A DNA stretch of 64,000 nt from Heterodontus francisci (GCF_036365525.1 NC_090376.1:38187075-38251074); one strand, 5' to 3'. Shown: positions 1-64,000, counted from the stretch's first letter. Notes: generated by a model from the letters alone, not told the origin. Translations and numbers: made by a program.

Positions 1-580
1 CATTCAGCTGGTGTTTGACCATAGACAGCACATCCTGCAGGTCAATGCCTGTTCCCTGGTCAGCAGTCATGATGCCTTCATTCTGCAGCAGTCTGCTGTG
101 CCAGCTGCATTTCAGCCATCATGGTAAACCAAAAGGTGACTTCTAGGTGACAAGGGCTATCCACTGACGGCACAGCTGGTGACTTCAGTGCACAACCCAT
201 GCACATATGTGCTGCACGCATATACTGCATATGCTGCACAATCAAAGCCAAAGCCAACTTGCCCCACAAATCTCATAGAGTATACCATTGGTATGCTGAA
301 ACAATACTTCCGCTGCTTGGAGCATTCTGGAAGATCCCAGTAGTACTTGGCAGAATGGGTGCCAAGATTCATGGTGGTCTGCTGCATACTGCACAACCTT
401 GCTATCATGAGGGCCAGCCCTTGCCACCAGCTAAACGGAAAAAAGCAAAGGAGTAGGAGCATAAGGAGAATGAGTAGGAGTATCAGGAGGTGAGGAAGAG
501 GAGGAAGTAGTGGAAGGGGAAGCAACCTAGAGAGCTCCTTTATGACTAGGCTGTCTATTAAAAATTCATCCGAGTGCAAT
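1..580 (+). pseudogene. Harbinger transposase (HARBI1-like DDE nuclease), C-terminal part, disrupted
   Basis: SSHDAFIL, LGDKGYPL, FRCL and CCILHN motifs across several frames with stops. Confidence 0.85.
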
Positions 581-2750
581 GCCAGTAGACACAACCTCGG
601 TTCCCCATTCACCAACAGTCCCACACCTTACCTTCCCTGCGTCACTGACCATCACAGTGTTTGCTTGGCCATAATGCAAAAATAAAAGCCACCTTAAAAT
701 AAGCATTTTATATCATGCCGTATTGTATACAAAAGTCAACTAATCAGCCTTGTGTATTCCTTTGGTGCTTGTCTTCCTTGTGCCTTTGTCTGATTTAGTG
801 CTCCTGTGCAATGCTACCCCAGTGGTTGCAATATGGCTGGCGGAAGCCTCCTAACTCTCAGTGGGGGAGACTGCAGATGGCTTGGAGGACGACCCTGAGC
901 AGCTGTGGGTGTAGAAAGCCCAGTTGCAGACTGCATGACCTCGGTATTGGTGACAGCAGTCTGGGCTGGCTGTCAAGGAAAAATAAGGGCACTGGCAGAG
1001 TGGCAGGGGTGGGAGGATGAATGTAGTCTTCCTGAGAGAGAACAGCAGGTTTGTGCTCCATGGAGCCACTGCCATTCCCCCGGGATCGCACCTCAGCAAT
1101 CCTAGTAAACTGCAACGGAAACTGTGACATTGGCATCAGCTACTGCATTGTGGTTGGGTGCACAAGTGTGTGAACTAAGTTGACCACTAGTTCCATACTG
1201 AAAAGAATGGCCTCCAAGCCCTATGTTAAGATGGTGCTGGACTCCTCCATGCACTTGGCATTGACCACGGGCTTTCTGGCAGGCTTCCCAATGCACCAAG
1301 ACTTTTGTTGTGCATACCCGTTAGCTTTCTTCTGTCAGCTGCTCCAGAAAAGTGCTCACTTCAGTTCTCAGCAGGAGAATCCGTATGCAACCTCGCCCTC
1401 TAGCAAGCTGCACTATCCTTGTATCCTCCACTGGATGTAGCCTGTTCCTGCACTGTGTCTCACCAAGTGCAGATCCTGCCTTCAATTATTCTCTAATATA
1501 CGTTCAGTATCATTAACTAGTGGCTGCCAGTATAAAATCAAGTGACGGTGCTGTGTCTTCATCATCACTCTCTTCTTGGTGTTCATTCACTGCCTGGCCA
1601 GGTTGGTCCACATGGGCATCTGAAAGAAAAAAGCAACAAGGATAAAGTTGTGGTGTGGGAGGGGAGAAAGTAAGAGGTGCATGCTTACACCATCTGCAGC
1701 TTGCTAATCAGAAGAGACTGAGATCAAAGACAGGTGTGATATGACAAGGAGGATTAAGGTATAAGCATACATGTTATCTTCAATGGTTTCAGTCCTGCCA
1801 GTGACCATGATCTTAGCAATGGCCATCCCAATAATGGCCAACACTGTCTCTTCCATGGGCGTTAGGACATGCAGGCACTTGTGTCCCTTTCCAGTTAGTG
1901 CCTGCTGCCTCTAGTTGTGCACCAACTTGACCTGCAAGGAAGAGGGAAGTGTGCCAGTGAGTGTTATTCAATCTATTTGGCTGATGTGGTTGTCATGGTT
2001 GAATAGCTGGCAGTGTGTGCAAGCTGTGAGATGTGGATGTGAGGCTTGCAGCAATGCTAAGTGTGTGAGGGTGAGGTGAATGTTAGATCTGAGTCCTGAT
2101 TGTTGGAGATTGTTAGTAGGTGTGTGATGGGTGTGGTGAATTGAACAGTGGCTGAGGCTAGTGGTGCAGTTGGTAGGATATGGTATTTGAAGATACATTC
2201 ACTGACTTTGACCACTTATGAGGTGTCATTGAACTTCTTGCAACACTGCATCCAGGTTCTCACAGCTTGACTCCTGGCATTGACCTCCACGGCTACCAGC
2301 TCCCACTGCCTTTAGACCATGTCTCTGGAGGACCTGTTGGTCCTCTGTGGATACAGGACATCTCTCATAATTTACAGCTCCTCCACCAAGGGCTCCAGTG
2401 CCATATCCAAATTTCTTGAAGCCTACTTTCTCCCATGTTGTGCTATTCTTCAGTGTTTCCCAGGTCAGATTCACTTCTTGTATGACTGCTAGCACCTGCT
2501 CCAGCCACAATGCAACCTCCCCTTTAAGAGATGCATCTTTAACTGGTGCTAGCAAGTTATGATTTTGGGCCCCCTGCTATTGCATGCAGTTGGCGCTGTC
2601 TGCACACAGCAATCATTTATATAACAGGCAACACAAAGTTGGTATACTGCATGCATTACATTGAACAGGCCTGGGTTAATTGTGTATTGCAACCCTTGCA
2701 CCCATTTTCGGGGGTTATCCGATTTAGCCATCATTCTCTTTTAAATATTC
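1..2750. mobile_element. Degenerate PIF/Harbinger DNA transposon, left part outside the window: 3' half of the nuclease on +, convergent Myb/SANT gene remnant on -
   Basis: + strand from nt 2 reads IQLVFDHRQHILQVNACSLVSSHDAFILQQSAVP, then LGDKGYPL, LKQYFRCL, VVCCILHNLA and an acidic tail (HARBI1-type DDE motifs). - strand near 2225-2300 reads VAVEVNARSQAVRTWMQCCKKFND (Myb/SANT). Right boundary approximate. Confidence 0.85.
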
Positions 2751-3524
2751 AGCAACTGCATGTTTGACCATGCTGCTGAGGATTATGCTGGGATATGTAA
2801 ACTCATTCAACAGTTCAAAGCTTGAAACTGAGAGGCCAACACTGTTAAATTAGGAACTCAATTTATTGTCATTTTCCTTCTTTTCCAGACCCTTTCCTCA
2901 CTTAAATTGTGGACTCTCGGCAGCAAAAAATCTAATTGCTTTATATTAACAAATTTGTAATGTATCCCAACCTGCTGAAAGAACAATCAGTTGGGAATTG
3001 TGAAGAATGTAAGGTAGAGGGTGGAACTACTTCTTTACTTGTTATTCCATTTGTATTTAACTAAAGTCAACTAAAAGTGAAAAATGTTTAGGTCAAAGGT
3101 AAAGTGCTGGCTAAACTCCTTGAAAGCCCTGAGTTAATAGTAAAGCTAATTATGAAGTCATTGCTTTGTTGGTCCATCAAGTACAACAAAAGCAAGCTTG
3201 TTGGTCTGACCATCAAGTGTCAAGCTTTTAATCTGACAACTAACCGAGGCTACAAAAGGTTAATTCAGTCGAGAGAAGATTCAGATAATTATCTTGGACT
3301 CCACAGATGGAAACTCTAGTATTACATAAAACTTATGAAAGAAAACCAAAGCATGTGCGATGTACAAATTGGTCCTACATACCACAGCTGAAATTTACAA
3401 GGAACAGCCTAGATAATCTCATCAAAGTTTTTCATTATAACATTATTTAGGATGAATGAATTGTAGATGCACAGAAGCTGCATCTGTCAAAATCATAAGA
3501 AGGTATGTATGTACTTGATTATTC

Positions 3525-3685
3525 AGTTAGTAGATGAGCTATATATGCTGGACAGGTCCTAGATTCAGTCCCCAATCTGAGCTGAATTTGCTGATCCCAG
3601 ACAGGGCACAATAGAGGATGATATTGTTTTACCTTGTTGCCCAGTGTGATGGAGAGGAAAACCTGCCAGGGTCCCACTCCTAATT
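3525..3685 (+). mobile_element. Old SINE-like fragment; similar pieces at about 25110-25250 and 26720-26860
   Basis: Degenerate B-box-like segment followed by a shared 'gctga..t..gctgatc.cag..agggc' body seen in all three places. Confidence 0.4.
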
Positions 3686-4437
3686 TTTTTTATTAATTCC
3701 TGGGATGTGGGTGTCGCTGGCTAGGCCAATCCCTAATTGGCCTTGAGAAGATGGAGATGAGCTGCCTTCTTGAGCCACTGCAGTCCATGTAGGACACCCA
3801 CAGTGCTGTTAGGAAGGGAGTTCCAAGATTTTGACCCAGTGACAGTGAAGGAATGGCGATATAATTCCAAGTCAGTATGGTGTGTGGCTTGGAAGGGAAC
3901 TTGCAGGTGGTGGTGTTCCCAACCATTTGCTGCCCTTGTCCTTCTAGGTGGTAGAGGTTGCGGGTTTGGAAGGTGCTGTCTAAGGAGCCTTGATGCGTTG
4001 CTACAGTGCATCTTGTAGATGGTACACACTGCTGCCACTGTGCGTCGGTGGTGGAGGGAATGAATGTTTGTGGATGGGATGCCAATCAAGCGGGCTGCTT
4101 TGTCCTGGATGGTGTTGAGCTTCTTGAGTGTTGTTGGAGCTGCACCCATCCAGGCAAGTGGAGAGTATTCCATCACACTCCTGACTTATGACTTGTAGAT
4201 GGTGGACAGGATTTGGGGAGTCAGGAGGTGAGTTACTCACTGCAGGATTCCTAGCCTCTGACTTGCTCTTGTAACCACGGTATTTATATGGCTACTCCAG
4301 TTCACTTTCTGGTCAATGGTAACTCCCAGGATGTTGATAGTGGGGGAATTCTGGAATAGTCAAGGGGAGATGGTTAGATTCTCTCTTGTTGGAGATGGTC
4401 ATTGCCTGGCACTTGTGTGGCATGAATGTTACTTGCT
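3685..4437 (-). mobile_element. 5'-truncated copy of the single-ORF CR1/Zenon-like LINE family (RT C-terminus plus 3' tail)
   Basis: ORF 3733-4176 MEYSPLAWMGAAPTTLKKLNTIQDKAARLIG is nearly identical to the copies at 38316-38911 and 59050-64000. Confidence 0.9.
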
Positions 4438-6959
4438 TTCCAGTGACTGCATAACACTTTGGTTTCCACGAATTTAATTCTGTTTATGTTCTGAAGTCTT
4501 CTTCGGATTTTAATTTCTTTAATTATTGCTAAAGGTGCTTGGTACTAATTCAGCCCCAATATCAGTGAAAATCTAACTTCATGGATTGTTTTCCACTGTG
4601 ATAGTGGTGTTGTCATTTTTTATTCCAGAGTTGTATTTGAATGTCCCTAAATTAAGCTTGGGCCAATTTTAGTTTCAATGGGCTTAATGTTGTTCGACTC
4701 AACATAGTAATGTTAATCAAACACATACTTCAGTCTAAATGTTACATTCCATCAAAGCTAATGCAAATCAGGTGCTGGCCACGTATACTTGGAAGCACAG
4801 TTTCCTCTTGTGCGGGCCAACAGGATGTGATGTGATTATAATGTGATCTTTATCATATCTTCAAACCCTGTAAATAAATTCAAAGCTCAATATAAACTAC
4901 TTTATGGTGGTAGAGGAATTTTCACTTTTTTTGTGTGTGTACAAGCTCACCAAGGTAGTGGTTTGCCAGTACTGTGGGATAGAATATTACTTTACTTTTT
5001 GTATCCAGCATCAACACCAAGCATTCCCAGTTCTCTAGATACAAATAACATAGCATAGATACAGATAATGGGAGAAAAATTTCATTAGGATAGTACCACG
5101 ATGCAGACTACATCAATTTCCTGTGTGCAGACAGCATCGTGGATCGTTATCTGCACATTGCCAAATGCCACATGGGTAGCGTTAGTAGCAACCTGCAGTG
5201 TGGTCTGTCCCTGGGGAATCGATGTAGTCTGCATCTTACCCAATGTATTTTACCCCAACATTATGGTAGATTTTCATCTTCACTGCCTGAGCCAACAATA
5301 GGCCCATTATTTTCTCAGTATTACTTTGCTATTAATTTGCTTCAATTAACTTTTCTAGCAACCTTTGAAGATCATCCTTCCACAGTTTCCCCATGGCAAT
5401 GTGGGCCTCTGTCCTACTGACTACCTGATTATGTTAATCTTCTCTTGTCCCAAGAGTTTACTCTATGAATCCCAAAACTACTTTCCATTCCTGCATTAAT
5501 AAATGGGTTTAATATTAGTTTCCAGATTAGCTGAGATTTGTTCAGGTATTCAGTGTGGTTAAGGATTCCTTCAGAGTGATTAGTGCTTGGATTGTAATCT
5601 AAAAATAGGCAGCTAACTATTTCAGGATTCTCAGCTATATGATTAGATGAGTAGTTGCTTACACCATTGTAAAGGAGGTCAGTAGTTTCCACTGGTGAGC
5701 AATGACTTCACCCTTTTCAGAGCAGTAGACTGTATATGCATTTCATAATACAACTAAAGTCTATGTAATAATTATTTTGGGAAGAAAATGCAACTTTAGT
5801 TGAGAAGGTAATGATCTTTATTTGCTGCTGCAGTTCTTTGTATATAAACAGATCTGTGGAGCTGTCCCAATAATAAACATGATTGGGAAAAAGGGTAAAT
5901 GCAGCTGGTTTTCCTAGCAGTACTGTATTTCCTGTTACTGTCAGTAACTGCCCTCACTGCACACATTGCAGAGGCCTCCTCAAAATACCCTTAAGAGAAA
6001 TAAGCCAATATTTAAAGCTCTATTGAAAAAATTTCTGCAATGATCTTCCAAAGGATCAGGCACAGAATGAGCTCTAATTCTGGTCCTAATCTAAAATGGT
6101 CAGAATTTTCTCCATGCCATGGTAACTTGGTAACTTTAAAAACATAGTCGATTTTTCCAGCTTGTTTAGGGAGGGGACTTAATGCAGTTTTGTGGTCTGG
6201 GGGTGGGAGAGAATGATTTATTGGCGTTCCCAGAAAGATAGTAAAGGATACGCCGAGTTCTGTGGTATTCTAATGAGCAGGTCCCCATCCCAAGTCTCTG
6301 ATGGGGGAGGGGGGAGGGGCAGAATTTAGTTCATTGGCAGCATATGGAGGTATAACTTGGTTCTGAATGACTGTTTTTGCTGGATTTGGGATTTGGGTAG
6401 TAGAATTTCAAGTGGTTGAAATCCAAATTCAAAGCTCAAATTAATCAACTTTCTAGAAATTCTTCTGTGGGTTATATTTAGCATTTTCACTAATGCACTT
6501 CAGTCAATTTCCACTTTACACTCAATTAACAAACTTGTTTAAAGTAAAATGTTAAAATACCATTCACGTGAATTTGTTGTGAACATGTTGACCAGTACAT
6601 TAAAAAATCACAAGAGGAATTGGGACCTCTTAATAATCTATACCACACTTGTATCATGCTACAGTGAAGGAATGAAATTCACCCACTTAAGCAAAACAGA
6701 GTGGAAATGAGGAATTATTCCATTTTCATGAATGATGACAGGGAAGTGGAACAAGTAATGCGAGTTAAATAAATATTCAAATCAAATCAGAAACAAGATG
6801 ATAGTTGTGGGATGAAATTGCTTAACATATCTGTCATATCAAATCTGGAGGAGGAGGGTTAGATTACCCCCCATTTCCCCACCCTAACCTATCCATCCTT
6901 TTTTTGGTAGCTCCCTAATAAACTAGAATACATTTTGGTGTATATTTATATTTAGGAGG

Positions 6960-7410
6960 ATAATCAAAAGTAATTGTGTTTTAAGGAGTGTCTAAAAGAA
7001 GAGAGGAAGGGAGGGAGGGAGATAGAGATGCAGAGGAGTTTCAGGAGGGAAGTCTAGAATGTGTTGTCTAGGCTAGGTGTCAGTAAGCTGCGGCTATGGA
7101 GCTGCATGCGGTTCGTTAAGGACTCGTGCAGCTTCCAACCTTGATTGATCGAACCCATTTTGATGGTAATTAAATGACTTTGTTCATTTTTTAAACTTTT
7201 ATCTACATTGTGCTTGTGGGAAAGGATCATTCAATTAACAACGTTTTTGTAAAAACCTTTAAAATGTCGTTGAAATGTGTCTTATCTTGTCTTTCATTAT
7301 TATTGGCATTTGAGTAACAGCACTGCAACTATTAAAGATATCGTGTTTTAACTAAAATTTTAAAATAGCTCTCGTTATTAAGATTGCTGATCCTTGGTCT
7401 AGGCAGTTGT
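6960..7410 (-). mobile_element. Degenerate L2-type LINE 3' fragment that hosts the hAT MITE
   Basis: 'ttttaaggagtgtctaaaagaagagagg...aggagtttcaggagggaagtctaga' resembles the L2 fragment at 25430-25500. Confidence 0.5.
7074..7396. mobile_element. Non-autonomous hAT (Charlie-like) MITE
   Basis: Exact 8-bp TSD GTCTAGGC at 7066-7073 and 7397-7404. Imperfect TIRs TAGGTGTCAGTAAGC / GATTGCTGATCCTTG. Subterminal GAGCTGCATGCGGTTC motif. Confidence 0.85.
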
Positions 7411-8319
7411 TGTTTGATCTTCTTTCCTTTAACGTTCTTTGAAGTTTTTTTAGCAGTCAATCTTTGTAAGGTTTCAACTCCTACACAACATACAAGGTAG
7501 TTACGTAATATGTGGCCATATCAATCCTATGAAAACCCCACATCACAACATTCAAGATATTCCATGATATCAGTTCAAAAACAGCTGCTGGCCGCTGTTG
7601 CTAATTAAGTCCCAGTTCAAAGAAAACCTGTTGGCTCAGATGACAATTCAGGGCTTACTGTTAGGGGGTGAATTTTCTTGGGGCCTCTCCTGCTCAGTTG
7701 CCGAAATGTTGGTGGAATTTCGGCGGAAACCCCTTTACATGTTATCCTGAGGAAGCCCTAAGGAAATTTGCTCCCTCCATTTCAAATTAGAGCCAAATCC
7801 ATTTTTTTAATAATAAAAGCAAAGTACTGCAGATGCTGGAAATCTGAAATAAAAAAAAGAAATGCTGGAAATACTCAGCAGGTCTGGCAGTATCTGTGGA
7901 GAGAGAAGCAGAGATAACGTTTCAGTGACCCTTCATTAGAACTAGCAGATATTAGAAATGTAAAAGGCTTTCAGCAAGTAAAGCGGGGGATAACAAAGGA
8001 GAAGGTGTTGATAGGACAGGGTCACAGAGAATAACTGACCAGAAGGTCATGGAACAAAGGCAAACGGTATGTTAATGGTGTGCTGAAAGACAAAGCATTA
8101 GTACAGAGAGGGTGTGAATTGACTGTAAAGCACAAAGCACTCCAAGCACAAACATTTAAAAAAATTTTTTAAACCAAAACAGTGGATAGGCACAGTAGAA
8201 ACAAACTAAACAAACTAACAAACCTAAAATAAAATAACCAAATAAAAAAGGAAAAAGAAAAAAAGAAAAAATAACTAAACACAAAAAGGGGGGCCCGTCA
8301 TGCTCTGAAATTATTGAAC

Positions 8320-9358
8320 TCAATGTTCAGTCCAGCGGGTTGTAGCGTACCTAATCGGTAAATGAGGTGCGGTTCCTCTAGCTTGCATTGAGGTTCGCTG
8401 GAACGCTGCAGCAATCCCAGGACAGAGATGTGAGCGGGGGGTGGGTGTTGAAATGGCCAACACTCAGAAGCTCAGGGTCATGCTTACGGACTGAGTGGAG
8501 GTGTTCTGTAAAGTGGTCACCCAGGCTGCATTTGGTCTCCCCAGTGTAGAGGAGACCACATTGTGAGCAGCGAATACAGTATAGTAAATTGAAAGAAGTA
8601 CAAGTAAATCGCTGCTTCACTCGAAAGGAGTGTTTGGGGCCTTGGATAGTGAGGAGAGAGGAGGTAAATGGGAAGGTATTACACCTCCAGGGATTGCAGG
8701 GGAAGGTGCCGTGGTAAGGGGATGAGGTGGTGGGGGTAATAGAGGAGTGGACGAGGATGTCGCGGAGGAATGATCCCTTCGGAATGCTGACAGGGGAAGG
8801 GGGGGAAAGATGCATTTGGTGGTGGCATCACGCTGGATGTTGCGGAAGTGGCAGAGGATGATCCTTTGGATGTGGAGGCTGGTGGGGTGGAAAGTGAGGA
8901 CAAGGGGAACCCTGTCGCAGTTCTGGGAGGAAGGGGAAGGGGTGAGGATAGAGGTGCAGGAAATGGGCCGGACACAGTTGAGGGCCCTGTCAACCACAGT
9001 GGGGGGGAATCCTCGGTTGAGGAAAAGGGAAGACATATCGGAAGCACTGTTATGGAAGGTAGCATCATCAGAGCAGATGTGTTAGAGACGCAGAAACTGG
9101 GAGAATGGAATGGAGTCCTTACAGGGGGCAGGGTGTGAAGAAGTGTAGTTGAGGTAGCTGTGGGAGTCGGTGGGCTTATAATGAATATTTGTAGACAGCC
9201 TAACCCCAGAGACGGAGACAGAGAAGTCAGGGAAGGGAAGGGAAGTGTCGGGGATGGACCATGTGAAGGTGAGAGAAGGGTGGAAATTAGAAGCAAAGTT
9301 GATAACGTTTTCTAGTTCCGGGCGGGAGCAGGAAATGGCACCGATACAGTCATCAATG
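8320..9358 (-). pseudogene. PLE reverse transcriptase / GIY-YIG endonuclease, frameshifted
   Basis: ORFs 9082-9477, 8617-9036 and 8378-8815 carry consecutive parts of one PLE protein. Confidence 0.88.
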
Positions 9359-9624
9359 AGAGAAAAAGTGGGGGTGGGGGCCTGAGAAGGAGGGGGCTCC
9401 CATGTTCGTGCTTGGAGTGCTTTGTGCTTTACAGTCAATTCACACCCTCTCTGTACTAACGCTTTGTCTTTCAGCACACCGTTAACATACCGTTTGCCTT
9501 TGTTCCATGACCTTCTGGTCAGTTATTCTCTATAACCCTGTCCTATCAACACCTTCTCCTTTGTTATCTCTTGCCCCACCCCCGCTTTACTTGCTTTAAA
9601 CCTTTTACATTTCTAATATCTGCT

Positions 9625-9661
9625 AGTTCTGATGAAGGGTCACTGACCTGAAACGTTAACT
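9625..9661 (+). ncRNA. Minimal type I hammerhead ribozyme motif in the PLE terminal repeat
   Basis: AGTT-CTGATGA-A-GGGTC-ACT-GACCT-GAAA-CGTT-AACT: both conserved cores, stem I AGTT/AACT, stem II GGGTC/GACCT and palindromic AACGTT in place of stem III. Confidence 0.7.
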
Positions 9662-9921
9662 CTGCTTCTCTCTGCACAGATGCTGCCAGACCTGCTGACT
9701 ATTTCCAGCATTTCTTGTTTTTGTTCCCTTCCTTTTTTTCTTTGTTTGCCATATGTGGGTAATATTGGCAAGGTTGCATTTATTGTCCATTGCTAGTTGC
9801 CTTGAGAAGTGATTGTGGGCTGCCTTCTTAAATCATCGATTCCAAGTTCCACAAGCCATTATTTTCTGGTGTCACCCCACAACTTACCAATTATTGAATT
9901 CAATTTCACATCTTGACATAT

Positions 9922-10518
9922 TGTTATGACCGTGGCGGGAGCAACACACTGTCAATTCAGTCACATCACTCCACAGGTCGCAGCATATTATTAAGCTTTT
10001 ACACCCAATCGAAAAACAGCCAAATTAAACACTTTAGTAACGCTCGGAATAAAACAGACCAAACCAGGTATCTTTAGACAACAACAAATTAACTATTTAT
10101 TTTAAAAAACTAAATCTTAAACACTATTAAGATAAACCTATGTCTAAAGACCTGATAACTTCTTATTTTAATCTAACTCCCCATTCACACACATACATTC
10201 AAAAGTAACAGTAGTTAATCGGTTTTAAAAGTGGAGGTTTTTTTTAAATTAGCTGTTTTAAATTAGCTAATTTTAAAATAAAATAAGAATGTCTTTGCGT
10301 GTTACATTCCTGATGGATAAGGTCTTCTAATGTAAAAATAATCAAAGGTTACTCGAAGTCTTCTCATGGATCAGATGAAAATAGTCCTTCAGTAGATAGG
10401 CATTCAACTCTTTGGCTGCAGCAAGCATTAAACAGTTCTTTGAACAATGAGCACAGCAATACAAATGGTTTCTTGAAAAAGAAGGCTTTTCTTCTTTAAG
10501 TAGGCAATTAACTTAGAT
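9922..10518 (-). mobile_element. Probable LTR fragment, cut off by a CR1 insertion
   Basis: Starts TGTTATGACC, the reverse complement of GGTCATAACA, which resembles the GGTCGTAACA end of the solo LTR at 34372. The other end was not found. Confidence 0.45.
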
Positions 10519-11055
10519 ATGAACATACGAATTAGGAGCAGGAGTAGGCCACTTGACCCCTCGAGCCTGCTCCACCTTTCAATAAGGTTGTGGCTGAACT
10601 GATTACTCCACATTTCCACCTAACCCCGTAAACCTTCCACCCCCTTGCTTATCAAGAATCTATCTACCTCTGCCTTAAAAATATTCAAAGACTCTGCTTC
10701 CACCGCCTTTTGAGGAAGAGAATTCCAAAGACTCACGACCCTCTGAGAGAAAAAATTTCTCCTCATCTCTGTCTGAAATGAGCGACCCTAATTTTTAAAC
10801 AGTGACCCCTAGTTCGAGATTCTCCAACAAGGGAAGCATCCTTTACATATCCACTCTGTCAAGACCCCTCAGGATCTTACATGTTTCAATCAAGTCACCT
10901 CTTACTCTTCTAAATTCCAGCGGATACAAGCCCAGCCTGTCCAATCTTTCCTCGTAAGACAGCCCACCCATTCCAGGTATTAGTCTAGTAAACCTTCTCT
11001 GTACTGCTTCCAACACATTTACATCCTTCCTTAAATAAGGAGACCAGTACTGTAC
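10519..11055 (-). mobile_element. CR1 LINE 3' end
   Basis: VQYWSPYLRKDVNVLEAVQRRFTRLIPGMGGLSYEERLDRLGLYPLEFRRVRGDLIE plus the typical 3' UTR. Confidence 0.9.
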
Positions 11056-11455
11056 ACTTGTCTTGTAGCTCCTTGTAGAACTTTTTTTGCTGAGAGGAAA
11101 TCGACACTGGGGCCACTGGCAGAGGGGCTGAGGAACTGCTGTCCAGACTCTGATCACCCTGAGAGGTGTCCCCAGAAGCAGAAGGCAGCTGTTCCTCCCC
11201 ACTTGCAAGGCACATGTACCTCCCTGCTGACCTGAGAAGGACAAGCGCCTGGTGGAGTCTCCAGGTGCCTCATCTCCCTCTCGCCTTGCCACGACAGCAT
11301 TGAGCTTATGGACAAGGCGATGGCATGCAGGTCTGCGTGCATCTCTGGCATCCACGGAGTGGTCTGCTGGATTAGGCTCTGCATGAAGGTCGCCAGTCTC
11401 TCTATGGAGGAAGCCCTGCGTGCACACACCTGAGTCATGGCAGCACTCATGGCAA

Positions 11456-14400
11456 AGAACAAACAAAGAACAAAGAAAATTACAGCACAGGAACAGGCCC
11501 TTCGGCACTCCAAGCCTGCGCCGATCCAGATCCTCTATCTAAACATGTCGCCTATTTTCTAAGGGTCTGTATCTCTTTGCTTCCTGCCCATTCATGTATC
11601 TGTCTAGATACATCTTAAAAGACGCTATCGTGCCCGCGTCTCTCACCTCCACTGGCAACGCGTTCCAGGCACCCACCACCCTCTGCGTATAGAACTTTCC
11701 ACGCATAACCCCCTAAACTTTTCCCCTCTCACTTTGAACTCGTGACCCCTAGTAATCCCCCACTCTGGGAAAAAGCTTCTTGCTATCCACCCTGTCTATA
11801 CCTCTCATGATTTTGTACACCTCAATCAGGTCCCCCCTCAACCTCCGCCTTTCTAATGAAAATAATCCTAATCTACTCAACCTCTCGTCATAGCTAGCGC
11901 CCTCCATACCAGGAAACATCCTGGTGAACCTCCTCTGCACCCTCTCCAAAGCATCTACATCCTTTTGGTAATGTGATGACCAGAACTGCACGCAGTATTC
12001 CAAATGTGGCCGAACCAAAGTCTGTAACATGACCTGCCAACCCTTGTACTCAATACCCCGTCCGATGAAGGAAAGCATGCCGTATGCCTTCTTGACCACT
12101 CTATTGACCTGCGTTGCCACCTTCAGGGAACAATGGACCTGAACACCCAAATCTCTCTGTACATCAATTTCCCCCAGGACATTTCCATTTACTGTATAGT
12201 TCACTCTTGAATTGGATCTTCCAAAATGCATCACCTTGCATTTGCCCTGATTGAACTCCATCTGCCATTTCTCTGCCCAACTCTCCAGTCTATCTATATT
12301 CTGCTGTGTTCTCTGACAGTCCCCTTCACTATCTGCTACTCCACCAATCTTAGTGTCGTCTGCAAACTTGCTAATCAGACCACCTATACTTTCCTCCAAA
12401 TCATTTATGTATATCACAAACAACATTGTTCCCAGCACGGATCCCTGTGGAACACCACTGGTCACACGTCTCCATTTTGAGAAACTCCCTTCCACTGCTA
12501 CTCTCTGTCTCCTGTTGCCCAGCCAGTTCTTTATCCATCTAGCTAGTACACCTTGGACCCCATGCGACTTCATTTCTCCATCAGCCTACCATGGAGAACC
12601 TTATCAAACGCCTTACTGAAGTCCATGTATATGACATCTACAGCCCTTCCCTCATCAATCAACTTTGTCACTTCCTCAAAGAATTCTATTAAGTTGGTAA
12701 GACATGACCTTCCCTGCACAAAACCATGTTGCCTATCACTGATAAGTCCATTTTCTTCCAAATGGGAATACATCCTATCCCTCAGTATCTTCTCCAGCAG
12801 CTTCCCTACCACTGACGTCAGGCTCACCGGTCTATAATTACCTGGATTTTCCCTGCTATCCTTCTTAAACAAGGGGACAACATTAGCAATTCTCCAGTCC
12901 TCCGGGACCTCACCTGTGTTTAAGGATGCTGCAAATATATCTGTTAAGGCCCCAGCTATTTCCTCTCTCGCTTCCCTCAGTAACCTGGGATAGATCCCAT
13001 CCGGACCTGGGAACTTGTCCACCTTAATGCCTTTTAGAATACCCAACACTTCCTCCCTCCTTATGCCGACTTGACCTAGAGTAATCAAACATCTGTCCCT
13101 AACCTCAACATCCGTCATGTCCCTCTCCTCGGTGAATACCGATGCAAAGTACTCGTTTAGAATCTCACCCATTTTCTCTGACTCCACGCATAACTTTCCT
13201 CCTTTGTCCTTGAGTGGGCCAATCCTTTCTCTAGTTACCCTCTTGCTCCTTATATATGAATAAAAGGCTTTGGGATTTTCCTTAACCCTATTTGCTAAAG
13301 ATATTTCATGACCCCTTTTCGCCCTCTTAATTCCTTATTTCAGATTGGTCCTACATTCCCGATATTCTTTCAAAGCTTTGTCTTTCTTCAGCCTCCTAGA
13401 CCTTATGTATGCTTCCTTTTTCCTCTTAGCTAGTCTCACAATTTCACCTGTCATCCATGGTTCCCTAATCTTGCCATTTCTATCCCTCATTTTCACAGGA
13501 ACATGTTTCTCATGCACGATAATCAACCTCTCTTTAAAAGCCTCTCACATATCAAATGTGGATTTACCTTCAAACAGCTGCTCCCAATCTACATTCCCCA
13601 GCTCCTGCCGAATTTTGGTATAGTTGGCCTTCCCCCAATTTAGCACTCTTCCTTTAGGACCACTCTCGTCTTTGTCCATGAGTATTCTAAAACTTACGGA
13701 ACTGTGATCACTATTCCCAAAGTAGTCCCCTACTGAAACTTCAACCACCTGGCCGGGCTCATTCCCCAACACCAGGTCCAGTATGGCCCCTTCCCGAGTT
13801 GGACTATTTACATACTGCTCTAGAAAACCCTCCTGGATGCTCCTTACAAATTCTGCTCCATCTGGACCTCTAACACTAAGTGAATCCCAGTCAATGTTGG
13901 GAAAATTAAAATCTCCTATCACCACCACCCTGTTGCTCCTACATCTTTCCATAATCTGTTTACATATTTGTACCTCTATCTCACGCTCGCTGTTGGGAGG
14001 CCTGTAGTACAGCCCCAACATTGTTACCGCACCCTTCCTATGTCTGAGTTCTGCCCATATTGCATCACTGCTCAAGTTCTCCATAGTGCCCTCCTTCAGC
14101 ACAGCTGTGATATCCTCTTTGACCAGTAATGCAACTCCTCCACCCCTTTTACCTCCCTCTCTATCCCGCCTGAAGCATCGATATCCTGGGCTATTTAGTT
14201 GCCAATCATGCCCTTCCCTCAACCAAGTCTCAGTAATAGCAATAACATCATACTCTCAGGTACTAATCCAAGCCCTAAGTTCATCTGCCTTACCTACTAC
14301 ACTTCTTGCATTAAAACAAATGCACCTCAGACCACCAGTCCCTTTGCGTTCATCATCTGCTCCCTGCCTACTCTTTCCCTTAGTCACGCTGACTTCATTA

Positions 14401-14634
14401 TCTAGTTCCTTACAGGCTTTAGTTACTACCTCCTTACTGTCCACTGACCTCCTCATTTGGTTCCCATCCCCCTGCCAGATTAGTTTAAACCCTCCCCAAC
14501 AGCGTTAGCAAAAGCACCCCCAAGGACATTGGTTCCAGTCCGGCCCAGGTGTAGACCGTCCAATTTGTAATAGTCCCACCTCCCCCAGAACCGGTCCCAA
14601 TGTCCCAAACATCTGAACCCCTCCCTCCTGCACC
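11456..14634 (-). mobile_element. CR1 LINE with the end of ORF1 (SGNH esterase-like) and full-length but disrupted ORF2 (APE endonuclease + RT)
   Basis: ORF1 end WCRREGFRCLGHWDRFWGRWDYYKLDGLHL. ORF2 motifs CICFNARS, YYRPPN, GDFN, SDH, NYRPVSLTS, GVPQGSVLG, KFADD. Tail of (AAAGAAC) repeats on +. Confidence 0.95.
11749..14456 (-). pseudogene. CR1 ORF2 (endonuclease-reverse transcriptase), several stops and frameshifts
   Basis: ORFs 14256-14456, 13545-14222, 13335-13526, 12570-13187 and 11749-12573 are collinear parts of ORF2. Confidence 0.92.
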
Positions 14635-15965
14635 ATGATGAAATCCTCCATTGTCCACACATAGGTGTGTATAGCATCTGGCAGCTCTGCCAGATGTTCC
14701 CTCACCTTTTGCTGCAGCTGAAACAGGTGCTGTGTTGCTGACCACTCCAGAGGCCTGTCATCAGCCTGGGCTCAGCATGGGCCTGGCCTCCCACAGTCTT
14801 CCGACTGTCAGTGGCCTCGGCTGTCACAGGCTCTGTTATCTTCTTGGTGCGTCTGTGATGTGCTCACCAGTTTGTGACCCTGGATCTGATCGTGAGCACA
14901 TACCCGTCACTGTGAGAGAATCTACGCTGGTGGAGGGTGTGGGGAATGATGTGATGCTGCACCATCTAAGGATCCTTTCTCCTCCTCAGAGGTGGCCGGC
15001 TGGCCCTCGGCCTCTCGAGCTCCTTGTCCTTCAGGTTGACCTTGCCTTCATGAGGGAACACAAACATTGAGATGTTATGGGCTTCCCATTTCCTCATCCC
15101 AACTATGCTGGATGTGAGGTTTCATTTGTCCAGTGGTGGACACATGAGCACTGTACTTGATGTGTGGGTCAGAGGCACCCTTGTGCCCCTGCACGAGTTC
15201 GCTCACTCGCCTGAGATGACACTCCTGTTTCACCATCAGCAATGGAACGACCAGCCTGAGACCCAGCCAGTTCCAGGGCCTCCTTCTTCATCGCAGTCAG
15301 GATCTGCAGGTTTGGAACCCCTCCAGCGGTTTTGGCCCTTTCCCTACAGTTGTGAGCCCATTTCTCCTGCAAGCTGAAGAATGGACACTGTTAGTTTCCC
15401 CATGAAGACCAGCACAACAGCTATGCTGGTGGCAGCCCATTGGCCCATGATGGGGCACACGAATGCCTCCTCCATGTGGCCGTCCTCAAGGGACCTTGTG
15501 GGAGTCACCAATGACTGAAAGGTGCCTCTCACCAAGATGCAGCTATGCATCTGAGAGGATGTGCCGCTTCCTGACCCTCTTGCGATTGACTGGGTAGTCA
15601 CTTCCTCCCCACCAAGTGCATCCTCTTGTATTGCCACATGTAAGCCCCAAAAAGGAAAGTGGTATGGAGTGCTCACCTTGGTAGAGCAAAGGAGGTCATT
15701 GACATATTTGCGGCACTGCACCCAGGTTTGTGGGGAGGTGACCCCCACGGCTGTTAACCTCCTCTGCAATCGCAGTCCAGGCTTGCTTGGTCAGGCGGGT
15801 CAGTCTCTTCTTCCCATCGCTTGGGAAGAGGATGTCCCCCCACTGCCCTTGCGGCCTGGAAGAGAATCTGCAGGGAGGCATCACTAAACTGTGTGGCCTT
15901 TCAGGGTATTCCTTCTGCCATGGTTGCTGCAGGCTCCCGTTCAGCTCCTTAGATGTCAGCTGCAG

Positions 15966-16058
15966 TCAGGCAGCAAGAGGGGTCTTGAGGCCAGTCAGAC
16001 AGGCAGAGGGGTCTTGAGGTCACAGGCAACAAGAGGGGTCTTCAGACCAGGCAGCAAT
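15966..16058 (+). repeat. Short imperfect tandem repeat (about 3 copies of caggcarcaagaggggtctt) inside the Harbinger
   Basis: agaggg(g)gtctt recurs three times at roughly 25-30 nt spacing. Confidence 0.7.
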
Positions 16059-18434
16059 GTATGCAGGGCAGGCAGCCCTTTAAGTATGGTGCCAACACCT
16101 GCTGTGGATTCAGCTGATGCTGCCATTGGCACCTTGTTCCCCACCTCTGCTCTTTAATTGGACAGGCCCTGTACTTCCCCTAATTGGCCGGCTGCCACGT
16201 GGTCACATTCGGCCGGCTGCTGGATGCCCAAGCAAAAGTGGCACCCATTTCTGGTTCTGCCACTGGGACCTGCAGCCATGCAATAAAATTCAGCCCTATG
16301 TGTAATCACTCTGCTTTAGACCAGCCATGTGCCTGAATTGTTGAAGCGATGTTATCGTTAATCGTAACTAAAGTACTTGGAAGCCCAATCTTGTATAGGT
16401 CATATTAATATCTCAAATTATTAATCTTACTTTTAAATAACTAAGTGATATTAACTGTGATGTAAAATAGGTAAGTACACCAAGTAATGCAGCTAACTTT
16501 CCATACAGCAGTCAAGGAATGTTTTACAGCTGTTGTAAAAATAGTAATACAGTGAGTAAAGCAAGTCAGACTTTTTTTTGGCTAGAGTGCATCTTCAAAT
16601 GCTGTTGATAAGAGTTTGGTGGTACTCATAGGTTTTGTGTGAATCTGCCTTCCAGATGAGCTGCGGCATATCTAATATTCCATTCTACACTCACAAACAC
16701 TGTTGTGTTGAATAATTGAAGTAGCTGAATGTTTTCATTGATTTATCATGCACCACGTTTAGAATGCATCCACAATTTGTACAATCAGTGCCTGCTATAA
16801 AGCCATATGCTTAGGCGTTGTCCTGTTTTTATTTTAATTCTGCCAAAATCACATATATTAAACAGTGAAGGCAAGACTCCTTGATGCAGAATAACATTTT
16901 TCTATTCTGCTTCATACAACAGAATTTTTACTTGTCAGGATTTTAGAAAAGAACATTTCCTCATACTGTTTATAGAAATATGAGAAGTGCTGTCATACAA
17001 TATTGGAATACATATTGGAAAAAAAGACCCATACTATTTGGTGGAGGGATTACAATGTAGTATGAAATGGATTCCTAGTTATTGCGGTGAAAAACTTGTG
17101 TCCAGTACATAAACTGATCACCTTTAAAATGAATTTTAAGAACAATACTCATTAAAGTCTAATGTTCTTGATCATTTTGCGGTATATTCAATAACCACTA
17201 TCAAAGGCTAATGTTGCATACAACACTGACTGAACATGGAGATTATGATTCTGAGCAGTGTTAGGTGTCTGAATCAAACTTGAACATTTAAAATATTTTG
17301 CTGAGGGCAAAGAGGTTACCAACCTCATGTTCTTGGCTCCCTTTTCCATACCACTCCAAATGCCAAGGATTAAGGCAATTCCACTGGAGCATGAGTGAAT
17401 AGAAAAGTCCTTGTTATATCAGCAGCCGAGAGTAACATTGCTTAGAGTTATTTATTTTTGCACCTTAAATGGTTGAAAGAGTGACACTTTTATGGGCTAC
17501 TTGGGAACTTGGCTTGTTGTGCATTACCTTCATTATTTGTTGCCCAAGAGCGGTAACTTACACATAGGCCATCATTATTTGTCAGAACAACATTAATAAA
17601 ATGTTTATAGCTGATCCCCTCTTATATTTTTATACTGCTAGTCAACATTCAAGTGGTCAGCCACTTATAAAATAAGGGGCTGTCTTTATAACAGTTTTGT
17701 ATGCCTATGTTTGTTTGCAATGTTTACATTTTCCAGAATAAAATCACCACATATTTCTGCAAGGTTTCTTGAATCTTGAGTGTACAAATCTTTCAGTATT
17801 TTAAAGCTTTCGATCATATTGAATAAAATAGAAAAACTGCAACATGTAAACACTCAGGAAAGGTGACTTCTTTCAGCAACAAACATTAAACAATGCTGTT
17901 GAAGGTTTTTAAAAATATATGTTTCACTTCCTGTGGCGTAAGATGTGTTTAGTTTGTTTCATTAATTCTAAGTACAAATAAGACCTTTTATTGGATAAGG
18001 AGAGGACAATTAGCGTTAAAATGCTGAGCAAGGTACAGCTGCAGACCACACAGAGAATAATAGACTGATGAGATGGGTGGTGAGGGATGGAATCCAAACA
18101 ATGTTCTGCCCCTGTAGACTACATTCAGTTTAAGTTAAGTACTACTTAGCCAGACACCATCATGTGAATGTGGAGCCATAAAAGATTCTTATGGATGACT
18201 GTCAGAAACAGACTTATTTAACAGCTCCACGTATAGTGTAGTGTCATTGTTGGGCCTTATGTTTAGGATTAAATTGTTGTGTTTACCTAAGAAGGAAGTT
18301 TGCACCCTTTAGGAACTATATCTTATTTAAAATATGATCAAGCAATTCCAGGTTATGACTGGCTGCCAACTACCATTTCAAATATAATTGAGGATAGTTA
18401 AGCACAATACCTTTACTGGTCATGCTGTGCTTGC

Positions 18435-18555
18435 ACAAAGAAACTGACATTTTAATCATCACACTTAAAAAAACTTGTGGTTCCCTTGTTCCCTCTCTTG
18501 CATTCTGACAAGGGAACCACAGGTTTTTTAAGTGCATGTGTGTCAGTTTCTTTGT
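18435..18555. repeat. Inverted repeat / hairpin
   Basis: ACAAAGAAACTGACA pairs with TGTCAGTTTCTTTGT. CACTTAAAAAAACTTGTGGTTCCCTTGT pairs with ACAAGGGAACCACAGGTTTTTTAAGTG. Loop 18 nt. Confidence 0.9.
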
Positions 18556-18804
18556 CAAGGAAATCGTTTTCTGAAACTTTCTGAAGGTATCATAGAATAG
18601 CTCTAATGCACTAATGTCTGTACTGTAACAACGAATAGAGAACTCAACTTGCAGGCCAGCATTTCAATCATCCAACCTGTCTTCAATTTCACTATTATAG
18701 TAAGCACACTAATAAGTTATTGCTTAAATGAACCTCCTAAGGGAGGTGTAGTGGAATAGAGTATTGATGCATTGTGTCATGGAGTGGTAGAAAGTAAGGC
18801 AGAA

Positions 18805-19108
18805 AAGCATTTCAAGTAACACTTTATCACATCTCTCAAAAATGTCCCAAAGTACTTCATATAGAATGAATTACATTATGCACTTACTGTAGTTATGTGT
18901 CAGCCCTTTTGTCCACAGGGTTCCATAAATAACTAGGAACAGGAAAACAGAGGCATAGTCTAACATAATCTGAAGAAGGTTACCTCTGACAATATAGCAC
19001 TCTCTCAATAGTGCACTAAGAGCCAGGATAGAGACTGCTCAAATCATAGAGTTGGCCTTAAATTCACAACTTTCTTACTCCGAGGCAAATATTCTATCAA
19101 CTGAGATT
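18805..19108 (-). mobile_element. Degenerate tRNA-derived Deu-type SINE (SacSINE1-like) with internal deletion
   Basis: Reverse complement starts CTCAGTTGATAGAATATTTGCCTCGGAGTAAGAAAGTTGTGAATTTAAG (tRNA-like head). The tail resembles those at 28960-29070 and 54085-54250. Confidence 0.6.
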
Positions 19109-19191
19109 AGAAACAGTACATTGCTACTTAAGGGAGAGGGCAAACAGGCATTATTTAGCCACCCCACTTGAATCACACATTGTGCTTCTGA

Positions 19192-19442
19192 ATCATGAAG
19201 TGATCTTCACTCAAAGGATGATGAATCTTTGGAATTCTCTACCCCAGAGGGCTGTGAAGGCTCAGTCATTATGTTCAAGCCAGAGATCGATAGATTTCTA
19301 GGTATTAAAAATATCAAGGGATATGGGGATAGTGCAGGAAAGTGTCGTTGAGGTAGAAGATCAGCCATGATCTAGTCGAATGGCGGAGCAGGCTCAAGGG
19401 GCCGAATGGCCTACTCCTGCTTCTATTTCCGATGTTCCTATG
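19192..19442 (+). mobile_element. CR1 3' end
   Basis: cttcactcaaagg...ctttggaattctctaccccagagggctgtg...gaatggcctactcctgc. Confidence 0.85.
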
Positions 19443-20337
19443 GTGGACAGTTGCTGTGCGGAGCACTGATGTGACCATCTCACCCTCCCAGATGAAGCTG
19501 AATAACTAGATGAAGAAATATGTAAAAAGCTTTGTTGTTTTCCCCAATTATATGGAAACGATACTGGCATGAAATGAGGTTAACTACTAGGATCAGATTA
19601 ATTAAAAAAAGTAAGATCTGTTTGGGCCTATTGGGAGCAGTGAGGGGGTGGGGGTGCTAGGAAATGAGACTTGTTTAAGATGTATGGGAGGGTGGGAGGG
19701 GTAATGTTCAAAAGGCCAGCCTGAGATGCCAAGGGAAGTTCTGCAAATTTACTCCAAGATAAGCAGAAAATATGTTCAGTAAGGTGATGGTGACTAGATT
19801 AGACAAGTGCCTGTCCTTCAACGTAAAGTATATCTCTTCTAGATAGTTAATTGGAGAATAATAAATACCTTCGATTGGTCTAATTGAAAACTTCCAGCAA
19901 CATTTAAACTGTGCAAGCGATGCTGCTAGATGGTCCACATACGAAGTACATAGACTGGTGTTTACTGCAGGTTTGTTGAGAAATAGCATTCAATTGATTA
20001 TTGGAAGATTCTATATCCAGTACAACTAATTACATATCTCAATATGGTTATAATACCTTAACAGGCATTTGCTTTGACTTTTGACCCTTTTACCAGCTTT
20101 CAATGTGTATATTTTCCATTTTGCAACATAGGCAGGAGGAATTTTCTAAGAAGTTTATTGACCAAGTGTCAGGAGGAAGCCAAGAAGTCTTGCTTCTACA
20201 GTCTTTGTATTGTCCCTAATGAGTACTGATGAAATCTATAACCTTGATCTCTGAACTCTGAGGCACCAAGAGGAATGTAGTCAAATTCCCAAACTTCTGT
20301 CCTTCCTCTGCCTTTTCAGCATATTTTTTGAACACAC

Positions 20338-20493
20338 CGGGGCTTTAACTTTTGGCGATAGTATAAATTGGATGATATCGGATCAGTTGCTCATTTTACA
20401 TCTTTCTCAAGGGCAAAATGAGGGAGGTGTATAATGGGAGGCTGACCTGATATCACTCTGACCTTACTCTGGGCACCAGTTAAAATGACTCCC
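20338..20493. mobile_element. Short degenerate palindromic MITE-like element
   Basis: atgatatcggatcagttgctcattttacatct is an imperfect inverse of aggtgtataatgggaggctgacctgatatcac. Ends tttaact / agttaaa. Confidence 0.55.
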
Positions 20494-20654
20494 ACTGTGT
20501 TTATTTGAATGATTTTATAGGTCAACCACTAATACTGAACCTGAGGAAATAATATCTGCTCCATGATAGTTGTCACCATGACAACAGCATCTGTTGATGA
20601 TATATAAATGTTCAGGTGTTTATACTGATTTACAATGGTTATGAGTTCCCCAAA

Positions 20655-20945
20655 GTTTCCAATTTAAAATTCTAATCCTTGTGTTTCATTCCTACATGGC
20701 TTTGCCCCTCCATATTGGTGTGGCTTTGTATTGTCCCAGCCATACAATTCCACCCCCCTCCAGAACTCTGCATTTCTGTGACTCTGGCGTCTTGTGCATC
20801 TCTACTGTCTTTGCACCATCATTGCCTGCTGTGCCTTCAGTTGTTTGCCCTAGAATTTCCTGCCAAAACCTTGCCACCTCCCTTCTCCTTCTTTAACACC
20901 TTTCTTAAAACTAAAGTCTTTGACTAAGGTTTTCTTCAACCTTCC
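20655..20945 (+). mobile_element. L2-type LINE 3' fragment
   Basis: tttaaaattctaatccttgtgtttc...ctagaatttcctg...cttaaaactaaagtctttgac resembles 49020-49300. Confidence 0.65.
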
Positions 20946-20949
20946 TACC

Positions 20950-21393
20950 ATTCACAAGAATGGTTCCGGGGATAACGGACTTCAGTTACGAGGATAGTTT
21001 GGAGAAGCTGGGTTGAGAGGAGATTTGATAGATGTATTCCAAATCATGAGGGGTCTGGATGAAGTAGATAGGGAGAAACTATTCTCATTGGTGGAAGAGT
21101 TGAGAACCAGAGGACACCGATTTAAGGTGAATGTCAAAAGAACCAAAGCAGACATAAGGAAATTTTTTTTTTTGCAGAGTGTTTAGGGTCTGGAATGCAC
21201 TGACTGAGAGTGTGTTGGAGGCAGGTTCAATAGTGGCTTTCAAAAAGGAATTGCAAAATTATCCAAAGAGAAAAAAATTTGCAGGGCCACACAAAAAGGC
21301 TGGGGAGTGGGACTAGCTGAGTTTCTCCTGCAGAAAGCTGGTATGGACACGATGGGCTGAATGGCCTCATTGTTGCTGTAACCATTCTATGAT
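20950..21393 (+). mobile_element. CR1 3' end
   Basis: RGDLIDVFQIMRGLD...RTRGHRFK coding remnant plus 3' UTR. Confidence 0.85.
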
Positions 21394-21411
21394 GTTAATA
21401 CTGAATTATAA

Positions 21412-21980
21412 AATCATAGGATAGTGCAGCACAGAAGGGGGCCACTCGGCCCATTGAGTCTGCACTGGCTCTTTCAAAGTACAATCCATTCCCCATTCTT
21501 TCCTCATATCCATGCAATTGTTTTCTCCTTCAAGTAATTATGCAATTCCCTTTTGAAGCCTACTAGTGAATCTGTATCCACCACCTCAAGAGCTGTACAT
21601 TCCAAATCTTAACCACTCATTGCATAAAAAGAGTTTCTCTTCATGTTGTCTTTGGTTCTTTGTTCATCACCTTAAATCTGTGTCATCTGCTTATTGACTC
21701 TTCAGCCATTGGAAACAGTTTTTCTTTATTTTCTCTACCTAAACCTTTCATGATTTAAACACCTCTGTCAGATCTACTTTTAGTCTTTTCTGCTCTAAGG
21801 AGAACAACCCCAGTTCTCCAGTCTATCTACGTAATTGTAATCTCTCATTCCTGGAACCATTATAGTAAATCTCTTCTGCACTCGCTCCAAAGCCTTCAAA
21901 CCCTTCCTAAAGTGTGGTGTCCAGCATTGGACACAATACACCAGCTGGGGCCTAATTCAATGTTTTATAAAGATTTAACA
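21412..21980 (-). mobile_element. CR1 3' end, tail-to-tail with the previous copy
   Basis: Reverse complement gives RPQLVYCVQCWTPHFRK... and the CR1 3' UTR. Confidence 0.82.
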
Positions 21981-23199
21981 CGTTCTCTGTTCCATTGCAA
22001 AAATATCTCCTTTTTTTGTCTTGTCTTGAGATATTTTTGAAGGAGAGACTAAGCACTAGAGACAAAAGACTTGGTCTCTAAAGGAATCTGGTTGCATGTC
22101 TTGCATGAATTGTTGATTTCTGGCACATTATTGTTGTTTGCATTTTAGGGGTGATTTTTTTATAGATACATAAATATTTTGATGTCTCAGTTCCTGTAAC
22201 ATATGTTTTCTCCCCATTCCTTTCTTACATGCCTGCTATCTCCTTAATCCCAGTTATTTATTGTCTTTTGTCGAGCATATTTAGAGTCAGCCTGTTGCAC
22301 ATTTAAGCTTAATTTACATAAAACCTACACTGCTGTACCAATCAAAATATTGTAGTGGTGAGAAAGGTAAACATGTGCCTGAGCAGGAATGAATGAATTT
22401 GCACCAGCTGCACTCTGCTTCTATGATAAGTACAAAGTGGAGATAAGCAGCATCCCACAATGTAACTGATAATACTGGCAATGATTCAATCCCAATGGAA
22501 CAGCAGTGAAAATTCGCCTGGATTTTTTGCAAAGGGCTCTTCCAGTTTTCCAAATCAAAATATTCTACAGACTATTTTCACTTCCATGTATATGGAATTG
22601 GAGTCTTGTAATAAAAGTGGAGTATGTATGCCTCATTGGGGAATATTTACTCAACTCTTGGCAAAGTCTGGAACTTACAGCTCCAAAAACTCAGTTGTCA
22701 GGCTGCTGTGTTGTAAACTTGTGATGACGCATTTCATTCATACCAGCAGAGTTTAGGAAATTTTTTCAATTTGAAAAATGGAGTGGTAAGTGTTATTGAT
22801 GATTTAATTTATGGCATCAAATCATGGATCATTTTTTAAAAATCTGTTGGAGGTTGACCTCCAAGACTAGACAAAAAGACGAAACTTATGTTGAAATGAC
22901 CTTCGTGAGAGCTCTTTGAAATAATGAAAAATACTCTCATGGTGCAACTACAGTCAAATATATCAACAGTGAAAGGTAAAACCAATATGTAAAGAAGTAG
23001 TTTGGAGTCAGAGAATATTATGCTATTCAAAACTTGAATAAATATTAATTGTGTTTTTATTTGAATTGGGTAAAACGATTTAGTTACATTTTGAAAATAT
23101 TTTTTACTAGATTAATGTGAGATAATTAGACTGTGATCTAAATAGAAATGAGGTAGACTTTATTTGCCAGGACAAAAAAAATGCGTTGAAAGTGTGTGT

Positions 23200-23679
23200 A
23201 CCGTTATAGTAGTGATGGAGCAGCTCTCAGACACAGATGCGGGGAGTCAGTGAGTACATCTGTTGCTGGGACAGGCGAGCTTGTGCTGCAGAGGAGGAGA
23301 GCCCCCTCCCAGCAGCTACTGTAATCGCGCGTCAGTGGGAAAGTCAAAGCTCGGCACATCTGGTACCGTACTGACTGGGAGGAGGGAGCACGGGGTCCTG
23401 CCAAGGGGACACTGGCCAGCCCTCCTTGCTTTCCGACAGGCAGTCAGCAAAGCAAAGCTCACAACCAGCATTGAGTTAGCCATGCTACAAACCATCAGCA
23501 GCTCTGTATCGGTGCAGATCGCAACCAACCTTCACCTCAGGGTCCATCGGCGTATTGAGAGACAGGAATCCAGGGAGTGAGGAGTTGGAAAGTTTGGAGG
23601 GGGTGTTGGGTGGGTGGAGGAAATTCCATGGAGCAGCTGCTGGTTTGGGATCAAGAGCGTTAAATCTTGGGATAAAGGG
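23200..23679 (+). promoter_or_regulatory. Probable alternative promoter and 5' UTR of the RhoGAP exon
   Basis: Abrupt switch from AT-rich to GC/CpG-richer, repeat-free sequence directly upstream of the ATG. TSS not determinable. Confidence 0.55.
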
Positions 23680-23800
23680 ATGGCCCATCGGAAATCAGCG
23701 AGGCACCAACTGAGGAGGTCTTTCAGCGAGCATCTGAAGGACTCCACCGCCAAAGCTTGGGATTTATTGTGGAAAAATGTCAGGGAGCGCCGGCTGGCAG
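23680..23800 (+). CDS. STARD13: Alternative first coding exon of a DLC-family RhoGAP-START gene (STARD13/DLC2 most likely; STARD8 or DLC1 possible)
   Basis: Strong-context gggATGG, then 40 codons MAHRKSARHQLRRSFSEHLKDSTAKAWDLLWKNVRERRLA plus G, then donor GTCAGT at 23801. Matches the recalled family N-terminus LRRSFS(D/E)xx(R/K)DST...WKNxR(D/E)RRLA-EIEAKEACDWL, and the phase-1 G fits the next Glu codon. Family confident, paralog less so. Confidence 0.85.
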
Positions 23801-25293
23801 GTCAGTTCCCTAAACCCGGATTGCACCCTCCTGTCAACTTTATTTTTGAAAATCTGGATGGAGGGAGGGAAGGGGGAATCATCATTATTTATATAACTTG
23901 TCGCATCTTCCAGGTTTGTAAATGAATCCTTTCATCCTCCAGTCAGGTTTCGCTGCTGGAGGTCGCGAAAGGGGTAACTTAAAGGATGAAACGATAATGT
24001 TAGGAAGTTTGAATGGTTGCAGCATTCAATGTACAAACACTCGTCAGCTCCCCTGGCTGTTACATTCCTGGAAACGAGAATGCAATCGATTATTTTACGC
24101 AACAAGTTTGCCAAATGTGCACCATAACATGCTTGGAATAGACAATAAATGCCTGACCGATTCGGGGGGGGGGGGTTTTGCTGATATTTTGGCCCTACTG
24201 TCATGATTGACATTTCTTTTCCTAACGGTAGAATTGGATTTGTATTGAAAGGTTGTTTGAGACTCGGTTCCCTGGTAAACTGGCCTCCAGCTGTGAATCA
24301 ACACTCACAATGTCCTGTGCTTTAAACAGCAATGCCAGACAGCACTGTCTCTTGGTGCTCGGCCTTTCACAAGGAGGATGTGTAAACACAGCTCCTCCGT
24401 GTTCAGGATGTTTTTTCACCCCCCCCCCCCCCCCAAACTTGAAGATTTTGTTCCCAAGATTACTGTTTCAGACTTTGACACGAAAATAGAACAATTAGCA
24501 GCAGCTAGACAATGTGACAGTGACTCAGCTGGTATGTCTTGGTGGAACTGCTTATGCATGCTGCAGTCTGAGGCCAGATGCTTATTTCAATATCATCTCA
24601 TTACTGGTTTGTGCAAAGCAAATGCTAGGATGACATCCAGTGTAAATCCATTGATTTTAACAGCCAGTTGTCAACTAAGCCAATGTAGATTGTGTTGTGA
24701 AGGACTTCAGAGCTGGACTGGGCTGCTTGCCATTAGTGTCTAGTCATCTTATTGTGAAGTCTTCACTGGGTCAGATCACACTGGATAATCTAAAAGTGAC
24801 TTTGGGCCAGCAATTGTTTGCTTTTTTGATGGGGAAGTTATTTATTTACAAAAAAAACTCCCACGGACCATGAGAATTTTCTGTAACTGCAGTGTTTCCC
24901 AGGCACATGTTCAACCAGTTAATTATAGCCTTTCAAAAAACGATCACCTGACTTATTATTTCTTTATATATAGGTTTCATTTTTATCTAGCTTACTTATT
25001 TGTATGCAAGTATTTTTTTTTATCTTGCTGTTATTTTGGAAAGAGAAAACATTGCATCAGTTTTGTCCCAACAGGTGTAAATTCCCAAGCTTCCCCAGGT
25101 GCTCATTAAAGTATGTGCAGTGAGTAGTTGAGCCGTGGAGACCAGGAAGCTTTGATCCTTGAGTTTACTGATGTCAGCCAGGGCAGGAGCAACAGGGATA
25201 CTTCAATTTCATTCACATTCCCACACCAGTCAGTGGAGCTCTGCTCATGTACTGAAGCATTCCTGCACAATCTCTACTTTCCCTAGAATTGAA

Positions 25294-25745
25294 GCAACAA
25301 CAATTAGCATTTACATAGTGCTGTTAATGTAGTAAGACATCACAGGAGTGTTATCAGACAAAATTTGACAATGAGCCACATAAAGAGGTATTAGGACAGG
25401 TGACCCACAGCTTGGTCAATGAGGTAGGTTTTAAGGAGCATCTTAAAGGAGGAGAAAGAGGTAGAGAGGCCAAGAGTTTTAGGGAGGGAATTCTAGAGCT
25501 TAGGGTCAAGAAACTGAAGGCATGGCCACCAATGACTGGAGTGAAGGAAATCAGGGATGCTCAAGAGATCAGAATTGGGGGAACACAGAGATCTCAGTGG
25601 GTTGTTGGGCTGAAGGAAGTTGCAGAGATAGAGAGAAGTGAGGATTTGAACACAAGGATGAGAATTTTAAATCAGAGGTGGTGCTGGACCAGGAGCCAAT
25701 GTAGGTCAATGAGCACAGGGGTGCTGGATGAACAGACTTGATGCC
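25294..25745 (-). mobile_element. L2-type LINE 3' end
   Basis: caacaacaattagcatttacatagtgc...acaaaatttgacaatgagccacataaagagg...ttttaaggagcatcttaaagg is the inverse of the L2 tail seen at 28230-28380. Confidence 0.75.
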
Positions 25746-26929
25746 AGAGCAGTGCATAGTCATCAGTATAACTAGTTTCAGCAAATTCCTATTGCTATGA
25801 AGCAAGCTCCAATGGCAAGCCAGTGCCCACAGTATAAAGGGCAATGAACTCTGTTTAAAGATTCTATTCAAAACAAAATTTCTTATATTCATGGATTGTA
25901 ATGATATTGGGAATTGCTTCTTCCCTCACCCAGCACACACACAAAAAAGCAAGGCAGACAAGTTCTGTGGTGTCACAAGTAACTCTCTACGAGACTGTCA
26001 GTGTCGGAACATATTTTACAAAGAGAAAGTAATGTGCAAGAAAGTTTTGGGGTGTGTGTGTGTATTTAATGAATCTTAAGAGGTGTGGGAACAGCTGTGT
26101 GTAGCAACAAAAATGAAATGCTCATCTTTAAGAAGTTAAATGTTTATTTTCCCTTATTCCAAATTACAATTACACCATCTAATGGGAGCAATTAGCTGCC
26201 ACAGTTATCATTCAAGCATGGATTGAATGATGCAAATCTTTTAAATAGCAAACATGTTTATTTTAGGTCAGTATATGAGCAGTATCAGCAACAATAATCA
26301 GAACGGGGTAGCATTCAAATAACATGTAAAGTACAGATTTCAGGCATTTAATGTTTCCTACATTTTAAAAATAAGTAACAAATTTAGTTTGACAAAAACA
26401 AAGGAGTCCTTGGGACTTAAAATGTGAACGAGTTAATTAGCCCAATTTCCTACTCCCTTGAGCATAAGCACAAAAGTGGATCACAAGGCTTGATAACTTG
26501 TAAAAAAGTGATTTGAGGATGACAAACAAAAACTAATGTGAAAACTGGCCTCTTTCCCACCTAAGAGCTGCCATATTATTAACATGTGTAGGGTGCTCCT
26601 CAAGTAAGTCACCATTCATAACTAATAAAATAATCTGTGTATTTTCCAAACAATTCTCTTTTATTTCTTCTCAAACTTTAAATAAATGTGATTTGGGTCA
26701 CCCCTTGATGGCAAAAGGTAGGCTGGCACAAAACTGTATAGATCCGAATGTCCCAGATTTAATTGCCACTCCTTGGCAAATTAATTGATCTGTCTAATCA
26801 TGATCAGACACTGCATTTGGCCTCAGCATCCTTGGGCTAGGGAGGGGGAAAGAAATCATGAGAACATACGTATTAAAGGAAAATTTGGCACAATTGATGC
26901 CGCTACCTGTTGAAAATGAATTGGTTATG

Positions 26930-28200
26930 AAGTAGAAGAACTCAAGGTGAAAACATCACCAGGCCTGAATGGCATGAACTCCACTGTGGAAAACCTCTTA
27001 TAATCCATTACTCAACATAAAATTAGTAAACATGCATTAATTAAGGAATTGTTAAAGGCAAGTCATGTTGTACAAATTTAACTGAGTGTTTTTGAAGAGA
27101 TGAGCATTTGGAAAGTTAGGCAGAATGCAGTAGATGGAGTGTCTTTGATTGTCAGAAGTTATTTGATAAGGTGTCTCACAAGAGGCTTGTTAGGAAAATC
27201 CAGGTGTACTGTATAGGAGAAAATGTACAAAATTAGCTGACAGACAAGAAACAAAGAGTTAAGGTAAATGGGTGTTGCTTGGACAGGAGATGGCTGCTCA
27301 GTGTAATATGCCTTAGAGGTCAGTGCTACGTTCACTTTTGTTCTAGGTATATAGATAATTTTGAGTTGCGTGTTGTGAATACAATCTTGAAATGTGTCAA
27401 TGACACAAAAGTGGAAGGGTTGGCAAAAAGTGAAGGTACTGTAAAAAAAAAATTCAGAAAGACATCAACTGATCAGCTTAATGTGCAGCAAGGTGCCAGA
27501 TGCAATCCAATATGGATAAGTGAGAAATAAAAACAAGGAATGAGAGTATACTTGAAGAATGTGGCTTAACAAAGAGATACCTAGGAGTTCAAATACATAA
27601 TTCCCTAAAGATGCAAGTTCAGGTAGATAAAGCCAGAAAAAAAAATAACATTTTGGGACATGGTGTGCAAGACTGAAGAAGTAATGATGAATTTATACAA
27701 AACATTGGTTAGGCTTCAGTTGGAATAGTTTGTATTGTTTTGGACATCCCTTTATAGGAAGGACATTAAAGCCATAAAGGAGATAACGTACACATCCAGG
27801 ATGATGCTAGAGTTGAGAAACTAAAGATATGAGGAGAAGACTTGAGATGCAGGGATAATTTTCACTGCAAGAGAGAAGGCTAAGAGCAGATTTAATAGTT
27901 TTTAAAATTATGAAGTGTTTTGATAGAGTGAATAGGAAAAGACTATTTTCTCTGGTTGGGGAATCAGTGACAAGAGGTCATCAAGTTAAAATTATCCCTA
28001 AGAAAATTAGAAGAGAGATTTCTTTACACAGAGAGCATGGAGTGCTTTGCCACAGGAAATTGGCTGATGTAGATCATTGCTTTTAAGGAAAATTTGGATA
28101 AATATTTGAAGCAGAGAAAGATACAAGGCTTCAGAGAGAGCACAGATCAGTTTTGAAATGCTCTAGCAAAGAGGTAGCACCAACACGATGGACATGAATA
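26930..28200 (+). mobile_element. Old, heavily mutated CR1 RT fragment
   Basis: SPGLNG, FDKVSHKRLVRKI, KCVNDTKV and the CR1 C-terminal remnant. Confidence 0.8.
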
Positions 28201-28229
28201 ACAAAATAAAGAACCTGTGTTTATATGGG

Positions 28230-28372
28230 GCTTTTCTCCTTATGTTGCTTGGTGTCAAATTTTGGTTGATAATGCTCCTGTGAAGCACCTTGGGACGTTT
28301 AACTACATGTGAAGCACCTTGGGATGTTTAACTACATTTCAGGCACTATATAAATACAAGTTGTTGTTGTTG
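28230..28372 (+). mobile_element. L2-type tail with a 29-bp tandem duplication
   Basis: gtgaagcaccttgggaygtttaactacat twice at about 28280-28337; ends ataaatacaagttgttgttg. Confidence 0.7.
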
Positions 28373-28699
28373 CTGTTGCTGTTCATGTCTTTAGGACATC
28401 TCAAAGTGTCTCACAGCTAATTAATTACTTTTGATGTGCAGTCCCTTGTTGTCTGGGTAAACACAGTTGATCATTTTCACATAGCAAGGTTCTACAGGAT
28501 GGATAAACGTTGGCCAGGCCATTTGGCTCATCAAACCCATGCCTTCTACACTTCACTCACATTGTTCCCTTTGTGAACTTCACTCCATGTCTTGAAGCTC
28601 TTGAGGGAAAGTCTTGCATAAATACATATGAATTAATGAAATAAGCTCCAGAATTTTAAATCCTGGATTTCTTCCCCTCACAGACAGCTTCCCAGCCCC

Positions 28700-29070
28700 A
28701 ATTCAAGGACAATTAGGGACGGGCAATAAATGCTGGCCTTGCCACTGATGCCCACATCCCATGACCAAATTTTTAAAAAGCAGCCTAGGAGAACTCCCAT
28801 GAAGTACTTGATCATCTCATCCTTTGGATGAGAAGTTAAACCAAGATCTCATCTGCCCTCTCAGCTGGGCATAAGAGATGCCATGACACTATTTGAAGAA
28901 GAACTTCCCAGAGTTCTTCCCAGAGTCCTGGCCAATGTTTGCCCCTCTACCATCATCACTAAAACAGATTATCTAGTCATTATCACATTGCTGTTTGTGG
29001 GACCTTATTATGTGCAAATTGGCTGTCATGTTTCCTACATTACAACTGTAACTACACTTCAAAAGTACTC
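28700..29070 (+). mobile_element. Zenon-like LINE/SINE 3' tail (28700-28780) followed by a Deu-type SINE body
   Basis: caattagggacgggcaataaatgctggccttgccactgatgcccacatccc, then cctttggatgagaagttaaacc...ctgccctctcag...catgacactatttgaagaag...ctacacttcaaaagtac. Confidence 0.7.
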
Positions 29071-29334
29071 TTAGAAGACTTCTTACCTAAGTCTATAATC
29101 ACCAATACACTGCCAACTAAATAACTAGTATGATTCTGCTGTAGCTATTTTGCAGGAACATAAATTTTTGACCATTTAGATGTCTCCTCTGACTTTCCGA
29201 AACCTGGAAAAGAGAATCTTCTTTAGTTGGCTTTATTTTATTTTCCAGTATCTTTAATGACAGACAACAGCTGAATTTTACACTTGGCCAACTCTTGTTT
29301 GTTACGATAAATCTATCTATAATATATTAAAAAT

Positions 29335-30100
29335 ATTACATAGAATCCACAGTTTCGAAACCGTGGCCAATACCAGTGTTTATACTCCAAGTGATCATTC
29401 TCCCATTTTAATGACCTGTTCCCTCCCTGCTCACATATCTCTTTATTCATTTCTCCCTCACGTATGCATTGAGCTTCCTCTTAAATGCACTAGTGCTATC
29501 TCGTTCAACCACTCCATGTGGCAGTGAGTTCTCACCGTGCTCTGTGTAAACAAATTCCTCGTAAATTCCATATTTGATCGTTTTATGGCAATCTTATATT
29601 AATGTCCTCTTGTTCTAGAGTCGCCTACAAGCGGAAACAGTTTCTCCCCATCACTCTGTCAAACCCCTCCAAGTCTGCTGTTAATTTTCTCTTTTCCAAA
29701 TAAAAGACCCCCAACCTGCTCAATTTTTCCTGATAGTTGCATCTTCTCAATTCAGACAGCATCAAGGTAAATTTTTCTGCACTTTCTTCAGTGATTCAAT
29801 ATCCTTTCTATAAATATGGAGATGAGAACTGCACACAGTTTTCCAAGAACATTCCAACTAAAGATCTATATAAATTTAACATTACCTACCTGTTTTTGTA
29901 TTCTATCCCTCTAGAAATGGACCCTAGCACTTTTCACTCTTTATGGCTAATAACCTGTAGTGATTTACTTATCTGTATTCCTAGATTTCTTTGCTTTACT
30001 ACCCCATTTAGTTGCTGATCTTCCAAGGTGCAAGTGGCCAACTTATTCCTCTTAAAATGAACCACCTCACACTTAACTATATTGAGTTTCATTTGCCTTC
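29335..30100 (-). mobile_element. Old CR1 3' fragment
   Basis: Degenerate inverse of the CR1 C-terminus (YCVQF-like gagaactgcacacagt) and 3' UTR. Confidence 0.7.
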
Positions 30101-31175
30101 CTGTATTATGGTGTGGTCAAAGAAAGTAAAAATCGGAAGTGATATAAAACGGGCTGTCTATCTTACGCTATTGCAGATATTCAAAATCTGCCTCACTGTG
30201 CAATATAATCGGAGAAAGACTAGATGAGTAATAACATAATAGAGCCACCAACCATGTACTGACAACCGCTAACAGTATAGAAGCTGTACCTTTGTAGGAT
30301 GGCTGCTCTGGTTTAATCCAGAGACTGCAAGTGTTTCACTCACCTGCTGTACAAACAGGCCCCACACACACCCACTATTTCTGTAAACTGTAGTGTCAAA
30401 TAATTAGTCATGGCTTGAAGAAATTCAGGCTGTTAATCGTGTCTTTAAGTTCATCAGTAGGGGTTAGAATTTCATTACTGTGCTGCTGAACACACTTCTA
30501 TCCCTTATGAACAGAGCTAGTCATCGGAAACAATGAGACAAGCCACCAGACTCTCTCAAAATTGCAGGAATAGTGGAGGTTATGAGATATTTTGTGTCTG
30601 TCAAGGGGGATGGAGACAACGCAATCTGTGAATATTTCAAATATGAAAAATTACATTCTCACTCCACGCTCCAGTTTTAGACAGCACTAAAAAGCTGCTG
30701 AGTTGCACCAAATTTGTACATAAAGGCTCCATGAACATTTTGAAAATCAGGTACAGTTTCTAATGCCTGTACTTTCATAAAATGCAACAGAAAAATAAGA
30801 AGCTGTAAGGAGACACTGCCATTTTGCAGGCTGCTCAAGGTAAAACTGACCTTGCTGAGAATTTAGGGAGACAGTTACCATCAATGGCTCACAGCTGCTA
30901 ACAACAGGTGAAAACAAATGGCTACAAAAATAACATTTGTTTGATATCAGAAAGGTGGTGAGCTCCCTTGTTGTACACAATGGTACGGAATTTGTGGTTG
31001 TAATGATGGCCAAACTGTCAGTGCTTGCTGTTATTACAACTGTGAAACTGACAGCAACTTCCGGTGTCTGCACTTACGCAGTTAATCACGGAAATCCAGA
31101 TGCTGCTGTCATTGATTCTTAGTGCTGTTGAAGTTCCACACAGATGGAAATTTTCTGAAATCACTTGAATTGAAT

Positions 31176-32648
31176 GATAGTACAATGCTTATGTTACTAA
31201 ACTTGTAATCCGGAGGCCTGGACTAATGATCCAGAGACATGAGTTCAAACCCCACCAATGTAACAAAGTGAAAAATTGCCCAGATATGTACTATCTGCAA
31301 GAGGCAGGACAAATCTAATCCATCCAATTACCACCTCATCAGTCCAATCTCAATCATCAGCAAAGTGATGGAAGGTGTCATCAACAGTGCTGTGAAGCGA
31401 CACTTAGTCACCAATAACCTGCTCACCGATGCTCAGTTTGGATTCCGCAAGGACCACTCAGCTCCTGACCTCATTACAGCCATGGTGCAAACATGGATAA
31501 AGAAGCTGAAGTCCAGAGATGAGGTGAGAGTGCCTGCCCAAGCCATCAAGGTAGCATTTGACTGAGTGTGTAATCAAGGAGCCTCTGTGAAATTGAAGTC
31601 AGTGAAAATCAAGGGGAACATTCTCCATTGGCTGGAGTCATACCTAGCACAAAGGAAGATGGTTGCAGTTGTTGGAAGCCAATCATCTCAAACGTGGGAC
31701 ATTGCTGTTCCTCAGGGCAGTGTCCTAAGCCCAATCATCTTCATTAATGATCTTCCCTCCAGCATAAGGTCAAAAGTGGGGATGTTTGCTGATGATTGCA
31801 AGGTGTTTAATTCCATTCACAACTCCTCAGATAATGTAGCATGCAGCAAGACCTGGACAATATCCAGGCTTGGGCAGATAAGTGACATGCAACATTTGCG
31901 CCATATTAAGGCCAAGCAATGACAACTTCGAATGAGAGCGTCTAAGCACCTTTCCTTGACATTCATTGGCATTACCATTGCCAAATCCTCCACTATCAAT
32001 ATCCTGGAGCTCACCATTGACCAGAAACTTAACTGGGCCAGCCATATGAATACTGTGGCTACAAGAGCACATCAGAGGCTGGGAATTCAGCAATGAGCAA
32101 CTCACCTCCTGCCTCCACAAAGTCTGTCCTGCATCTATAAGGCTGAAGTCAGGAGCGTGGTGGAATACTCTGCAGTTGCATGGTTGAGTGCAGATCTAAC
32201 AACATTCATGCAACTCAGTAACATCCAGGCCAAAGCAGTCACTTGATTGGCATCCCATCCACCACATTAAACATTCATTCCCTCCATCACCGGTGCACCA
32301 TGTGTACCGTCTACACAATGCACTGCAGCAACACGCCAAGGCTTCTTTGACAGCACTTCCCAAAAACATGACCTCTACTGCCTAGGGCAGCAGGCATGTG
32401 ACAACGTCACCAACTGCAAGTTGCCCTCTAAATCACACACCATTCTGACTTGGAAATATATCGCTGTTCCTTGATCGTGGCTAGGTCAAAATCCTAGAAC
32501 TCCCTACGTAACAGCATTGTGGGAGTGCCTTCACCACACAGACTGCAGAGGTTCAAAAATAAGGCTCACTACCACCTTCTGTAGGACAATTAGGAATGAG
32601 CAATACATGCTTGCCAGTGACACCCACATCTGATTAACTAAAAAAAAT
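31176..32648 (+). mobile_element. Internally deleted CR1/Zenon-like LINE: tRNA-like head joined directly to the RT region and 3' tail
   Basis: Head 31176-31258 with B-box-like GAGTTCAAACC at 31241. Then KIAQICTICKRQDKSN, VMEGVINSAVKRHL, PQGSVLSP, MFADD and the family tail. Confidence 0.85.
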
Positions 32649-32784
32649 TGGCATGCTCTTCCACTCTTACACTATTAGTCTCACTACAAGAGCCCTAGTA
32701 AAAGTTACGCCTTGTATCTGGGTTTTTAACAGCATACTAAGTTCATAACTACTGCAGAACAACCTCTCTGGCCTTGACACTACA

Positions 32785-34520
32785 AAGCTAGTTGGGAATG
32801 TAAACTATGAGGAGGACACAAAGAGGCTGCAAAGTGATATAGTTGGGTTAAGTTAATGGTCAACAAGGTGTCAGATGTATAATGTGGGGAAGTGTGGGAG
32901 AATCACTTTGCAAATTAATAATAGAAAATTATAATATTTTTAAAAGGTGTGAAACTTTTAAATATTGATGTTCAGAGAGATTTGGGTGTGTACTTGTATA
33001 AGGAGCCCAAAAAGTTAACATTCAGGTGCAGCAATCAATTAGGAAGGCAAATGGAATGTTGGCCTTTATTGCAAGGGGATTGGAATGGCATAACAGATAC
33101 ACCTGTATAGGGCTTCAGTGAGACCACACCTGGAGTACTGTGTGCAGGTTTAGTCTCCATCTCTAAGGAAAGATATACTTGCCTTGGAATGAAGGTTCAC
33201 TGGATAGGTTCCGGGGATGAGAGGGTTGTCCTATGATGAGAGGCTGAGTAATTTGGGCTTGTACTCTATGGAGTTTAGTTGAATGAGAGGTGATCTCATT
33301 GAAACATACAAAATTCTGAAGGGTCTTGACAGGGGAGACACTGAGAGGTTGCTTCCCCAGGCTGGGAGATCTAGAACATGGGGACACAGCCTCAGGATAA
33401 GGGGTTGATCATTTATGACAGATAAGGAGAAATTTCTTCACTCAAAGGGTTGTGGATCTTTGGAATTCTCTACCTCAGAGGGTAGTGGATGCTCCATCAT
33501 TGAATATCTTTAAGGCTGAGATAGATTTTGTCATGCAGGCCCCCACCTGCCAAGAATGAGACATTAATTTCTCTACATGAACATTAAAACTTAAAATTGT
33601 TACTAGGGAAAAAAGGGCCTATCACAAGGAATTGCCAGGCCCCTCACTGGAAAGACCTTTTTTTGCATACTAGCAGACAGTGTTGAAACAAAGGAACCAG
33701 TTCCTGCTTTCCCAAGACACAGAAGACGTGGCCAGACCAGTTTAGTCACATGACTAACTGGCTGTTGGAGTTTTTTGAATTTGAACTTGCCACAGAGTTT
33801 TTAAAACTCAGAAAGCTGTTTGCACTTGGACTGAAAATACCTCTCTCCTGTCTGCTCTCATCTCACTCTCACCAGTTTCGGAAACCATCGAAGACACATG
33901 AACCCCAAGAGAGAGAAGTCTCCTACAGTGAACAAGGTTTAAGAAAAATACTGGGCCCCAACAAAAAGCAAGATTACCTACAAGGAAGGACTCTGCAGCA
34001 AGCTCAAAGCACAGTAAAAAACCGTCTTCAGAGATTGCCTCAAACTTCTCCACTTTTTTCTTCTGCTCTTTTCTGTCTCTATTTGCATGTGTGTATCGCA
34101 TATGCATGCTAGCGTGGGGTGCAGCGTGTATCCGTAGGCGTTAATTTAATTAGAATTCAAGTTTAAGTTTTTAATAAATTTCACTTTTCTTCTTTAAACC
34201 TAAGAAAACCTGGTTGTGCTGGTTTCTTTGCCTTATAATTGGAAAGTGGTGAACAAGGATTCACCAAGGGGTAGCTCAAAACATGGTGTGTTGAAAAATG
34301 AAAACCTGTTACAATAAGATCAGGTGAAGGCTGAGAAAGACCCCTAGACACCTTTCTCACTTGGTCGTAACAATTTTGAACTCTCAGGGAATCAAGGGAT
34401 ATGGGGTCTGGCAAGAAAGTAAAGTTAAGGCAGAAAAGCAGCCATGATCATATTGAATAGTGGAGCAGGCTCGAGGAACCGTATGGACTCCTCCTGCTCC
34501 TATTTCTTATGTTCTTATGA
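32785..34520 (+). mobile_element. CR1 3' part, interrupted by a solo LTR
   Basis: ANGMLAFIARG, RPHLEYCVQ, RGDLIETYKIL. The 3' UTR resumes at 34373. Confidence 0.88.
33529..34372 (+). mobile_element. Solo LTR (844 bp), probably Gypsy-type
   Basis: TGTCATG...CGTAACA termini, 4-bp TSD ATTT (33525-33528, 34373-34376), AATAAA near 34173; interrupts a CR1 cleanly. Confidence 0.85.
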
Positions 34521-36299
34521 AACACTAATTGCAAATTTGTGGAATGTCGAATCTCTCAAAAATGATTTTAAAAAGTCCACAGAGTTTTAAAATAATTTTT
34601 TTATCAAGTTTGTTTATATTTCAGCTTCAACCTGATGTCTTTATTTCGCTGTCTGTGAAATGTTTAAAAGGTGAAGGATAATCAGTGGTTTTTACTTCTT
34701 GGTTTGCTGTCTGCGAGAGTTCTTCAATGTGATTCACTACTTAGCCCACTTGATGACATTACTGTTGCTGGAAGCCAGAGATCCACTGGAGCTGATGCCG
34801 GAACCAAAGTAACGTCGGGAAAAGGACGCCCATGGCACAGAGATTCCTAGATCTTTGTGGGCAGCTTTTTTTTTTAAGGTCATCAGCGGGCGCTGTCACT
34901 TTGCGGCTGACTGAAATCTGGGCCATGGAAACACAATATACTTCTGAAGTGACTGTAGCCTTCAGGTTCAGACAACAAGCCAATCAGCACACCAGCTAGC
35001 CTTTTCACTCTTTCAGGACCTATTTCAAGTTTTCATAAATGCGCTTCTGTTTAATCAAAAACCGCACAATTGTGCACAATAATTGGACAATGAAGTTATT
35101 ATCTGCAAAAGCTGAATGTTTTGAAGCTGTTTACTTACTAGAGTTGTCCTCAATCCAATGAGTACTGATCTGAATGAACCTTTCTGCATTGAATAGATAG
35201 GACCTGTCTTCTATTGTATAAAATCCCTCTCAAAAGTTGTAGACTTTTAATGCTGAATATTATTACAAGAGTCATTGAAATGTGCATAACTGCTTTCCTT
35301 CGTTAACAGCCTTCAGCAAAGCAAGATACAGTTCGAGTTTTTGTTTGGTGAGTGTGGTGCAGCTGCAGCCCTTAAAGAGTTTGTGTAAATATAACATTAT
35401 AAGATGTGGGGCAGTCTGGTGAAAGGGATCATGTTGAGCTACTGTGTTACATTTAATAGGCTAAAAGGCTGCACATGCTGACAAAACATGGCTTGGGATC
35501 TTGTTTAATATACAGCTGTTCAAAAGCATGTCAAAATGTTAACTCATATAATATGACTCCTTTACTGATATTATGATGTAAACATAAGCCAAGCTCCAGC
35601 TGTTGAAGGGCATCAGTTATTGGAGATGCCATTCTTTGTGTATGACTATCATGGTGATAATTTTAACCATTTTCCCCTTTTCCTCATTATTCTTATTTTA
35701 GAATTAACTCACCAATGGCCTTCCTGTTCAGTTCACCCCCACCCCTAACTATTTCTTGGACTTTGCTGGTGCCTCTGCAACATGACTGAAGAGCCCTCAC
35801 CAAAGTCATGAATGACATCCTCTATGATAACCATAGTGCATTATTCCTTCTCCTTGTTCGCAATCATTTTGCAGTCATAGGCTGGAGTTTTATCATATAA
35901 AAACAGGAGTCCTCTGAGGCGGCTGAGGTGTAAAATGGCGGGTGATGACATTGGGACGGGTCCCTAACGTCATGACGCCTAAATGCCATTTTGCACTGGT
36001 CGGATGGCAGGTGAGATCGAGGTGCCACTCGCCGTCCGCTTAGTGACAGTTAAAGGTCAATTGAGATAATAAACCACTTGACAAACATTTTGCGTTGGCT
36101 GTCAAATTTTACGAGTCGAAGGAGGTGTCAGGAACCCAGCAGCTTTAAAAGAGCGGCAGGCAGTGTCTCTTTAGGAACTTCGGAACATAGGAGCAGGAGT
36201 AGGCTGTTCAGCCCATCGAGCCTGCTCCGCCATTCAGTACGATGATGGCTGATCATCCACTTTAATGCCTTTTTCCCACGCTATGCTCATATCCCTTCT

Positions 36300-38068
36300 T
36301 GCTTCTATAAATATGTGAAGAGAAAAAGATTAGTGAAGACAAATGTAGGTCCCTTACAATCAGAAACGGGGGAAATTATAATGGGGAACAAAGAAATGGC
36401 AGAACAATTAAACACGTACTTTGGTTCTGTCTTCACAAAGGAGGACACAAATAACCTCCCAGAAATGTTAGGGAACCAAGGGTCTAATGAGAGGGAGGAA
36501 CTGAAGGAAATCAGTATAAGTAAAAAAATAGTGCTAGGGAAATTAATGGGTAAAGGCTGACAGATCCCCAGGGCCTGTTAATCTACATCCCAGAGTACTA
36601 AAGGAAGTGGCCCTGGAAATAGTGGATGCATTGGTGGTCATCTTCCAAAATTCTATAGACTCTGGAGCAGTTCCTACAGATTGGAGGGCGACAAATGTAA
36701 CCCCACTATTTAAAAAAGGAGGGAGAAAAAACAGGGAATTACAGACCAGTTAGTCTTATATCAATAGTGGGGAAAATTATGAAGGATGTGATAGCAGAAC
36801 ACCTGGAAAGCATAAACGGGATTAGACAAAGTCAGCATGGGTTTACGAAAGGGAAATCATGCTTAAGAAATCTACTGGAGTTTTTTGAGGATGTAACTAG
36901 TAGAATAGATAAGGGAGATCCAGTGGATGTGGTGTATTTGGATTTTCAGAAGGCTTTTTATGAAGTCCTACATAAGAGGTTAGTGTGCAAAATTAAAACA
37001 CATGGGATTGGGGATAATACACAGAGAGTAGGAATAAACGGGTCTTTTTCTGGGTGGCAGACAGTGACTAGTGGGGTACTGCAGGGTTCAGTGCTAGGAC
37101 CCCAGCTATTCACAATATATATTGACTTGGGTGAGGGAACTAAATGTAACATTTCCAAGTTTGCAGATGACACAAAGCTTGGGGGGGAATGTGAGCTGTG
37201 AGGAGGATGCAAAGAGGCTCCAATGTGATTTGGACAAATTGGATAAGTGGGCAAATGCATGGCAGATGCAGTATAATGTGGATAAATGTGAGGTTATCCA
37301 CTTTGGTTGTAAAAACACAAAGGCAGATTATTATCTGAATGGTGATAGATTGGGAAAGGGGGAGGTGCAATGAGACCTGGGTGTCCTGTATACCGGTCGC
37401 TGAAAGCAAGCATTCAGGTGCAGCAAGCAGTTAGGAAAGCGAATGGTATTTTGGCCTTCATTGCAAGAGGATTTGAGTACAGGAGTAAGGATGTCTTACT
37501 GCAGTTATACAGGGCCTTGGTGAGACCACATCTGGCGTATTGTGTGCAGTTTTGGTCTCCTTATCTGAGGAAGGGTGTTCTTGCCATAGAGGGAGTGCAA
37601 AGAAGATTTACTAGGCTGATTTCTGTGATGGCAGGATTGATGTATGAGGAGAGACTGGGTCGATTAGGCCTATATTCCCTGGAATTTAAAAGAATGAGAG
37701 GGGATCTCATAGAAACATATAACATTCTAACAGGACTAGATAGGCTAGATGTAGGGAGGATGTTCCCGGAAGGCTGGGGAGTCTAGAACCAATGGTCACA
37801 GTCTCAGGATACGGAGTATGCCATTTAGAACCGAGATGAGGAGAAATTTCTTCACTCAGAGGGTGGTGAACCTGTGGAATTCTCTACTGCAGAAGGCAGT
37901 GGAGGCCAAGTTATTAAATATATTCAAGGAGATAGATATATTTCTTAATGCCAAAGGGATCAAGGGATATGGGGAGAAAATGGGAACAGGATACTGAATT
38001 AGATGATCAGCCATGATCTTTTTTGAATGACGGAGCAGGCCTGAAGAGCCAAATAGCCTACTCCTGTC
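36300..38068 (+). mobile_element. CR1 LINE (RT region to 3' UTR), disrupted
   Basis: ORFs 36315-36560, 36767-37201, 37122-37373 and 37370-37786 with [19 protein letters not shown]. Confidence 0.92.
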
Positions 38069-38315
38069 CTAAGTGCCTTCCCCCTTATTTTGAAAATGTG
38101 TCCCCTGGTTCTAGACTCCCCAACCCGGGGAAACATCTTAGCTGCATCGACCCTGTCTAACCCTTTAACTATTTTGTAGGTTTCAATGAGATCACCACTC
38201 ATTCTTCGAAACTCTGGAGAATACAGGCCCAGTTTCCCCAATCTCTCTTCATAGGACAGTCTCACCATCCCGGGAACAAGTCTGGTGAATCTTCTATGGC
38301 AATAATATCCTTCCT

Positions 38316-38911
38316 TTTTTTTATTCATTCATGGGATGTGGGCGTCGCTGGCTAGGCTTGCATTTATTGCCCATCCCTAATTGCCCTTTAGAAGGTGGTG
38401 GTGAGCTGCCTTTTTGAACTGCTGCAGCCCATGTGGGGTAGGTACACCCACAGTGCTTTTAGTAAGGGAGTTCCAGGATATCGACCCAGCGACAGTGAAG
38501 GAACGGCGATATAGTTCCAAGTCAGGATGGTGTGTGACTTAGAGGGAACTTGCAGGTGGTGGTGTTCCCATGCATTTGCTGCTCTTGTCCTTCTAGTTGG
38601 TAGAGGTCGCGGGTTTGGAAGGTGCTGTCGAAGGAGCCTTGGTGCATTGCTACAGTGCATCTTGTAGATGGTACACACTGCTGCCACTGTGCGTCGGTGG
38701 TGGAGGGAGTGAATGTTTGTGGATGGTGTGCCAATCAAGTGGGTTGCTTTGTCCTGGATGGTGTCGAGCTTCTTGAGTGTTGTTGGAGCTGCACCCATCC
38801 AGGCAAGTGGAGAGTATTCCATCACACTCCTGACTTGTGCCTTGTAGATGGAGGACAGGTTTTGGGGAGTCAGGAGGTGAGTTACTCGCCACGGGATTCC
38901 TAGCCTCTGAC
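38316..38911 (-). mobile_element. 5'-truncated CR1/Zenon-like LINE
   Basis: IYKAQVRSVMEYSPLAWMGAAPTTLKKLDTIQDK plus the family tail. The host CR1 rejoins as tatccttcct|aaggtaagggg. Confidence 0.9.
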
Positions 38912-39327
38912 CTAAGGTAAGGGGACCAAAACTGCACACAGTACTCCAAGTGCGGTCTAACCAAGGTTCTAGACAATCGAAGCGAGACTTCACTACTCCT
39001 GGAGTCAAATCCTCTTGCGATAAAGGCTAACATAATTGCTTGCTGCACCTGCATGTTAGCTTTCAGTGACTTATTGACAAGAACACCCAGCTCCCTTTGT
39101 ACATCTACACTTTCTAATCTCTTACCATTTAAGAAATACACTGCACATCTGTTCTTCCTACCAAAGTGGATAACCTCACATTTTTCCACATTCCATCAGC
39201 CATGTTCTTGCCCACTCACTAAGTCTGTCCAAATCCCCCTGAAGCCGCTTTGCATTTTCCTCACAACACACATTCCCACCTAGTTTTGTGTCATCTGCAA
39301 ACTTGGAAATACTACATTTGGTCACCA

Positions 39328-39349
39328 TATATATATATATATATATATA
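39328..39349. repeat. (TA)n microsatellite
   Basis: About 11 perfect units. Confidence 0.9.
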
Positions 39350-39465
39350 GTGAACAGCTGGGGCCCAAGCACTGATCCTTGCGGTACCCCACTAGTCATA
39401 GCCTGCCACTGCGAGAATGCCATTTATTCCTGCTCTCTGCCTGTTAACCAATCCATGCCAATATA

Positions 39466-39821
39466 TTTATTTTTTATTTATTTAGAGATACAGCACTGAA
39501 ACAGGCCCTTCGGCCCACCGAGTCTGTGCCGACCATCAACCACCCATTTATACTAATCCTATACTAATTCCATATTCCTACCACATCCCCATCTGTCCCT
39601 ATATTTCCCTGCCATCTACCTATACTAGGGGCAATTTATAATGGCCAATTTACCTATCAACCTGCAAGTCTTTGGCATGTGGGAGGAAACCGGAGCACCC
39701 GGAGGAAACCCACGCAGACACAGGGAGAACTTGCAAACTTCACACAGGCAGTACCCAGAATTGAACCCGGGTCCCTGGAGCTGTGAGGCTGCGTTGCTAA
39801 CCACTGCGCCACTGTGCCGCC
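39466..39821 (-). mobile_element. HE1-type V-SINE, full length
   Basis: Reverse complement: GGCGGCACAGTGGCGCAGTGG (A box)...GGTTCAATTC (B box), V-domain TCTCCCTGTGTCTGCGTGGGTTTCCTCCGGGTGCTCCGGTTTCCTCCCACA and a CR1-like tail. Confidence 0.9.
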
Positions 39822-40143
39822 CTCCTATCCCATGTACTTTAATTTTACTAACCAGTTTCCTGTGGGGGACTTTATCAAAAGCCTTCTGAAAATCCAAGTA
39901 TACCAAGTCCACCAACTCCCCTTTATCAATTCTGTTAGTAACATCCTCAAAAAACTCCAACAGGTTCGTCAAACATGATTTCCCATTCATAAATCCACGT
40001 TGACTATGCCCAATCAGATCATTATCATCCAAGTGTCCATTTATCACATCCTTTGGAATAGATTCTAGCATTTTCCCAATGACTGATGTAAGGCTAACAG
40101 GTTTGTAATTCCCTGTTTTCTCTCTCACTCCCTTCTTAAATAG

Positions 40144-42550
40144 AACATTACAGCGCAGTAGAGGCCCTTCGGCCCTCGATGTTGCGCCGACCTGTGAAAC
40201 CATCTGACCTACACTATTCCATTTTCATCCATATGTCTATCCAATGACCACTTAAATGCCCTTAAAGTTGGCGAATCTACTACTGCTGCAGGAAGGGCGT
40301 TCCACGCCCTTACTACTCTCTGAGTAAAGAAACTACCTCTCACATCTGTCCTATATCTATCACCCCTCAACTTGAAGCTATGTCCCCTCGTGTTTGCCAT
40401 CACCATCCGAGGAAAAAGACGCTCACTATCCACCCTATCTAACCCTCTGATTATCTTATATGTCTCTATTAAGTCACCTCTCCTCCTCCTTCTCTCCAAC
40501 AAAAACAACCTCAAGTCCCTCAGCCTTTCCTCGCAAGACCTTCCCTCCATACCAGGCAACATCCTAGTAAATCTCCTCTGCACCCTTTCCATAGTTTCCA
40601 CATCCTTCCTATAATGCGGTGACCAGAACTGCACGCAATACTCCAGGTGCGGTCTCACCAGAGTTTTGTACAGCTGCAGCATGACCTCGTGGCTCCGAAA
40701 CTCAATCCCCCTACTAATAAAAGCTAACACACCATATGCCTTCTTAACAGCCCTATTAACCTGGGTAGCAACTTTCAGGGATTTATGCACCTGGACACCA
40801 AGATCTCTCTGTTCATCTACACTACCAAGAATCTTCCCATTAGCCCAGTACTCTGCATTCCTGTTACTCCTTCCAAAGTGAATCACCTCACACTTTTCCG
40901 CATTAAACTCCATTTGCCATCTCTCAGCCCAGCTCTGCAGCCTATCTATGTCCCTCTGTACCCTACAACATCCTTCAGCACTATCCACAACTCCACCGAC
41001 CTTAGTGTCATCTGCAAATTTACTAACCCACCCTTCTACACCCTCTTCCAGGTCATTTATAAAAATGACAAACAGCAATGGCCCCAAAACAGATCCTTGC
41101 GGTACACCACTAGTAACTAAACTCCAGGATGAACATTTGCCATCAACCACCACCCTCTGTCTTCTTTCAGCTAGCCAATTTCTGATCCAAAGCTCTAAAT
41201 CACCATCAACCCCATACTTCCATATTTTCTGCAATAGCCTACCGTGGGGAACCTTATCAAACACCTTACTGAAATCCATATACACCACATCCACTGCTTT
41301 ACCCTCATCCACCTGTTTGGTCACCTTCTCGAAAAACTCAATAAGGTTTGTGAGGCACGACCTACCCGTCACAAAACCGTGCTGACTATCTCTAATGAAC
41401 TTATTCTTTTCAAGATGATTATAAATCCTGTCTCTTATAACCTTTTCCAACATTTTACCCACAACTGAAGTAAGGCTCACAGGTCTATAATTACCAGGGC
41501 TGTCTCTACTCCCCTTCTTGAACAAGGGGACAACATTTGCTATCCTCCAGTCTTCCGGCACTATTCCTGTCGACAATGACGACATAAAGATCAAGGACAA
41601 AGGCTCTGCAATCTCCTCCCTAGCTTCCCAGAGAATCCTAGGATAAATCCCATCTGGCCCAGGGGACTTATCTATTTTCACTCTTTCCAAAATTGATAAC
41701 ACCTCCTCCTTGTGAACCTCAATCCCATCTAGTCCAGTAGCCTGAATCTCAGTATTCTCCTCAACAACATTTTCTTTCTCTACTGTAAATACTGACGCAA
41801 AATATTCATTTAACACTTCCCCTATCTCCTCTGATTCCACACACAACTTCCCACTACAATCCTTGATTGGCCCTAATCTAACTCTAGTCATTCTTTTATT
41901 TCTGATATACCTATAGAAAGCCTTTGGGTTTTCTCTGATCCTATCCGCCAATGACTTCTCGTGTCCTCTCCTTGCTCTTCTTAGCTCTCCCTTTAGATCC
42001 TTCCTGGCTAGCTTGTGGCTCTCAAGCGCCCTAACTGAGCCTTCACGTCTCATTCTAACATAAGCCTTCTTCTTCCTCTTGACAAGCGCTTCAACTTCTT
42101 TAGTAAACCACGGCTCCCTCGCTCGACAACTTCCTCCCTGCCTCACAGGTACATACTTATCAAGGACACACAGTAGCTGCTCCTTGAATAAGCTCCACAT
42201 TTCGATTGTTCCCATCCCCTGCAGTTTCCTTCCCCATCCTACGCATCCTAAATCTTGCCTAATCGCATCATAATTTCCTTTCCCCCAGCTATAATTTTTG
42301 CCCTGCGGTATTTACCTGTCCCTGCCCATCGCTAAGGTAAACCTAACCGAATTGTGATCACTATCACCAAAGTGCTTACCTACATCTAAATCTAACACCT
42401 GGCCGGGTTCATTTCCCAGTACCAAATCCAATATGGCATCGCCCCTGGTTGGCCTGTCTACATACTGTGTCAGAAAACCTTCCTGCACACACTGGACAAA
42501 AACTGACCCATCTAAAGTACTCGAACCATAGTATTTCCAGTCGATATTTG
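40144..42550 (-). mobile_element. Young 5'-truncated CR1 LINE
   Basis: TSD AAATAG at 40138-40143 and 42551-42556; long open ORF2. Confidence 0.95.
40209..42215 (-). CDS. CR1 ORF2 reverse transcriptase, 668-aa uninterrupted segment (endonuclease truncated upstream)
   Basis: [42 protein letters not shown] through the natural C-terminus. Confidence 0.85.
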   Translation of the reverse strand: MGTIEMWSLFKEQLLCVLDKYVPVRQGGSCRAREPWFTKEVEALVKRKKKAYVRMRREGSVRALESHKLARKDLKGELRRARRGHEKSLADRIRENPKAFYRYIRNKRMTRVRLGPIKDCSGKLCVESEEIGEVLNEYFASVFTVEKENVVEENTEIQATGLDGIEVHKEEVLSILERVKIDKSPGPDGIYPRILWEAREEIAEPLSLIFMSSLSTGIVPEDWRIANVVPLFKKGSRDSPGNYRPVSLTSVVGKMLEKVIRDRIYNHLEKNKFIRDSQHGFVTGRSCLTNLIEFFEKVTKQVDEGKAVDVVYMDFSKVFDKVPHGRLLQKIWKYGVDGDLELWIRNWLAERRQRVVVDGKCSSWSLVTSGVPQGSVLGPLLFVIFINDLEEGVEGWVSKFADDTKVGGVVDSAEGCCRVQRDIDRLQSWAERWQMEFNAEKCEVIHFGRSNRNAEYWANGKILGSVDEQRDLGVQVHKSLKVATQVNRAVKKAYGVLAFISRGIEFRSHEVMLQLYKTLVRPHLEYCVQFWSPHYRKDVETMERVQRRFTRMLPGMEGRSCEERLRDLRLFLLERRRRRGDLIETYKIIRGLDRVDSERLFPRMVMANTRGHSFKLRGDRYRTDVRGSFFTQRVVRAWNALPAAVVDSPTLRAFKWSLDRHMDENGIV

Positions 42551-43831
42551 AAATAGTGGAGTGACATTTGCAACCTTCCAATCTGTAGGAACCACTCCAG
42601 AATCGATAGAATTTTGGAAGATGATCACCAATGCTTCCACTATCTCCATAGTTACCTCTTTCAACCCTTCTTACTAATACTAATTTCTTTCAATTCCCCT
42701 TTCCCCTAATACCTTGGATCTCTAATTCTGGCAGATTTCTTGTATCTTCCTCAGTGAAGACAGACCCAAAGTAATCGTTTAGCTTCTCTGCCATTTCTCT
42801 ATTCCCCATTATAAATTCTCCTGACTCTGCCTGTAACGAACGCACAATTGTCTTCGCCAAACGTTTCCTTTTTACGTACCTATAGCAGCTTTTACAGTCT
42901 ATTCTTATATTTTTTTGCTGGCTTACATTCATATTCTATTCTCCCTTTATCAGTTTCTTCGTCCTCTTTTGCTGTATTCTAAAATCCTCCCAATCCTCAG
43001 GTTTACTACTATTTCTGGCAACTTTATAGGCCTTTTCTTTTAATCTTATACAATTCTTAACTTCCTTTGTTATCCACGGTTGACTGCCTTTACTTTTGGG
43101 GTTTTTGTGCTGTGAAAGAATGTATAACTGCTGTAAACTGTGTAATATTTCTTTAAAGACCTATGTACTATTATACCTTTTAATGTATTTTCCCAATCCA
43201 CCTCAGCCAGTTGCCCCTCATACCTTCATAATTTCCTTTGTTCAAATTTAACACCCTGGCTTCAGATTGAACTCCCTCACTTTTAAACATAATGTAAAAT
43301 TCTACCATATTATGGTCACTCATCCCTAAAGGTTCTTTTACAACAAGTTTATGAATTAGCTCTTTCTCGTTACATAATATTAGATGTAAAATAGCAAGTT
43401 CTCTAGTTGGCTCCTCAACATACTGCTCGAGAAAACCATCCCTAACACACTCCAGAAACTCGTCCTCCAGAGCATTAGTGCTCATTAGGTTTACCAGGTC
43501 TATATGCAAATTTAAGTCACCCATGATTACTGTATTACCCCTGCTACATGCTTCTCTAATCTCCTCATTAATGCCAAGCCCCACACATGGGGCATGAAGG
43601 AATTGGAAGTACGTTTTTTTGGTTCATTGTTCATTGATATTTCTTTACGTGACTCTTAAGTTTGGGGTTCTTTCTGCTGGTTCAGCAGGGGTCACCTGAG
43701 TGTCAGTCACTCCTTGTCAGGCCACAGCAGTATTGAAACTTCATTGGGTGAAGGGGATGGGGTTGTGTGGGCCTGTCTTTACAGCAGATTTGTAATACCT
43801 GAACTAATTGCATCTCTGGAACACAGCATCA

Positions 43832-45090
43832 ATGGGAATTGTCCACTCTGGAGGTGGATCATCTAATGAGGAGGACAACTGGCCAGGGGAACCAGCAACG
43901 TGCTGGCACAGTGCAGCCTCATAATGGGGGAGGGGGAGAAGGTGACAGAGTGGCCCGGGTGCAACCACGTGTTAGGAAACGAGCCTACCCAGCAGGCAGG
44001 GTCTACTGCCCACGTTTCAGCATTCTACAAATGTCAGAGCGCCAGCGCCGAAGAAGACTGCGCCTGTCAAGGGATACTGTCACATCTCTGTGTGAGATGC
44101 TGGCAGTGGAGGTCGCTTCCAACTGCGTGGGTGGCCATCCAATGCCAGTCGCACTGAAGCTAACAGTTGCACTAAACCTCTATGCATGAGGCTCGTTCTA
44201 GGCTTTATCAGGAGACATGTGCGGAATCTCCCAAGCATCAGCGCATCACTGCATTAAGGTGGTGACTGATGCCATATTCAGGCATGCCAACCAGTTCATC
44301 AAGTTCAAGATGGATGCTGCCAGTCAGGCCGAGAGAGCCAGAGGTTTTAGCGCCATTGCTGGGTTCCCCTGGTCCAAGGCGTAATATACTGCACTTATGT
44401 GGCCATTAGAGCACTTACAGGTCAGTCAGGGGCCTTAATTAATCAAAAGGGGTTTCACTCAATGAATGTTCAAATCGTCTGTGACCACCATAAGGGTGTA
44501 TTGCAGGTGTGTGCTCGTTATCCTGGAAGCAGTCACGATGCATTAATTCTCTGGAACTCCCAGGTGCCAGCATTATTCAGCCCTCCTGAATGCCTACAAG
44601 GATGGATACTTGGCGACAGAGGTTATCTGCTGAAGACACGGCTGATGACACCGGTGAGGAACCCAAGGAATGATGCAGAGGAACGTTACAATGAGAGCCA
44701 TGTGACCACCATAGAACAGATGAATAGGTCTTCTCAAAATGAGATTTAGGTGGCTCGATCGTTTAGGTGGAGCCCTCCAGTACTCGCCATCAAAGGTATC
44801 TAGAATTATTGTCATCTGCTGCGCCTTACATAACCTGGTGATGGTGAAGGGAGAGGCCTTGGAGGATGATCTAATTCAGCGCGAGGCATCCTCAGACGAG
44901 GATGGCGATACAGATGAGGAAGAGGGCCACAGCCATCTGACCGGGGTGGGGTGGGGGAGGGCAGGTGGAAGGGAGCTGGAGGTTTGGGGGAGTTGAGTGC
45001 AAGGGAGACCCGGGAGGCTCTAATACTCGGGCGTTTCTCCTGAACAGAGACTCAGCAACCAGGCACTCACATGGCAGTCTGAGATGAGGC
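43832..45090 (+). pseudogene. Harbinger transposase (HARBI1-like DDE nuclease) with stops and frameshifts
   Basis: RRRLRLSR, KLTVALNLYA*GSF, KGFHSMNVQIVCD, ARYPGSSHD, WILGDRGY, KMRFRWLD, CCALHNL. Confidence 0.92.
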
Positions 45091-45383
45091 ATTAGCAGGA
45101 ACTGGAAGGGGAGAGGCACTCACCTTCAGGGCGAAATCTCAGCTGATACGGGCCACCTTTCCATCAAACACCACACAGCCCGAGTGTGTCACCTCTCAAA
45201 TTATCCTTCTCATGCAGATCAACCAGCTCGCCTACAACATTAGCATTGACTTATGACGTATGAAAATGCCAAGTGAAAAACTTAATAAATTTTAGTAGGT
45301 TTATACATCAAAGAAATATTTACAAATTGCACCAGTGACCCCGGAGAGCTGTTAATGTGATTTTTTGAAACGTTTGCGAGTGC

Positions 45384-47123
45384 TCACGTGTGTGGACGAT
45401 CAATCTCCGCCAGCCACAACAGAGGCAGGTGGCTGATCAGGCTGTCGCGTTGCTCTGGATGACTTTGCAGGCGCCTTCTGCATGCCTGAGGCCGTGTAGG
45501 CCGCGGCTTCTCAAGGTGACCCTGAGAACTCTCAGGAATACCCTCTGACACCTGGGGAGTATGAGTTTCTGAAGTAACTGGCAGAGGGGACAAGGAACTG
45601 CAGGATGCAGCAGGAGCGACCTGAGAGGAGCCCCCATATGAAATCTGATGCTGGCCCTGTGCCCTCTCGAGGCTCAATTGGTCCTCTCTGCTGACCTCAG
45701 AGGGATGAGCAGCTTTCAAATGTCACCTGAGCATCATAGACAGATCTCTAATGCTCTGGTCCGTGGAACTCACTCTCTCTGTGAGGTTATGCATGGCCTC
45801 CAGGATTGGGCCCTCCAGCGCAGCCACCAATCTGTCAGTGGAGGAAACCTGTTTGGCCGATGACAGGGACTGTGTGATACTCAAGGCCTGGATGGACATC
45901 TCAAAAGGCTGAGCCAGAGCATGCAATGTCTCTGGTAACTCCCCCAGATCTCCATGCACCGCATGCTGCACTTGCAGCATCTCCCACCGAATGGATGTCA
46001 GCAGAGGCTCGTCATGAGCATGTGGCTCAGCACTGGCCTGGCCTCCCACAGTCCTTTAATTGTCAGAGGCATCGGCCGGTACTGCCTCTAGCAACTGGTC
46101 TGGCACTTGTGTGGTGCTGGCACCAGGTTGTGACAAGCATGCCAACCAAGGTGACTGTCTCTGAGCTGGCACTTGGTGCAGGGCGAGGATGTGACGCTGC
46201 ACCCTCTGAGGTCCCTCCTCCTCCTCCTCAGAGGTGGATGGATGAGCCCCGGAGAAGCTTCCTGGCCGCTGCTGTGCTTCACCTGCAGGGAAAATCAGAA
46301 TGATCAGTTAAGATCAGCACTCCTGACTGGAGGACATGTTATAGACTGCATTGTGGGCCCATGTGTGTGAATTTAAGTTTGAGAGCATCCTTTAGTGCCT
46401 GAACCAATCGTCGCACCTGCCCCCTCCCCTCGACATTCTAGGGAACTCACCCTCTTGATCGGGTGCACCGGCCAAGCCATCAGCTACTGCGGATCCTCCA
46501 TCCTCTCCTGCTAGTGCCAATGCATCCTCCTCCAATCTGGTCAAAAAGGCAAGGTTGGCCACTCCGCCACTGGCCCGGGCCCTCTCACGGGCATTATGTG
46601 CCCTCTTCTCCTGTGAAGACACAAGGCAAATAGTTAAGACACATGACTTGAAAGTTCACCCACTTACCCCTTAGGCTGAATGCTGCATCTCAAACCAGTG
46701 CCAGTGACGTGCACGGATGGAACACATCTGGACCACTGTGCATCACAGATGTGCGCATTATACAGCCCAAGGCATGGCTGCAGCCAATCACTGAACATGG
46801 ATAGCTTCGACCTTGCAGCATCAGCACCCATTGACCCTCCCTTGTCAAATAAAACCTGCGGTGACTGCGGAATGCCCCTTACCCTGGCAGAGCACAGAAG
46901 GTCATTGACCCGCTTGCGGCACTGGAGTCGTGTCCTCCTCACTACTCCATGGCTGCTGACCTCCTTCACTACCTCCAGCCACACCTTCTTGCTGACCTGG
47001 GGAGGCCTCCTCCTTCTGTCTGATGGGAAGAGGACCTCCCGCCTTGCCTCAGCCGCCTAGAGGAGGACATGCAAGGAGTCCTCTGAGAAGTTTGGGGCCT
47101 TGCGGCTGCTTCTCCCTTCCATT
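45384..47123 (-). pseudogene. Harbinger Myb/SANT-like DNA-binding protein gene, spliced, disrupted
   Basis: Exon 1 KAPNFSEDSL...VLFPSDRRRRP...WLEVVKEVSS...QCRKRVNDLLCSAR then GTAAG (about 46882). Exon 2 EKRAHNARERARASGG...DQE then GTGAG (about 46450). Further exon(s) from about 46282. Confidence 0.82.
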
Positions 47124-47534
47124 GTCGTCAGCCAATTCTGGTGGGCTTCTGTTTCATTTACAGTTGTTGGATTGGTGGGCACTTTAAGTCCTCCTCCAGA
47201 CCTTTCACCCTCAGGCTGCAGTTTTTCCTTTGGTGATATGGAGTTGATCCTCCCATCGTCCTCCTTGCTGCAGGTAAGCCTCTCAGAGACACAGAGGTTG
47301 CTGAAAGCCCTTTTAAATGGCTTTCAGCAACCTCTTCTGGTTCTAGCCTCACCCCCGCTGATGCTCAGCTTCCCGTCCGCGCGCACCCTTTTCATTCAGA
47401 AATACACTGCGGAGCCGCTAATTGGCTGCTTCGCGCGCAATAGTGGCGGCACCTAAGCACGGAGCGGGAGTGAGTTCTGCACCCGCTTCCGCTTCCCTAA
47501 ACTCTGAGCCGCCGACAATGGCAAAATTCCGGCT

Positions 47535-48010
47535 ATAGAGTTATTACAGCACAAAAGGAGGCCAGTCAGCCCATCGACTCCATGCCGGCTTTCTGTAGAA
47601 CTCAAGAAGTCCCATTCCCCCATTCTATTTCCATAGCCACGCAAGTTTATTTTCATCAAGTGACCATCCAATTTCCTTTTAAAGTAGTTGATCATCTCTG
47701 TGTCCATGACCTTTGTTGGCAGTGAGTTCCTGGTCATTACAACTTGTTGTGTAAAAATAGTTCTTCCTCCCCTCCCCCATGCATCTGTTGCCCAAAATCT
47801 TAAATCTGTGTCCCCTAGTTCTTGTACAATCAGCTAAAGGGAACAGCTTTTCTTTGTTTACCTTCTCTAAACCTGTCATAATCTTGTATACCTCTATCAA
47901 ATCTCGTCTCAATCTCCTTTGCTCCAAGGAGAACACGACCAGCTTCTCCAACCCAACCTTGGAACTAAAATCCTCCATCCCTGGAACCATTCTGGTAAAT
48001 CTCCTCTCCA
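47535..48010 (-). mobile_element. CR1 3' end
   Basis: ERRFTRMVPGMEDFS...RRDLIEVYKIM...RTRGHRFK. Confidence 0.88.
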
Positions 48011-48083
48011 CAGAACAGTCCCTGCATTCCCTTTGTTCCATAGACTGATATTCAAGACTTCTTGTCAGACAGAGCTGCAGTTT

Positions 48084-48638
48084 AGAACAAAGAACAAAGA
48101 ACAGTACAGCACAGGAACAGGCCATTCGGCCCTCCAAGCCTGCACCGATCTTGATGCCTGCCGAAACTAACACCTTCTGCACTTCCGGGGCCCATATCCC
48201 TCTATTCCCTTCCTATTCATATATTTGTCAAGATGTCTCTTAAACGTCACTATCGTATCTGCTTCCACCACCTCCCCTGGCAGCAAGTTCCAGGCACTCA
48301 CCACCCTCTATGTAAAAAACTTGCCTCGCACATCCCCCCTAAACTTTGCCCCTCGCACCTTAAACATATGTCCCCTAGTAACTGACTCTTCCACCCTGGG
48401 AAAAAGCTTCTGACTATCCACTCTGTCCATGCCTCTCATAACTTTGTAAACCTCTATCATGTCGCCCCTCCACCTCCTTCGTTCCAGTGAAAACAATCCG
48501 AGTTTTTCCAACCTCTCCTCATAGCTAATGCGCTCCAGACCAGGCAACATCCTGGTAAACCTCCTCTGTACCCTCTCCAAAGCCTCCACGTCCTTCTGGT
48601 AGTGTGGCGACCAGAATTGCACGCAATATTCTAAGTGT
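48084..48638 (-). mobile_element. Young CR1 3' end, same subfamily as 59829-61583
   Basis: ORF 48308-48622; tail and UTR almost identical to 59829-60380. Confidence 0.92.
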
Positions 48639-49400
48639 GCCTTTGACCTCTGCCATAAACTGTCAACTCTTGTTCTTGACTCCTTCCCTCACTATCTCAG
48701 GCTGAAGATAACGTTTACAGCCTCAGTGTTCTGTTTGACCTTGAGCTGAGCTTCCACACTATATCCTCTCCATTACAAAAACTGCCAACTTCCAACTCAC
48801 CTGTCTTTGTCCCTACCTCAGCCCATCTGCTGCTGAAACTCACATAAATGCCTTTGTCAACTCCAGGCACGATCACACCAATATTTTCCTGCTCATCTTC
48901 CTATACTCCTGTAAACTCGTGGTGATTTCAAATTCTGTTTCTATATCCTATCCTGCAGCAAATCCTGCTTGTCCATCACTTTATCCTTGCTGATCGACAT
49001 TTGCTCAGTCCCTCAAAGCCTCAAATTTGGGATTCTCATCCTTTTGTTTTAATCCCACCATCTCTATCTTTGTAGCCTCTTCTAGCACTTTGCCATCTCT
49101 TCCCCCCCCAAACAATTCTTTGCTATAACCATTCTATGATTCCCCTGACTCCAGCTTGTTCTGCACTCCCCCTCTCCACACCTCAACATTGGTGGGAGTC
49201 ACTTCAGCTACATGCAATGAAATTCCCTCCCTAAACCTCTCAGCCTCTCCTCCTTTAACATAAACCGGCCTCTTTCAACAAGATTTTGGTCACCTCTGCA
49301 AATACCTTTCTTTGGCTTTGTGTCCATATTTTTCTTTACATTTCTGTGAAGCTCCTGGAAATGCTATTCTATTTTAAAGGCCTTATATAAATGCAATTTT
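48639..49400 (+). mobile_element. Degenerate L2-type LINE fragment
   Basis: tttgaccttgagctgagcttcc...gctgctgaaactcacataaatgcctttgtc (AAETHINAFV) and the L2 tail. Confidence 0.7.
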
Positions 49401-49409
49401 TTATTGATA

Positions 49410-51860
49410 ACACAAGAACACAAGAAATAGGAGCAGCAGTAGACCATTTGGCCCATCGAGCCTGCTCCGCCATTCAGTACAATCATAGCTGATCTTGGGC
49501 TTCAATTCCACTTTCCGGCCTGCACCCCATATCCCTTGATTCCCTGTGAGAACAAAAATCTATCTATCCCAGCCTTAAATGTATTCAACAATGGAGCATC
49601 CACAACCCTCTGGGGTAGAGAATTCCAAAGATTCACAACCCTTTGAGTGAAGTAATTTCTCCTCATCACAGTCCTGAATGATTGACCCCTTATCCTGAGA
49701 CTGTGTCCCTGTGTTCTCGATTCCCTGACCAGTGGGAACAATCTCTCAGCTTCTACCCTGTCAAGCCCTTTCAGAATCTTGTATGTCTCAATTAGATCAC
49801 CTCTCATTCTTCTAAATTCCAGAGAGTATAGGCCCAATTTACTCAGCCTCTCATCAAAGGACAACCCCCTCATCCCAAGGATCAATTTAGTAAATCTTCG
49901 ATGCATTGTCTCCAATGCAGGTATATCCTTTCTGAACACAGTATTCCAGGTGCGGTCTCACCAAAGCCCTGTACAATTTTAGTAAGACTTCTTTATTCCT
50001 GTACTCCAATCCCCTTGCAATAAAAGCCAACATGCCATTTGCCTTCCCAATAGCCTGCTGCACCTGCATGTTAACTTTGTGCATTCCTTATATGAGTACC
50101 CCCAAGACTCTCTGAACACCAGTACTTACCAGTTTCACACCTTTTAAAAAATATTCTGCTTTTCTATTTTTACAGCCAAAGTGAACAACCTCACACTTCC
50201 CTACATTATATTCCATTTGCCATCTTGTTGCCCACTCGCTTAACCTGTCTATATCTCTTTGCAGCCTCTCTACATCCTCCCCGCAGCTTACCTTTCCACC
50301 AAGCTTTGTATCATCAGCATACTTAGATGTGTTACTCTCTGTCTGTTCATCCAAGACATCAATATAGAGCGTAAATAGCTGAGGCCCCAGCACTGATCCT
50401 TGCGGCACCCCACTATTCACTGCCTGCCAACTTGAAAATGCCCCATTTGTACTCACTCTCTGCTTCCTGTCTGTTAACCAATCCTCTATCCGCGCGAATA
50501 TATTACTCCCAACACCATGAGCTCTTATCTTGCCTATTAATCTTTTATGTGGCACCTTATCAAATGCCTTTTGAAAATCCAGGTATACTACATCTACTGG
50601 TTCCCCTTTATCTACCCTACTCGTTACATCCTCAAAAAACTCTAATAAATTTGTCAAACAAGATCTCCCTTTAGTAAAACCATGCTGACTTGTTCTAATC
50701 ATACTATGATTTTCCAAGTGCAATGTTAAGACTTCCTTAATAATAATTTGCAGCATTTTCCCAACGACTGATGTTAGGCTAACTGGCCTGTAGTTCGCTG
50801 TTTTCTCTTTACCTCCTTTCTTGAAAAGCGGCATACTATTTGCCAACTGCCAATCTGACGGGACCATTCCCGAATCAAAGGAATTCTAGAAAATCATAGC
50901 CAGCACAGCCACTATCTCTGCAGCTATCTCTTTTAGAACCCTAGGATGTAGGCCATTTGGTCCTGGGGACTTGTCAGATTTTAGTCCCTGAAGTTTCTCC
51001 AATACTTTTTCTCAGCTGATATCAATGTCCTTAATTTCCTTGCTCTTTTTGGCTCCTAGGTTACTGCCTATTTCTGGTATGGAACTTGTGTCTTCAGCTG
51101 TGAAGACAGACACAAAATATTTGTTCAATGCCTCTGCAATTTCCTAATTCCCATGATTATTTCTCCTGTCTCTGCCTCTAAGGGACCAATGTCTGCTTTA
51201 GCTACTCTATTCCTTTTTATGTACTTATAAAAGCTCTCACAATCTGTTCTTATACTGCTGGCTAGTTTACTTCTCATATTCTATTTTTTCCCTATTTATC
51301 AACTTTTTTGGTGGCCCTTTGCTGGTTTCTGAAACACTTCCAATCCTCAGACTTGCTACTATTTTTTGCAACATTGTAAGCCTCTTCTTTTAGTCTAATA
51401 ACTTCCTGAGTGAGCCACAGATGGGTCTTTCTGGACAAGTTTTTGTTTTGGAACAGAATGTACTTTTGTTGAGCCCTTTGAATTGTTTCTTTAAACGTTT
51501 CCCACTGTTCATTTACCGCCATACCTTCCAGTCTATTTACCCAATTAACCTTAGGCAGTTCTCCCCTCATACCTTCGTAATTGGCTTTGTTTAAGTTTAA
51601 GATTCTTGTTTGTGATTGAAAAGTATCACTTTCAAACTTAACATGAAATTCAGTGGTGTAATGATCACTATTTCCAAGTGGATCTTTTACTATGACATTG
51701 CTTATTAACCCTGCTTCATGACACAATACAAGATCTAAGATAGCTTTATCTCTAGTCGGTTCTACAATGTATAGCTCCAAGAAACTGTCACAAAAGCATT
51801 CTACAAATTTATCTTTAGACCATTGTTGCCAATTTGATTGTCCCAGTCTATATGCAGAGT
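49410..51860 (-). mobile_element. CR1 LINE (part of the endonuclease to 3' UTR), disrupted
   Basis: ORFs 51292-51894, 50088-50867, 49887-50084 and 49502-49939 with SDH, NYRPVSLTS, GVPQGS, KYADD. Confidence 0.93.
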
Positions 51861-52808
51861 CATATGGAGTCAGACTCTTATTATAACAAACCATTTATAC
51901 TTTAGCACCATACTACTTCCACAGCATTGACAGGACAACTCTCGGCCTAATGTCAAAAAATAAAGTTGCCAGCTGTGCAATGAGGCCCAGCTGCATAATT
52001 ATTTTTCATTTCTTTGCCATGAAGAGTTAGTTTTTGCAGTGTTCAGACAGAGTCTTCAGCTGTAAACCACCATTACGTCTGTCTCACCTGCGTAATCTCA
52101 TTTAAAAAGGCATTCTGACAATGGGAGATGTGAGAAGCAAAAACTGACACTGGCACTATTTCCCTTTTATTGAACTTATATTTATAAATTATATATAATT
52201 TATGTAAACGAATGGTAGGGGTTTAGGAAAAGGCTGCAATTTAACTTGCTTTTAGATGAGATCCACAAACCACTAACATTTCACTCTTATGGTTTGTGAT
52301 ATAGATGATCCCTCTGATGAAATTGAAGCCATATTATTCAGTCCCAACTTTCAGAACTCAGTATATCTTGTTAAGGTGCCTGCCAAATAAACTGAAAGGA
52401 ATATCTCGTGTGAGAATGCAGAGCTCGGTGAAATTACACTGTAATTTTTTCTCGGCCACTAGGGGGACTGCAGACCAAAGATGCTCTTCTATATTCCATT
52501 CATATCATTCAGTTTGTTATCAGATTAGATATGAAACAAACCCAAACTATTTGTACAATACACAGCTGGAAGAAATAAAAGGTTCTGCTGCCAATGCTTA
52601 AAGATTGATTTAACCAAAAAAAATCATGTTTTCTATCATTGCAGTTTACAGTATTAATGCCAGAACATTAGAATTATAACCAGAGATTCACATGTCTAAA
52701 CACCAGCTGAAGGACTTATTCACATAGTGGTATTGATGGGTTTTAAAATAACTTAACTATTCCAAATTCTCGAACACACTTGACGGAAGCAGTTGATCAG
52801 ATTCCCAA

Positions 52809-53554
52809 GGTGGAATCTTCCCAGCCCCTTGGAGGTGGCTTTGGAGGCGGAGTGGCCAGGAAGGAACCATGAAACCCTGTCAGGACAGCTCCCCGATGCC
52901 GTTCCACCTCTGGGAAAGTTTCCCAGAGGTCGGCTGCCACAGGAATCAGCAGCGAGCAGCCAATCGATCCAATTAAGGTCCCAATTAAGGGAAATTATCC
53001 TTCACCGACTGAACTTTCCTGGTGTTGGACGGGCACCCTGCTGAGTCCGGAGCCCATAAACTGCATGGAAGCGGCCTCCTGGCAGCAGGTTGGAGTTCCA
53101 TCAGAGCCTCTTCTCAACACCCCAATGACGGAGCCGCAAGACTGACACAGGCACATCTGCGGCCGCAATCATTCCTGTGGAGTGGTTCCCACATGATGGC
53201 TGCGAAACACTTACAAGAACAGGTCCGGAGTGGTTCCCACTCCACACTGATGATTTTAATATCTCCGGACCTGTTTTTGTAAGTGTTTCACAGCCATCAG
53301 AGAGCACATCCATTTTGAGGCATCCTCATGCTCACCTACCTGCCTCAGCAGTGCCCATTTCTCTCAGTGTGGTTGCTGTCCGTCCAATGCTGTGGGCCCT
53401 CTCACTGGGTATCCTGCATCGCAGTCCCGCCCGACACCCTTAATTGGAAGGCACCTGTTAATTGACCAGCTACCGTAAGATTGCGACATGGTGCGGATGG
53501 CAGGTACCAGCGGGCTTGGAACCCTCAATTATTTTCTATGTCAGGAAGATTCTG
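52809..53554. mobile_element. Non-autonomous Harbinger-like element
   Basis: Ends ggtggaatcttcc and ggaagattctgtc; GC-rich; subterminal taattg motifs as in the other Harbingers. Confidence 0.55.
53194..53299. repeat. 37-bp inverted repeat with a 32-nt loop
   Basis: Arms 53194-53230 and 53263-53299, two mismatches. Confidence 0.92.
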
Positions 53555-53667
53555 TCAATGTCAGCACCATGAAATAGGTTCATATCCAATACCTTCCAAT
53601 TTCAAAATGCTTCCAGATGAAGGGGCATTGATGGGTCCAGCCTTTAGCTTCTCCTTTTTGTCCTCTT

Positions 53668-54075
53668 AGGCTGGTACCAGGACTTGAATGGTTAAATAAT
53701 GAGGACAGGTTGCAAGAACTTAGTTTGCAGTTCCTTGAGTTTAGAAGGTTGAAACGTGACATAATGAACTCTTCAAAGTGATAAAGGGATTTGATAGTGT
53801 AGATGCAGAGAACCTATTTCCTTTGGTGGGGGCAGAATCTTATAATTTGAATGAAATCATGGAGCACTTTTTCAAACCTCTCTGCCCAAAAGATTATGGA
53901 CGCTGGGTCAATTGAAAATTTCAATACTGGGATTGATAGATTTTTGTTAGGTAAGAGTATCATTGGATTTGGGGCAAAGGTGGGTAAATGGAGTTGAAGC
54001 ACAGCCATCAGCCTTGATCTAATTGAATGGTGGAACAGGCTTGAGGGACTGAATCACCTACTTCTGTTTCTATGA
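53668..54075 (+). mobile_element. CR1 3' end, degenerate
   Basis: RLVPGLEWLNNEDRLQEL... and 3' UTR. Confidence 0.8.
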
Positions 54076-54084
54076 AGCTGTCAA

Positions 54085-54392
54085 AAAAAAAGACTTGCAT
54101 TTATGTAGCGACTTTCATTACCACTGGATGTCTCAAAGCGCTTTACGGCCAATGAAGTACTTTTGAAGTGTATTTACTGTTGTAATGTAGGAAGCCAACT
54201 TAGACACAGCAAGCTCCCACAAATAGTAATATGATCATGACCAGATAATCTGTTTTTTTTTTAATGGCGTTGATTGAGAGATAAATATTGGCCAGGACAC
54301 CAGGGATAACTCCTCTACTCTTCTTTTAAATAGGGGCATGGGATCTTTTACATCAAACTGAGGCCCCATCTGTCTTCTCAGGTGGATGTTTC
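54085..54392 (-). mobile_element. Deu-type SINE 3' half
   Basis: gacttgcatttatgtagcg...gaagtacttttgaagtg...ttggccaggacaccaggg...catgggatcttttacatc is the inverse of the 28830-29070 type. Confidence 0.7.
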
Positions 54393-54529
54393 ATCTGTCA
54401 GGCTGCTGGTACTGCAATAGCTGAGGGCCAAGCAAACTGGTTAAAAGCGAAGAGAAATTATTGAGGTTCATCAGTTTGTCTCCTTGGTGGCGTTCTCTGC
54501 ATTTCTTTCAGTCTGGCTTCTTGTACAGT

Positions 54530-54760
54530 TGATGACTGCACCTTCAAGTATCTAAGTCTTAAGCTCTAGAATTCCCTCCCTAAATCTCAACACCTCTTAC
54601 CACTCTGCCCTCCTTTAAGTTACTCAAAACCTACCCCTGTGACCAAACTGTCCTAATCGCTTTGTGACTCAGTGTCAATTCTTGTCTGATGCTCTTGTGA
54701 AACGCTGTGGGACATTTTACTATGTTGAAGGTGCACTATAAATGCAATTCTTGTTGTTGG
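54530..54760 (+). mobile_element. L2-type tail
   Basis: aagctctagaattccctccctaaa...gtgaaacgctgtgggacattttactatg...ataaatgcaa. Confidence 0.7.
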
Positions 54761-55481
54761 TTCAGCAAAGATGTGTTTTGCAACAGTGTGTGGTATGATT
54801 GTTGCTTGTAAAATGTATTAGTTTTGCTGGCAGCAAGATATATTGATTGACAGCTATTTTATGTACCTGAGGTGATAATTAACTATAAAAATATTTTAAT
54901 TTCAGTAACATTATAAAATACGTCATCGTCTTTTTCAACTTTCCTTCTTATTTTTGCCCAATTTTTAATTTAATTTAAACTTTAATTCATTAGCTAATTA
55001 CAGAGGTAGACAGAAAGGTCTCTGATGGTTAAATAAAATCTGAAGAAACTGACCTTATTGGACCTTATTGCAGGTCACTGGTGCTTAATATAATCCAGTC
55101 CTGAAATAGATCAGGAGAATTGGAGTCATAGAGTCATTACAAAACAGAAGGAGGCCATTTGGCCCATTGCATTTTAATAAATGATTTATCTTGTGCACAG
55201 CTTAAGTTGTTGCAGTTAATTTGTGTAGCTGGTTAATTTTCTAGAAAGGGGTGTTAGGCTGGGTTTCTTCAGATGAAAGTGGCTTGAATGGTAGCTTCCA
55301 AATGGCCGACTAATCTTAAATGCTTGATTCTAATACATTTTATTTTATAGCTTATATTCCATGTATAAGTTATAGAGGTGATGTTTACAAAGATCTTGAT
55401 ATAAATCCTCTGCATATTTCCCAGTGCTGCCTGGATTGGATTTGGGTGTTTTCTCAATTTTAATGCACATGGCGGCAACAC

Positions 55482-57073
55482 TGGAGGAGAATTTTCCCAG
55501 GCAAGGGGAGGCAGGTATGTGTACATGCATGGAGTTAAATCCTTTAAAAGTAACATTGGGTTGGGATAACAATATTGTCCCGTCCTCTTCCTGGCTTCTC
55601 TGGGGTTGAAGACGAGTGGGGAACCCCATTGGATCTATCTTAAAAATTCAATGACGTACTATTTCAACTCTCAGTTCTGGATTTTCCAGTCAGGACACCT
55701 GTTTGCTGACCTGTCAGCAACTCCCAAGGGTCACTGAGTGCCCATTGGGAAGGGCTTCTTCAGTGAAACAGATAAACTGGAAAGGCTCTGATCAGTGAAA
55801 CTGAAGAGCTCCATCCTTGGCCAGGTGAGAAGCTGGTGTTCAAAGCACTTCTTTTCTGAGAGAGTGCTATCCCTGCTGGACAGGTGACTGCCAACCTCTA
55901 GGAAGGCACTTTACCTGTTTAGCACTTCACTGACCTTCAGCTGCACTTCCCTGCTGCCAGCCTTCATCATGACATGGGAGCAGCATGTGCAGCTCCACCT
56001 TGCACCTCTGATGAGGGACAAGAGGAGAAGCAACATCAACAATACCAGCAGCAGCGCCAGCTACCTTCTCCTCAACTGCATGTTGCTGCTTAGGGCAGAG
56101 GGGATGGACACCAAGATCCAGCTGGAAGGAGGCAAGACCCCTAACATAGGGTCTATAGGCAGTGGATAAGCTCTCTGAACAGTGTCTCAAGGACTGCTGA
56201 CATTTTCAGCCTCCTGGAACAAGATCTCCTTCGCAGTGGAGCAAGTAGGCACGCATTGCCAGTGGCCAATAAGGTGCCACCGCACCCAGGTCTCTGTCTG
56301 TTGCCAAATTGTGTGCTCTCTTCTCCTGCGAAGAAAGAAGGCAGAGCGGTGTGAGTGTTCATAATGGCTTGTATGGAGAGGAGGGAAGAATAACATTTTG
56401 GAGGGTGATTGTGAAGCATGGATGTGAGAGGGCAATAGGATGAGGATGAATGCTGACTTGTCGGATGGGGATGTGAGGTGCCTGCAGAGAGAGGAATGAG
56501 TGCAGCTGCAGCGTGTGTTGTCCTGAGGAGTGCTATGCAGGAGAACTTTGGTAAAGTCAGAATGTGGGGCATGGCACCTGAAAATGTTGTGCCACTCACC
56601 TGTCATGCCCTCTTGGGTTCCTGGATCCTCTTGGTGCACTGTTTCCAGGCTGGAGGGACCACACATCTTCTACTGACTTCTACAGCCACTTCTACAACCA
56701 CAGCCAGCTTAGTTGGAGATGTTCTCCTCTTGCTCTCATCTTGGGAAAGATCCCACAGCAGGGCTCCAGGTAAGAGTGAAAGTCTCGGGGAGCAGTCTTC
56801 CCAGATCTCCTTTCCATTCTTGTGATTGCTGCAGACTCAAAAATGCAATTGCTGCTGAGCCATTGTAACCCATGCCATGGTCCCTTTAATTCGAAATCCT
56901 TCCTTTGACAGAATTGACGTGTCACCACCCTGATTGGTTGGGGAACTCAGAGGCAGGATTCTAATGCCATGGCACAGTTAAAGAACCTCGCAAAGCCTGC
57001 TTTTTTACCATTTAGGTTCCGACTTGCAAATAGTCCCGCTGTTCAGGCAGGGACTAAATCTGGAAAATTCCAC
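55482..57073 (-). mobile_element. Harbinger deletion derivative with Myb/SANT remnant
   Basis: TIR-like ends ggaggagaattttcc and ggaaaattccacc. - strand MERRSGKTAPRDF... and WKQCTKRI followed by a GTGAG donor, as in the other copies. Confidence 0.6.
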
Positions 57074-57184
57074 CGTTTTTTTGCCATAAAGTGGCCAACT
57101 GCCTGTTTTTCTCTGTAATTCACAACCCAATAACAAATGTATGCAAAAGCACATCTTTGAAACATGGATAAATGTCATCTTCAC

Positions 57185-57283
57185 AGTTGTAGAACACACC
57201 TCATTCTCATCCCACTGAAATCAACGGGATGATGGTCAGGCAGGTTCTACAGCAGAGAGGTGAGGGGATCAGAATTACTGCCC
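57185..57283. repeat. Short imperfect palindrome (MITE remnant)
   Basis: gttgtagaac...catccc versus gggatg...gttctacagc. Confidence 0.5.
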
Positions 57284-57604
57284 AGACAGTGAAGGGGCAT
57301 TCTCATGTTTTTTCGCTAAGGAGGAATTTCATTCTTTATGTTTCTTGTCAGTATTTCAATGTAAGTGGATTCAGCGTTTGTGATTTATAACAAGTTGTAC
57401 AATGAACATTAATCTGTGTCCAGGTCTTGTTAAGACAGTATGAGTGATATTGCACAGAAGTAGGCCATTTGACCAATCAGTATTTATCAAATTCCCTTTC
57501 GCAAGTTATTATTGAATTTGCTCCCACTACCCTTTCAGGCAGCGCATTCTAGATCATGAAAACTGGCTGTCACCCTGGTTCTTTTGCCAATTACTTTAGC
57601 TAGG

Positions 57605-58025
57605 TGACATTGTGGATTGGGCACTGACCTGTCACCTATGGGAACTGCGTTTCAATCCGGCCTAGAATAATGGACATGTTTGTTCCTACAAGGGGTCTGA
57701 GTTTTCACAGCTTTAATCCTTAACTCAGTTCTGAGAGGTCGCTGCAGAAAATTGTTTCTAATTTGATACTAAACTTGAAATCTCGCTTGAAGAGGCCACT
57801 AGCAAAGTATTGCTAGTATGAGAAATGGAAAAGTTCACTCTGGTGCAATAGTTGGTACCCTTCTGAATTTATGATTTGGGATCATTTTTGGGACAGAGAA
57901 AGAGTAACCTTTGAGGTTCTCAACCTAACACTGACATGGTGCAGCCAATATTCTGTTTCCAACTCAAGGTTATACATCTGTTTCAACACTAATATGCTTC
58001 ATGTTTACGGGCACAAAATTTCACC
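57605..58025 (+). mobile_element. LF-SINE-like ancient SINE relic
   Basis: Four collinear segments resemble the recalled LF-SINE consensus: cctgtcacctatgggaactgcgtttcaatccggcctag, aatttgatactaa, tctcgcttgaagaggcca, tttacgggcacaaaatttcac. Confidence 0.5.
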
Positions 58026-58214
58026 CAAAAAGTGTCATAGGTTCTAGTCTTGCTGTTTGTTTTCTTCCATTGATAACCGTACATGACCAATCCAGGAGAA
58101 TATCAAATTTAGCCATCATGAAATTGTACATCCAAACATTCTAGTTTTGCAAGAGTCTGGAAGAACAGCAGGAGCCCAACAAAATCTAAATCCTAATTCT
58201 AAATGTTTCAGGTT

Positions 58215-58607
58215 GCCAAGGCTTTGAAGAGGTTGTGGAGGAGATTTACTAGAATGATGCCAGGTATGCAAGACTTTTACGTGGAGATACTAGAGAAGCT
58301 GGGGCTGTTCTCCTTATAACAGAAAAGGTTAAGGGAAGATTTGATAGAGGTGTTCAGAATCATGAAGGGTTTGATAGAGTAAATAAGAAAAACTGTTTCC
58401 AGTGGCAGGAGGTTCAGTAAGCAGAAATTACAGATTCAAAGTAATTGGCAAAAGAACCAGGGTGACAGCCAGTTTTCATGATCTAGAATGCGCTGCCTGA
58501 AAGGGTAGTGGGAGCAAATTCAATAATAACTTGCGAAAGGGAATTTGATAAATACTGATTGGTCAAATGGCCTACTTCTGTGCAATATCACTTTATGATT
58601 CTATGAT
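58215..58607 (+). mobile_element. CR1 3' end
   Basis: RRFTRMMPG...LEKLGLFSL...DLIEVFRIMKG. Confidence 0.85.
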
Positions 58608-58691
58608 TTACAAAGCAAAGAGGAGGGCAGTACATGCTGTGGTTTTACAACATTTGAATCAGCAAGAAGAACTCAAAAGCTGCCCAATTAG

Positions 58692-59047
58692 TTTTTTTTC
58701 TAAAAATATAATTTATAAAATTTGTAAAAATACATTACATAACAGTTTGAATTTTATATTACACAAAGTGCAATAGAGACCAGTTTCTTTCAATACAGTA
58801 CATGAGGTGCCTCGCTACATTTGCCATTACACATTATATTTACAATGTACATTTACATTACATGTCAAACATTCTCTGGTGCATACAGCCCGATGGGTTT
58901 TATATGGGTTCCAGCCCATTGGTATACCATGCCAGGAGGGCCTTACATAGTGGCCTTTCCCCTTTGAGTTTTTGCAGTGGCTGCCCCAAGCTTTACGGCG
59001 TCCCTTAGCATGGAATCCAGGACCTTGGAATGTGCCAGTCCGCAACT
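58692..59047 (-). mobile_element. Tx1/L1-clade LINE 3' end
   Basis: - strand GLAHSKVLDSMLRDAVKLGAATAKTQRGKATM* then an AT-rich 3' UTR and poly(A); resembles recalled Tx1-type ORF2 C-termini. Confidence 0.65.
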
Positions 59048-59828
59048 TTTTTAAAAATTGATTCATGGGATGTGGGCGTCACTGGCCAGGCCAGCATTTA
59101 TTGCCCATCCCTAATTGCCCTTGAGAAGGTGGTGGTGAACTGCCTTCTTGAACCGCTGCAGTCCATGTGGGGTAGGTACACCCACAGTGCTGTTAGGAAG
59201 GGAGTTCCAGGATTTTGACCCAGCGACAGTGAAGGAACGGCGATATAGTTCCAAGTCAGGATGGTGTGTGACTTGGAGGGGAACTTGCAGGTGGTGGTGT
59301 TCCCTTGTATTTGCTGCCCTTGTCCTTCTAGTTGGTAGAGGTCATGGGTTTGGAAGGTGCTGTCTAAGAAGCCTTGGTGCATTGCTGCAGTGCATCTTGT
59401 AGATGGTACACACTGCTGCCACTGTGCGTCGGTGGTGGTGGGAGTGAATGTTTGTAGATGGGGTGCCAATCAAGCGGGCTGCTTTGTCCTGGATGGTGTC
59501 AAGCTTCTTGAGTGTTGTTGGAGCTGCACCCATCCAGGCAAGTGGAGAGTATTCCATCACACTCCTGACTTGTGCCTTGTAGATGGTGGACAGGCTTTGG
59601 GGAGTCAGGAGGTGAGTTACTCGCCGCAAGATTCTTAGCCTCTGACCTGCTCTTGTATGGCTACTCCAGTTCAGTTTCTGGTCAGTGGTAGCCTCTAGGA
59701 TGTGGATAGTGGGGGATTCAGCAATGGTAATGCCATTGAATGTCAAGGGGAGATGGTTAGATTCTCTCTTGTTGGAGATGGTCATTGCCTGGCACTTGTG
59801 GTGCACAAATGTTACTTGCCACTTATCA

Positions 59829-61583
59829 AAGAACAAAGAACAGTACAGCACAGGAACAGGCCATTCGGCCCTCCAAGCCTGCGCCGATCTTGATGCCTGC
59901 CTAAACTAACACCTTCTGCACTTCCGGGGCCCATATCCCTCTATTCCCTTCCTATTCATGTATTTGTCAAGATGTCTCTTAAACGTCGCTATCGTACCTG
60001 CTTCCACCACCTTCCCTGGCAGCAAGTTCCAGGCACTCACCACCCTCTGTGTAAAAAACTTGCCTCGCACATCCCCTCTAAACTTTGCCCCTCACACCTT
60101 AAACCTATGTCCCCTAGTAACTGACTCTTCCACCCTGGGAAAAAGCTTCTGACTATCCACTCTGTCCATGCCGCCCATAACTTTGTAAACCTCTATCATG
60201 TCGCCCCTCCACCTCCGTCGTTCCAGTGAAAACAATCCGAGTTTTTCCAACCTCTCCTCATAGCTAATGCCCTCCAGACCAGGCAACATCCTGGTAAACC
60301 TCCTCTGTACCCTCTCCAAAGCCTCCATGTCCTTCTGGTAGTGTGGCGACCAGAATTGCCGCAATATTCTAAATGTGGCCTAATTAAGATTCTGTACAGC
60401 TGCAATATGACTTGCCAATTTTTATACTCTATGCCCCGACCGATGAAGGCAAGCATGTCGTATGCCTTCTTGACTACCTTATCCACCTGCATTGCCACTT
60501 TCAGTGACCTGTGGACCTGTACGCCCAGATCTCTCTTCCTGTCAATACTCGTAAGGGTTCTGCCATTTACTGTATACCTCCCACCTACATTAGACCCTCC
60601 AAAATGCATTACCTCACATTTGTCCGGATTAAACTCCATCTGCCATTTCTCCGCCCAAGTCTCGAACCGATCTATATCCTGCTGTATCCTCTGACAATCC
60701 TCATCATTATCTGCAACTCCACCAACCTTTGTATCGTCCGCAAACTTACTAATCAGACCAGCTACATTTTCCTCCAAATCATTTATATTTATATAAACAG
60801 CAAAGGTCCCAGCACTGATCCCTGCGGAACACCACTAGTCACCTCCCTCCATTTAGAAAAACACCCATCCACTGATACCCTCTGTCTTCTATGACCGAGC
60901 CAGTTCTGTATCCATCTTGCCAGCTCACCTCTGATCCCGTGCGACTTCACCTTTTGTACCAGTCTGCCATGAGGTACCTTGTCAAAGGCTTTACTAAAGT
61001 CCATATAGATAACATCCACTGCCCTTCCTTCATCAATCATCTTCGTCACTTCCTCAAAAACCTCAATCAAATTAGTAAGACACGACCTCCCCTTCACAAA
61101 ACCATGCTGTCTCTCGCTAATAAGTTCGTTTGTTTCCAAATGGGAGTAAATCCTGTCCCGAATAATCCTCTCTAATAATTTCCCTACCACTGACGTAAGG
61201 CTCACCGGCCTAAAATTTCCTGGATTATCCTTGCCACCCTTCTTAAACAAAGGAACAACATTGGCTATTCTCCAGTCCTCTGGGACCTCACCTGCAGCCA
61301 ATGAGGATGCAAAGATTTCTGTCAAGGCCCCAGCAATTTCCTCCCTTGCCTCCCTCAGTATTCTAGGGTAGATCCCATCAGGCCCTGGGGACTTATCTAC
61401 CTTAATGCTTTGCAAGACACCCAACACCTCCTCCTTTTTGATAATGAGATGACTGAGACTATCTGCACTCCCTTCCCTGGGCTCATCATCCACCAAGTCC
61501 TTCTCTTTGATGAATACTGATGCAAAGTACTCATTTAGCACCTCGCCCATTTCCTCTGGCTCCACACATAGATTCCCTGGGGA
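59829..61583 (-). mobile_element. Young 5'-truncated CR1 inserted into the Zenon-like LINE
   Basis: TSD TATCA at 59824-59828 and 61584-61588; ORFs 60789-61565, 60196-60777 and 60092-60364. Confidence 0.95.
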
Positions 61584-63665
61584 TATCAGCCCAAGCCTGG
61601 ATATTGTCCAGGTCTTGCTGCATTTCTACACAGACTGCTTCAGTATCTGTGGAGTCACGAATGGTGCTGAACATTGTGCAATCATCAGCGAACATCCCCA
61701 CTTCTGACCTTATGATTGAAGGAAGGTCATTGATGAAGCAGCTGAAGGTGGTTGGGCCGAGGACACTACCCTGAGGAACTCCTGCAGTGATGTCCTGGAG
61801 CTCAGATGATTGACCTCCAACAACCACAACCATCTTCCTTTGTGCTAGGTATGACTCCAGCCAGCGGAGGGTTTTCCCCCTGATTCCCATTGACCTCAGT
61901 TTTGCTAGGGCTCCTTGATGCCATACTCGGTCAAATGCTGTCTTGATGTCAAGGGCAGTCACTCTCACCTCATCTCTTGAGTTCAGCTCTTTTGTCCATA
62001 TTTGAACCAAGGCTGTAATGAGGTCAAGAGCTGAGTGGCCCTGGCAGAACCCAAACTGAGCGTCACTGAGCAGGTTATTGCTAAGCAAGTGCCGCTTGAT
62101 GGCACTATTGATGACACCTTCCATCACTTTACTGATGATTGAGAGTAGGCTGATGGGGCGGTAGTTGGCCGGGTTGGACTTGTCCTGCTTTTTGTGTACA
62201 GGACATACCTGGGCAATTTTCCACATTGCAGGGTAGATACCAGTGTTGTAGCTGTACTGGAACAGCTTGGCTAGGGGCGCGGCAAGTTCTGGAGCACACG
62301 TCTTAAGTACTATTGCCGGAATATTGTCAGGGCCCATAGCTTTTGCAGTATCCAGTGCCTTCAGTCATTTCTTGATATCACGCGGAGTGAATCGAATTGG
62401 CTGAAGTCTGGCATCTGTGATGCTGGGGACTTCAGGAGGAGGCCGAGATGGATCATCAACTCGGCACTTCTCGCTGAAGATTGTTGCAAATGCTTCAGCC
62501 TTATCTTTCTCACTGATGTGCTGGGCTCCCCCTTCATTGAGGATGGGGATATTTGTGGAGCCACCTCCTCCAGTTAGTTGTTTAATTGTCCACCACCATT
62601 CACGGCTGGATGTGGCAGGACTGCAGAGCTTAGATCTGATCCATTGGCTATGGGATCGCTTAGCTCTGTCTATCGCATGCTGCTTACGCAGTTTGGCATG
62701 CAAGTAGTCCTGTGTTGTAGCTTCACCAGGTTGACACCTCATTTTGAGGTATGCCTGGTGCTGCTCCTGGCATGCCCTCCTGCACTCTTCATTGAACCAA
62801 GGTTGGTCTCCTGGCTTGATGGTAATGGTAGAGTGGGGGATATGCCCAGCCATGAGGTTACAGATTGTGGTTGAGTACAATTCTGCTGCTGCTGATGGCC
62901 CACAGCGCCTCATGGATGCCCAGTTTTGCATTGCTAGATCTGTTCGAAATCTATCCCATTTAGCACGGTGATAGTGCCACACCACACGATGGACGGTATC
63001 CTCAATGTGAAGGCGGGACTTCGTCTCCACAAGGACTGTGTGGTGGTCACTCCTACCAATACTGTCATGGACAGAAGCATCTGCGGCAGGCAGATTGGTG
63101 AGGACGAGGTCAAGTACGTTCTTCCCTCTTGTTGGTTCCCCCATCACCTGCCGCAGACCCAGTCTAGCAGCTATGGCCTTTAGGACTCGGCCAGCTCGGT
63201 CAGTAGTTGTGCTACCGAGCCACTTTTGGTGATGGACATCGAGGTCCCCCACCCAGAGTACATTTTGTGCCCTTGCCACCCTCAGTGCTTCCTCCAAGTG
63301 GTGTTCAACATGGGGGAGTACTGAGTCATCACTGAGGGAGGGCGGTAGGTGGTAATCAGTAGGCGGTTATCTTGCCCATGTTTGACCTGATGCCATGAGA
63401 CTTCATGGGGTCAGGAATCGATGTTGAGGACTCCCAGGGCAACTCCCTCCCTACTGTCTACCACTGTGCCACCACCTCTGGTGGGTCTGTCCTGCCGCTG
63501 GGGCAGGACATACCCAGGGATGGTGATGGCAGTGTCAGGGACATTGTCTGTAAGGTATGATTCCGTGAGTATGACTATGTCAGGCTGTTGCTTGACTAGT
63601 CTGTGGGACAGCTCTCCCAACTTTGGCACAAGCCCCCAGATGTTAGTAAGGATGACTTTGCAGGG
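61584..63665 (-). pseudogene. APE endonuclease-reverse transcriptase ORF of the Zenon-like LINE (few lesions)
   Basis: One in-frame stop at 62365-62367 separates two same-frame ORFs; a frameshift lies between 63297 and 63411. Confidence 0.88.
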
Positions 63666-64000
63666 TCGACAGGGCTGGGTTTGCCGTTGTCGTTACCGGT
63701 GCCTAGGTCGATGCCGGGTGGTCCGTCCAGTTTCATTCCTTTTTATTGACTTTGTAGCGGTTCGGTACAACTGAGTGGCTTGCTAGGCCATTTCAGAGGG
63801 CATGTAAGAGTTAACCACATTGCCGTGGGTCTGGAGTCACATGTAGGCCAGACCAGGTAAGGACAGCAGATTTCCTTCCCTGAAGGACATTAGTGAACCA
63901 GATGGGTTTTTACAACAATCGACAATGGTTTCATAGCCATCATTAGACTAGCTTTTAATTCCAGATTTATTAACTAATTTATTATTAATTAATTTATTAA

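Follow-up and report, generated by a model that had tools for sequence, protein, structure and literature searches.

Zenon LINEs and Their Closest Described Relatives

Stuart et al. (2026, PMC13343379) catalogued Zenon elements, which are long interspersed nuclear elements (LINEs) of the CR1 group, from five elasmobranchs as well as from hagfish and coelacanth. In the parts of that work considered here, every Zenon element is described as lacking ORF1 and as ending in poly(A); the absence of ORF1 is, thus, not new. The seven elasmobranch consensi, from five species (CarCar, RhiTyp, ScyCan, and HypSab Zenon-1, and SquAca Zenon-1 to -3), measure 2,886–3,314 nt, with the five longest at 3,244–3,314 nt. 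They have the same 5′ block, linker, and endonuclease start as the shark element described below, along with a length of about 3.3 kb, no ORF1, and an A-rich tail. Its tRNA-like head, short derivative, T-run loss, and missing AUG go unremarked in those same parts: the main text is without the terms tRNA, promoter, Pol III, and non-autonomous, and SINE occurs only in the title of a reference.

Several described systems combine some of the same parts. The lepidopteran Zenon likewise yields a short deletion derivative that joins 5′ and 3′ sequences, the SIDE Persaeus (PMC6740152). Persaeus is presented there without tRNA, 5S, or 7SL homology and without a Pol III promoter, whereas the head of the shark Zenon is tRNA-like. 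ZenoSINE has only the Zenon tail in common, and the origin of its head is given as unknown in the available part of PMC6685494. In contrast with both, it is the coding element itself that bears a tRNA-like head in the shark Zenon. For Bov-tA, Mar-1, and WALLSI2 (Kojima 2018, PMC5786205), the SINE body likewise corresponds to a LINE 5′ UTR followed by the LINE tail, but the tRNA head is reported on the short element only, while the long shark element is headed too. Body donors were found solely among RTE and Vingi LINEs in that survey, as far as its text was covered. The same paper mentions RTE-1_DAn and relatives as LINEs with tRNA-like sequence, a possible precedent for which the portion covered gives neither position nor role.

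MetaSINEs and DeuSINEs (PMC4824008, PMC5499810, PMC7245038) are also built from a tRNA head, a conserved body, and a LINE tail, although their core domains differ from the shark block. SacSINE1, as described, is 463 bp long with an L2-type tail. The Helenus, Ajax, and Cassandra TRIMs (PMC10886601) are non-SINE retroelements that likewise carry Pol III promoters derived from small RNAs, but they are described as non-coding LTR elements, whereas Zenon encodes an endonuclease and a reverse transcriptase (RT). The working rule in PMC10886601, in the part considered, is that LINEs are transcribed by Pol II and SINEs by Pol III. Neither a Pol III-transcribed or tRNA-headed autonomous LINE nor this shark SINE was met in the literature searched, outside of which lie most subscription papers and Repbase Reports, and five sequence words of the window had no match in the main texts of that literature.

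Identity and Extent of the Zenon Copy

The window is the whole stretch of 64,000 nucleotides of Heterodontus francisci DNA that was analyzed. Its host element, interrupted by a nested CR1, is, as judged from its sequence, a dead copy of an elasmobranch Zenon LINE (CR1 group). It has a single ORF with AP endonuclease and RT domains and no ORF1, and A-rich ends are found in the host and in four other copies. A block 15-mer, a 12-mer across the block's 3′ edge, and the length agree with the published elasmobranch consensi; the two word matches and the shared order of block, linker, and endonuclease therefore place the element in the Zenon family. Without the nested CR1, 3,193 nt of the host are visible, which, with the inferred head, agrees with the consensi of about 3.3 kb. 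Coordinates are collected in Table 1.

Table 1. Features of the Zenon locus and related copies, in window coordinates.
Feature	Position	Strand	Remarks
Host Zenon LINE	59048..64000	-	Dead copy; 5′ end severed by the window edge
5′ non-coding region, visible part	63770..64000	-	Common to the short derivative
Block (body conserved in the Zenon 5′ region)	63774..63913	-	Neither Meta-domain nor Deu/Nin core
5′ breakpoint of the short form	63769..63776	-	Contigs jump to the tail at 59121-59125
Endonuclease frame upstream of the catalytic domain	63660..63785	-	After a conserved TAG; no in-frame AUG
AP-endonuclease domain of the single ORF	63034..63659	-	Stop 63413-63411 and frameshift near 63331
Reverse transcriptase domain	61584..62364	-	Pfam RVT_1 at about 62190-61591, E 2e-31
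Nested 5′-truncated CR1 LINE	59828..61583	-	Younger than the host; in-genome control
C-terminal part of the host ORF	59111..59827	-	Internal stop 59344-59342; final stop 59113-59111
3′ tail	59048..59123	-	Last codons, stop, short stem-loop, AATAAA, A-rich end
5′-truncated Zenon copy	31264..32640	+	75-78% alike; uninterrupted at the host's CR1 position; no T4 run
5′-truncated Zenon copy	3684..4436	-	86% alike; no T4 run
5′-truncated Zenon copy	38315..38913	-	94% alike; no T4 run

An earlier reading of the locus, made from sequence only, had described an autonomous LINE with a SINE-type 5′ end and no ORF1. The block that it quoted lies where it was said to, and the K of KVILTNIWGLVPKLGEL is encoded at 63659, 115 nt downstream, which leaves no room for an ORF1 between them. 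The 3′ tail that it quoted was also located, at 59123-59048. The span given for the element, 61584-64000, covers its 5′ part only, as the host continues past the nested CR1 to about 59048. Downstream of the block, the endonuclease is recognized by Pfam as Exo_endo_phos_2 (E 4e-9), and the host RT is 39% identical to that of the nested CR1. The inactivating lesions of the ORF are stops at 63695, 63413, 62367, and 59344, and the frameshift near 63331. A homologue search with the middle piece of the ORF returned only three shark host-gene models containing Zenon fragments, and an alignment search of viral contigs with the host RT found no relative.

Identity of the 5′ Block

The block had been assigned to the Meta-domain of MetaSINEs. 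This assignment did not hold: the supplement of PMC7245038 prints a UCON3 domain, a Deu/Nin core, and a Meta consensus, the last of which is by eye unlike the block, and the 12-nt Meta core motif has no match in 63700-64000, even with three mismatches. The 66-bp Meta-domain that directly follows the tRNA head in MetaSINEs is, accordingly, not what is found here, and the UCON3 domain is likewise unlike the block by eye. The Deu body of SacSINE1 was considered as another candidate and dropped, as the printed Deu/Nin core of about 130 nt does not resemble the block by eye; a Deu core 12-mer had no match in 63700-64000 with up to three mismatches. These Deu comparisons cover the core of about 130 nt and leave out the other 200 nt or so of the vertebrate Deu-domain. 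The block also has no blastn match elsewhere in the window, including the element near 39500-39822, which we take to be V-SINE-like, so that no kinship to V-SINEs (HE1), which have a V-domain and a tail of CR1 type, was seen. It may match some named repeat in Repbase or Dfam.

No Rfam family reached its gathering threshold in the window, and a ribozyme was rejected as a candidate, a single chance Rfam match (E 0.07) being all that was obtained in 63600-64000. The block and tail fold no better than their shuffles (z of 0.52, -1.26, -0.52, -0.76, and 0.75, with -1.26 for the block), and an IRES-like structure is, therefore, without support. Contigs from viruses, metagenomes, and prokaryote genomes contained no exact match to patterns of the block.

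[quoted passage not shown]

Supplementary Table 2 of PMC13343379, stated to hold 1,003 CR1-group consensi, was compared over the first 400 nt of each. The block 15-mer occurs in six of the seven elasmobranch Zenon rows, and only shark or ray Zenon rows matched; the 12-mer across the 3′ edge of the block is likewise in six of the seven and in no other row. Read by eye within these 400 nt, all seven consensi have block, linker, and, where visible, endonuclease start in the order of the host. The junction is, thus, family-wide and not peculiar to this locus, as the sequence-only reading required. An A-box-like motif, e.g., TGGCGTAGTGG, lies within the first 20 nt or so of all seven (by eye), and a canonical B box, GGTTCGAATCC or AGTTCAAATCC, in six; that of the ray consensus is defective, with one base missing. 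In a text search with five B-box 11-mers, two matched, exclusively in those six rows of the table. Most rows also have, between the boxes, an anticodon-like and a long variable-arm-like hairpin, as seen by eye rather than computed. By eye, over these 400 nt, neither the two hagfish rows nor the coelacanth row has a head of this kind, and all three contain T4 runs there.

Internal A and B boxes, as in type 2 Pol III promoters, are, thus, present in the family consensi. For the host copy, their place is outside the window: its head would lie roughly 100–120 nt past 64000. In one sequencing run (X1), the loose ends of 121 contigs at 63973 run into the post-B-box sequence of the consensi, and 63972-64000 is an AT-rich, copy-specific stretch with near-zero contig coverage. 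ARAGORN found no tRNA in the 64-kb window. A pattern combining A and B boxes had no match on either strand of the 632,955 nt that make up 159 related LINE loci, nor did the block and tail have a real blastn match there; these negatives are weak, since many of the 159 loci stop short of the 5′ end of the element.

Contigs offer a further view of the junction. Two of those listed (among 32 pieces listed) bridge it with at least 31 letters on each side, with 24 and 10 letters differing, and between 122 and at least 128 contigs per DNA run span the main variant places at 63759-63765, on its LINE side. The depth of the linker is near that of the inner endonuclease bins in three runs (X1, X5, and X15) and 2.5–5 times lower in a fourth (X8); some full-length copies may, therefore, have other 5′ ends.

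Depletion of T Runs

In vertebrates, Pol III is terminated by a run of at least four T in the non-template strand, and a LINE made by this polymerase is, therefore, expected to be without T4 runs. The sense strand of the host contains no T4-or-longer run in 3,156 nt, where 4.4 are expected from base shuffles (P 0.008), as is proper to the non-template strand of a type 2 Pol III unit. Runs of T3 or longer number 5, versus 21.8 expected by base shuffle and 11.7 by dinucleotide shuffle (P 0.006); within the ORF, synonymous-codon shuffling gives an expectation of 12.6 (P 0.0005). Interrupted tracts (4 T in 5 nt) number 3, versus 9.8 and 7.4 expected (P 0.002 and 0.022). Three other Zenon copies have no T4 in 2,698 nt (4.7 expected, P 0.01), the four copies not being independent, because they are kin and overlap in their 3′ part. 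Four CR1 copies in the same window, used as a control, have 25 T4 in 5,529 nt, with no depletion. Across both strands of the 64-kb window, no stretch without T4 is longer than 61216-64000 on the minus strand.

An outside control was drawn from the same 159 CR1-group loci, which come from metagenomes and prokaryote assemblies (in the latter, probably as host contamination); 110 with a frame of at least 1,500 nt were used, and 49 without a qualifying N-free frame were dropped. None of the 110 frames is T4-free (minimum 1, median 6.7 per kb), and the observed/expected ratio for T3 is 0.30 in the host versus a control minimum of 0.55 and median of 1.07. The RTs of these controls are 31–48% identical, and the loci are mostly T-richer and in many cases from few hosts; in the one whose T content is matched (L088, 20% T), no more than a single T4 occurs over 2,859 nt. 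Phenylalanine, the codons of which begin with TT, makes up 1.8% of the host protein versus a control median of 4.8%. Compared region by region, as low a share occurs in 1 of 12, 2 of 45, 22 of 147, and 2 of 73 proteins in the alignments.

Stricter nulls temper this picture. The absence of T4 taken alone loses significance, with P 0.17 under dinucleotide and 0.05 under synonymous shuffling, and the signal, therefore, rests on the depletion of T3 and TT. A and G runs are not depleted after synonymous shuffling. C-runs are low too, with 45 C3 in the host versus 54.7 (dinucleotide, P 0.012) and 31 versus 46.3 in the other three Zenon copies (0 of 2,000 shuffles as low), so that run avoidance is not wholly T-specific. 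The first sense-strand run of at least four T in the host is a T5 at 59057, inside the A-tail. It was rejected as a terminator, being found in two of the five copies with an A-rich end read, and no conserved terminator follows the tail among the Zenon copies whose ends were read in the window.

Start of the Reading Frame

The TAG ahead of the endonuclease frame is found in six of the seven consensi (by eye). Beyond it, an Arg/Lys-rich stretch, resembling the N-termini of some relatives, is encoded upstream of the endonuclease. The stop at 63695-63693 belongs to this copy alone, as about 99% of the contig depth reads another letter at 63695. In the endonuclease frame, the first 93 codons include no Met; the earliest in-frame one is at 63144, close to where the endonuclease ends. 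Out of frame, an AUG at 63736 starts a stretch of 46 codons, and a frameshift route is, therefore, possible. The top ORF2 lengths published (up to 747 aa, versus 940 codons in the host) might have spoken for the missing AUG, but they were dropped as support, the getORF mode being unstated.

The Short Internally Deleted Form

Contigs from seven sequencing runs of five organisms were used; in total, 20 runs from 11 studies contain 62800-64000 wholly or partly. Joints were detected at a likeness of 88, with a shorter side of 23–38 letters, and the best 15 were retained (over 15,000 others were weaker). Nine of these best 15 connect 63769-63776 with 59121-59125, each in four of four runs and in 4–47 contigs, and the block-to-tail joints are the best supported in every one of the four DNA runs. 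Many loose ends start at 63764-63769, and, in a finer comparison, those at 63767-63769 read as the 3′ tail in four of four runs. The short form is, on this sequence evidence, the front end of the element joined to its tail, about 2.9 kb of coding sequence having been lost in between. The tail is the LINE's own end, because it holds the last codons and stop of the ORF, and it is common to the short form and to the 5′-truncated Zenon copies. Like a tRNA-derived SINE, the short form is non-coding and has a LINE-derived 3′ tail. It would retain the tRNA head, which is read on the long consensi only.

Contigs cover the block about 2 to 6 times as deeply as the endonuclease peak, a crude sign that the short form outnumbers the long one. 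A run guessed to be RNA (X15) contains both forms, and says nothing on transcription. The autonomous-type LINE with a SINE-type 5′ end and the short elements resembling internal deletions, both put forward by the sequence-only reading, have, thus, stood up, while the Meta-domain and SlmI identities have not. As for origin, either a SINE front end was captured by the LINE or the short form was deleted from the LINE, and either may hold.

Proposed Mechanism and Alternatives

The architecture is real and unusual within a catalogued family, and the putative Pol III mechanism is well motivated. We judge it somewhat probable that full-length Zenon RNA is made by RNA polymerase III and translated cap-independently from a non-AUG start. 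The A and B boxes of the head, if active as their motifs in the consensi suggest, would recruit TFIIIC and Pol III. With no T4 terminator in its path, the polymerase would read through the entire 3.3 kb and would halt in the flanking DNA beyond the A-tail, in the manner of Alu. Translation of this uncapped RNA would begin at a non-AUG codon within or close to the A-rich linker, perhaps with the assistance of the conserved block. This is the weakest step, a 3.3-kb uncapped mRNA being an unusual translation substrate. The endonuclease-RT would then bind the 3′ tail and insert the element by target-primed reverse transcription, which is established for CR1-group LINEs. The short form, with the promoter side (presumably including the head) and the tail but without the ORF, would be moved in trans. 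The fuller proposal is tentative, and we hold it with slightly more doubt than belief: the shark Zenon would be autonomous and Pol III-transcribed, with a SINE promoter, a 3.3-kb uncapped mRNA purged of T runs in its codons and amino acids, and a non-AUG start; a single element would then exist in a long form, the LINE, and a short one, the SINE, with the LINE leader as the SINE body.

An ordinary Zenon LINE transcribed by Pol II, in which the head is a relic of SINE capture or a Pol II promoter or insulator, and in which T runs were lost through composition or the avoidance of U-rich processing signals, is an unlikely reading that carries appreciable weight. The relevant parts of PMC10886601 and PMC5786205 assign the transcription of LINEs to Pol II and that of SINEs to Pol III, butterfly Zenon and Persaeus are reported to have spread without a tRNA head (PMC6740152), the tail has an AATAAA, and both the weakness of the T4 signal under stricter nulls and the somewhat low C-runs agree with it. 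It sits less well with the retention of the A and B boxes in sharks and, partly, in a ray, and with T3 runs and interrupted T tracts that are still depleted after synonymous shuffling when A and G runs are not. None of the 110 related frames reaches the low level of the host, and a capped mRNA normally uses an AUG, of which there is none in frame. A split route, rather improbable in our view, would make Pol III RNA only the template for insertion and have the protein made from capped Pol II transcripts with Zenon copies in them, either read-through or spliced host RNAs. It would explain the boxes and the T-run loss without cap-independent translation. Long copies number hundreds to thousands in elasmobranch genomes, according to Table S3 of PMC13343379, 39% of whale shark Zenon-like sequence is intronic, and Zenon pieces are annotated within predicted shark host proteins. 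Yet pure supply in trans, at odds with the cis-preference general among LINEs, relaxes selection on the ORF of each master copy, and near-identical families persist in five species; the missing in-frame AUG is also left unexplained, unless splicing provides one.

It is very improbable that the fusion is not a unit at all, i.e., that a SINE lies beside, or was repeatedly template-switched onto, 5′-truncated LINEs, or that a LINE inserts site-specifically into a SINE. Such readings would suit the greater abundance of the short form, with its excess of block depth, and the many loose ends at 63764-63769, but they have to contend with a single fixed junction in all seven consensi of five species and with a host length that, with the head, agrees with the 3.3-kb consensi. 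Moreover, the tail, with the end of the ORF, terminates every truncated copy in the window, and is, thus, the LINE's end and not a target. That the block is a Meta-domain and that MetaSINEs such as SlmI descend from this Zenon LINE is barely credible. CR1-Zenon LINEs are indeed reported as tail partners of bivalve Meta SINEs (PMC11481361, in the part available), but the block is unlike the Meta consensus, and SlmI is described as a salmonid tRNA-Leu SINE with RSg-1 as its partner LINE (PMC3747384, likewise in part). The earlier classing of SlmI as a MetaSINE also falls, as SlmI is absent from the 15 MetaSINEs named in the available text of PMC4824008, none of which is from sharks.

Were Pol III transcription of Zenon to prove true, a natural 940-codon gene would be read by Pol III and translated uncapped, and an abundant vertebrate element would break the working rule of LINEs for Pol II and SINEs for Pol III. 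The origin of conserved SINE bodies would gain a living example as well, in which a coding LINE from neither the RTE nor the Vingi clade supplies its leader as the body. If Pol II is the polymerase instead, the gain is a modest one of annotation, namely an unremarked tRNA head and short derivative in a catalogued family.

Nested CR1 and Other Copies in the Window

A blastn search within the 64-kb window found three longer 5′-truncated Zenon copies and two tail fragments, all without the block. The nested CR1 is flanked by a 4-bp GATA target-site duplication, and the host resumes at 59827. Four of the best 15 joints of contigs against the whole element (over 15,000 being weaker) skip the nested CR1.

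Additional Features of the Window

The SINE with a tRNA head sits inserted among CR1 copies and resembles the shark V-SINE HE1. The second-longest stretch free of T4 runs (four or more T in a row) has a G+C content of 0.51-0.55 and contains no frame of at least 150 aa. Of the two inverted repeats, the identical pair may have arisen by recent inversion, may belong to a small element with inverted repeats, or may be an artefact of assembly, and the more diverged pair possibly constitutes the termini of a non-autonomous DNA transposon.

Features of the window and related LINE frames with few T4 runs
Feature	Position	Strand	Description
SINE	window ~39500-39822	-	tRNA head, clean A and B box motifs, CR1-type tail
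T4-free stretch	window 45361-47221	+	1,861 nt, second-longest in window
Inverted duplicate	window 57443-57597 and 58438-58592		arms 155 nt, 100% identical, spacing ~840 nt
Inverted repeat	window 7848-8155 and 9402-9725		arms ~320 nt, 90% alike
Related LINE frame	L150 2949-4982		one T4 run only vs 9.8 expected
Related LINE frame	L088 34-2892		one T4 run only vs 3.8 expected

Related Sequences Elsewhere

The Pol III A/B-box pattern had no match near the two control LINE frames listed, the L088 contig stopping short of the LINE 5' end. Pieces of the Zenon ORF (70-75 residues) are found inside three predicted shark host proteins, of storkhead-box, zinc finger, and sushi-domain types (P0001-P0003); these may be gene-model artefacts or cases of exonisation. 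Contigs from numerous prokaryote genome assemblies, particularly symbiont MAGs, also carry animal-type CR1-group LINEs (L081-L159), which probably reflect host contamination.
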